A DNA stretch of 40,157 nucleotides. Origin: a virus (Duplodnaviria > Caudoviricetes). The translations under genes were made by a program, and so were the position numbers. Under the pieces are notes generated by a model that ran no database searches, was not told the DNA's origin, and was given only the letters and a program-made list of their open reading frames with translations. Of the stretch, positions 1-40,157 are shown in pieces. The stretch covers positions 1-40,157 of the IMG/VR virus record IMGVR_UViG_3300048988_000010. The stretch is one strand, 5' to 3'. Each line of letters begins with the position of its first letter. Within the stretch, counting starts at the first letter, position 1.

Positions 1-876
1 ATGAATATCGATCAAGAATATAAAATCATTCCTGAGCCATTTCAAGGCTCTGAGGAATGGTTAGCTTTAAGAAGAACTAAGATCACTGCAACGGATGCTC
101 GCGTTTTGATGGGTGTTGATCCGTGGAAAACTAAAAAACAATTGTACGATGAAAAGATCGGAACAGGAAAGCCAAAAACTCAAACGTTCTACATGAAAAG
201 AGGTCTTGATCTTGAAGATGGAATAAGAAATCATCTAGAAGAAAAATATAGGATGCCTTTGCAAAAAGTAACAGTTGTAAGAGGGTGGTGTTTAGCATCA
301 TTAGATGCTATGAGTCTTGATGGAAATATAATAGCTGAGATAAAATGCCCAGGTAAGAAAGATCATCTTTTAGCTTTAAAAGGAGAGGTGCCTGAGAAAT
401 ATTATCCTCAACTTCAATTTACGTTGCATGTGACCGGCTTACAATTTATTTACTATGAAAGCTCAGAAGATGGAGATACATCAGAAAGTATTATCGTAGA
501 AAGAAATCAAGAGTACATAGATGACATGCTCGAAAAATGCTATGAATTCTATGAGATGGTACAGAAGAAAATTGAACCAAAAACAGAAGAAAGTGATTTC
601 GTTGAAAGAAATGATAAAATGTGGATAGATGCATGCGAAGAATACAAGGGGATTTGTAAAGAGATGGTGGTTCTAGAGCAAAAAAAAAAGATTGCTAAAG
701 ACCAGATAGTTTATTTTTCTATGTCAAAGAATTGCAAAGGTTCAGGTATAACACTGAAACAAATAGAGAGAATCGGAGCATTAGATTATGGTAAGTTATT
801 GAAGAAACTTGTTAATGTGGATATAGAGAAATATAGAAAGCCATCATCATTTGAATGGAGAATAACGATTCAATAA
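1..876 (+). CDS. YqaJ-like viral recombinase / lambda-exonuclease family nuclease
   Basis: QGSEEWLALRR..ITATD, GLDLE, ASLDA, EIKCP and YYPQLQ motifs. Follows the ERF annealase across the circular junction, so it may start at ATG 40152 (MNMNID...). Confidence 0.92.
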   Translation: MNIDQEYKIIPEPFQGSEEWLALRRTKITATDARVLMGVDPWKTKKQLYDEKIGTGKPKTQTFYMKRGLDLEDGIRNHLEEKYRMPLQKVTVVRGWCLASLDAMSLDGNIIAEIKCPGKKDHLLALKGEVPEKYYPQLQFTLHVTGLQFIYYESSEDGDTSESIIVERNQEYIDDMLEKCYEFYEMVQKKIEPKTEESDFVERNDKMWIDACEEYKGICKEMVVLEQKKKIAKDQIVYFSMSKNCKGSGITLKQIERIGALDYGKLLKKLVNVDIEKYRKPSSFEWRITIQ

Positions 877-883
877 AAGACAA

Positions 884-908
884 AGCCCCCGGAGTTCAAA
901 CGGGGGCT
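884..908. terminator. Intrinsic terminator-like hairpin
   Basis: AGCCCCCG-gagttcaaa-CGGGGGCT just after the YqaJ stop. The U-tract is weak on + and better on -. Confidence 0.6.
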
Positions 909-1037
909 CTTCAACAAGATATGCATGAAAATCCAGTCCATTTTCATCGAATTCAAAAGATTATTAACCAAAAAAACAATCTGATTTTATGTTAAATATT
1001 GCATAATTTCTTTGCATCATGTTTCTTAGACTTTTCA

Positions 1038-1065
1038 AAAAAAAATAAACGCGGTATATCTAGTG
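1038..1065 (+). repeat. 28-bp direct repeat, copy 1 (copy 2 at 1355-1382)
   Basis: AAAAAAAATAAACGCG(G/A)TATATCTAGTG, 27/28 identical. Confidence 0.9.
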
Positions 1066-1356
1066 AGTAAATGGAATAATTTAAGAAAAAGATCTGACGT
1101 AAAATTACCAAAAATTGGACAAAGATGCTTAGTGGCTTTGCATGATGACGTAGTGACAGAAGCAGTTTTTTCAAATGATAAAGATTTTTCTATGTATTCA
1201 ACACACAATTGGTTATTTAGAGATAAAAAATATGACGGTTACGAGGTTGAAATGTGGTGTGATTTTCCTGATTTTACATCATGTAGAAATGATGATGACT
1301 TACCAAATAGATCTATTGTAAGCCATACATTATCAATGATTTTTTACCCACTTTAA
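1063..1356 (+). CDS. DUF551-like hypothetical protein
   Basis: N-terminal KW...KLPKIGQRCLV and later VEMWCDFP resemble DUF551 phage proteins. Bracketed by the 28-bp repeat. Confidence 0.55.
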   Translation: MSKWNNLRKRSDVKLPKIGQRCLVALHDDVVTEAVFSNDKDFSMYSTHNWLFRDKKYDGYEVEMWCDFPDFTSCRNDDDLPNRSIVSHTLSMIFYPL

Positions 1357-1382
1357 AAAAAATAAACGCGATATATCTAGTG
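1355..1382 (+). repeat. 28-bp direct repeat, copy 2
   Basis: Matches 1038-1065; lies directly upstream of the TerS ribosome-binding site. Confidence 0.9.
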
Positions 1383-1398
1383 TATAAGAGAGGTATTA

Positions 1399-1914
1399 AT
1401 GGCTGGTAAAAGATTAAGCAAAGTAAACGCACATAGCAAAGCTAATGCAGAATCCAAAATACATGGAAACGTTAAAGTTCACGGAAACTTTAAAGAAATC
1501 AACTGGAAAGAAGTAGAGAGACGTATTGAAGTTGGGACTTCTGGAACGACAATAGCTAAATGTTTAAGAATTCATCCCGATACTTTTTTTGATCGATTTA
1601 AAGAAGAATACAAAGTTAGTTTTACTGAATATACCTCGGGAATGACGGCCTGTTTGCCTGCTAATATTCTATTAAGGCAGTATATAAAGGCTATGGAGGG
1701 CAACGTAGAGATGCTTAAACTGCTTGGCCGTGAAAATTGTGGTCAAGGACGTGATGAGGACCCTGCTAGCAGAAAACTAGCAGAGAAATTTGATGAAACT
1801 ATACTTCATTTGTCCGATTTGTTTTCGGGGGTTAAAACACCCGTCATACCACCTAAAGGTGCTTCTGATTTAAAAATGGATGATAGCAATATCAGCAAAG
1901 ATACGAAGTCATAA
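1399..1914 (+). CDS. Putative terminase small subunit
   Basis: HTH-like segment (TIAKCLRIHPDTF), AMEGNVEMLKLLG helix pair, GAGG RBS, position upstream of TerL. Confidence 0.65.
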   Translation: MAGKRLSKVNAHSKANAESKIHGNVKVHGNFKEINWKEVERRIEVGTSGTTIAKCLRIHPDTFFDRFKEEYKVSFTEYTSGMTACLPANILLRQYIKAMEGNVEMLKLLGRENCGQGRDEDPASRKLAEKFDETILHLSDLFSGVKTPVIPPKGASDLKMDDSNISKDTKS

Positions 1915-2213
1915 TGGTTGATAGATATGATCATCGCTTGCTGAGGCATCTCTTCAATGCGATGAATCATGTCGTCAAGTGCAGCTAGAAGGTCATCTCG
2001 TGTAATTGATGGAGCATCTTGAACTTTTGGTACGATTACATTATTATCATCATCAACCCTCAAGAATATGCTCCAGTCAGTTGCAGCACATCCCATTTTG
2101 TCGCCACCGCTCACACTGATTTTTCCGCAGGCACAATTGACTTCATCCCTGCTGTTAAGGCTCTCAATGATGGATTCACATGCTTTGCATTTTGCTCTAT
2201 TTCTCATAATCAT
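1806..2213 (-). CDS. Zn-finger hypothetical protein
   Basis: RNRAKCKAC...CACGKISVSGG pattern and AAAGG RBS. The 3' end overlaps TerS convergently by 109 bp. Confidence 0.7.
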   Translation of the reverse strand: MIMRNRAKCKACESIIESLNSRDEVNCACGKISVSGGDKMGCAATDWSIFLRVDDDNNVIVPKVQDAPSITRDDLLAALDDMIHRIEEMPQQAMIISINHYDFVSLLILLSSIFKSEAPLGGMTGVLTPENKSDK

Positions 2214-2217
2214 CCTT

Positions 2218-2226
2218 TGGTATAAT
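2218..2226 (+). promoter_or_regulatory. Extended -10 promoter candidate for TerL
   Basis: TGgTATAAT ending 7 nt before the ATG at 2234; no SD sequence. Confidence 0.45.
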
Positions 2227-2233
2227 ATTAATT

Positions 2234-3511
2234 ATGGCTGATGCACTATCTAAAAAGCAATTACAATACGTAAAAGAGGCTAATTCACGCTGGAATTTAG
2301 CCCACGGTTCCGTTCGTTGCGGAAAAACTGTAGGAACTGTATTCAAGTTCATGTTAGATGCTGTGCAATGCCCTGATAGCAAGATCTATATTGTTGGTCA
2401 CACATTCGATACAGCATATAGGAACGTTGTTAGATTGATCATGGAATCAGATGAGTTGGCTATATTCAGGCCATTTTGCACTTGGTCAGGCAAGAAGCTT
2501 TACTTTAGAGAGAAGGTCATTACGATTTTAGGTGCTAAAGATGAAGGAGCGATTGGAAACTTCCAGGGAGACACGCATTCTCTAACATATTGCGATGAGA
2601 TTACTCTATATCCTCCTTCCATTATTGATATGATTGACACTCGGTTAAGTTGCGTTCATAGCAAAGCACATGCTACGATGAATCCATCTTATCCCACTCA
2701 TAAAGTGAAAGGATGGATTGATAAAGCTCAGGAAGGAAATCCTAACTATTATCAGCTACATTTTACATTAGATGATAATCCGTATGTACCGCAGGACTAT
2801 AAAGACAGAATCAAGAATTCACTTTCGGGCGTATTCTATAAACGAAACTACTTGGGCTTGTGGTGCTTGGCTGAAGGGGCAATATTTGATTTTTTCGATA
2901 GAAACATTCACGTTTTACGTAAGCCTCCATGTGCTGCCGAATATTACATTGCAAGTATTGACTATGGCGCTTCTAATCCATTCGCATGCGTACTTATTGG
3001 CGTTTCCACGGGACAATATACCCAAACGGGAAAAAAGATGTGGGTCGAAAAAGAGTATTTTTGGGACCCTCAAGTTAAACAGCGTGGAAAAACAAACTCA
3101 GAGTTTGCATATGACATGGTTGAGTTCTTGCAAGATTACAACGTTAGGAATCTATACATTGATCCAAGCGCAGCCTCATTTAAGCTTGAAATGCGAAGAG
3201 CTGGATTGATAACGATGGACGCTAACAATGAAGTGCTAGATGGTATTCAAATGCTAGGTACTGAAATGCAGAAGGGAAACCTATTCATTTTAGATTGCTG
3301 CAAGAATTTGATTAGAGAGATGGAATCATATGTATGGGATAAGAAAAGCGCAGAGAAAGGGGACGACGAGCCAGTTAAGAAGGCAGATCACGCTATAGAT
3401 GCCCTCAGATATGCATGTGCGACACATAAAGTTCAAGTTTACCAGCCTTACAAAGATGTAGAGCGAGCAGATGAATGGAGAAAGAATAAGTATGATCACT
3501 ATAGAAGGTAA
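2234..3511 (+). CDS. terL: Terminase large subunit (PBSX/T4-like family)
   Basis: Walker A GSVRCGKT, Walker B YCDE, TMNP coupling motif, nuclease IDYG, YIDPSA and DHAIDALRY. Confidence 0.96.
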   Translation: MADALSKKQLQYVKEANSRWNLAHGSVRCGKTVGTVFKFMLDAVQCPDSKIYIVGHTFDTAYRNVVRLIMESDELAIFRPFCTWSGKKLYFREKVITILGAKDEGAIGNFQGDTHSLTYCDEITLYPPSIIDMIDTRLSCVHSKAHATMNPSYPTHKVKGWIDKAQEGNPNYYQLHFTLDDNPYVPQDYKDRIKNSLSGVFYKRNYLGLWCLAEGAIFDFFDRNIHVLRKPPCAAEYYIASIDYGASNPFACVLIGVSTGQYTQTGKKMWVEKEYFWDPQVKQRGKTNSEFAYDMVEFLQDYNVRNLYIDPSAASFKLEMRRAGLITMDANNEVLDGIQMLGTEMQKGNLFILDCCKNLIREMESYVWDKKSAEKGDDEPVKKADHAIDALRYACATHKVQVYQPYKDVERADEWRKNKYDHYRR

Positions 3512-3522
3512 GGAATATTCAA

Positions 3523-3702
3523 ATGTTTAACGGATCAGATCATATTTTAGAGCACTGGAAAGACGAAAAAGATAGAGCAGAAAGAAGAAAATTTCTTGAT
3601 TTAATTAGACCATTAGCCCATGAAAAAATAAGGACGGAAGAAGCGAGAGAGAAAGCTAGAGTAAAAACTAGAGAATCTTGGGTTAAGAGGAGGCTTGAAT
3701 AA
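3523..3702 (+). CDS. Small basic protein (59 aa), possibly a C-terminal remnant of an HNH endonuclease
   Basis: Read manually: MFNGSDHILEHWKDEKDRAERRKFLDLIRPLAHEKIRTEEAREKARVKTRESWVKRRLE; AAGGA RBS. Confidence 0.5.
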   Translation: MFNGSDHILEHWKDEKDRAERRKFLDLIRPLAHEKIRTEEAREKARVKTRESWVKRRLE

Positions 3703-3753
3703 ATAAAGTTTAAATTGTATGTTGAGGAGATAAAACATATATAGGGGGCTATT

Positions 3754-3870
3754 TTGAGTTTCAACGCACCACCATGGCAGAATGATGTAGAACCCACTCA
3801 GGGTAACGTGAGGGGCTGGTTAGATTCGCTTTACTCTAAGTTTCAACCTGTGGAACAGGCCCGGGCCTAG
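3754..3870 (+). CDS. Portal protein, N-terminal segment (ends at the TAG inside the 60-nt insert)
   Basis: AGGGGG RBS plus TTG. MSFNAPPWQNDVEPTQGNVRGWLDSLYSKFQPVEQAR is in the same frame as the main portal ORF. Confidence 0.75.
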   Translation: MSFNAPPWQNDVEPTQGNVRGWLDSLYSKFQPVEQARA

Positions 3871-3924
3871 CGCCCTCTGATTTCTTGTAATGAGAAGGAT
3901 GGGGGCGCTAGGTCTAAAAAATGA
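3863..3924 (+). other. 60-nt hairpin insert interrupting the portal reading frame
   Basis: 3863-3877 pairs with 3901-3915 (12 Watson-Crick + 3 G-U). In-frame TAG at 3868 and TGA at 3922. Confidence 0.8.
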
Positions 3925-5964
3925 TGGAATCAGGCCAACATAGACACTCTTTTTTATGCTGGCTCGCAGACTTTCGTTAATCGGTACTTCAATTTCTCGC
4001 CTACGACGTCGTATCAACAGTATTACTTCAATCTATGCCAGCAGCCCGTGAATATGATTACTGGTTATCAGCGTCAGCATAGAAAATCCATCATGTATCA
4101 GAATATTGACGGTGGAGACGCTCAGACAACAGACCAATACACAAAGCTAATTACGTCTGTAGCTAATCGTGGAGCTATTCACGAACAGTTTAGTAAAGCA
4201 TGTGAGCTTGCAGCTATATCAGGGATGGTTATGTTACAGCCTTATCTTGATTATAATGGAGATGATAGTGCACAAGGACAACTCAAGCTTAAAATATGGG
4301 AATATAACTCTTTTCTCGTCGACCCATATTTTCGCGAACCTGATATGTCTGACGCTCAATTCATCTGGTGTCAGGAGTACATTTCTAAAAGAGAAGCTGA
4401 AAGTCGCTTTCCTGACAAAATTGAAAATATTGCACCTATGGCAGGAACACCTCAGCGCTATGGATCTTTTTACTTTTTGCCAGAAAATTATAACATGGCC
4501 AGAAATGACCTCATGGTATTGTCGTATGTATGGTACAAATCGAAATCGAAGAAGAAACGTCTATACAGTGATAAGCGCAAACAGTTCTTCGATTTTGCCG
4601 GTGGTGATCCTCAGATGCAACAGATTCTGCAAGCGGTGCCCGATCTTGAAGAAGTGACAGTTGAAATGCCGTGTTGGAAATTAGCTTGTGTATTAAACGA
4701 GCAATTGATGTTCAATGGAGAAAATCCCATTGGTGACATTGGCGCGCCGATGATACCTGTATTTTGGAACTATGAACCACATATTAATTACTACGATCTT
4801 CGTGTCCGTAGTCTTATTAGAACAATGCGAGATCCACAATTTCTATTTAACTACAAGGTCATTACTAATAATGACATTGTTTCTGCTACTATCAATGCCG
4901 GATGGAAAAGGAAAGTAGGAGCTGTAGCTAACGAAGACAACTTGAAAAAGTCTGGCCAGGGATGGGATGTCATCATTAATGAAGGCTATGACATGACAGA
5001 CTGTGAGAAGCTGATTCCATCGGCTGTACCGCAATCAGACTTAGAATTAGCCCAACAAATGGACGATCTTATATGGAAAACTGCCGGCATTAACATTGAA
5101 AATTGGGCAGGACAGAACGATAAGCAGATCTCTACTCTTACTCAGCTAATGAAGATGGCAGCCAATTTAATGGTATTCCAGAAATACTTTGACCAGTGGG
5201 ATTACTCATTGAAACTAGTTGGGGATAAACTATTACATGTTGCATTGAATAATTGGAACGCTGAGAAAGTAGGACTAATGATAGGGGAAGAGCCTTCACC
5301 ACTGTTCTTTAGTCGCATGTTCAGTAAGTTTAATACAATGGTAGAAGAATCAGATCTAACACCTACACAGCAGAATTTACAAGCCCAACAGATGATGGAA
5401 ATCAATGAGAGATTCGGAAGAGAAGTATTCCCACCATCCAAAATCATACCTAAACTTAACATCACGGGCAAAGGCGAGCTTATTCCTTGGCTTGAGCAGC
5501 AAGAGCAGCAGCAACAAGCTGTTCAAAGCGAAGAAACAAACATCAAGCATTCATTCGAAGAAGCAAAATTGCGTGAATTATACAGTAAAGCAGCCGCTAA
5601 TATTGCTAGAGCAAGAGAGGATCACTCAAGATCTGAAAGCAATCTAGGCTTGTATGAAGAGCGTCTATCAATGATTGAAAGAAACCGTTCGCTTTCTCTT
5701 AAAGAGAAGCAACAGGCTCTAGCATTAATGCTCGAAAACATGGCTAAATTTGGTGAAGTAGACGTTAGACTTAAGAAAAATGAACTTGATCACATGAACT
5801 ATGAGCAAATGATTAAAGAAGAAGTTGAAAAAAGAGAAGTTGAGAGTCGGACAGGTGCTAATAAATTTCTAGCTGAGATTATGGGTGGCGGAATGAATCC
5901 ACCGCAGCAACAGAATCAGCAAATGCAGCAGCCCCAAGATCAAGGTCAAGGAATTGCTATGTAA
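3925..5964 (+). CDS. Portal protein, main segment (P22-like)
   Basis: Frame is open from TGG 3925 (WNQANIDTLFYAGSQ...FNLCQQPVNMITGYQRQ). Contains VRSLIRTMRDPQ and a Q-rich coiled-coil tail, and follows TerL. The ORF-track start at GTG 4048 is internal. Confidence 0.88.
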   Translation, partial: WNQANIDTLFYAGSQTFVNRYFNFSPTTSYQQYYFNLCQQPVNMITGYQRQHRKSIMYQNIDGGDAQTTDQYTKLITSVANRGAIHEQFSKACELAAISGMVMLQPYLDYNGDDSAQGQLKLKIWEYNSFLVDPYFREPDMSDAQFIWCQEYISKREAESRFPDKIENIAPMAGTPQRYGSFYFLPENYNMARNDLMVLSYVWYKSKSKKKRLYSDKRKQFFDFAGGDPQMQQILQAVPDLEEVTVEMPCWKLACVLNEQLMFNGENPIGDIGAPMIPVFWNYEPHINYYDLRVRSLIRTMRDPQFLFNYKVITNNDIVSATINAGWKRKVGAVANEDNLKKSGQGWDVIINEGYDMTDCEKLIPSAVPQSDLELAQQMDDLIWKTAGINIENWAGQNDKQISTLTQLMKMAANLMVFQKYFDQWDYSLKLVGDKLLHVALNNWNAEKVGLMIGEEPSPLFFSRMFSKFNTMVEESDLTPTQQNLQAQQMMEINERFGREVFPPSKIIPKLNITGKGELIPWLEQQEQQQQAVQSEETNIKHSFEEAKLRELYSKAAANIARAREDHSRSESNLGLYEERLSMIERNRSLSLKEKQQALALMLENMAKFGEVDVRLKKNELDHMNYEQMIKEEVEKREVESRTGANKFLAEIMGGGMNPPQQQNQQMQQPQDQGQGIAM

Positions 5965-5982
5965 ATCAGATAATGGTATAAA
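5954..5982 (+). promoter_or_regulatory. Sigma70-type promoter candidate
   Basis: TTGCTA-17 nt-TATAAA with a TG extension. Confidence 0.45.
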
Positions 5983-6030
5983 TAGATTAGATTGAATTAA
6001 CAGCCCTGCAGGGCTATAGGAGATATATAT

Positions 6031-6252
6031 ATGTCAGGACAACGAATAGACGACCATTCTTTTTGGGCTGGTGGTAAATCTAAGGGATCAGTTTTCCCCG
6101 ATGGTGGACATAAGTTAAAAGGCGAATCTAGTGCAGAAGGTTTTGGCGCTTTGGCAAAGTATGAAGATACAACCGAAACGATTAAGTCAATGCAAGTAGC
6201 AGCAAAAGGTAAAGTGCAAGGGCACCCGATGAAGCCAGGAACACGTAACTAA
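6031..6252 (+). CDS. Hypothetical protein (head region)
   Basis: 73-aa ORF with AGGAG RBS. Confidence 0.75.
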   Translation: MSGQRIDDHSFWAGGKSKGSVFPDGGHKLKGESSAEGFGALAKYEDTTETIKSMQVAAKGKVQGHPMKPGTRN

Positions 6253-6259
6253 TTTGTTA

Positions 6260-6331
6260 GACGCTCTAGCTCAGTGGAAGAGTCCTGTTTTCGAGGCAGG
6301 GGGACGGTTTGTTCGATTCAACCGTGCGTCA
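6260..6331 (+). tRNA. Degenerate tRNA-like gene, anticodon TCG (Arg)
   Basis: Acceptor GACGCTC/GTGCGTC-A, D arm TAGCTCAGTGGAAGAGT, anticodon stem CCTGT/GCAGG with loop TT-TCG-AG, T arm GTTCGATTC. One mismatch each in the acceptor and T stems; no encoded CCA. Confidence 0.65.
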
Positions 6332-6549
6332 TTAGCTCTTATACGCTAACATGAGGATGCACATCATGTAAAATATTTGCAGATGGGAGGTCCCCCTGAA
6401 AGTGGTTTCATCCGATCAGCTATCGGTTAAATGAAATCAAGGTTTTGCTTGGTTTTACCTAGACCCTAAAACCAAGACGTATTATATCGTGCTACATATT
6501 AAGTCGTTGATTACAGGTTAGTTAATTTTAAATTAACAAAGGCAGTTAC

Positions 6550-6807
6550 ATGAAAAAGAACTTTAAAGACACTATTCCAGACTTACATAACAAACCTCAG
6601 AAATCACCTTGGGATTTTACTTGCCCTGATTACGACCAACGAACATCTTGCTTTGTAAATGCTGGCTCTCATCATGGTGTTGGATATAAGCAGCCTGTTG
6701 GTTCATTGAAGCATACAAATAAAGGTGCTGTTCCAGTTGGAAAGGGCATGGGAATGACTGTTGATGAGATACCGATGAAAAACCTAGTGATTGAGTTTGA
6801 ATCATGA
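6550..6807 (+). CDS. Hypothetical protein (head region)
   Basis: 85-aa ORF with SPWDFTCPDYDQR; AAAGG RBS. Confidence 0.7.
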   Translation: MKKNFKDTIPDLHNKPQKSPWDFTCPDYDQRTSCFVNAGSHHGVGYKQPVGSLKHTNKGAVPVGKGMGMTVDEIPMKNLVIEFES

Positions 6808-6974
6808 AAGCTAACAACGCTCATACAGCTAAGCCGAATCAATCAGGTAGGGCAATGGGAGATTATTACGGCACTGGAATCAAAGCTAAGGTCGGAAGAA
6901 TGCGTGAAGATCAATTAGGATTTAATTCAGTTCCACCTAAGAAGCTAATGAAACCACCTAGATCATTAGCCTAA
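6804..6974 (+). CDS. Small basic hypothetical protein (56 aa)
   Basis: Read manually: MKANNAHTAKPNQSGRAMGDYYGTGIKAKVGRMR...KPPRSLA. ATGA overlap with the upstream gene. Confidence 0.7.
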   Translation: MKANNAHTAKPNQSGRAMGDYYGTGIKAKVGRMREDQLGFNSVPPKKLMKPPRSLA

Positions 6975-7465
6975 GAAACGGGTGGCATCCAAATTGAATC
7001 CATTCGCTTTTTACGCTTTGCTTCCAAGGATAGATCTGTATAGATGGATGCTATTTCTTGATCCGATAGATCATCATCTTCAGGTTTCTCTAATGATTGT
7101 CTATTGTTTTCGAAGGCATTGATACTCTCTAGAATATCTGGATTAGAGGTGATCTGATCCTTCTTAAATGAATCCCACGTCTCTCTTGCAGGTATCATCC
7201 ATATAATTTTAACGATATCTGTACCCGGATAAGCCTTGAATAACATGCTATTAGTTTGTGGTTTAGGCCTACTTAGTCTTGGTTGCCATATTAGACGTTT
7301 CACTGCTATGTTTTCATCTGTTCGAGCATGCGCAAATATATAGAACGCATAATTACCGAAAGGTTTTTGATTAATTAGATCTTGACAGCATTCAGAGATG
7401 GAAAAATTTTGACTAGTAAAATGCTGTAGTCTATCATGAGTTTCTAGTCGATCAATACGTATCAT
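6971..7465 (-). CDS. Hypothetical protein antisense to the head operon
   Basis: 164-aa ORF with GAGGG RBS filling a gap that has no + strand ORF. Its stop codon overlaps the stop of the previous gene. Confidence 0.8.
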   Translation of the reverse strand: MIRIDRLETHDRLQHFTSQNFSISECCQDLINQKPFGNYAFYIFAHARTDENIAVKRLIWQPRLSRPKPQTNSMLFKAYPGTDIVKIIWMIPARETWDSFKKDQITSNPDILESINAFENNRQSLEKPEDDDLSDQEIASIYTDLSLEAKRKKRMDSIWMPPVS

Positions 7466-7508
7466 AACGCCCTCTTTAGTCCATTTAAAACAGTCTCAAA
7501 GGATATAT

Positions 7509-8168
7509 ATGACAGATAATACAGAAAATGTACAAGTTCAAACTAATCAAGTCAGTGATAAAGAGCTAAATTTTCGCAAATTAGAAGCAAAATATCAGCA
7601 AGAACTAGGTGCAGAACGGGCTAGACGTGAAGATATGGAAAAAAGATTCAATGAAATGTCGCAGCAACAAAATCAAGTCCAAGATGTTGAAGAAGACGAA
7701 CCGGAACCTTACGTTGATCACAAACGTTTGGAAAAGAAACTAGCCAAGTTCGGTCAATCTAACCAATCGCAAATTGAAAAAGCTATGCAGCAAGCAAAGA
7801 TTCAAGCTAAAGAAGAATTGAAACAAGAAATGTTTCTAGATAATAATCCTGATTTTTACAATGTGTTAGAGCTAGCCGACAAATTCGCAGAGCGATCACC
7901 TAAATTAGCAGAGAATATATTGCGTATGCCAGCAGGTTTTGATAGACAAAAGTTAGTATATCAAACGATTAAAGAACTTGGTTTACACAAAGACGAAGTG
8001 AAGCAACAGACAATACAAGAAAAAGTAGATGCTGCTAGACGTAGCCCGTATTACCAACCATCAAGCGTTGGTGCTGCGCCGTACCAATCAGTTGGTAACT
8101 ATTCACCAGATGGTCAGAAACAAGCGTATGATAAGATGAAAGAACTTCAATCGAGATTGAGATTATGA
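7509..8168 (+). CDS. Putative capsid scaffolding protein
   Basis: Charged, Q/E-rich coiled-coil protein directly upstream of the capsid gene. Confidence 0.7.
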   Translation: MTDNTENVQVQTNQVSDKELNFRKLEAKYQQELGAERARREDMEKRFNEMSQQQNQVQDVEEDEPEPYVDHKRLEKKLAKFGQSNQSQIEKAMQQAKIQAKEELKQEMFLDNNPDFYNVLELADKFAERSPKLAENILRMPAGFDRQKLVYQTIKELGLHKDEVKQQTIQEKVDAARRSPYYQPSSVGAAPYQSVGNYSPDGQKQAYDKMKELQSRLRL

Positions 8169-8186
8169 GTGAAAAATAAAAAGTAT

Positions 8187-8214
8187 TTGAAAATATTTAA
8201 AAAACAATTAGAAT
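8187..8214 (+). promoter_or_regulatory. Promoter candidate for the capsid gene
   Basis: TTGAAA-16 nt-TAGAAT. Confidence 0.4.
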
Positions 8215-8370
8215 AAAATTTCGATACTCATCGTATAAAGAGACATCGCGACTCAGCGTTAAGAGTAATCAGCGTAGAAGGTTCGAATCTTCATATGTAT
8301 TAAAAACGGCTGTAAGTTAGGTTCGGCCTCCACTTAATGCATAACGTAAACATATACCTTAAGGGGTACT

Positions 8371-9360
8371 ATGTCGATTACGACTACTTCCCAGTTGGGC
8401 CCGATGATCTTGCAATCACTCGCGCCAGCTATGTTATACGTTCCCACGCCAACTATGAACTACATTACAGTATGCGACAAAGTGTCGATGCCTGCTAATG
8501 GCGGTACAACTTGTCGTTTTATGCGCCCTCGCGCACTCCAACCACCTACTGTACAATTAGGCAATAGTGGAATAGACCCGCCCGCGCAGGTCCCCCAAAG
8601 GGACATAATCGATGCCCAGATGGCTTTCTTTGGTACAGGCTGTATCATAAACGAGCAAGTAATTTTGCAAGATCAAGAAGGTGTTTTGGCGTGGGTTTCA
8701 GAGCGTTTAGCCGTTGCCATGCGTCAAGCTGAAGATTTGATTTTGCGAGATTATATCGTTTCCGCTGCGAGTCAGATAAACGCCGGAGGGGGAGGAGGTT
8801 CTTTCAACCCTACGCCACTGGGTGTGACAGACTTTAGTTTAGTAGCTACGACTCTTGATACTAATAATGCATATAAGTTCATGTCAGGTATCAACGGGGA
8901 TCTACGTTTTGGAACTGGACCTGTGCGCTCAAGTTATTTCATGTTAAGTTCGACTGAACTCCAGTCAGATTTTGATGCTATGGTTGCTAGCGGTAATATT
9001 TCATTCCAAAACCAATGGAATTATCCTACTAATGCCAGTGCGTTGCCATCAGAGTACGGAGCAGTAGCTAACATTAGAATTTTAACCAGCTCTGAAGCTC
9101 CTGTAGCGCGTAACGCTGCTACTAACTCATCCGGTCAGACTTCTGACGTCTACTACAATACAGTATTAGGTAAACAAGCTATTACACATATCAATCAAGA
9201 TGGTTTCTCGATGAACCTTATTTATCGTGATCCTTACTACTCTGGTATGTTAGCTCAAAATGCAACACTTGCTGTTAAATTTGCTCAAGCTCAAGCGCTT
9301 ACTCAAGATACAGCTATTCGTAATGTTCTTTCAACTCGCTCTAGCGCATTGGGGGTATAA
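8371..9360 (+). CDS. Major capsid protein (N4-gp56-like)
   Basis: 329 aa with MPANGGTTCRFMR, EDLILRD, EYGAVANIRILTS and LAQNATLAVK; strong AAGGGG RBS; follows the scaffold. Confidence 0.85.
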   Translation: MSITTTSQLGPMILQSLAPAMLYVPTPTMNYITVCDKVSMPANGGTTCRFMRPRALQPPTVQLGNSGIDPPAQVPQRDIIDAQMAFFGTGCIINEQVILQDQEGVLAWVSERLAVAMRQAEDLILRDYIVSAASQINAGGGGGSFNPTPLGVTDFSLVATTLDTNNAYKFMSGINGDLRFGTGPVRSSYFMLSSTELQSDFDAMVASGNISFQNQWNYPTNASALPSEYGAVANIRILTSSEAPVARNAATNSSGQTSDVYYNTVLGKQAITHINQDGFSMNLIYRDPYYSGMLAQNATLAVKFAQAQALTQDTAIRNVLSTRSSALGV

Positions 9361-9361
9361 G

Positions 9362-10522
9362 ATGGCTGAATATTCAAGACTAGCAAAAGGATCTTTCACA
9401 GCAACAGGAACATCAGCAATTGTTAATTTACCTTTCCAGCCTGACTATGTTGAATTGTGGAATTACACAAACATTAAGACGATTGCTGCAAGTAAAGTGA
9501 CTCGAGCATGGTGGGATAATAAACTTATTGATGGGTCTACTAATCCAACTATGATTGAAGGATATAGCTCAGGAAGTACGACAAGATTTGATGTCATATC
9601 AAATGATGCAACACATCCTGCAATCAATACGTTTTCGGCTGGACAATTATTACAATATGGCCCGTCAAAACAGATTGTAAGTGCTACGGCTGCTAATCCT
9701 CCTGTGTTTACTGTAACAGGACATGGTTATCAAGTTGGAGATACTGTCCTATTAAGAGGTTTATATCAGACTTCGTCTACAGGTATGGCTCAGATGGCAG
9801 GAATGATGTTTACTATCACAGCAGTGAGTGCAAACACATTTACAGTTAATTGGAATGCTAGCACTTCGGCTTATACTGCATTAAGTGGTTCGCCGGTTGG
9901 ATCAACTGTAGTTAAAGTATTGTATCCGTTCCTTTATGAACCGCAAGACAACTATGTTTCAGCGATTACTTTAGGGGCTAATACAACTATTACTACTACT
10001 ATGTATCACAATTTTGAAGTTGGTCAAGAGATTGCATTTAGGATTCCTCAACCTTGGGGAACAGTGGAATTAAATTCACTTCCTAATTTGTTGATTCCTG
10101 GTTCTCCGGCTTATGGATATGTTGTATCTGTGACAGACAATTGGACATTTGTATGCAATATTAACTCAAGTTCATATAGTGCATATACAGCCAATCAGCC
10201 GCTTACACCGACAAATACAGTACCGGGCCTTTCATGGCCTCAAGTTGTAGCTGTAGGTGATGTAAATACAGGCGGACTTGCAATTAGTCCGGGTTCTTCG
10301 TTATATCCAAGCCCTCAATTTCCAACATCTACTAATCGTGTACCAACGATTAATGGCCCGGCAATTAGAGGTGCATTTGTGAATAACACATCACAAGGAT
10401 TCACGATTGGAAGTGGAACAGCTACAGTGATAACGGCTGCTACTCTGATCACTGAAGGTGATATTGTGTATTGGCATGCTTATTTGCATGACTATAGTAG
10501 CCCAGGCTATACAAGTCTATAA
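9362..10522 (+). CDS. Virion structural protein (beta-rich, FCCH-like repeats)
   Basis: Probable start MAEYSRL at 9362 with GGGGG RBS. Contains ATAANPPVFTVTGHGYQVGDTV and a second similar HNFEVGQEI unit. Confidence 0.75.
   Translation: MAEYSRLAKGSFTATGTSAIVNLPFQPDYVELWNYTNIKTIAASKVTRAWWDNKLIDGSTNPTMIEGYSSGSTTRFDVISNDATHPAINTFSAGQLLQYGPSKQIVSATAANPPVFTVTGHGYQVGDTVLLRGLYQTSSTGMAQMAGMMFTITAVSANTFTVNWNASTSAYTALSGSPVGSTVVKVLYPFLYEPQDNYVSAITLGANTTITTTMYHNFEVGQEIAFRIPQPWGTVELNSLPNLLIPGSPAYGYVVSVTDNWTFVCNINSSSYSAYTANQPLTPTNTVPGLSWPQVVAVGDVNTGGLAISPGSSLYPSPQFPTSTNRVPTINGPAIRGAFVNNTSQGFTIGSGTATVITAATLITEGDIVYWHAYLHDYSSPGYTSL
10239..10272 (+). repeat. 34-bp exact repeat shared with 10894-10927
   Basis: CTCAAGTTGTAGCTGTAGGTGATGTAAATACAGG in both genes. 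Confidence 0.95.
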
Positions 10523-10527
10523 ATGAT

Positions 10528-10559
10528 AAAAGGTGCTGGCACTATGCAGCACCTTTTTT
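10528..10559 (+). terminator. Rho-independent terminator
   Basis: AAAAGGTGCTG-gcactatg-CAGCACCTTTTTT. Confidence 0.85.
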
Positions 10560-10568
10560 AGGAGATTA

Positions 10569-11003
10569 ATGACAAGTTCAACAGTAATCAGTTATCCTAT
10601 TCCAGTTTATCAAAATTTACCTATTCATGCTGAGTTTTACCAACCTAACGTTTTTGTGATTGAACGTGTCCAAAGAGGTATAACAACACTAGTAACAACT
10701 GTTCTCCCAACAAATTTTGTCGTCGGCCAAGAGATTAGATTGTTAATTCCACCTATTTTTGGTAGCATCGAATTAAATGGAAAAACAGGATTTGTACTAT
10801 CATTTACGAGCCCCACAATCATGGAAGTGTCAATTGATTCATCTCAAAATGTCACTGTATATGATATAACGGCTGTTGCAACGATTCAAAATGCTCAAGT
10901 TGTAGCTGTAGGTGATGTAAATACAGGATCAATTAATACTAATGGTCTGACAAATCAGGGTACTTTTATTCCCGGAGCATTTATTAATATTTCACCCCTT
11001 TAG
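10569..11003 (+). CDS. Virion protein paralogous to the C-terminal domain of the upstream gene
   Basis: AGGAG RBS before ATG 10569. NFVVGQEIRLLIP..GSIELN, QVVAVGDVNTG and GAFIN match the upstream protein. Confidence 0.8.
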   Translation: MTSSTVISYPIPVYQNLPIHAEFYQPNVFVIERVQRGITTLVTTVLPTNFVVGQEIRLLIPPIFGSIELNGKTGFVLSFTSPTIMEVSIDSSQNVTVYDITAVATIQNAQVVAVGDVNTGSINTNGLTNQGTFIPGAFINISPL

Positions 11004-11008
11004 GAATC

Positions 11009-11593
11009 ATGCAAAAAAAACCAAATATGAATTCAGAATCAGAAAAAGAACTAGATAAAGTCGAGGGACAATTCAAAGACTTCTCTGATAATGTAAATAG
11101 TTTAACTTTAGATCGAATGAATCAAACTCCTAAGCATGAAGTAGAGCAACAAACGAAACTTTCTCAACAGGAATTATCTAAAAAGAAAGAAATATATTTG
11201 AAACCTCACCGAACAGTTAGCTGCCAAGACAAATTCAACGAAGATTATCGTACACAATTCGAATATGACAAAGAATACGTTCAGTTCATTGCTGAAAACC
11301 GTGAAATTCTTGGTGAAGATATCGATATTTGGACAAGACCCTATGGTGGAATGCCTGCCGAATGGTGGAAAGTACCAGTAAATAAGCCCGTTTGGGGTCC
11401 TCGATATCTAGCAGAACAGATTAAACGATGCTATTATCACAGATTGATTATGAAGCAGTCAACTAGCGTTGGAGGTGATCAGATGGGTGAGTACTATGGA
11501 GCAATGGCAGCAGATACGACGATTCAACGTTTAGATGCAATGCCTGTTTCTACTAAACGCACTGTTTTTATGGGGCAAAATTCTAATTTTTAG
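11009..11593 (+). CDS. Hypothetical protein
   Basis: 194-aa ORF within the operon. Confidence 0.8.
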   Translation: MQKKPNMNSESEKELDKVEGQFKDFSDNVNSLTLDRMNQTPKHEVEQQTKLSQQELSKKKEIYLKPHRTVSCQDKFNEDYRTQFEYDKEYVQFIAENREILGEDIDIWTRPYGGMPAEWWKVPVNKPVWGPRYLAEQIKRCYYHRLIMKQSTSVGGDQMGEYYGAMAADTTIQRLDAMPVSTKRTVFMGQNSNF

Positions 11594-11599
11594 GACTAT

Positions 11600-12787
11600 A
11601 TGTATACCCTAGATGATATAATAACGTATGTTAGACGGCTGATAAAAACCCCTAGTAATACTACTATTTCAACCGGTCTGATCATAGATTATATTAACCG
11701 TTTTTGGATCAATGACGTTGATGCGAGCATGCAACTATTTGATCTGAAAACGAAGTACCAGTTTATGACGACTCCGGGTGTTGATCAGTACAATATGCCG
11801 ATGTATGATGATCAGTTTGAAAGTCCCGATAATAATTTACAGGTTATTCGCCAATATCCAATATATCAAGGTGTGGTAGGAAATTTCTATTGCAATGGAA
11901 TAAATCTAGCTTTTCATACAGAGAAAAGAAGCTTTTTCAATGCATTTCCTAATATTTTACAAACTTTTGAAGCTGTAGTAGTGGGAAATGGAACTGCTGT
12001 CTATATTATACAATTACCCATTCTTCCTTTTGTTCCTCCTCCAAATCCTCCAATCAATGCTATTATTCGTGGTCATGTGGATATGACAGGAATAATTGAA
12101 ACATTAAATAATGTAGATCCTCCACGTGGAGCCAGTTTTAATACTAGAATTCCTGTCACAAGTGTAGAAGCACGAGTATTTATCAGCACTCTTAGCAGTT
12201 CAAACGAAAATATTATCATTACAGATTCAGGTCAGTTCTTAGATACGAATAAGAATTGTGGTATTTTAATGATTCCAGGTAAAGCTCCTTTAGGAAATTT
12301 AGCAATTCCTGGCGGATATAATCAAACAAAAAATGTTGTTAATTATACTACAGGAACAATATATGTTGATTTCAATACTTCAATTCTTTCCGGAAGAAAT
12401 ATAAATGTTACATGTTCTTTTTTTCAAAGCGGAATTCCTAGAGCGGCATTATTTTATAACAACTGTATAACCCTTCGTAATGTTCCCGATAAACAGTATG
12501 TGATTGAAATGGATGCATATCTAACTCCAGCAGCATTTCTAAACACTTTTGATTCTATTCAATTCGGATACATGTCGGAGTATATAGCTCGTGGTGCTGC
12601 TCGTAAAATATTGACAGATACAGGAGATGTGGAGCAATTCAATTTCTATGAGCCATTGTTCAAAGAACAAGAAACTCTTGTACACAAAAGAAGTCAAAGA
12701 CAATGGACGTCTACAAGAACACAGACTATATATAGTCAGGGAATGAATATAGGCCAAGGAAACAACGGAATAGGCGGAACAATATGA
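11600..12787 (+). CDS. Putative head-tail adaptor protein
   Basis: TLDDIITYVRRL N-terminus, PGVDQYNMP, and a VPDKQYVIEMDAY...YIARGAA C-terminus typical of podoviral adaptors; position fits. Confidence 0.55.
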   Translation: MYTLDDIITYVRRLIKTPSNTTISTGLIIDYINRFWINDVDASMQLFDLKTKYQFMTTPGVDQYNMPMYDDQFESPDNNLQVIRQYPIYQGVVGNFYCNGINLAFHTEKRSFFNAFPNILQTFEAVVVGNGTAVYIIQLPILPFVPPPNPPINAIIRGHVDMTGIIETLNNVDPPRGASFNTRIPVTSVEARVFISTLSSSNENIIITDSGQFLDTNKNCGILMIPGKAPLGNLAIPGGYNQTKNVVNYTTGTIYVDFNTSILSGRNINVTCSFFQSGIPRAALFYNNCITLRNVPDKQYVIEMDAYLTPAAFLNTFDSIQFGYMSEYIARGAARKILTDTGDVEQFNFYEPLFKEQETLVHKRSQRQWTSTRTQTIYSQGMNIGQGNNGIGGTI

Positions 12788-13479
12788 ATTTAAACTACTT
12801 TACGAATATTCCTTTTGCATCGAATGATCCATCGATCGATCAACCTAACATGCAGACCAACACGAATTCAATCAGTGCTTGGGTTGATGTTGATCATTAT
12901 GGATTTAAAAATGCTTCAAATCTAGGAGGATTGCATACTCAAGTTACGATGCCAGTTTTGGGTGCAATTCCAGCAAGATTGCTAAGTACAAGTGGTATTT
13001 TATATACTAAAAATGTTCCTGTATACACTGCTACACCTCAAAGCGCAAATACTCTATTTTACACTGCCGGAACATCTGCCAAAGAATATCAGATAACCAG
13101 AACTATTAATAACAACACTCAATTTAATCTTTTTTCTACGCAGACAGCATATCAGGCAACCGCAAACGCTGAGTTCAAAGGTGGATGGACGTTTTTGCCT
13201 GGGGGGATGTTGTTAATGTACGGAACTGTGACAAATCTTGTGGCTCCATTTACTGTTCCTGTAACCGTTCCTTTTCCTATTGAATTTACTGTAAATCCTT
13301 ATTCTATCACGGCAACAGTCACTAAAAGATTTAATCCAGTTCTTAGTATTGATTCAGTTATACAAATAGTAGATGGATCTGTTTCAACCACTAATTTTCA
13401 AGTAGTATTTGGAACTTCAGCTTTAGTTTCTGGTAATCTCCAAGTTGTAAGTTTCTCATGGATGGCAATAGGAACATGA
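12784..13479 (+). CDS. Putative tail/fibre protein with gp53-like C-terminal domain
   Basis: GWTFLPGGMLLMYG...VPFPIEF...FSWMAIG pattern. Confidence 0.6.
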   Translation: MNLNYFTNIPFASNDPSIDQPNMQTNTNSISAWVDVDHYGFKNASNLGGLHTQVTMPVLGAIPARLLSTSGILYTKNVPVYTATPQSANTLFYTAGTSAKEYQITRTINNNTQFNLFSTQTAYQATANAEFKGGWTFLPGGMLLMYGTVTNLVAPFTVPVTVPFPIEFTVNPYSITATVTKRFNPVLSIDSVIQIVDGSVSTTNFQVVFGTSALVSGNLQVVSFSWMAIGT

Positions 13480-16298
13480 CACCTAACCAAATAATCGTTG
13501 GCCCTATAAATAGAGGTCTACAAGAAAATCGTACAGCTTTCGTTATTGATAACGATTCCTTCCCTGTTTTGCAAAATGCTTATCAGTGGAGAGGAAGAGT
13601 ATTAAGAAAGCGTGGAACCTCTTTCTTGAATCGGTTATCTCGTTTTGTTGATACCACCAATACTAGTTACAGCTCAGTTGATACAATTATAGTAGATGCA
13701 GATAGAAATATAAACCTAATAACAGGTTTTGGTTTAGAAGCGTCATCAAGTTTTGTTCCTACAATGATCACGCTTACAGATACAACCAGTGGACAAATAT
13801 TTACAGATCCAGCAGGGGACGGGATTCTTGTAGGGAATGCAGGAGGATCAGGAACGATAAACTATGCATCAGGAATTGCACATTTCAATAGTGCTGGATC
13901 TATAGGGCATTTAATTTCTGCAAGTTTTGTGTATTATCCTGGATTACCTGTTCTAGGATTAGAATATTTCAATGTAACTCCTATTCGTTTCAGTGGAACT
14001 TTAGCTTTTGATAATAAATATGCCTACAATATATCCCCCTTCTTTCCATATCGCATTTACGATGTAAGTTTCTACAAGATTTCAAATGTTCCTTATAATT
14101 TGTATGCGCCTAAAACAGATGCAACTCCTTTCACATTTAATGGACAAACATACCAACAATTTTGGTCTCAGAATTATCAAGGTGCATTCTGGGTGACTAA
14201 TGGCGTTCAGGTGCCTCTATTATTGAATAATATAGGAATGCAATTCGCTTCCGCCGCTGACATCACATTTGTTAGTAGACCTGATGCTCAAACTATTATT
14301 GTCACTATCGTTAACTGCCCTCTGGTTGTAGGTGATTTTGTATTTTTAAATGAATGGACTGGGACTAGTGACGCAGCTTCTCGATCAATCAATTTACAAA
14401 CGGGATATGTAACGGCTGTTGCTGGTAATTTTGCATTACTTACAGTCACTATCAAATTCCCATTGACCACGATTATTTCTCCTGTGAATTATGTTCCGGG
14501 AATAATCCAATATTTGACAAATCGATCGGACAACACATTAGATTGTATTAGGTGGTATGATGGAGATCCTACAAATGGCGCTAATCCTACTGTTTTAGTA
14601 GATGGTCAGGGATGGGTTAATTTCATGCCTCCTTTGAGCAGAAATATCTTTTCTATCGCGCAGTTACCGTTAGCACAATATTACTTAGTCGGCGCTAGAT
14701 TAATACAAGATTTTAAAGATAGATTACTTTTCATCGGTCCCGTAGTTCAGGCAGCAAATGGATCTAAATTCTATCTTCAAGATACTGTTATATATTCACA
14801 GAACGGAACTCCCTACTATACATCTTCTTTTAATGGTGATCCTTCTTTATCTACTACCGTATATAGTCCTGTTTTAGTTCCAGACAATCAAACTGCAGCA
14901 CCTAATGCTTGGTGGGAAGATCAACCCGGTTTTGGTGGTTTCATTGTTTCAGGTATAGATCAACCTATTCTTAGTTCTGTAAAAAACGAAGATGTATTGC
15001 TTTTAGGAGCTCCTTTCAATCAGATGAGATTAGTTTATACTGGAAACGATCTATTACCTTTTCAATTTTATCTAATAGATAGCGAGCTATCAACTAATAG
15101 CTCTTTTTCTACTATTAACATGGGTCATGGATCGATGACTCGCGGAGAAAGAGGGATAATCATAACAAATCAGAGAGAAGCTAAGCGTATGGACTTAGAT
15201 ATACCTGATCAAATCTTTGAGATTAATTTATTGAATAATGGCGCTGAAAGATTTACTGGACAAAGAGATTTTCTTAGCGAATGGGTATACTACACCTACA
15301 ATTCAAATCAAAGCGAAGCAATCTATCCTTCTCAAACACTCCTCTATAACTATAGAGATCATTCATGGGCTATTTTCAATGAATCTTATACGCATTATGG
15401 TCAATTCGTTAAACGAACCGGTTTAACATGGGGAACAGTTGGAGCGGAAGTAGGGACATGGAGTGCATGGAATAATCCCTGGAGTTCGAGCACATCTTCT
15501 GTTTCATCAGCACAGGTAATTGCAGGTAATCAACAAGGATTTGTTGTAATTAGACAAGATGCAATCAAGGGTAACACTTATGAATCAGATTCTCTTTTTA
15601 TTCAAGCCATCAATAATACAACAGCAACAATTACATCTATTGATCATGGATTAAATGAGAATGACTATATAGTGATTACTGGATGTATGGGAGTTACGGC
15701 ATTGAACGGAAAGATTTTTTCAGTTCAAAATGTAACTCAAAACACTTTTGATCTAAATTCATCTGATCCAATAAATATAGGAACAGGAACCTATATCGGT
15801 GGTGGACTAATTAAGAAAATGTACGTTCCATTCATTCAGACCAAGCAATTTCCTGCCTTTTGGAACTCAGCAAGAAAGACTAGAATTGGTGTTCAACGTT
15901 ATTTATTTACTACAACTCGAGCCGGAAAAGTACAATTATTCATCTATTTAAGTCAAAGCTCCGATGAACCATTCAATGGGGGCCCAATTTTCCCTAAGAT
16001 TAATAGCAAAAATGATTGTCTAATTTACACCACAACAGTATTTACATGCCCAGAGAGCACAAACCTAGGTTTAACGCCGGCCAATGCTAGTTTAATGATG
16101 ATTTCAGATGATCTAGGATCTAGTCCACAATCCCAGATATGGCATAGACTGAATACATCATTGATCGGGGATACGGTTCAGCTAGGTTTTACATTGTCTG
16201 ATGAACAGATGAGAGATATTAATTTTACAAATCAATTTGTCGAGATTGAACTTCACGGATTCACTTTAGACGTGTACCCTTCACAAATGCTATGCTAG
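13476..16298 (+). CDS. Putative tail nozzle / tubular protein B-like
   Basis: About 940-aa beta-rich protein (LQNAYQWRGRVLRKRGT, FKDRLLF, LLYNYRDHSW). ATGA overlap at 13476. Confidence 0.6.
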   Translation: MTPNQIIVGPINRGLQENRTAFVIDNDSFPVLQNAYQWRGRVLRKRGTSFLNRLSRFVDTTNTSYSSVDTIIVDADRNINLITGFGLEASSSFVPTMITLTDTTSGQIFTDPAGDGILVGNAGGSGTINYASGIAHFNSAGSIGHLISASFVYYPGLPVLGLEYFNVTPIRFSGTLAFDNKYAYNISPFFPYRIYDVSFYKISNVPYNLYAPKTDATPFTFNGQTYQQFWSQNYQGAFWVTNGVQVPLLLNNIGMQFASAADITFVSRPDAQTIIVTIVNCPLVVGDFVFLNEWTGTSDAASRSINLQTGYVTAVAGNFALLTVTIKFPLTTIISPVNYVPGIIQYLTNRSDNTLDCIRWYDGDPTNGANPTVLVDGQGWVNFMPPLSRNIFSIAQLPLAQYYLVGARLIQDFKDRLLFIGPVVQAANGSKFYLQDTVIYSQNGTPYYTSSFNGDPSLSTTVYSPVLVPDNQTAAPNAWWEDQPGFGGFIVSGIDQPILSSVKNEDVLLLGAPFNQMRLVYTGNDLLPFQFYLIDSELSTNSSFSTINMGHGSMTRGERGIIITNQREAKRMDLDIPDQIFEINLLNNGAERFTGQRDFLSEWVYYTYNSNQSEAIYPSQTLLYNYRDHSWAIFNESYTHYGQFVKRTGLTWGTVGAEVGTWSAWNNPWSSSTSSVSSAQVIAGNQQGFVVIRQDAIKGNTYESDSLFIQAINNTTATITSIDHGLNENDYIVITGCMGVTALNGKIFSVQNVTQNTFDLNSSDPINIGTGTYIGGGLIKKMYVPFIQTKQFPAFWNSARKTRIGVQRYLFTTTRAGKVQLFIYLSQSSDEPFNGGPIFPKINSKNDCLIYTTTVFTCPESTNLGLTPANASLMMISDDLGSSPQSQIWHRLNTSLIGDTVQLGFTLSDEQMRDINFTNQFVEIELHGFTLDVYPSQMLC

Positions 16299-16304
16299 GT
16301 TAAT

Positions 16305-16775
16305 ATGTCGACCAATATACTAAATCAAATGCCTTACTTGAGGACTTCTAGAAGCTTTAAAGAAGAACTACCTCAGCTATCCGTTGAGTTGAACAAAGCC
16401 TATCTGGATACTGCAAACACAGTCAATGCAAGGACAATAGGGCTTTTCGCTACTAATAAAGCCTCCATAACGGGTGAAGAATGGTTTGTTGATACAAGTG
16501 CAAAAAGACAAGGATTTAGGCAAGCATATACTTTTACAGGTGTAGGAAACATTCCACATGGATTAAATTTCAAGGACATCTATATTTTCACTAGATGTTA
16601 TGGCGAGTATACAGACGGAACGAATTGGTATGGTGTAATCAGTGGTTCAAGTGTTGGAATTGCAGGACAAATTTCCTTTTACATAGACCTAACGAATATT
16701 GTGATACTGAACGGTGGAGGAGCTCCTGTGATTGTAAACGGGGTTCTTGTTCTCGAATGGCTATCTAATGTATGA
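16305..16775 (+). CDS. Hypothetical virion protein
   Basis: 156-aa ORF in the tail operon. Confidence 0.7.
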   Translation: MSTNILNQMPYLRTSRSFKEELPQLSVELNKAYLDTANTVNARTIGLFATNKASITGEEWFVDTSAKRQGFRQAYTFTGVGNIPHGLNFKDIYIFTRCYGEYTDGTNWYGVISGSSVGIAGQISFYIDLTNIVILNGGGAPVIVNGVLVLEWLSNV

Positions 16776-16796
16776 TCAAGAAAAAGTAGGTAATAT

Positions 16797-17384
16797 ATGC
16801 CAATGCCAAGCGGTGCGTATTCTTCAAATGGTTCTTCCTCGAATATGTCTGAGACTGTTCCTGTAGATTATAGCAAATTTAAATTAAACAACTATACTCC
16901 TGATCAGATGCAATTGCATCAACAGCAATATAGTCAAGTTGATCCTAACAGTTATCTGTCAAAGTTAGCTAACGGGGATCAGAACGCATATGAAGAAATG
17001 GAAAGACCGGCTCTCCAGCAATTCAATTCTATACAAGGAAACATCGCATCTAGATTTAGCGGAATGGGAATGGGTTCAAGAAATAGCAGTGGATTTCAGA
17101 ATAGTATGAATTCAGCTTCTCAAGATTTTGCAGGTCAATTGCAATCTAAGCGTGCAGATATGAGACGTCAAGCGATTATGGATTTGATGGGACTGAGCAA
17201 TCAGATACTGAACCAAAAACCATATGAAAAAGGTCTGGTTGCGGATGCTCAACAAGAGCAAAAACCAGCAATGGGAGGTTGGGCACCTGTAATCGGCGCT
17301 GGCGTTGGAGCTGTAGGAGGTATGTATATGGGAAATCCTGTTGCAGGTGCACAAATTGGTTATGGATTAGGTTCAGCAATTTAA
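16797..17384 (+). CDS. Putative internal virion / ejection protein
   Basis: Q/S/M-rich with a Gly-zipper hydrophobic C-terminus (IGAGVGAVGGMYMGNPVAGAQIG). Confidence 0.6.
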   Translation: MPMPSGAYSSNGSSSNMSETVPVDYSKFKLNNYTPDQMQLHQQQYSQVDPNSYLSKLANGDQNAYEEMERPALQQFNSIQGNIASRFSGMGMGSRNSSGFQNSMNSASQDFAGQLQSKRADMRRQAIMDLMGLSNQILNQKPYEKGLVADAQQEQKPAMGGWAPVIGAGVGAVGGMYMGNPVAGAQIGYGLGSAI

Positions 17385-17394
17385 GAGGTAGAAA

Positions 17395-18087
17395 ATGGTT
17401 CAGATAATTCCAGCAAATCCAAAAATACGACATAGATCATTTGGTGAAAGTCTTAGTGAAGGCGTTGGAAGGGCATTACCTATTGTATCGGAAGCTTATG
17501 ACCAATATCAGAATAAGCAAGCTAGAGAAGCTGAAAACAAATCCATTATGGAAAATTATGGAATAAATCTTTCTGGTCTATCTCCTGAAAGTCGTAAAAC
17601 TGTACTAGCTGAAGAATTAAAAGGTAAAAATAAATTAAACTTATTAGATGCTCAGAACGCAGTTAAATCTCAAATGATGACTCCTCAGCAGGAAAAGAAT
17701 CAGCAAGAATTAAAAAGATTAACTGGTGCATTAGGTGTTATTGATGAGATGGAGCAAATAGGACAAGGAGGAAATCTTGGCTTAGGAACTACATTTCAAC
17801 AAGCGATATCACCTCAAGCAAGAGAAGATGCAGGGAAATACGAAACATTAGGTAAATCTTTAATTTCTTACGCATCAAGTATTCCAATTAGAAACAGAGC
17901 TGAATTTGATGTTTTGGCAGAAAAGCTTTATGATCCTTCTATTTCAGATTCAGGAAGAAAAGGAATTTTGAATGGAATGAGAAAAATCATTCAAAATTCA
18001 ATTAGTGCATTTGGAATAGAAGAAGATGAAGAAGAAATTCCTAAAAAAACAAGTAAAAGACCTCCCTTATCATCGTTTATGAGGTAA
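17395..18087 (+). CDS. Putative ejection protein
   Basis: 230-aa helical protein; position fits. Confidence 0.5.
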   Translation: MVQIIPANPKIRHRSFGESLSEGVGRALPIVSEAYDQYQNKQAREAENKSIMENYGINLSGLSPESRKTVLAEELKGKNKLNLLDAQNAVKSQMMTPQQEKNQQELKRLTGALGVIDEMEQIGQGGNLGLGTTFQQAISPQAREDAGKYETLGKSLISYASSIPIRNRAEFDVLAEKLYDPSISDSGRKGILNGMRKIIQNSISAFGIEEDEEEIPKKTSKRPPLSSFMR

Positions 18088-18091
18088 AAAT

Positions 18092-20386
18092 ATGGCACAA
18101 CCTAACTTTGATTATGAGTCAGCGAAAAAAGCTGGATATTCAGATAATGAGATAAACTCATTTTTAAAAAAAAGTTCTGCCTCAAAACCTATAAAGAATT
18201 ATGGTAATTTTGACTATGAATCAGCCAAGAAATCCGGGTATTCGGATAAAGAAATAAATAGCTTCATCAGTAAACAAAAACCAAAAACGACAGAAGTTGT
18301 TCCGCCAGAACATGCAGAAAATTTTCAATCTCAACATCAAGAAGTCTCTGAACCATCTATAACCCCTGAACAAGTTCAAGAGCAATCATATTTAGAAAAA
18401 GCTGGAAGAGTTGCAGGTCAATTTGGTCTAGGAGCTCTTGAGTCTGCAACATTTCCTTATGAAATGGCTGTAACTGCATCAGGCGCTGGAAGTACAACGA
18501 ATCAAGCTGTAAATATTAAGAGAAATCTTGCAGAGGATTACGAAGATCTTTTAGTTAAAAAGTATTACGGCGAAGCAACTCCAGAGGATGAAGAGTATCT
18601 AGAATACATTAAGGAAATGTATAAAAATCCTGAAAGAATAGAAAAAGAACTTGCTGGTAAACCTATAGATGTTAGCGTAAGAAGCGGCATTGAAAAATTA
18701 ACTGGTTTGAACGTTAATCCCGAAGGAATTGCAGAAAAAGCAGCTAGTTGGGCTGGATTTATAAAAGATCCTAAAAAAATAGCATCATTATTTAAATCAG
18801 GAACGTCTTTAAAAGACATCTCAAAAGCTATTGCTCCTACCGGAACAGAAGTATTAAGAGGACTTGGGGCTGGAACAGCTCTTCAAGCTGCTGAAAATAA
18901 CGAATTCGGCCCTATTGGAACTATGGCAGCAATGGTATTAGGAGATTTATCTGGTGCTGGTATTGCTAAGACTGGAAAAGGAGCGTTTAAATTAATTACT
19001 GAACCGAAGAAAACTTTAGCTGAAATAGCGTCTAAGTTTACATCCAAAGATAAGATAGACCTGCAAAAAGACATTATAAAAGACTTTAGGGACTCTGGAA
19101 TTCAAGCTGATTTAGGATCTATTACTGATAGCAATTTAATAAAATGGACACAGTCTAGATTAGCCCAATCAGGATTGACAGGAAAAGAATTAAGCCAATT
19201 TAAAGAAAAAATTACAGGTCAGATTAAAGAAGAATACAAGACTTTAGCAAATTCTCTAGGAGAAGCAAGGATAGTAAGTGCTCATGAAGGCGGAGAAATT
19301 GCTAAAGACATGATGAAATCAATCCGGGATAAAGATTTATCTGCAACTAGTACCTTATACAAGAACGCTGAAGCCGCATTAAAAGAAAATGCTGTCGTAG
19401 ATTCTAGAAAAGTAGCCAACGCAATAGAAGAATTAGAAAAAAATCTTAAGCCAGGTTCAATAAAATCTACAGAACAGCAATCCGTTTTAAATGCATTAGA
19501 AAAAGTTAAAAAAGATTTGTATGCAGAGAATGGAAATCTAAAAATGGCTAAAGTCAAAGAGTTAATGAATGATAAGATTGCCTTAAACGACATCATTAAC
19601 TATGAAGTTCAAGGCGGATCAAAAAAATTACTTAAAAATATAGTAGGCGAATTAGATCGAGCCATAATATCTCATGGAAAAGAAAATGTTCCTTTCGTCA
19701 GAAATTACATAAGCGCTAATAAAAAGTTTTCTAAGCATGCTAAGACTTTTAGAACAAAATCAGTTAATAGTATGTTGAATGCAGAAGATCCTACAAAAAT
19801 CATAAATAAAATGAATACGGTTCAGGGTATAAAAGAAATTGAAAATGTTTTGTCAAAAGATGCAAAAGGACAAGAAATATTCAACAATCTGAAGCGTTTT
19901 AAGTTAGATAAAATGATAGGGGATAACCTAGTTGATAGCACAACTCAACAGGTAAAATTAGGAACATTTTCTAAATTACTAGAAAAAGGTAAAAATAAAG
20001 AGCTTACTAAAGAGATCTTAGGGCCTAGAAATTTCAAACGATTAGAAATGTTGCAAAAGAATTCAGGAAAATTAGCAGATGCAGCCCAAAAATTCTATAA
20101 TGCTTCTCAATCGGGTGTTGTTGCAGCAGATGCCGCTATATTAGCTACAGGATTGATGAATATATCACATTTATTATATGGTAATCCGTGGCCCTTAATG
20201 AAGACGGCTGGAGGTATCTTATCAGCTAGAAAGTTAAGTAAATTGCTTTCTGATCCTACATTCCTTCAGATCGTTGAAGAAGTCATCTTAGCGTCTGAAA
20301 AAGAAACTCCAGATCTTTTAATGCAAGCAATGGAAAAATTAAGACCCTATATTATGCAAGCACTACAAGAAAACAGAAATGAATAA
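18092..20386 (+). CDS. Putative large DNA ejection protein
   Basis: 764-aa helical protein with a duplicated N-terminal NFDYESAKKxGYSDxEINSF motif and a Gly/Ala hydrophobic segment. Confidence 0.6.
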   Translation: MAQPNFDYESAKKAGYSDNEINSFLKKSSASKPIKNYGNFDYESAKKSGYSDKEINSFISKQKPKTTEVVPPEHAENFQSQHQEVSEPSITPEQVQEQSYLEKAGRVAGQFGLGALESATFPYEMAVTASGAGSTTNQAVNIKRNLAEDYEDLLVKKYYGEATPEDEEYLEYIKEMYKNPERIEKELAGKPIDVSVRSGIEKLTGLNVNPEGIAEKAASWAGFIKDPKKIASLFKSGTSLKDISKAIAPTGTEVLRGLGAGTALQAAENNEFGPIGTMAAMVLGDLSGAGIAKTGKGAFKLITEPKKTLAEIASKFTSKDKIDLQKDIIKDFRDSGIQADLGSITDSNLIKWTQSRLAQSGLTGKELSQFKEKITGQIKEEYKTLANSLGEARIVSAHEGGEIAKDMMKSIRDKDLSATSTLYKNAEAALKENAVVDSRKVANAIEELEKNLKPGSIKSTEQQSVLNALEKVKKDLYAENGNLKMAKVKELMNDKIALNDIINYEVQGGSKKLLKNIVGELDRAIISHGKENVPFVRNYISANKKFSKHAKTFRTKSVNSMLNAEDPTKIINKMNTVQGIKEIENVLSKDAKGQEIFNNLKRFKLDKMIGDNLVDSTTQQVKLGTFSKLLEKGKNKELTKEILGPRNFKRLEMLQKNSGKLADAAQKFYNASQSGVVAADAAILATGLMNISHLLYGNPWPLMKTAGGILSARKLSKLLSDPTFLQIVEEVILASEKETPDLLMQAMEKLRPYIMQALQENRNE

Positions 20387-20587
20387 TTATTTCTGATCAA
20401 TAATATTTCTTAAATCAAAGGCCATCATCCTCTCTAATTCTGATTCGAATATACGATAAGAAGCTTTTTTCCCAGTTCCCACACGGCAAGCATGTATGCG
20501 CCCGTACTCTATAGCACGCCTCACAGTAATAGGATGAACCCTAAGTAATGCTGCAAATTCTTTAACTGTAAGCAATTTGTTCTTCAT
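20387..20587 (-). CDS. Excisionase-family (HTH_17) DNA-binding protein
   Basis: LLTVKEFAALLRVHPITVRRAIEYGRIHACRVG...YRI. Confidence 0.85.
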   Translation of the reverse strand: MKNKLLTVKEFAALLRVHPITVRRAIEYGRIHACRVGTGKKASYRIFESELERMMAFDLRNIIDQK

Positions 20588-20692
20588 GTACGCATATTCA
20601 CATTATGCTTTAATTTGTACAACATGAATATTGCTACTTATACATGTATGAACCACATTAAGTATAAAGAAACACTTAAAAATAGGTTATAT

Positions 20693-23083
20693 ATGCCACA
20701 AGTTTACGGTCTTGGCGGAATGTTTAATGTTGACGCAGGAACAATAATTCAAGATGGAGTTCCTTCATCAAATTTACGAGGAAGTATTGGGCAACAATAT
20801 TTTGATTCGTCAACTCTTCCTTTTACGGGATATGTCTACAATGGTTCTACTTGGGTTTCTGGTGGTAATGCATATGCTACTACAACATCACCGGGTATCG
20901 TAACTCTTTCTACTAGTATTGCAGGAGATGCAGCCTCGTTAACTTTAGTTCCTTCTGTCAAAGAGATTAAGGATTACGTTGATGGTGTAGCAGTTGCAGG
21001 CGCGCCCGTATCTACTACAGTTACGGCAGGTATTGGCCAACTGGCCACAGATGCGGAAGCGGTAGCAGGAACAGCGTCAACGCCGATCTTAGCATTATTT
21101 GTAACACCATCTAACTTGGCTTCTGTCTTTGCAGCACCACCCGCTACAGGAGGAACAACTCCAGCAGCAGGAGCTTTCACAACTATTTCAGCTAGTGGAC
21201 TTGCTACGTTAAGTGGGAGTGCAACTATTACTACAGGTGCCACAGCACTAAACTTAGCATCTGATGCATCTACAGGTGCGGTCAATATAGGAACAGGTGC
21301 AGGAGCCCGAGTAATTACGGTAGGAAATGTAACTGGAGCAACTGCCGTTGCTGTAAACACGGGAACAGGATCGTTTACTGTTACTTCAACCGGGACAGGA
21401 GATATCGTACTAAATTCTGCTGATACAGTTTTGATTGATTCGGCTGGTGTCCTTGAACTGAATTCTTCCGCTGGTGTTATCTCGATTGGAAATGATGCAG
21501 TTGCTCAAAATATTAATGTGGGTACTGGAGCAGCAGCTCGAACAATTACTCTAGGAAATAGTTCAGGAGGCACAACGGTAACGTTAAATGCTGGAACTGG
21601 TGGGGTAAACGTAGGAACCAATGCGATTGCTCAGACTGTAACAATAGGCAACCAAACAGGAGCTAGTAGCGTTATAGTAGATTCTGGAACCGGACCGATA
21701 AATATCGGTACCGCAATAGCTAAAACAATTACTATAGGTAATGTTACAGGAGCTACAGGAATTGTGGAGCGTGTAGGTACAGGTAACTTCAGTTTAGATG
21801 GTGTTACAAATTCTACATATGCAGTAGGGGCCAGCACCACAACTGGAACGATCACTGTAGGCGGAACAGCTCAAACAGGCGATTTAGTTTTAGGTTCCTC
21901 TAGCGGAACTAATGCTGTCAAGATAATGAACGGTTCCGGAGCTGGAACTTTAAGCTTAGGTGTTGTTCAAGTTGCAGGAGCCATTAATATGGGTACAGCA
22001 ATGACAACTGGAACGATCACTGTAGGCGGAACAGGACTTCAGACAGGGACAATATCCATAGCCCCAGGAACAGGAGCTCAAATTGTTAATGTGGCAACTG
22101 GTGGGACTGGAATAAAAACGGTTAATATAGGTACAGGAGCCATTGATAACGTGGTGACCATCGGGACGGTTACAGGAGCCGCTTCGCTTTCGTTACTTGT
22201 TGGAACAGGAAACTTTAGCCTTAATGGTGCTGCGACTTCTACATATGCAGTAGGGGCCAGCACCACAACTGGAACGATCACTGTAGGCGGAACAGCTCAA
22301 ACAGGAACTATGACTCTAGGTAGTTCTTCAGGCACTAATATTGTGTCAATAGGCGCTGGAACAGGTGCTACGACCGTTAATATCGCTGGAGGAGCAGGTT
22401 CGGCTAAAGCTGTCAACATAGCCACAGGAGCAGTAGCCAATGTAACAGTAATCGGGACAGTTTCAGGTGCTGCTAGCATAAGTATGCTTGTAGGAACAGG
22501 AAACTTTAGCCTCGATGGTGCAGCTACAAGTGCATACACTTTTGCGCCTTCAACCACTTCCGGCACGATTAATTTTGGGGGTACTGGAGCTAATACAGGC
22601 ACAGCAACAATTCTTGGTGGAACTGGAGTTCAAACAATCAATATAGCTGCTAGCACGGGTGTGAAGACGATTAACCTGGGTACAGGCGCGGCAGCAAATG
22701 CGATCCTAATCGGGACAAATACCTCGACCGCTAGTTTAGGGCTTCTTGCCGGAACGGGTAACGTAAACGTAACAGGTACTAATTTAAAGATAGCTACTAC
22801 TGGTAAGGGTCTTCAGATTAAAGCTGGTGCTGCTACGGATATGGCGGGAACAGCTATCCTAGTTTTAGGAACCATTGCTGTTTTGAATACAAATATCGCT
22901 ACGGGAGATATTATTTTTCTTTCGCGAGTATCTGCAAATGGTTCGGTAACTTTAGGTGAACTTAGCTATACAATTTCTAACGGCGTTTCATTTACTATCA
23001 CAAGTTTGATTTTAGGCACCCCTGCTAGCCCTCAAACCGCAGATGTATCCACAATAGCTTATTTTATTGTGCGTCCTGTATAA
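20693..23083 (+). CDS. Gly/Thr/Ala-rich repetitive tail fibre-like protein
   Basis: Probable start ATG 20693 (ATAGG RBS). Many VNIGTG / ITVGG repeats and an ATDAEAVAG motif. Confidence 0.7.
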   Translation: MPQVYGLGGMFNVDAGTIIQDGVPSSNLRGSIGQQYFDSSTLPFTGYVYNGSTWVSGGNAYATTTSPGIVTLSTSIAGDAASLTLVPSVKEIKDYVDGVAVAGAPVSTTVTAGIGQLATDAEAVAGTASTPILALFVTPSNLASVFAAPPATGGTTPAAGAFTTISASGLATLSGSATITTGATALNLASDASTGAVNIGTGAGARVITVGNVTGATAVAVNTGTGSFTVTSTGTGDIVLNSADTVLIDSAGVLELNSSAGVISIGNDAVAQNINVGTGAAARTITLGNSSGGTTVTLNAGTGGVNVGTNAIAQTVTIGNQTGASSVIVDSGTGPINIGTAIAKTITIGNVTGATGIVERVGTGNFSLDGVTNSTYAVGASTTTGTITVGGTAQTGDLVLGSSSGTNAVKIMNGSGAGTLSLGVVQVAGAINMGTAMTTGTITVGGTGLQTGTISIAPGTGAQIVNVATGGTGIKTVNIGTGAIDNVVTIGTVTGAASLSLLVGTGNFSLNGAATSTYAVGASTTTGTITVGGTAQTGTMTLGSSSGTNIVSIGAGTGATTVNIAGGAGSAKAVNIATGAVANVTVIGTVSGAASISMLVGTGNFSLDGAATSAYTFAPSTTSGTINFGGTGANTGTATILGGTGVQTINIAASTGVKTINLGTGAAANAILIGTNTSTASLGLLAGTGNVNVTGTNLKIATTGKGLQIKAGAATDMAGTAILVLGTIAVLNTNIATGDIIFLSRVSANGSVTLGELSYTISNGVSFTITSLILGTPASPQTADVSTIAYFIVRPV
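21811..22305 (+). repeat. 69-bp exact internal repeat (21811-21879 and 22237-22305) plus 31-bp partial copy (22004-22034)
   Basis: TTCTACATATGCAGTAGGGGCCAGCACCACAACTGGAACGATCACTGTAGGCGGAACAGCTCAAACAGG. Confidence 0.92.
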
Positions 23084-23104
23084 TTTGTAGCAAATTTTTA
23101 TAAT

Positions 23105-23137
23105 AGGGTGTATAGATTATATAGATTTATACACCCT
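23105..23137. other. Intergenic 13-bp inverted repeat
   Basis: AGGGTGTATAGAT-tatatag-ATTTATACACCCT; no U-tract. Confidence 0.6.
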
Positions 23138-23154
23138 GCAATATAGGTAAAAAC

Positions 23155-23394
23155 ATGTTTCAGACCTTAGCAAAGTTCGAAGCCATCATTGAAAACAAGG
23201 CTTACCATTTTTTATGTGATCCTAATTCATCAATTGATCATGTGAAAGAGGCGCTTTTTCAAGTACAAAAATCAGTAGCCGTACTTGAAGATCAAATTAA
23301 AGCAGCTCAAGAATCTGCTAAAAAGTGTGAAGAAGTAAATACTCCAGTAGAAGCCTTAACACAAGAAAATCCTGAGGTAGAAGATGAGCAATAA
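23155..23394 (+). CDS. Hypothetical protein (coiled coil; possible fibre chaperone)
   Basis: 79-aa ORF after the fibre gene. Confidence 0.65.
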   Translation: MFQTLAKFEAIIENKAYHFLCDPNSSIDHVKEALFQVQKSVAVLEDQIKAAQESAKKCEEVNTPVEALTQENPEVEDEQ

Positions 23395-23716
23395 TCCTAA
23401 TGATCAGAGGCTTGCGTTTGATGCTGAAATGAGTATTACGGCTCCCTTTACGGGAGTGGCTCAACTATTAGGTGTTTTGCAAAATAACCCAGTGATACTT
23501 TTAGTAAAAAACCAATCAACTTCATCCGTTTTCTTTGCTGATAATCCGGGTTCAGTTAATGGAACTACTATGGCAGCAGGCGAAGAGTTTGTTTTAGATT
23601 GTAGATCGAACAAAGGAAACGCCTGTAATATGGGATTTGGTGCAGGTATTGGATTTTATGTTACTGGAACAGCGGGTACAGGCAGTTTTAAGGTTTCAAT
23701 TTTGTACGCGAGGTAA
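23384..23716 (+). CDS. Hypothetical virion protein
   Basis: 110-aa beta-rich ORF with GAGG RBS. Confidence 0.7.
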   Translation: MSNNPNDQRLAFDAEMSITAPFTGVAQLLGVLQNNPVILLVKNQSTSSVFFADNPGSVNGTTMAAGEEFVLDCRSNKGNACNMGFGAGIGFYVTGTAGTGSFKVSILYAR

Positions 23717-23719
23717 AAT

Positions 23720-24217
23720 ATGAGTCAAATTTTTGTACCTACTTCAGGTTCAGGAGTACCTAGCAATGTTCCAACTTCTTTTGTGACGAATAGCGGAACT
23801 GCTACGCCAGCATTAAATATATTAAATGTTGTAGGAGCTAGTGGGACTCTAACTTCTGGTTCTGGTAATACAATAACTATTATATCGACGGGTGTAATTT
23901 GGCAAGTAATCGGAGCTAGCCAAAGCCTTCTTGTTAATAACGGATATATTTGTAGAACCGGAGGAACGTTATCTTTATTGCTTCCTTCAACTTCAATCGT
24001 GGGTGACATAATCGAAGTCACATTAGACGGTTCTGCAAGTTTCACTATTGCTCAAAATGGAGGTCAATCAATCCGGTTTGGAACTTTTTCAACTACAGTC
24101 GGAGTAGGTGGATCTTTAATTTCAACAAATCAGGGAGATTCGATTAAAATTGTTTGTTCTACAGCAAATCTAAAATGGAACGTTCTTAGTTCGGAAGGCA
24201 ATTTAACCGTAGTTTGA
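23720..24217 (+). CDS. Putative tail fibre-associated protein
   Basis: Ser/Thr/Gly-rich with an LSLLLPSTSIVGDIIEV pattern. Confidence 0.65.
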   Translation: MSQIFVPTSGSGVPSNVPTSFVTNSGTATPALNILNVVGASGTLTSGSGNTITIISTGVIWQVIGASQSLLVNNGYICRTGGTLSLLLPSTSIVGDIIEVTLDGSASFTIAQNGGQSIRFGTFSTTVGVGGSLISTNQGDSIKIVCSTANLKWNVLSSEGNLTVV

Positions 24218-24225
24218 GGGATATA

Positions 24226-26160
24226 ATGGCAACAAATAATTCGATAAATTCATCAGATCCTTCTATAAATATAGGTTCATTGCAGTATTTTTCTAATTCG
24301 GCAGGAGACGCATACTTATCGGGAATCTGGTTAAAATGTGATGGATCAACTTATTCTCAAGCAACATATTCAGTTTTATTTAGTCGACTTGGTTTACTAA
24401 ATCCCGGTGGTACTATATGGACATTAAGAACAAGTGGAACATCTAGCGCTATAACAGCATTAACATATTCAGGCGTATTTGTAGCAGCCGGAAACGGAGG
24501 AACTATTCTAACCTCGACTGATGGTACTACGTGGACAGCAAGAACGAGCGGAACAGCAAGCGCTATATCAGCTCTAACTTTTGGTAATGCTTTATTTGTT
24601 TATGGCGGATCTTCCGGTTCTTTAGCCTCCTCCACGGATGCGATAACATGGACAGCTCGCACCAGCGGAACAACATCAAATATATTGGCTTTAACTAATA
24701 ATGGATCTGTTTATGTTTATAGTACGGCTAGTGGCAATTTTGCCTCCTCCACGGATGCGATAACATGGACGATTCGAGGTTCTCCAACGAATCAATCTGC
24801 AAGCACATTAGCCTATGGAAATGGTTTTTTTGTTTCTGGAGGCAGTGCAGGTGTAATTTGTACCTCAACAGATGGCACGACATGGAATACAAAAAACCCA
24901 TCAATAGGATCTACATCAGCAACTGCATCGATGCCTTTCTTTTTCGGAAATAATCTTTTTATTGGAAGTTCGTCAGGTGGCGTTTTATCAACATCCACAG
25001 ACGGCGTAAATTGGATAGGAAGAACTTCAGGAACGCTTAGCAATATAAACGCTGTAACATATGGTACTGCATACGTTTACGGGGGAACAGCGGGATTAAT
25101 TGCCTCCTCCACGGATGCGATCACCTGGGTCGCGCGCACATCTAATACGGCGTCCGTTGTTAGTGGTTTAACATATGGGAATGGCCTTCATGTCTACGGA
25201 ACTGCTGGAGGAGGAATAGGAACCTCGACTGATGGTACTACGTGGACAGCAAGAACGAGCGGAACAGCAAGCGCTATAAGTCAGGTAGTATATGGTACAG
25301 CTTATGTGTATGGAGGAACTGGAGGTGTAATTGGGTCAAGTACTGACGCAATCACATGGACAGTTAGAACGTCCAATACAGTATCTATAATACAAGCTCT
25401 AGTGTATGGTACTGTGCACGTCTACGGAACTGCTGGAGGAGGAATAGGAACCTCGACTGATGGTACTACGTGGACAGCAAGAACGAGCGGAACAACATCG
25501 GGAATATTCGGTTTAGCATACGGAAATAATACATACGTTTACGGGGGAACAGCGGGATTAATTGCCTCCTCCACGGATGCGATCACGTGGACAGCAAGAA
25601 CAAGCGGAACAACCAGTTCAATAACGGGAATAGTATACAAAGCGACAAGTTTTTATGCGGCTGGAAATTCATTTGTATTAACAAGTACTGACGCAATCAC
25701 ATGGACACAAACACAGCCATCAAATACAACATCATCAATAGGCGCGTTATTGTATAGCTCTCAATTTGTATACGGAGGGTCTGGAGGAGTAATTGGCACC
25801 TCAACGGATGGGGTCACATTCACAGCCCGTACTAGCGGAACTACATCTAGTATTTTGGGATTAACTTATAACGGTTCTATGTATGTTGCGTCTGGAGCTG
25901 GTGGAACAATTTTAACATCGAGTGACGCAATCACTTGGACATCTCAAACTTCAGCAACCACTAGTCAGTTAAGTGCTATAACAAATGGCGGTACTATATT
26001 TGTAGCGGGTGGTACTGGCGGAGTAATCGAAACGTCAAACACAACCTATGCATATAATTCAGCAACTCAATTTGTAGTACCGACAGATGCCGTTTTAGGA
26101 ATTACAACGGAATTGTCAACTAATTTCAAACGATCACTTTATATCAGGGCCTTTTCATGA
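24226..26160 (+). CDS. Tail fibre / receptor-binding protein: collar-like domain plus BNR-like propeller repeats
   Basis: WLKCDGSTYSQATYSVLFSRLG followed by many STD(G/A)xTWTARTSGT repeats; GAGGG RBS before ATG 24226. Confidence 0.75.
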   Translation: MATNNSINSSDPSINIGSLQYFSNSAGDAYLSGIWLKCDGSTYSQATYSVLFSRLGLLNPGGTIWTLRTSGTSSAITALTYSGVFVAAGNGGTILTSTDGTTWTARTSGTASAISALTFGNALFVYGGSSGSLASSTDAITWTARTSGTTSNILALTNNGSVYVYSTASGNFASSTDAITWTIRGSPTNQSASTLAYGNGFFVSGGSAGVICTSTDGTTWNTKNPSIGSTSATASMPFFFGNNLFIGSSSGGVLSTSTDGVNWIGRTSGTLSNINAVTYGTAYVYGGTAGLIASSTDAITWVARTSNTASVVSGLTYGNGLHVYGTAGGGIGTSTDGTTWTARTSGTASAISQVVYGTAYVYGGTGGVIGSSTDAITWTVRTSNTVSIIQALVYGTVHVYGTAGGGIGTSTDGTTWTARTSGTTSGIFGLAYGNNTYVYGGTAGLIASSTDAITWTARTSGTTSSITGIVYKATSFYAAGNSFVLTSTDAITWTQTQPSNTTSSIGALLYSSQFVYGGSGGVIGTSTDGVTFTARTSGTTSSILGLTYNGSMYVASGAGGTILTSSDAITWTSQTSATTSQLSAITNGGTIFVAGGTGGVIETSNTTYAYNSATQFVVPTDAVLGITTELSTNFKRSLYIRAFS

Positions 26161-26831
26161 TTAAACTATTCATAGCAACGCCAGCATTTGACGGTCGTGT
26201 TCATGTTCAATACGCAATTTCATTAGCTGATACAAGTGTACTTTTACAATCTCAGGGAATTGGAGTGCAACTTAATATCAATAGTTCAGGTTCATTGCTA
26301 GTTGCTGAACGAAATAGATTGAATAAAGCATTTCTTGCGTCTGAATGTACTCATATGCTTTGCATAGACTCTGATCTAGGGTGGCCTTGTCATGCAGTAA
26401 AAGCTATGATTGATCACGATGTTGATTTTGTAGCAGGATTATATCCAGCTAGAGGAGAAAAAACATTTCTTTTTCGAGGTTGTTACAACGAAGACGGATC
26501 TCTTATTACGCATGAAACGAAACAACTTTTAAAAATGAATCATATTCCAGCCGGATTTATGTTAATTAAAAGAAATGTTATCGAGAAAATGACGGAACAT
26601 TTTTCTCATCTATATTTCAAGCCAAAGCACATTGATTACGAAAAAGAAGATGGGTTTTGTCTTTACAATACTGAAGTGAAAGACGGTGAGTTTTGGGGGG
26701 AGGATTATGTTTTCTGTGGTAGGGCTCGAGAAGCTGGATTCGATATCTGGGTTGATCCTTTGATTGAATTTGATCATTCAGGAACTAGAGGAGCCTTTCA
26801 TTCTCTTCTCTATAATAAAAAAGAAGGATAA
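26157..26831 (+). CDS. Glycosyltransferase-like protein (GT-A fold)
   Basis: LFIATP, RNRL, THMLCIDSD (DxD), GFMLIKR and GEDYVFC motifs. Confidence 0.8.
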   Translation: MIKLFIATPAFDGRVHVQYAISLADTSVLLQSQGIGVQLNINSSGSLLVAERNRLNKAFLASECTHMLCIDSDLGWPCHAVKAMIDHDVDFVAGLYPARGEKTFLFRGCYNEDGSLITHETKQLLKMNHIPAGFMLIKRNVIEKMTEHFSHLYFKPKHIDYEKEDGFCLYNTEVKDGEFWGEDYVFCGRAREAGFDIWVDPLIEFDHSGTRGAFHSLLYNKKEG

Positions 26832-26836
26832 TACAA

Positions 26837-27223
26837 ATGTCATTAGGAAATGCAACAAACAATAATCTTTTCGCTCTAACTTCCCCTGTAATCGACTTTA
26901 GCGTAACGGGAGTAGTTCCACTTTTTACAACTGCTTTTAACTCGAGATTTTGTCCGATATTCTCCCAAAATATTTGTGTATTTTCTAATTCGGCAGATGG
27001 AAACTCACAATATAATATTGGATGGACAGGACCTGATTATATGGATTATGACCAAGGTGCGGGTTTCCAAGCCACTGTTACAGATGAAACGTCATTTGTT
27101 GATCCTGGATCAACCTCAAAAAAAACCTTTCCTCCTAATACAGTAATTAGGGTTAATATAACTCAAGCTGATAGCGGTATAGCATTGACAGGAAGAATTA
27201 TAATTTATGGTATTTACATTTAG
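26837..27223 (+). CDS. Hypothetical protein
   Basis: 128-aa beta-rich ORF. Confidence 0.7.
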   Translation: MSLGNATNNNLFALTSPVIDFSVTGVVPLFTTAFNSRFCPIFSQNICVFSNSADGNSQYNIGWTGPDYMDYDQGAGFQATVTDETSFVDPGSTSKKTFPPNTVIRVNITQADSGIALTGRIIIYGIYI

Positions 27224-27232
27224 AAAAAAGGA

Positions 27233-27397
27233 ATGAAGATGAAAGGCAAAGAACAAAAAAAAGTTAAGAAAGTAGTTAAAGAATTTGAAAAAGGCGACCT
27301 TCATTCAGGATCTAAGAAAGGGCCAATCGTAAAAGATAAAGATCAAGCTTTAGCTATTGGATATTCTGAGGCTAAAAAAATGAAAGGAAAGAAATAA
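27233..27397 (+). CDS. Small basic protein, DUF6496-like
   Basis: Read manually: KVKKVVKEFEKGDLHSGSKKGPIVKDKDQALAIGYSEA. Confidence 0.8.
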   Translation: MKMKGKEQKKVKKVVKEFEKGDLHSGSKKGPIVKDKDQALAIGYSEAKKMKGKK

Positions 27398-27576
27398 TGC
27401 ATAAAAAGATCATGACAAAAGCGGCGAAAGCTCTTGATAAAGATGCTAAGCATTACGAAAAAGAATCCAAGCATGAGCATGGTAAAAAGAAAAAGCATGA
27501 TCTAATCGAGAAGAAAGAAGCTAAAAGCGCATCAAAAGATCTTAAAAAGCGTGCTAAATCTGCTCATGAATATTGA
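27397..27576 (+). CDS. Lys/His-rich small protein (59 aa)
   Basis: Read manually: MHKKIMTKAAKALDKDAKHYEKESKHEHGKKKKHDLIEKKEAKSASKDLKKRAKSAHEY; TAATG coupling. Confidence 0.75.
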   Translation: MHKKIMTKAAKALDKDAKHYEKESKHEHGKKKKHDLIEKKEAKSASKDLKKRAKSAHEY

Positions 27577-27601
27577 TATATGATCAAGATAGTCGTGACG
27601 A

Positions 27602-27982
27602 CTATCTTGATACTTGAATCGTTGCTTCAGGATTTTTTTCACATGCTTTGAGATAATCTGTAACTACTTCAACCAAATGTTCATATGATCCATATTTGTT
27701 GGGTGGATTATATGCCTCAAATCTTTCTGCATCATCAATAAGAATATGCAATCCTTTCCTCAATAGCGGAATCATCTGATTAGTTATTTCAATTCCATTT
27801 TCTTCAGGCCTCCACAAGCAGTTATATATTCCTGCTTCTGATGCCATCTTTGCTAAATTGTGAGTTAAATTAAAGTGAGAAAACCATTTTCTTTCTAATG
27901 ATTCGTGCTTATTTCCACAAGATTCACATACACATTCATGAAAAGAAATTTCAGGTTTATATAAATAGATATCAAGTGACAT
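27602..27982 (-). CDS. Phage hypothetical protein
   Basis: NLTHNLAKMA..LWRPEE..YNPPNKYGSY; AAGGAG RBS. Confidence 0.8.
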   Translation of the reverse strand: MSLDIYLYKPEISFHECVCESCGNKHESLERKWFSHFNLTHNLAKMASEAGIYNCLWRPEENGIEITNQMIPLLRKGLHILIDDAERFEAYNPPNKYGSYEHLVEVVTDYLKACEKNPEATIQVSR

Positions 27983-27992
27983 TTTTTACTCC

Positions 27993-28244
27993 TTAAATAA
28001 TAACGCCTAGAATCTCTCTATCAGTGACAAGAAAATGCTCGTCATCGTCTTTATCAAACTGTACATATCCAAACTGATTTATTAGCAGCGTGTCTCCAAC
28101 CTCCACATCTAGATCAACAAGACTACCCTTAGATATGAGAATAGCTTTGAATGGGCCCGATTTAGGATTTGATATTAGAATCAGAGATGCTTTTTCTTCT
28201 TTGATTTTTTTTATTAACATGTTTTTTGCTAGAGGTCTGATCAT
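27993..28244 (-). CDS. groES: GroES-like co-chaperonin
   Basis: IRPL at the N-terminus, VEVGDTLL, and LVTDREILGVI at the C-terminus. Confidence 0.85.
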   Translation of the reverse strand: MIRPLAKNMLIKKIKEEKASLILISNPKSGPFKAILISKGSLVDLDVEVGDTLLINQFGYVQFDKDDDEHFLVTDREILGVII

Positions 28245-28360
28245 TTTTTTCTTTTCCTATTGTTAATTCAAAATATGCGTTCTTTACGGGGGATGTTCCA
28301 AAACCTATATACCTATCTTCCCATTTCATCTAAAACTCTCCATCATGCAAACGATCATCT

Positions 28361-28513
28361 CTAATCATCCAATAACCATCCAATAACCCACATAAAAGAT
28401 TTTACTATCGCCCCAAAAAAAATAACTAATGCTATTCCAATTCCGCACATCGCAATAATAACACCGATTATTTTAAATATATTTTCTCCCAAACTTATTA
28501 TTTCTTGTTCCAT
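28361..28513 (-). CDS. Small membrane protein (50 aa)
   Basis: Read manually: MEQEIISLGENIFKIIGVIIAMCGIGIALVIFFGAIVKSFMWVIGWLLDD; TAATG coupling. Confidence 0.55.
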   Translation of the reverse strand: MEQEIISLGENIFKIIGVIIAMCGIGIALVIFFGAIVKSFMWVIGWLLDD

Positions 28514-28788
28514 TAGTTACCATCCGAATAATAAGGGCGATTTTTCATCTCATAAATAAATTTCTGTACTTTTTGAACATCGTTACAATCTCCTCTGAAA
28601 AATACAACTGCACATCCAAGATGTGGAGCATCTGCAGTAAGAGTAAATCTTTTCATTTCATGAAAGTATTCAATAGATTTTCTTATAGGGCAATTTTTAA
28701 CTTCTTCTGCATCTAGCCATGTTCCACAATTACATTTCTTATCTTTAATTTTTGTTCCGCATATGTCACACTCAGTAATTGTCTGCAT
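28513..28788 (-). CDS. Zn-finger hypothetical protein
   Basis: CDICG...CNCG. Confidence 0.7.
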   Translation of the reverse strand: MQTITECDICGTKIKDKKCNCGTWLDAEEVKNCPIRKSIEYFHEMKRFTLTADAPHLGCAVVFFRGDCNDVQKVQKFIYEMKNRPYYSDGN

Positions 28789-29687
28789 TATTTTTTCTCC
28801 GAATCTTTTCTTTTCTGAAAATCTAACATTGCTTTTAGTCTATTTTTAATCATTTGAAGATAGTCGGTGATCGGTTGAATACAATTCATGTAAAAACCTC
28901 CATTGTCACCACAGCATTTCCTACATCCATTCCTAATAACTTCAATTGTTGTCATCATTCCGAAAAGATTAGGATTTATTACGATCAATGTACCTGATAT
29001 TTCTGATGCTATATGTGCAACCAAATCACAATTCTTATGGCAATTTTCCATTCTTTCTTTATCTTTTAAGATATCACTTTCTTTTTCACAGCATTCAGAA
29101 GAACAAGAACAAGTGGAGATATTTTTTCTTTCGATAACTATCGTGTCATTAAATCTAATTATTTTTGAACAGTCTACACAAAGTCCTGTAGCAACGAAAA
29201 GACCATATGTAAATTCTTGATCATCCTCTTTCATCATTTCGCAATTTCTTACGATGATATATTTATTTGTGTATTCAAATATAGGCATGTAAGGATTTAA
29301 AGATTTGTACCATATGTAATCTTCTTGAAATCTATGGTGCATTTCTAGGCCTGCATATACTCGCATTCTTATTTCTAATGCATCGATCAAGTCTTTATTA
29401 GATAAAGAGGGGCAGTCAATTACTTCGTTTATGTCTTCCAATGCCTTATAGTATTCTTCTAGAGCTAGAAACGTCTTCGCTCTATTTGTACGAATGAATA
29501 TATGTGACTCATCTTTTTCTTTCTTCGTTAACTCAATAGCTTGAGTGAATGCTAGTTTTGCTTTCCCGAATTCTTTGTTTTGATATGACTGAATTCCATC
29601 AACATAATGATTGCTCCAGTCTGACTCACAGCATGAAATATTCAACATGCAAAAAGTGATGGTTGAAGATAAGATAAACTTTTTCAT
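28788..29687 (-). CDS. Exported TPR-repeat protein with Cys-rich C-terminal domain
   Basis: Signal-like N-terminus MKKFILSS...ISC, TPR patterns (AFTQAIEL, NRAKTFLALEEYYKALEDI) and many Cys. Confidence 0.75.
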   Translation of the reverse strand: MKKFILSSTITFCMLNISCCESDWSNHYVDGIQSYQNKEFGKAKLAFTQAIELTKKEKDESHIFIRTNRAKTFLALEEYYKALEDINEVIDCPSLSNKDLIDALEIRMRVYAGLEMHHRFQEDYIWYKSLNPYMPIFEYTNKYIIVRNCEMMKEDDQEFTYGLFVATGLCVDCSKIIRFNDTIVIERKNISTCSCSSECCEKESDILKDKERMENCHKNCDLVAHIASEISGTLIVINPNLFGMMTTIEVIRNGCRKCCGDNGGFYMNCIQPITDYLQMIKNRLKAMLDFQKRKDSEKK

Positions 29688-29860
29688 TGTCCCTCTTTTT
29701 GTTTTTTTCTGCTTCCATAGTATTCATTCATATATTTGTATAAAGTAGCTCGTGAAATGCAAAATTTTCTAGCAATAGAACATTTGCTCTTTCGAGTTGT
29801 TTCTATCAAATCGACTATTTTTAGTATCTGAAAATCATCAAGAATTCTTTTCCTTGCCAT
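29684..29860 (-). CDS. Stand-alone resolvase-type HTH protein (58 aa)
   Basis: Read manually: ...KSKCSIARKFCISRATLYKY; coupled overlaps at both ends. Confidence 0.7.
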   Translation of the reverse strand: MARKRILDDFQILKIVDLIETTRKSKCSIARKFCISRATLYKYMNEYYGSRKKQKEGQ

Positions 29861-30111
29861 TATTTAGATTTCTTAAAAATAGATTTTTGCCTTTTTTCGA
29901 TACATTCATTTACATATTTTAGGTTTTTTTCATTTTCATCATCATCATTACCACACATTTCATGTGAAAATTTAGAAAATATCATAGAAATCATGATAAA
30001 ACGTTCATTATCATCAAAATATTCATTCAACATTTTAAAAATCGCATTTAATTTTCCTGCCTGATTGCAAATCTCATCAAATCTTTCTTCAGTAATATTC
30101 GGTCTTTCCAT
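29860..30111 (-). CDS. Hypothetical protein
   Basis: ORF in a tightly packed operon. Confidence 0.6.
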   Translation of the reverse strand: MERPNITEERFDEICNQAGKLNAIFKMLNEYFDDNERFIMISMIFSKFSHEMCGNDDDENEKNLKYVNECIEKRQKSIFKKSK

Positions 30112-30420
30112 TTATCTTCCTAAGTTAGTTCCACAAGAGCCACATTTAAAATTCCCTGCCCAATCTGCATTTTTCTTGTCTTGCCACTGATGCATCCCGC
30201 ATTTATGACAAATGAATTGTCTATGACCACCATCTACTACAACCATTTTCCTATGAATATTCCTAGCTTCAAGCGAAGGAGCATAAAAAAAAACCGCGCT
30301 TAACATTAACACTAACTTGAAAACTAACACATTATCAGTGTTCTTTTTGTTTTGTTTACGTTGTTTTTCGCATTTCAAAGCATTAACTTCTGAATCAAGC
30401 CATTCGTTTTCAATTTTCAT
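30112..30420 (-). CDS. Membrane-anchored Zn-ribbon protein
   Basis: Hydrophobic segment followed by CHKCG...CGSCG. Confidence 0.65.
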   Translation of the reverse strand: MKIENEWLDSEVNALKCEKQRKQNKKNTDNVLVFKLVLMLSAVFFYAPSLEARNIHRKMVVVDGGHRQFICHKCGMHQWQDKKNADWAGNFKCGSCGTNLGR

Positions 30421-30656
30421 TGAGTTTCCTGTAGTTTTTGTAGAGATAATGGTTTAAATACAAGTGATACTGATGCATCTTCATGTATAGCAAAATGATC
30501 TATTCTTATCGGCTGATCTTTTAGGCCGTCAACAATCGAATTAAAACAATCTAATTGATCTAGTGTCAACGAATAAAGAATTTCAGATTCTGATTTTTCA
30601 AGTGAAGAATCGTTTTTGATCTCTTGTGAGATATTTTCTACTTTTTTTTCTTTCAT
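30417..30656 (-). CDS. Hypothetical protein
   Basis: ORF with ATGA overlap. Confidence 0.6.
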   Translation of the reverse strand: MKEKKVENISQEIKNDSSLEKSESEILYSLTLDQLDCFNSIVDGLKDQPIRIDHFAIHEDASVSLVFKPLSLQKLQETQ

Positions 30657-30657
30657 T

Positions 30658-30873
30658 TTATTCCGTGGGTTGATTTGGGATCAGTAAATAATGTGATATA
30701 TCTAAGGTGAAAATTTCAGATGCAACATAACTGTTCGTCAAAAAAACATCATAATGAGAATCATACCTTGCTTGTGTCTGATTCATCCAGCCCTTTGTAT
30801 TAATTACAAGACATAAGCAATCATGATCAGGTTTCTTGTCTTTTATGCTAATCCAATCTATTATTCTCTCCAA
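30658..30873 (-). CDS. DUF551-like protein
   Basis: DWISIKDKKP...ISHYLLIP. The start codon is uncertain. Confidence 0.65.
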   Translation of the reverse strand: MERIIDWISIKDKKPDHDCLCLVINTKGWMNQTQARYDSHYDVFLTNSYVASEIFTLDISHYLLIPNQPTE

Positions 30874-31067
30874 AAATCAATCAGATCATCAATACATTCT
30901 TTTTTTGTTTTTGTTTCAAGTCCAGAAAGCATGAAATCAGAAATCGCCCCAGTGTCTTTAAACATTACGCTAATTTTATCCTCTCTAAATGTTATCATCC
31001 TAACAGTATCTAAATCGATACATGCTTTCTCGTTCTCATAGTTAAAAGTAAATATTTTAGTCATCAT
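30861..31067 (-). CDS. Hypothetical protein
   Basis: ORF in the packed operon. Confidence 0.6.
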   Translation of the reverse strand: MMTKIFTFNYENEKACIDLDTVRMITFREDKISVMFKDTGAISDFMLSGLETKTKKECIDDLIDFWRE

Positions 31068-31252
31068 GTCTCTCTTTTAATTTCATATGCTCGACCCAAA
31101 GGAGTATCAATTAAGTCATCCTGACTATACTGTATATTTATCTGTTTCAAAAAATATTCACTTAAGTAAATATTTTGTGAGAATTTCATTCCCAACGTGC
31201 TTGCTATAGGCTCTTCGTCAGTTTCATCGGGATTATATATTAAATCAGACAT
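31064..31252 (-). CDS. Hypothetical protein
   Basis: ORF in the packed operon. Confidence 0.55.
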   Translation of the reverse strand: MSDLIYNPDETDEEPIASTLGMKFSQNIYLSEYFLKQINIQYSQDDLIDTPLGRAYEIKRET

Positions 31253-31254
31253 AT

Positions 31255-31413
31255 TTAAATCCCACTTGGCTTTATCGTTGTTGTCACTGTCGGCGTATTC
31301 GCTGTTGTTTCATCGATCACATCTGAAGCCGTTCCCGATGTATGTACCATGCTCACATTATATGTACATCCTAAAAGGCTAAGGCAAACAAATAGGCTTG
31401 TTATCATTTTCAT
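31255..31413 (-). CDS. Small lipoprotein
   Basis: GGAGG RBS, MKMITSLFVCLSLLGC lipobox, Thr-rich mature part. Confidence 0.7.
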   Translation of the reverse strand: MKMITSLFVCLSLLGCTYNVSMVHTSGTASDVIDETTANTPTVTTTIKPSGI

Positions 31414-31542
31414 CATCAACCTCCAATTTTTCGAATCTGCTAAATTTACATTCTTTATCATGGTATTTTTTATTTAAAATATTACTTGGTTTTATCAAAT
31501 CCTCTATTTGACGATTTATAAATTCAACTATTGGGGAATTTT

Positions 31543-31836
31543 TCATCGTCTTTCCTTTTTAAATTTCATTGCATAAGTTCCGTATTGATCTAATGGGCCT
31601 AATTCCCAAGGCTTTTTATGAATAAATGTAAAATGGTGTGTAGAATTGTTAATAATATCTTCTATCTCCTTAGCAGTGAAATCCACAGAAAATAAATACA
31701 ATATATATTTATCTAAGAATTTTCTTCTCATGTTCTTTTCATTAAAATTTTTCTCATTTTCCCAGTTATATCTTTCTATAATATAGAAAAATTCATCATT
31801 TAAAGAATGTACTTCACCATCAAAAATATATTCCAA
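31543..31836 (-). CDS. Hypothetical protein
   Basis: 97-aa ORF with TTG start. Confidence 0.5.
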   Translation of the reverse strand: MEYIFDGEVHSLNDEFFYIIERYNWENEKNFNEKNMRRKFLDKYILYLFSVDFTAKEIEDIINNSTHHFTFIHKKPWELGPLDQYGTYAMKFKKERR

Positions 31837-31837
31837 T

Positions 31838-32014
31838 TTAATCTCTCGTTAACTTTTCAATGTAAAGGTTTTCCCAACAATCCCCATCATCTTCTTTCAT
31901 TAAATCTATAACTGCTTGGGCCGTTTTTTTAGATTTAAATGTCCAAATTCTTTTACAATATCTTATATCATCAATCACATATTTTGCGTTTAAAATATAA
32001 CGAGTGTATTTCAT
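31838..32014 (-). CDS. Hypothetical protein (58 aa)
   Basis: Read manually: MKYTRYILNAKYVIDD...; TAATG coupling. Confidence 0.55.
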   Translation of the reverse strand: MKYTRYILNAKYVIDDIRYCKRIWTFKSKKTAQAVIDLMKEDDGDCWENLYIEKLTRD

Positions 32015-32190
32015 TAGTCCCAGTAATCCGAATTTTTATTTTCAGTTATAATTTGAATTTTATGACGATCACTTAGCATTATCATACGCGACAAAGTCGA
32101 TATAGCATGTGCTCTATCTTTAAAAACGGCGATAACATTCCCGTCTTTCGTTAGAGAAAATACTTGGATTGTATCTTCCTCAGAATTCAT
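32014..32190 (-). CDS. Hypothetical protein (58 aa)
   Basis: Read manually: MNSEEDTIQVFSLTKDGNVIAVF... Confidence 0.55.
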   Translation of the reverse strand: MNSEEDTIQVFSLTKDGNVIAVFKDRAHAISTLSRMIMLSDRHKIQIITENKNSDYWD

Positions 32191-32357
32191 TGGATTTATC
32201 GTTTTGTTTTCTTATAGTAGCATCAATTGCAATTGGACCTTTATAGTTTTTGGCTCTATAAACAATCCCATGTTCTGTCTCTATTTTTTCAAAATATTCT
32301 TCATTTTCTATCGTTATATATTCATCTTTTTTAATCATTTTCTTCCTCAGAATTCAT
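32174..32357 (-). repeat. 17-bp direct repeat pair (32174-32190 and 32341-32357)
   Basis: ATGAATTCTGAGGAAGA on the minus strand, exact. Confidence 0.92.
32180..32338 (-). CDS. Hypothetical protein (52 aa) between the 17-bp repeats
   Basis: Read manually: MIKKDEYITIENEEYFEKIETEHGIVYRAKNYKGPIAIDATIRKQNDKSNEF. Confidence 0.55.
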   Translation of the reverse strand: MIKKDEYITIENEEYFEKIETEHGIVYRAKNYKGPIAIDATIRKQNDKSNEF

Positions 32358-32381
32358 GCGAGCACATCGGGCAGTTTGTTT

Positions 32382-33632
32382 TTATATAAATTCATCGTTT
32401 GATATTATCACACCATTTCTTTTGATAATTGCGTTTAATCCTTTTTTTGATAAAAAAGAGATATATCTTTTTACTATTATGTCACAAAAAGCTGGAGATA
32501 GTTCAATCCCTATACATTTTCTTCTAAATTGTTCCGATGCAATTAATGTAGTTCCTGAACCTAAAAAAGGATCATAGACCCATTCTCCTGAATCCGTGTG
32601 ATGTTTAATAGGTCTAGACATGCATTCTAAAGGTTTTTGTGTACTGTGGTTTGTTTTTTCATCTTCTTTTGTAGATGATCCGAAACCGCCTACAGTTTGT
32701 ATTTCCCAAATTGTTGTTTGTTTTCTATCGGATTTCCAAGAATGACCACACCCTTTTTTTATTGCATACCAACATATTTCGTGTTTCCAATGATAATCAC
32801 ATCTTGATAAAGAAAAATTTTGTTTTGCCCAAATTATCATACTTTTTCTTTCAAAACCTAATTCTTCCAAATTTTTAGCTACTTTATCACAAAATAAACT
32901 AGCACACCACACGTAAACAATAGAACCTGGGAATAATGAATAAGCTAAACTCCATTCGCATTGATGATCATTTTGCACTAAACCATTCGCTTTTTGTGCT
33001 TTTCCTCTTTTACTTCTCCAATTAGGATCGTAGTTTACTCCATAAGGCGGATCTGTTACCATAATATTTGGTTTATTTTCTCTCATTACCCTGTTAACAA
33101 CATCTTTAGAAGTACTATCACCGCAAATAATTCTGTGTTCTCCTAATTCGTACAAGTCTCCAAGTTTAGTTATTGCATCTTCATCTTTACAAGGTTCGGG
33201 CAATTCGCTTTCTTCGTCATCACTTAATATATCATTCTCAAGATCTTCTTTTGAGATTCCCATCAATTGAGATTCAGTAAATCCCCAGTCTAACAAGTCT
33301 AATGCACTAAATTCGTTAGCGAGTACATCAAAATCGAAAGCACCTGTATTAAGATTATGCCTAACCATCAGCTCGTCTACTTCGCTTTCTTCAAGTACTC
33401 TATCAGGAACCCAGCATTCTACAGTTTTGGCTTTCTGTCGCTTTAAAACTTTTATGCGTTGATGACCGCAAATTATCTGTAGATCTTTATTGATGATCGG
33501 CCGATCGATGAAACCGAATTTCTCAATCGAAACTTGCAATTGATTAAACTGCTCTTTTGATATTTGCCGTGGGTTCTTTTCGTTAGCTTTTAGTGCTTTG
33601 ATCGGATAAACGCCTAGTGTCCAGTTAATCAT
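32382..33632 (-). CDS. ParB-like N-terminal domain fused to an N6A/N4C DNA methyltransferase (beta class)
   Basis: NPRQI..FGFIDRPII..ICGHQR; TDPPY (motif IV), HSTQKP, DPFLGSGTT (motif I). Confidence 0.93.
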   Translation of the reverse strand: MINWTLGVYPIKALKANEKNPRQISKEQFNQLQVSIEKFGFIDRPIINKDLQIICGHQRIKVLKRQKAKTVECWVPDRVLEESEVDELMVRHNLNTGAFDFDVLANEFSALDLLDWGFTESQLMGISKEDLENDILSDDEESELPEPCKDEDAITKLGDLYELGEHRIICGDSTSKDVVNRVMRENKPNIMVTDPPYGVNYDPNWRSKRGKAQKANGLVQNDHQCEWSLAYSLFPGSIVYVWCASLFCDKVAKNLEELGFERKSMIIWAKQNFSLSRCDYHWKHEICWYAIKKGCGHSWKSDRKQTTIWEIQTVGGFGSSTKEDEKTNHSTQKPLECMSRPIKHHTDSGEWVYDPFLGSGTTLIASEQFRRKCIGIELSPAFCDIIVKRYISFLSKKGLNAIIKRNGVIISNDEFI

Positions 33633-34371
33633 TTTTTATCCCCATCAATATTTCAAAGGCTTTTTTAACTTGCTGTGGTACCACTGTATTGCCCAAGGCT
33701 TTAGTTCTGTCCAATTCGCAGGGTAGCCCATCATCCATTCCATAAACAGGACATTTATTTTCTTCCCAATAAGAAGAGGAAATATTTTCCCTATTTTGTC
33801 TTGAAGATCGTATCCATGTTTCTTCTTCAATCGAGAAGGACTCGGATTTCTTATGGGTTTTCCTGCTTGACTTGCCGTTGGCGTGGGCCAACAAAAACCA
33901 TCTTTCTCTTTTATGCAATGCACCAATGGATTTAGCGGATATAACACACCATCTACAATCATACCCCATTTTGGTAAGAAATTCGGTAATATATGTACCC
34001 CCGTTTCTAGTAATTGCTGGAACATTTTCAAGGAATAAAAATAATGCCTCTGTTTCCCGCAGAATTCTAAAGACTTCCTCAATAAGACCGCTTCGCTCTC
34101 CATCCAAGCCTTTTCTAAGTCCCAAAGTGCTAATGTCTTGGCACGGGAATCCTCCGTAGATAATATCGATGCACCCTCCATTTGGTCGAATGCATAAGGT
34201 ATTAATGTCATCCCAAATGGGTGCTTTTGGCAATAGACCGTCAAGCTGACGATTAAGGATGACTGCTTGACAATAGGGATCGATTTCACAATATGCGAGT
34301 GGTCTGATATAATCTCTGAGAGCGTGGGAGATTCCTCCGATTCCTGTAAATAAATCCAAACCATTTAACAT
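33625..34371 (-). CDS. dcm: DNA (cytosine-5)-methyltransferase, catalytic chain
   Basis: DLFTGIGG (I), GGFPCQD (IV), LENV (VI), HKRERWF (VIII), KALGNTVVP (X). Very short variable region. Confidence 0.92.
   Translation of the reverse strand: MLNGLDLFTGIGGISHALRDYIRPLAYCEIDPYCQAVILNRQLDGLLPKAPIWDDINTLCIRPNGGCIDIIYGGFPCQDISTLGLRKGLDGERSGLIEEVFRILRETEALFLFLENVPAITRNGGTYITEFLTKMGYDCRWCVISAKSIGALHKRERWFLLAHANGKSSRKTHKKSESFSIEEETWIRSSRQNRENISSSYWEENKCPVYGMDDGLPCELDRTKALGNTVVPQQVKKAFEILMGIKND
33645..34364 (-). CDS. Overlapping +1-frame ORF, probable second MTase chain (TRD / motif IX)
   Basis: 239 codons open on the same strand, ending WPTPTAS...INVLFMEWMMGYPANWTEL. Confidence 0.7.
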   Translation of the reverse strand: MVWIYLQESEESPTLSEIISDHSHIVKSIPIVKQSSLIVSLTVYCQKHPFGMTLIPYAFDQMEGASILSTEDSRAKTLALWDLEKAWMESEAVLLRKSLEFCGKQRHYFYSLKMFQQLLETGVHILPNFLPKWGMIVDGVLYPLNPLVHCIKEKDGFCWPTPTASQAGKPIRNPSPSRLKKKHGYDLQDKIGKIFPLLIGKKINVLFMEWMMGYPANWTELKPWAIQWYHSKLKKPLKY

Positions 34372-34383
34372 ACCAGTGTCCAG

Positions 34384-34557
34384 TTAATCATAATCTTCTA
34401 TAGTTAAATGTATTTGTTCTTTAATTGATTTTACTGAATATCCTGACCATAGACATTTATTGCATAAATCTATAGGAGTAATTTCACCTGTTTCCATGTT
34501 CTCAATTCCCATTCCGTGAGATTTTCCGCATTTTTTGCATGGAGGATATTCAATCAT
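34384..34557 (-). CDS. Zn-finger hypothetical protein (57 aa)
   Basis: Read manually: MIEYPPCKKCGKSH...LCNKCLW. Confidence 0.6.
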   Translation of the reverse strand: MIEYPPCKKCGKSHGMGIENMETGEITPIDLCNKCLWSGYSVKSIKEQIHLTIEDYD

Positions 34558-34735
34558 TCTTATCTTTCTTTTTAATCACTACCAAGTTTTCAACGCTATT
34601 GTCATTGCTATCCCCATTCAAATGGTACACATGTTCATTGCTTTCAAGTTCTCTTCCCATAAGTTCTTCCATGATGTGCCTATGTATACGCTTTTTATTT
34701 CCATTAATTGTTTTGTAGGCATATTTTTGATTCAT
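34550..34735 (-). CDS. Minimal or degenerate HNH endonuclease
   Basis: IHRHIMEELMGRELESNEHVYHLNGDSNDNSVENL; the last catalytic His/Asn region is missing. Confidence 0.75.
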   Translation of the reverse strand: MNQKYAYKTINGNKKRIHRHIMEELMGRELESNEHVYHLNGDSNDNSVENLVVIKKKDKND

Positions 34736-34737
34736 TC

Positions 34738-34971
34738 TTATCCGTTATATACCCATCCTTCCAATTGTTCATCAATCATATTATTCAATGATAATTCAGC
34801 TTCTTCTCTTGTATCGAATGATTGTACAATTATACCGTCACCTTTTTCTGTTAAAATAGCAAATACGGACCATTCTCCACCTTTACTTTCTATAGTAAAT
34901 GCTGGTATTTTATTTATATTTACCCATGCATTAAGATGCGTCTTTACAAATCCGTTTTTGCATATCAACAT
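34738..34971 (-). CDS. Hypothetical protein
   Basis: ORF in the packed operon. Confidence 0.6.
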   Translation of the reverse strand: MLICKNGFVKTHLNAWVNINKIPAFTIESKGGEWSVFAILTEKGDGIIVQSFDTREEAELSLNNMIDEQLEGWVYNG

Positions 34972-34972
34972 A

Positions 34973-35221
34973 TTATACCTTGTAGAATTCTTTAAATTTT
35001 CTCATAAACTCAATCTGAGTCATATCAAAATCGATCTTACATTCATCAGTTTTTTTAGAGCATTCTACTTTTATTGAAACTTCTTCACCACCCACAAAAT
35101 TCATCACAGGCTCAGATTTTTCCCAGCATGGACATGTTTCCCCAGATTCATCAGCTAGATCTTTCATTTGACTACGCCAGTACATTGATATCCCGTAGCC
35201 GGAACCATCGTAAGTGATCAT
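34973..35221 (-). CDS. Hypothetical protein
   Basis: ORF with GAGG RBS. Confidence 0.6.
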   Translation of the reverse strand: MITYDGSGYGISMYWRSQMKDLADESGETCPCWEKSEPVMNFVGGEEVSIKVECSKKTDECKIDFDMTQIEFMRKFKEFYKV

Positions 35222-35397
35222 CGATAACCTCTTAACTTAACTAACTCTTCGTGTAAATAGTGTTGAAAATCGTCTATTGTAGATGTATCAAAATCAAAAT
35301 CAAATTTAGCGCCAGCCAAAATTAATCCATGTTCGCAATCAAAAGTATAATTAATTACATTTATTATTTTTTGCATCTCTTCTTCTTTTCCCATCAT
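35218..35397 (-). CDS. Hypothetical protein (59 aa)
   Basis: Read manually: MMGKEEEMQKIINVINYTFDCEHG...; ATGA overlaps. Confidence 0.5.
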   Translation of the reverse strand: MMGKEEEMQKIINVINYTFDCEHGLILAGAKFDFDFDTSTIDDFQHYLHEELVKLRGYR

Positions 35398-35530
35398 TCA
35401 CCCCAAAACAACGTGCATGTGAGTTGTCCCAATGTAAACGCTAAAAATATAAAAAACATTTCATCACCTAGTATTTGTGTGCTATCTCTCTTCAATATAT
35501 ACAAATTGTACATTTATGTCAACCTTACTC

Positions 35531-35559
35531 TTGCTTTTTTTTCTCTAATTACGTATAAT
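35531..35559 (+). promoter_or_regulatory. Sigma70-type promoter
   Basis: TTGCTT-17 nt-TATAAT, then GGAGG RBS. Confidence 0.65.
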
Positions 35560-35583
35560 TCAAGTGCTACGTGGAGGTAGAAA

Positions 35584-35886
35584 ATGATAAACTTGCAATT
35601 AGAAATGAACCTTGATAATCTTAGTAATTCTGATTTGAAATTTGTTGACATGGAAAAACAAATCAGTATAATGTCGGAATCTCTGCATAAAGTTAGAAAG
35701 AAGCTTTTTGCAGAGATTGGGGAGTTGAAAAAGACTCTGCAATCTGTGCAACTGTCTAACACTGAGATTTTGCAACAATTACAAGAAGCTAACGAAAAAC
35801 TAGGGTTGAGAAATGAAGTTAAATTTAGCTATGAGAAAAAAGATTGCCTTTTTAGTATCGAAGAAGCTAGCGAAGCTACGGGTTAA
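35584..35886 (+). CDS. Coiled-coil hypothetical protein on the opposite strand to its neighbours
   Basis: 100 aa with its own promoter and RBS. Confidence 0.75.
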   Translation: MINLQLEMNLDNLSNSDLKFVDMEKQISIMSESLHKVRKKLFAEIGELKKTLQSVQLSNTEILQQLQEANEKLGLRNEVKFSYEKKDCLFSIEEASEATG

Positions 35887-35960
35887 TGTAGATGATATTC
35901 GTGACGCCACGAAAATGATTGATTGCATTCACTCGCTTCAAGCATATGAATTGTCCAGGC

Positions 35961-36359
35961 TTAAAACTCGAATTCAATAATCACACCCATTTTTCTACTT
36001 TTTTCTTGCTTGTACTCCCAATTGATCCTTGCATCTGAATCGTTACGACCTCTAACGGCAATTGTACGGCCTGTTTTTGATTGAGATGTGCTTACTATTC
36101 GATCGCTGCAAACAAGGTCACTGAGCTCATCCCTAATCCATTTAAATGCCATTTGTAAGTTGTCGCTATCTAACTTACGTGAAGCGCATCTAGTCATCGT
36201 TATTTTGACTGGAAGCGTGACTTGCTCGATGTATTGAAGATATGCCATGCGAACAAAGAAAGCTTGCTCTTTATGACGTTTACTTTTCTTCGTCCAATGC
36301 TCAGTACAATTTGCTTCACTAACTGTTTTTATGGGTAACTCAAAGATTTTAGTCGTCAT
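35961..36359 (-). CDS. RusA-like Holliday junction resolvase / endonuclease
   Basis: ITMTR...LDSDNL..AFKWIRD...DSD acidic motif pattern. Probable start MTTK at 36359. Confidence 0.7.
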   Translation of the reverse strand: MTTKIFELPIKTVSEANCTEHWTKKSKRHKEQAFFVRMAYLQYIEQVTLPVKITMTRCASRKLDSDNLQMAFKWIRDELSDLVCSDRIVSTSQSKTGRTIAVRGRNDSDARINWEYKQEKSRKMGVIIEFEF

Positions 36360-36537
36360 TATGAAACCTGTAAAAAAAAGCATAATATATTAAGAAAAAA
36401 ATTCCACACATGATCATATATATTTCAATATATTCTCTGTAACAAATAATTTTAATTATTTCATCCATTTCAGCCTAAAAAATCGTTATTTTTTGTGTAA
36501 AATCGTTATAGCCGCTTAACTTCTCTTGTATTTTCCG

Positions 36538-36729
36538 TCATAATTGGATATTTTCATACATTTCTTGCAAAACTCTGTACTGTCGTATCGAAATTCTACC
36601 GTTCTTACATAAACATCTATCGATACCAGCTAAAAACTTGGAGTCGAATCCTTTATTTTTTTTAGAGTAATCTACTAAATCGTAGTAGATGTCTAGTCGT
36701 GGGTCATCATCGAAAACGTGGTCTGACAT
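36538..36729 (-). CDS. Hypothetical protein
   Basis: 63 aa with GAGG RBS. Confidence 0.6.
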   Translation of the reverse strand: MSDHVFDDDPRLDIYYDLVDYSKKNKGFDSKFLAGIDRCLCKNGRISIRQYRVLQEMYENIQL

Positions 36730-36744
36730 TTTTTTCCTCTTTTT

Positions 36745-37614
36745 TTACTTATTTTTAGGTATCCACCATTTATTCTCTAATGTTTTTCTCAAATAGCCAA
36801 TAATATTTGGAACATCTTCACCTTTAGATTTTTTCCTGGCTATTTGACGTGTAACGTATCCGGATGCATTTGTAATTTCTTCATCAGAATATTTTGCACA
36901 GAATGAAAGTGCAGTCATTTCATCACATCCGTTTTTCATGAACCAGTTAAATGCTTGTCTTCTCGTATCCAGAGAAGAAACAGATAAATCTTTAGAATTT
37001 AAAGGACATACAGGAGCATCTTTAGGTGCTGGTTGTTGTTCATTAAACAAAGGGTTATTATTAATCTTGTTCTTCTTTGTGTCATGTGGTGACACTGCTC
37101 CCTGTATGGCGCCGTCATTTGGTGACAGTGCTTCGTAGGCGCCGTCATTTGGTGACAGTGCTTGCATCTCTAAAATAGATTTTCTTGTATTCATATATGC
37201 CCGATTGTATTTCCAGATATCAGCAACAATTAGCTTATGATATACAGTACAATTTTTTTGTATTCCGTCTTTTACTTTAGCTTTTTTATGTGCAGTGAGA
37301 ATAATCAAAGGTTTTCCATCAAGTTCATTAAACTTCTGTAAAAGTTCTTTTTTAGCATTGGTTACAGACCCAGCGCTCATATTGCAAAGTTCGGCTAAAT
37401 GATCTCTGTTCATCCAACAAGCTCCCGAATCCCCAGCTATTCTTTTGATTACTCGATATAATTCCTTAGCATAAATTGACAATCTTTTTGTAGTGATTTT
37501 CCCATCTTTCCCAATTTCACCGTATGTCAAATGGTCGATAATATGAGGAACCATTGCAAAATGTGAAGGTTCTGGATTTTGGAAACTGATTGAATAAAGT
37601 TCTGCTGGTGACAT
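36745..37614 (-). CDS. Replication initiator / replisome organiser
   Basis: Winged-HTH-like N-terminus (LYRVIKRIAG..CWMNRDHLAELCNMSAGSV), internal tandem repeats, C-terminal NIIGYLRKTLENKW. AGAAGG RBS before ATG 37614. Confidence 0.75.
   Translation of the reverse strand: MSPAELYSISFQNPEPSHFAMVPHIIDHLTYGEIGKDGKITTKRLSIYAKELYRVIKRIAGDSGACWMNRDHLAELCNMSAGSVTNAKKELLQKFNELDGKPLIILTAHKKAKVKDGIQKNCTVYHKLIVADIWKYNRAYMNTRKSILEMQALSPNDGAYEALSPNDGAIQGAVSPHDTKKNKINNNPLFNEQQPAPKDAPVCPLNSKDLSVSSLDTRRQAFNWFMKNGCDEMTALSFCAKYSDEEITNASGYVTRQIARKKSKGEDVPNIIGYLRKTLENKWWIPKNK
37079..37162. repeat. Three iteron-like repeats, probable replication origin
   Basis: GTCAT(T/G)TGGTGACA(G/C)TGCT at 37081, 37114 and 37144, each with a GTCA-N5-TGAC dyad; AT-rich tract at about 37040-37078. 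Confidence 0.75.
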
Positions 37615-37660
37615 GAGAAAGCCTTCTATGTACAATTGTTATTTTTTGTACGTAAGGCAC

Positions 37661-37689
37661 TTGAACAAAACGCTTGCTTGTGATATACT
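37661..37689 (+). promoter_or_regulatory. Sigma70-type promoter antisense to the rep leader
   Basis: TTGAAC-17 nt-TATACT with a TG extension. Confidence 0.6.
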
Positions 37690-37695
37690 TGAAGT

Positions 37696-37793
37696 GTTAA
37701 AGTTCAGGTATATCCGTTTGTTCAAAGTTCGTAGAGTTTGTTAGTGCCTTACGTACTTCAGCCCGTGACTAATATCACGGGCTTGTTTATTTT
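37696..37793 (+). ncRNA. Candidate ~95-nt antisense RNA
   Basis: Lies between the promoter above and the terminator below, with no ORF. Ends are approximate. Confidence 0.5.
37760..37793 (+). terminator. Rho-independent terminator
   Basis: AGCCCGTGA-ctaata-TCACGGGCT followed by TGTTTATTTT. Confidence 0.75.
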
Positions 37794-37909
37794 ATATTCC
37801 TAACAGCCTTAAAAGCCAAGTTAAAATTTCTCACCTTCTTTTCTATGATCATTTCTGCTGTCATATATCAAAGCAATGGCAAATATAATGATGCAGATGA
37901 ATGTTTCGC

Positions 37910-38179
37910 TCATAGCATTTTCCTTTGTACTTTTAGATTGTGCGTATTCGAATCCATGTGAAATCTGTTAAGCTCAATTTTAATATCAATAAGTTTGATA
38001 TTTGTATCGACTAGATCAGATTTAACTTTTCTTACTTCTTGCGTGAGTTCTTTCATGCTTTCTCTTATCAATCGATTATTCTCTCTAGAATCATTTCTTT
38101 CACATCCTGAGAGATAGCACATTGTGAATATGACAACAAAAACTTGAATACATTGTATTTTCATTAAAACCTCTTTCAT
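37910..38179 (-). CDS. Putative lipoprotein with coiled coil
   Basis: Hydrophobic stretch ending LSGC. Confidence 0.6.
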   Translation of the reverse strand: MKEVLMKIQCIQVFVVIFTMCYLSGCERNDSRENNRLIRESMKELTQEVRKVKSDLVDTNIKLIDIKIELNRFHMDSNTHNLKVQRKML

Positions 38180-38374
38180 TTAAAACTTTCCCTCTAACAA
38201 TTCTTTAGCTGTGATAAAACCCTCTGTTTCCTTCTCTAATGCCATAGCTAGCTTTTTTCCTGCCTTCTTATGACCGTGCATCACTTCTGACAAATAAGAC
38301 CTGTCATAACCGATTCTTTCTGCAAGCGTTCCAATTGTCATCTTCTTTCTAAATGTATATTCTATCAATTTCAT
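38180..38374 (-). CDS. Cro-like HTH transcriptional regulator
   Basis: TLAERIGYDRSYLSEVMHG...LAMALEKETEGFITAKEL; GGGAG RBS. Confidence 0.85.
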   Translation of the reverse strand: MKLIEYTFRKKMTIGTLAERIGYDRSYLSEVMHGHKKAGKKLAMALEKETEGFITAKELLEGKF

Positions 38375-38397
38375 GTATGTTCTCCCGGTTTTTTTAT

Positions 38398-38426
38398 ATT
38401 ATGCGCAAATCCTTGATTTTTAGCAA
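38398..38426 (-). promoter_or_regulatory. Leftward promoter (cro-rep operon)
   Basis: TTGCTA-17 nt-CATAAT on the minus strand. Confidence 0.55.
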
Positions 38427-38459
38427 TTTGTTTATTTTTAGCAAATGCAAACAAAAAGC

Positions 38460-38489
38460 TTGCGTTGAAAATACAACAAATGCTATATT
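38460..38489 (+). promoter_or_regulatory. Rightward early promoter
   Basis: TTGCGT-18 nt-TATATT with a TG extension. Confidence 0.55.
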
Positions 38490-38585
38490 TAAGTTATCAT
38501 AGCAACAGTCTCCCGAAAGCAGTAAATCGCCTAGGTTGTAGCAGTTGTCAGATAAACAACAAAACCAGAATGTAAGGGGTTATAC

Positions 38586-38750
38586 ATGTTAAATTTCGAG
38601 ATCACATACAAAGACCATACTTTTCAAGGCTTCATGCTTGAGAATGGCAAAAAAATAGTAGATTTCTACGCATCAGATGCTAGATTCTACGATGACGAGT
38701 TTGATTGCATAAAAGAAGAAGTTAAGCAAATTTTAGGAATGGTGGTTTAA
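38586..38750 (+). CDS. Hypothetical protein (54 aa)
   Basis: Read manually; AAGGGG RBS. Confidence 0.65.
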   Translation: MLNFEITYKDHTFQGFMLENGKKIVDFYASDARFYDDEFDCIKEEVKQILGMVV

Positions 38751-38879
38751 ATGGATTACGAAGATATCGGATATGAACCAAGTGATGATGTTGAAGAAAT
38801 TGAAAGAGATGAAGACGGATTTGAAGTGTGTGCTAGATGCTCGAATGGATGTAAATATTGCTTAATGCTGGAGGACTAA
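38751..38879 (+). CDS. Small acidic protein with CxxC-CxxC (42 aa)
   Basis: MDYEDIGYEPSDDVEEIERDEDGFEVCARCSNGCKYCLMLED. Confidence 0.6.
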   Translation: MDYEDIGYEPSDDVEEIERDEDGFEVCARCSNGCKYCLMLED

Positions 38880-39068
38880 ATGAAAGAAATAGAATTTGCT
38901 ATGGTTAAATACGAAAATGGAAAATATCACTTAGTAACTACAAGAGAGTTGCAATGGCATGTTGATTCTGATAGCGAAAGCATGGATGAACTTTTTAAAT
39001 TATACAAAGAAAAATATCCAGATCTAAATATCACAAGAATGATAGGTATTTCATATGACAACGAATGA
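38880..39068 (+). CDS. Hypothetical protein
   Basis: GGAGG RBS. Confidence 0.65.
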   Translation: MKEIEFAMVKYENGKYHLVTTRELQWHVDSDSESMDELFKLYKEKYPDLNITRMIGISYDNE

Positions 39069-39210
39069 AAAAGACTTGTTAAAACAATCGTTAAAAAAAC
39101 TTATTGATATGGATAATCCAATTGAAGATATTGAAAAAGTTCTTGTATTGATTGATATCATTATAAAAGAAATCGACATAAAAATACAGGCAGTCAATGA
39201 CATCAAATGA
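39055..39210 (+). CDS. Hypothetical protein (51 aa)
   Basis: Read manually: MTTNEKDLL... Confidence 0.5.
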   Translation: MTTNEKDLLKQSLKKLIDMDNPIEDIEKVLVLIDIIIKEIDIKIQAVNDIK

Positions 39211-39343
39211 AGTACGAAGCACTATAACAGACCTTAAGATTTTTCTTGATGATATTGAGTGTAAAACTTTAAGGCTCATGGATTTAATCTATCAAGCTGA
39301 AGAAAAACTATGCGATATTGAACTTAAAAAAATACAGAAATAA
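39197..39343 (+). CDS. Hypothetical protein (48 aa)
   Basis: Read manually: MTSNEVRST... Confidence 0.5.
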   Translation: MTSNEVRSTITDLKIFLDDIECKTLRLMDLIYQAEEKLCDIELKKIQK

Positions 39344-39354
39344 AGGAAAATATC

Positions 39355-40152
39355 ATGTCAAAATCAGAACAAATCAACGAGCTAGCCCTTGCATTATCAA
39401 AAGTGCAAGGAGAGATTGAAGGTGCAATCAAAGACGCTAACAATCCATTCTTTAAAAGCAAATATGCAGATCTTACGTCATGTTGGCAAGCTTGCAGAGA
39501 ACAGCTATCTAAAAACGGGATAGCGGTAGTACAAAGCGGAGATGATAGCGATACTCATCTATGCCTAACTACAACATTAATGCACTCATCCGGTCAATGG
39601 ATAGATGGAACGCATAAAATGGAAAAGAAAATTACAGAGAAAGATAAGACAAGACGTGATATGAATGCACAAGATATTGGCGCAGCTATTACTTATCTTC
39701 GTAGATTCTCTTTATGCTCACTTGTAGGAATATGTCCAGAAGATGAGGACGCGAATTCAATAAGTCCAACAGCTCAACGAAAAGATGTACATCATTCTCA
39801 GCAGCAGACTTGCTATACAATGACACATGAACAAGTTAAAGAAATAGATCATCTACTTACTCAATGTACACAAGAGTTTGTGAAAGCACATCATGTATTT
39901 CTACGTAACACATTGAAAGTCGAGTCAATGAGTTTAGTTGACAGCAGATATTATCATGAGTTTAAACAGCATGCGTTAGCAAATATTTCGACTACAAAAG
40001 CAAAAGTGGTTACACTCGAAGACAAAACTTCTCCTTCTGTATTTGACGTACCAAACACATCTTTTGCAGCTAAAGAATTGAATGATAAAAAAGAAGCTGT
40101 ACTAAATGAACTTAAACAAAAAAAAATTGAAAACGCAAAATTTGGTAAATAA
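39355..40152 (+). CDS. erf: ERF-family single-strand annealing protein
   Basis: KDANNPFFKSKYADL, TTLMHSSGQW and GAAITYLRRFSL motifs. Confidence 0.93.
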   Translation: MSKSEQINELALALSKVQGEIEGAIKDANNPFFKSKYADLTSCWQACREQLSKNGIAVVQSGDDSDTHLCLTTTLMHSSGQWIDGTHKMEKKITEKDKTRRDMNAQDIGAAITYLRRFSLCSLVGICPEDEDANSISPTAQRKDVHHSQQQTCYTMTHEQVKEIDHLLTQCTQEFVKAHHVFLRNTLKVESMSLVDSRYYHEFKQHALANISTTKAKVVTLEDKTSPSVFDVPNTSFAAKELNDKKEAVLNELKQKKIENAKFGK

Positions 40153-40157
40153 TGAAT

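Follow-up and report, generated by a model that had tools for sequence, protein, structure and literature searches.

The locus considered here raises the question of how a full-length portal protein can be obtained from a gene whose reading frame is interrupted, close to its 5' end, by 60 nt containing two in-frame stop codons. The window, i.e. the entire 40,157-nt stretch of DNA that was analysed, is a phage record carrying terminase, P22-like portal and capsid genes. The portal gene, which like all of the window features described below is on the plus strand, is preceded by a Shine-Dalgarno-like GGGGG sequence (3744..3748) and opens at a TTG codon (3754), from which 37 codons (3754..3864) proceed to an arginine codon, CGG (3862..3864). 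The non-coding insert follows (3865..3924), with TAG at 3868-70 and TGA at 3922-24, after which the frame resumes with TGG at 3925 and runs for 679 codons to its stop (portal codons 38-716; 3925..5964), this P22-like segment being matched by PHROG 156 (portal) and Pfam PF16510. Removal of the gap yields a protein of 716 amino acids (37 + 679 codons), and the first in-frame start codon after the gap is GTG at 4048. The start, stops, point of resumption and protein length given in a first-pass annotation of the window all held when the sequence was re-read. Portal homologues have a Shine-Dalgarno sequence and start codon at the place equivalent to 3754; homologues starting near 4048, which that annotation had named as evidence against an interrupted gene, are not the pattern. 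Neither a promoter-like nor a terminator-like site was found at 3400-4300, and a search of cultured phages for relatives of the window gave no match.

The last two bases of the CGG, the putative take-off codon, open an RNA hairpin (3863..3915) with a 15-bp outer stem (3863-77 paired with 3901-15), an invariant GCC/GGC core and a 6-bp inner stem. A single-stranded spacer of six A residues (3916..3921) leads from the stem to the last triplet, TGA (3922..3924), the candidate landing site, which is CGN in 15 of 20 elements at the same position in the gene. The outer and inner stems, with three G-U pairs on the sense strand in the outer stem, had also been described previously and were recovered on refolding, the region 3855-3940 having a predicted energy of -41.3 kcal/mol (z -5.09) that was matched by none of 200 shuffles. 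No other 60-nt window in the genome, on either strand, folds as stably as the hairpin. No second copy of the element was found within the window, and the hairpin has no match in Rfam at the gathering threshold, at which Rfam also misses group I introns in 20 loci.

The insert is genuine and an assembly slip, the artefact that the first-pass annotation had asked to be checked, is ruled out, because a Logan contig is identical across it and because an independent relative, L015, carries the insert in a diverged portal gene. The contig, of 60.8x coverage, matches letter for letter, although it is probably from the source sample and so not independent; no insert-free variant was present among the source contigs at this depth, bearing in mind that contigs drop rare variants. 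The L015 insert is that of the window with one additional A (61 nt). Between the two phages the portal genes differ with pN of 0.017 and pS of 0.73, and the terminase genes with pN of 0.012 and pS of 0.79; in the codons flanking the insert 21-44% of synonymous sites differ, whereas the insert is unchanged bar the one A.

The position of the interruption is fixed by relatives that lack it. Among the portal relatives compared (the best 80 of 230 in IMG/VR), uninterrupted proteins read EQ[SA]R-WNQ, as anticipated, placing the junction between Arg37 and Trp38. All 93 aligned full-length homologues share residues R37, W38, N39 and Q40, and in each of 121 distinct uninterrupted alleles the Arg codon is directly followed by that for Trp. 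In an AlphaFold model of an intact homologue R37 and W38 lie within a helix (residues 31-48), residues 38-75 having pLDDT values below 50, so the model is not used as evidence.

The R37|W38 junction holds 20 distinct hairpin inserts of 45-61 nt, that of the window included, which were retrieved with flank-anchored patterns as opposed to by shape; the scan for the insert pattern covered all of IMG/VR, the upstream-anchor scan 36 of 64 parts and the scan of the metagenome set 28 of 64 parts. The expectation that related genomes would carry inserts at the same site with a shared fold was thus borne out, but that of a constant phase was not, as insert length is a multiple of three in 14 of the 20 and shifts the frame in the other six. 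All 20 contain an in-frame stop, at codon +2 in 11 and at codons 6-9 in nine. CGG precedes the insert in every case (20/20), compared with two of the 121 uninterrupted alleles, where Arg37 is encoded by CGT (34), CGC (30), AGA (24), CGA (23), AGG (8) or CGG (2). The codon directly after CGG varies, being mostly GTC, CCC or CTC, for which there is no in-frame partner. At the other end of the inserts the last triplets are CGN (15), TGA (2), AGA (1), CTT (1) and CTA (1), with C at position 1 in 17/20, G at position 2 in 18/20, and A (12), T (5), G (2) or C (1) at position 3. They are preceded by an A-rich spacer of 7-11 nt, with A at positions -6 to -9 in 15-18 of the 20 elements, such that the 3' part of the insert is AU-rich and unstructured. 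The stems covary. In one register, comprising 13 rows of which 12 are portal elements, 100% of 182 cells are paired and eight of 14 pairs show two-sided changes; in the other, which is biased by the inclusion of elements retrieved with a hairpin-shaped pattern, the values are 95.7% and seven of 13. Neither score was reached in 500 shuffles, a control that is inflated by kinship among the elements.

Purifying selection acts on both sides of the gap. The pN/pS ratio before the gap is 0.21 in insert-bearing alleles (20 alleles, 29 codons) and 0.15 in intact alleles, and that of the 41 codons between the gap and the first available start is 0.16 and 0.21, respectively, with pS saturated at 0.8-0.9. 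These 41 codons are free of stops in 20/20 alleles, and devoid of in-frame ATG, GTG or TTG in 14/20. The post-gap frame is open to its normal end (658-679 codons) in 14/20 insert-bearing alleles, open to the end of the available DNA in 5/20 and broken by a second element in 1/20. Since both flanks are selected and the post-gap codons are stop-free and mostly startless, it is very likely that a joined portal protein is made from insert-bearing alleles. Compensation by way of the start codon was considered and rejected, canonical starts being present in 12/20 insert-bearing and 61/115 intact portal genes (p 0.63).

Hairpins of this type are not confined to one junction: the family comprises about 40 distinct elements, spread over eight sites within portal, terminase and tail genes. 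The further sites came from site-agnostic scans and from 80 of 239 terminase loci; the first round of the GTCTAGCGCC-subtype scan returned eight portal matches and two chance matches, and later scans (114 + 30 matches) yielded mostly chance or intergenic matches that were dropped on visual inspection or with an ORF-break filter. A second portal site, at R174, is occupied in L032 by a 52-nt second copy in the same gene (take-off and last triplets CGG>CGA), a codon position at which none of 88 intact alleles has CGG; L380 likewise has two elements in one gene. In terminase genes, elements that interrupt Walker A/B-region motifs were found at KAR|QLG (L383; CGG>CGG), AADR|E (L386; CGG>CGA, a junction derived from the 7/80 loci reaching that far), DEL|H (two distinct elements, CTG>CTG), AEGL|N (four elements, three CTG>CTG and one CTG>CTA) and RRLW|D (ten distinct elements, TGG>AGA, CGC or TGA, with one further CGA variant missed by this count). 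The remaining site is in a minor tail gene (L421; TGG>TGA). The L383 and L421 junctions are contiguous on PHROG profiles (56|57 and 398|399, respectively), those in the GC-rich terminase are fixed by uninterrupted alleles, and intact alleles show that Trp is native at RRLW|D.

Certain features are common to all 40 elements: the GC, CG, CG pairs of the GCC/GGC core, a take-off codon within the 5' stem arm whose third-position G closes the stem, a spacer of 5-13 nt between stem and last triplet, and a sense codon, of eight different kinds, immediately after take-off. Sense-strand stems contain 53 G-U as opposed to five A-C pairs. The end triplets agree at their first two bases in 26/40 elements, and in the majority at seven of eight sites, against a background of 4/440 positions in the preceding 12 nt, which are A-rich, with elements at the same site being related. 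At the two sites with Leu take-off the pairs are CTG>CTG (5) and CTG>CTA (1), whereas at RRLW|D agreement is limited to one of ten distinct elements. A mini-Shine-Dalgarno sequence 5-7 nt before the last triplet occurs in none of the 20 R37|W38 elements and in 8/40 overall; such a triplet is present in 6/10 RRLW|D elements versus 2/30 elsewhere, and may there compensate for the unmatched ends. The nascent peptide differs at each of the eight sites.

Among the routes put forward in the first-pass annotation, skipping of the insert from CGG to UGA is the one best supported by these comparisons. The peptidyl-tRNA-Arg would leave CGG 3862-64, hop over the insert and land on TGA 3922-24, a reading to which a probability of about 0.7 is attached. 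The stem, of which the take-off codon forms part, would pause the ribosome, and its refolding over CGG would strip the codon from the peptidyl-tRNA-Arg and shift the mRNA, bringing the spacer and the last triplet into the P site. There the peptidyl-tRNA would re-pair on TGA (CGN in most relatives), and decoding would resume at TGG 3925 to give the native 716-aa portal, with the junction AR|WNQANIDTLFYAGSQ. The 5-13-nt spacer would set the landing place, so that partial pairing would suffice, and a modest yield of hopping could be adequate for the portal, a 12-copy protein. As the TGA of the window is not an A-site codon, it must either sit in the P site or be removed. Moreover, the last triplet usually tracks the upstream codon, in the downstream frame and with its third base free, as is predicted by re-pairing of a retained peptidyl-tRNA, the basis of the prediction being the account of retention and re-pairing for T4 gene 60 (10.1101/2022.08.31.505936). 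Refolding of the mRNA has been argued to be the 'driver' of T4 bypass (10.1101/2024.12.09.627546), and both latitude in the P site and imperfect landing in the yeast byps have been described.

Several observations count against a hop. The window pair CGG>TGA is imperfect, with a wobble at position 1, and position 3 depends on the anticodon of the host; the six GTDB matches that might have pointed to a host are short MAG contigs from unrelated taxa. Five of the 20 portal elements end in non-CGN triplets, at RRLW|D one of ten elements matches although Trp is native there, and the main triggers of T4 (a stop after take-off, a mini-Shine-Dalgarno sequence, in the portal elements, and a fixed nascent peptide) are missing. 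The matching end triplets could instead be a retained target-site duplication. A phage tRNA was considered as a helper for the hop, the window having a tRNA-like gene with anticodon TCG, and was rejected; L015, with the same insert and TGA, and the uninterrupted L001-L003 share the body of this gene with anticodon TAT, and Rfam tRNAs were found in 0/4 insert-bearing records searched.

Rather than being hopped over, the hairpin might be excised from the mRNA and the flanking ends joined, either by a pair of undescribed enzymes or, in trans, by a group I ribozyme, leaving a message that is translated normally. Group I introns and core-less mini-introns abound in the phage family, with nine of the mini-introns one codon upstream (class B), group I cores are present elsewhere in 4/10 insert-bearing records, and a signal consisting of structure alone would fit the portability of the element, the absent stop trigger and the unmatched Trp site. 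However, the class B inserts have a U-G P1 helix, a terminal G in 9/9 cases and a group I core in the portal region (9/9), whereas no core was found in the 20 insert-bearing portal regions, nor in the window with a profile of 21 cores (E<=10) or with Rfam. The P1 helix is likewise absent from the 5' end of the hairpin elements, where exon 1 ends in G in 40/40 in the sole universal register. Only one register gives back the native residue in every one of the 40 elements, and it ends in A (21), G (8), C (6) or T (5); the register with a mostly terminal G does so in 29/40 and cuts after G or T. Additionally, splicing would not call for a last triplet that tracks the codon upstream while its third base stays free. 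Excision of the RNA, as raised by the first-pass annotation, is thus unsupported in its group I form by P1 helix, terminal G and core, and by some other route it is unlikely. To our knowledge there is no bacterial route of this kind for the splicing of hairpins, and protein-catalysed excision of a bare hairpin from a bacterial mRNA is judged unlikely. Precise excision at the level of DNA in part of the population, in the manner of HUH transposases, with excised copies supplying the portal, would suit the hairpin form and its mobility between sites. It would not explain the excess of sense-strand G-U pairs, an excised copy of an essential gene would quickly take over, insert-free variants are lacking in the source contigs, and no transposase is evident among 35 scanned window proteins; this explanation is very improbable.

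That the gene is split, encoding a 38-residue peptide and a separate 638-aa protein from GTG 4048, or has a dispensable N-terminus, is improbable also. Gene callers do annotate the insert-bearing alleles as proteins of about 634 aa, and unusual start codons are common in the portal family. Yet the 41 codons from the gap to the GTG are as conserved as in intact alleles, 14/20 alleles have no in-frame start within them, the gap has no Shine-Dalgarno and start pair, and a split would be implausible for terminase elements inside Walker A/B-region motifs. It is only slightly more difficult to accept that a selfish palindrome has inactivated these alleles, which would then be carried by defective or co-infecting phages. 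Every record is metagenomic, and the TGA in place of CGA in the window could represent decay; compensatory evolution of the stems, constancy of the insert between window and L015 while adjoining synonymous sites changed, a post-gap frame that is open to its normal end in 14/20 alleles and the 60.8x contig, with the reservation on rare variants given above, all stand against this. Double readthrough, adding 20 residues, or a hop from GCC 3865 to GCC 3934, with loss of WNQ, had both been suggested for the window, where the 60 nt keep the reading frame and UAG comes directly after GCC; 14/20 inserts being multiples of three could be taken to favour them. Neither is the general route, however, because the L015 version has 61 nt, 6/20 inserts are out of frame and WNQ is invariant (93/93). 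Furthermore, the stop is at +2 in just 11/20, and most relatives have GTC, CCC or CTC after CGG. Even for the window itself these two routes are hardly credible.

The inserts are associated with an upstream HNH nuclease gene. Upstream of the portal gene the window has a remnant (3532..3702) of a free-standing HNH endonuclease gene, covering its C-terminal part, which phmmer matches to residues 153-218 of a 218-aa ORF in L015 (E 3e-34); the latter is an intact gene with Pfam HNH_3 at residues 124-166. The remnant retains the last 57 codons and has lost about 810 nt relative to L015, the catalytic motif included, so that the terminase-to-portal distance is 245 nt in the window versus 1054 nt in L015. 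With two loci that have less than 200 nt upstream excluded, an HNH gene is directly upstream of the portal at 13/19 insert-bearing loci versus 5/119 uninterrupted loci (Fisher p 3e-10, a value that overstates independence, since these loci, themselves related, also supplied the seed of the profile); uninterrupted loci that also have an HNH number 5-13. Similar genes are upstream at 8/9 mini-intron loci and 6/8 other intron loci, and no such link was seen at terminase sites with the same profile under a crude classification. All interruptions but one fall in portal codons about 22-51. The inserts are scattered over the portal tree: when the downstream portal protein is used for a quick tree, the 14 alleles bearing an insert require ten changes, at least five of which are forced by well-supported branches. 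L015 is about 100% identical to the intact L001 at the 3' end and 81-85% over the first 600 nt, a step that marks a conversion tract. The insert, then, is real, selected and mobile. The comparative data point to protection from a homing nuclease rather than to the limiting of portal dosage or timing offered in the first-pass annotation, and the arrangement parallels T4 mobA, where the gap protects against the nuclease; we infer that the HNH proteins cleave and that the insert would have spread because it destroys the target of its neighbour.

Among known systems the nearest is T4 gene 60, with its 50-nt bypass cassette and mobA-linked homologues (Manning and Atkins, 10.1101/2022.08.31.505936). 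The elements have in common a gap of about 50 nt at an invariant residue, a take-off codon that forms part of the 5' stem arm, an A-rich 3' part, at most sites a matched or wobble-matched last triplet, and an upstream free-standing homing endonuclease that the cassette can outlive. T4 gene 60 differs in that its bypass depends on several RNA signals in addition to a nascent peptide and a stop codon (10.1101/2022.08.31.505936), and its cassette, at topoisomerase Gly46/Asp45 with mobA, has a short tetraloop stem. The present elements are in portal, terminase and tail genes, beside an HNH_3 gene in the portal case, have no sequence likeness to it, fill most of the gap with a stem of 15-20 bp, have no stop or known hungry codon after take-off and, in the portal, no mini-Shine-Dalgarno sequence, and occupy eight sites with unrelated nascent peptides and putative Arg, Leu or Trp take-off codons. 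The byps of Magnusiomyces mitochondria, as described in papers citing Lang et al. 2014, are mobile GC-rich inserts of 27-55 nt at many sites. They resemble the elements of 45-61 nt described here in being short, GC-rich, mobile, apparently independent of mRNA context and associated with some imperfect take-off and landing pairs, but need an unused A-site codon and mitochondrial ribosomes, as opposed to ordinary sense codons and bacterial ribosomes; GCC, which follows CGG in the window, is used 81 times across 34 window genes. In its proposed action the element comes nearest to the T4 cassette and the yeast byps, yet it belongs to neither, because it does not share the stop or unused-codon trigger, the mini-Shine-Dalgarno sequence or the nascent-peptide context. 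Full group I introns and core-less mini-introns, the comparison class of phage genes (Rfam RF00028; PMC11878797), share the same 90-nt portal hot zone and HNH neighbours but have a U-G P1, a terminal G and a core within or just after them, all of which the hairpin elements lack. A bypass in a phage DNA-packaging gene, as proposed here, has a precedent in the terminase of Streptomyces phage phiHau3, for which UUA-triggered bypass is reported, with the junction peptide detected by mass spectrometry in E. coli (PMC10732093). There the rare UUA codon is the driver, no long hairpin is involved, and a regulatory role was proposed. The phiHau3 gap is reportedly very short, at 10 nt.

Programmed long-distance bypass in bacteria has been shown for a single family, that of T4 gene 60, and the authors of the 2022 preprint noted that no similar case had been reported in other phages (10.1101/2022.08.31.505936). 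Our literature search, with subscription journals and preprint supplements outside its scope, found no report of comparable hairpins interrupting the coding sequence of portal or terminase genes. If the hop is correct, the element would be a portable bacterial counterpart of the one well-studied T4 hop. A broader proposal can be put forward tentatively, at somewhat short of even odds: that a hairpin with an A-rich ruler constitutes a portable hop cassette for bacterial ribosomes, which would need no stop, rare codon, mini-Shine-Dalgarno sequence or special peptide, could be placed after any codon that ends in G (Arg, Leu and Trp have been seen), would rely upon distance to fix the landing place even where the codons are unmatched, and would spread in the packaging and tail genes of unrelated phages by erasing the target of a homing nuclease. 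This would represent a third means of erasing such a target, the other two being group I introns with and without a core. A 50-nt cassette that is independent of context would, moreover, offer a compact way to tune the output of a protein. The 40 natural variants at eight sites, with matched, wobble-matched and unmatched ends, form a ready-made mutational series for the minimal needs of a hop, and could test whether refolding of the mRNA alone drives it, as in the 'driver' model set out in 10.1101/2024.12.09.627546. A further consequence is that gene calling in these phages systematically makes their portal and terminase genes appear truncated.

The triplets at which the hairpin elements end were considered in relation to the codons that precede them. 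Elements at the RRLW|D site of the terminase gene (L376, L377 and related phage loci) are preceded by a Trp codon and terminate with an Arg codon or TGA, as opposed to TGG. Codon matching, in which the last triplet of the insert resembles the take-off codon, gives no account of these end triplets, and a triplet resembling a short Shine-Dalgarno (SD) sequence is located 5-7 nt 5' of the end triplet in six of the ten RRLW|D elements. Within the portal gene, elements ending in CTN are confined to loci L048 and L068, as is CTC as the first codon of the insert; judging from these sequences, take-off at both loci may have moved by one codon, with one Leu added.

A second class of short portal insertion comprises core-less group I mini-introns of ∼30-55 nt, which consist only of a P1 helix with its U-G pair, a guide and a terminal G. 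These are present at S/A36|R37 in the portal gene (L009, L031, L072, L079, L087, L098, L108, L114 and L123), at W|LD (L023, L246 and L265) and at QP|I (L033 and L035). A complete group I intron lies a few codons 3' of the mini-intron in all nine S/A36|R37 loci, and may be responsible for splicing it. Rfam matches to int-alpA RNA (RF02996), scoring above gathering, are located near the portal gene in the intron-bearing loci L005, L023, L057, L058, L072 and L087.

Intergenic hairpins of 34 nt, located 5' of an unrelated gene in phages of 44% GC (L573-L577, L579, L583, L589 and L599), have the same arms as the element (GCTT..GCCCC and GGGGC..AAGCC), and could possibly represent its source or free form.

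The portal start codon in the window is at 3754; at 120 intact loci, the start codons of the portal gene include TTG (29), ATT (24), ATG (19), ATC (14), ACG (13) and GTG (13). An ATT, ATC or ACG start following a strong SD sequence is present in about half of the family, and this non-canonical usage suggests that portal output is kept low on purpose.

Downstream of the portal operon, an atypical tRNA-like gene (6260-6331, plus strand), for which no Rfam match was found, shares its body with close relatives L001, L002, L003 and L015 but differs in the anticodon arm, the anticodon being TCG in the window and TAT in the relatives. The window also contains internal protein repeats (24400-25950 and 21500-22350) in large tail-region ORFs, with seven or more copies of ∼38-39 aa, together with repeats of 31-147 nt; an exact 34-nt repeat (10239 and 10894); and a tandem direct repeat of ∼28 nt (37106-37167) within the replication-initiator ORF, which possibly represents origin iterons.
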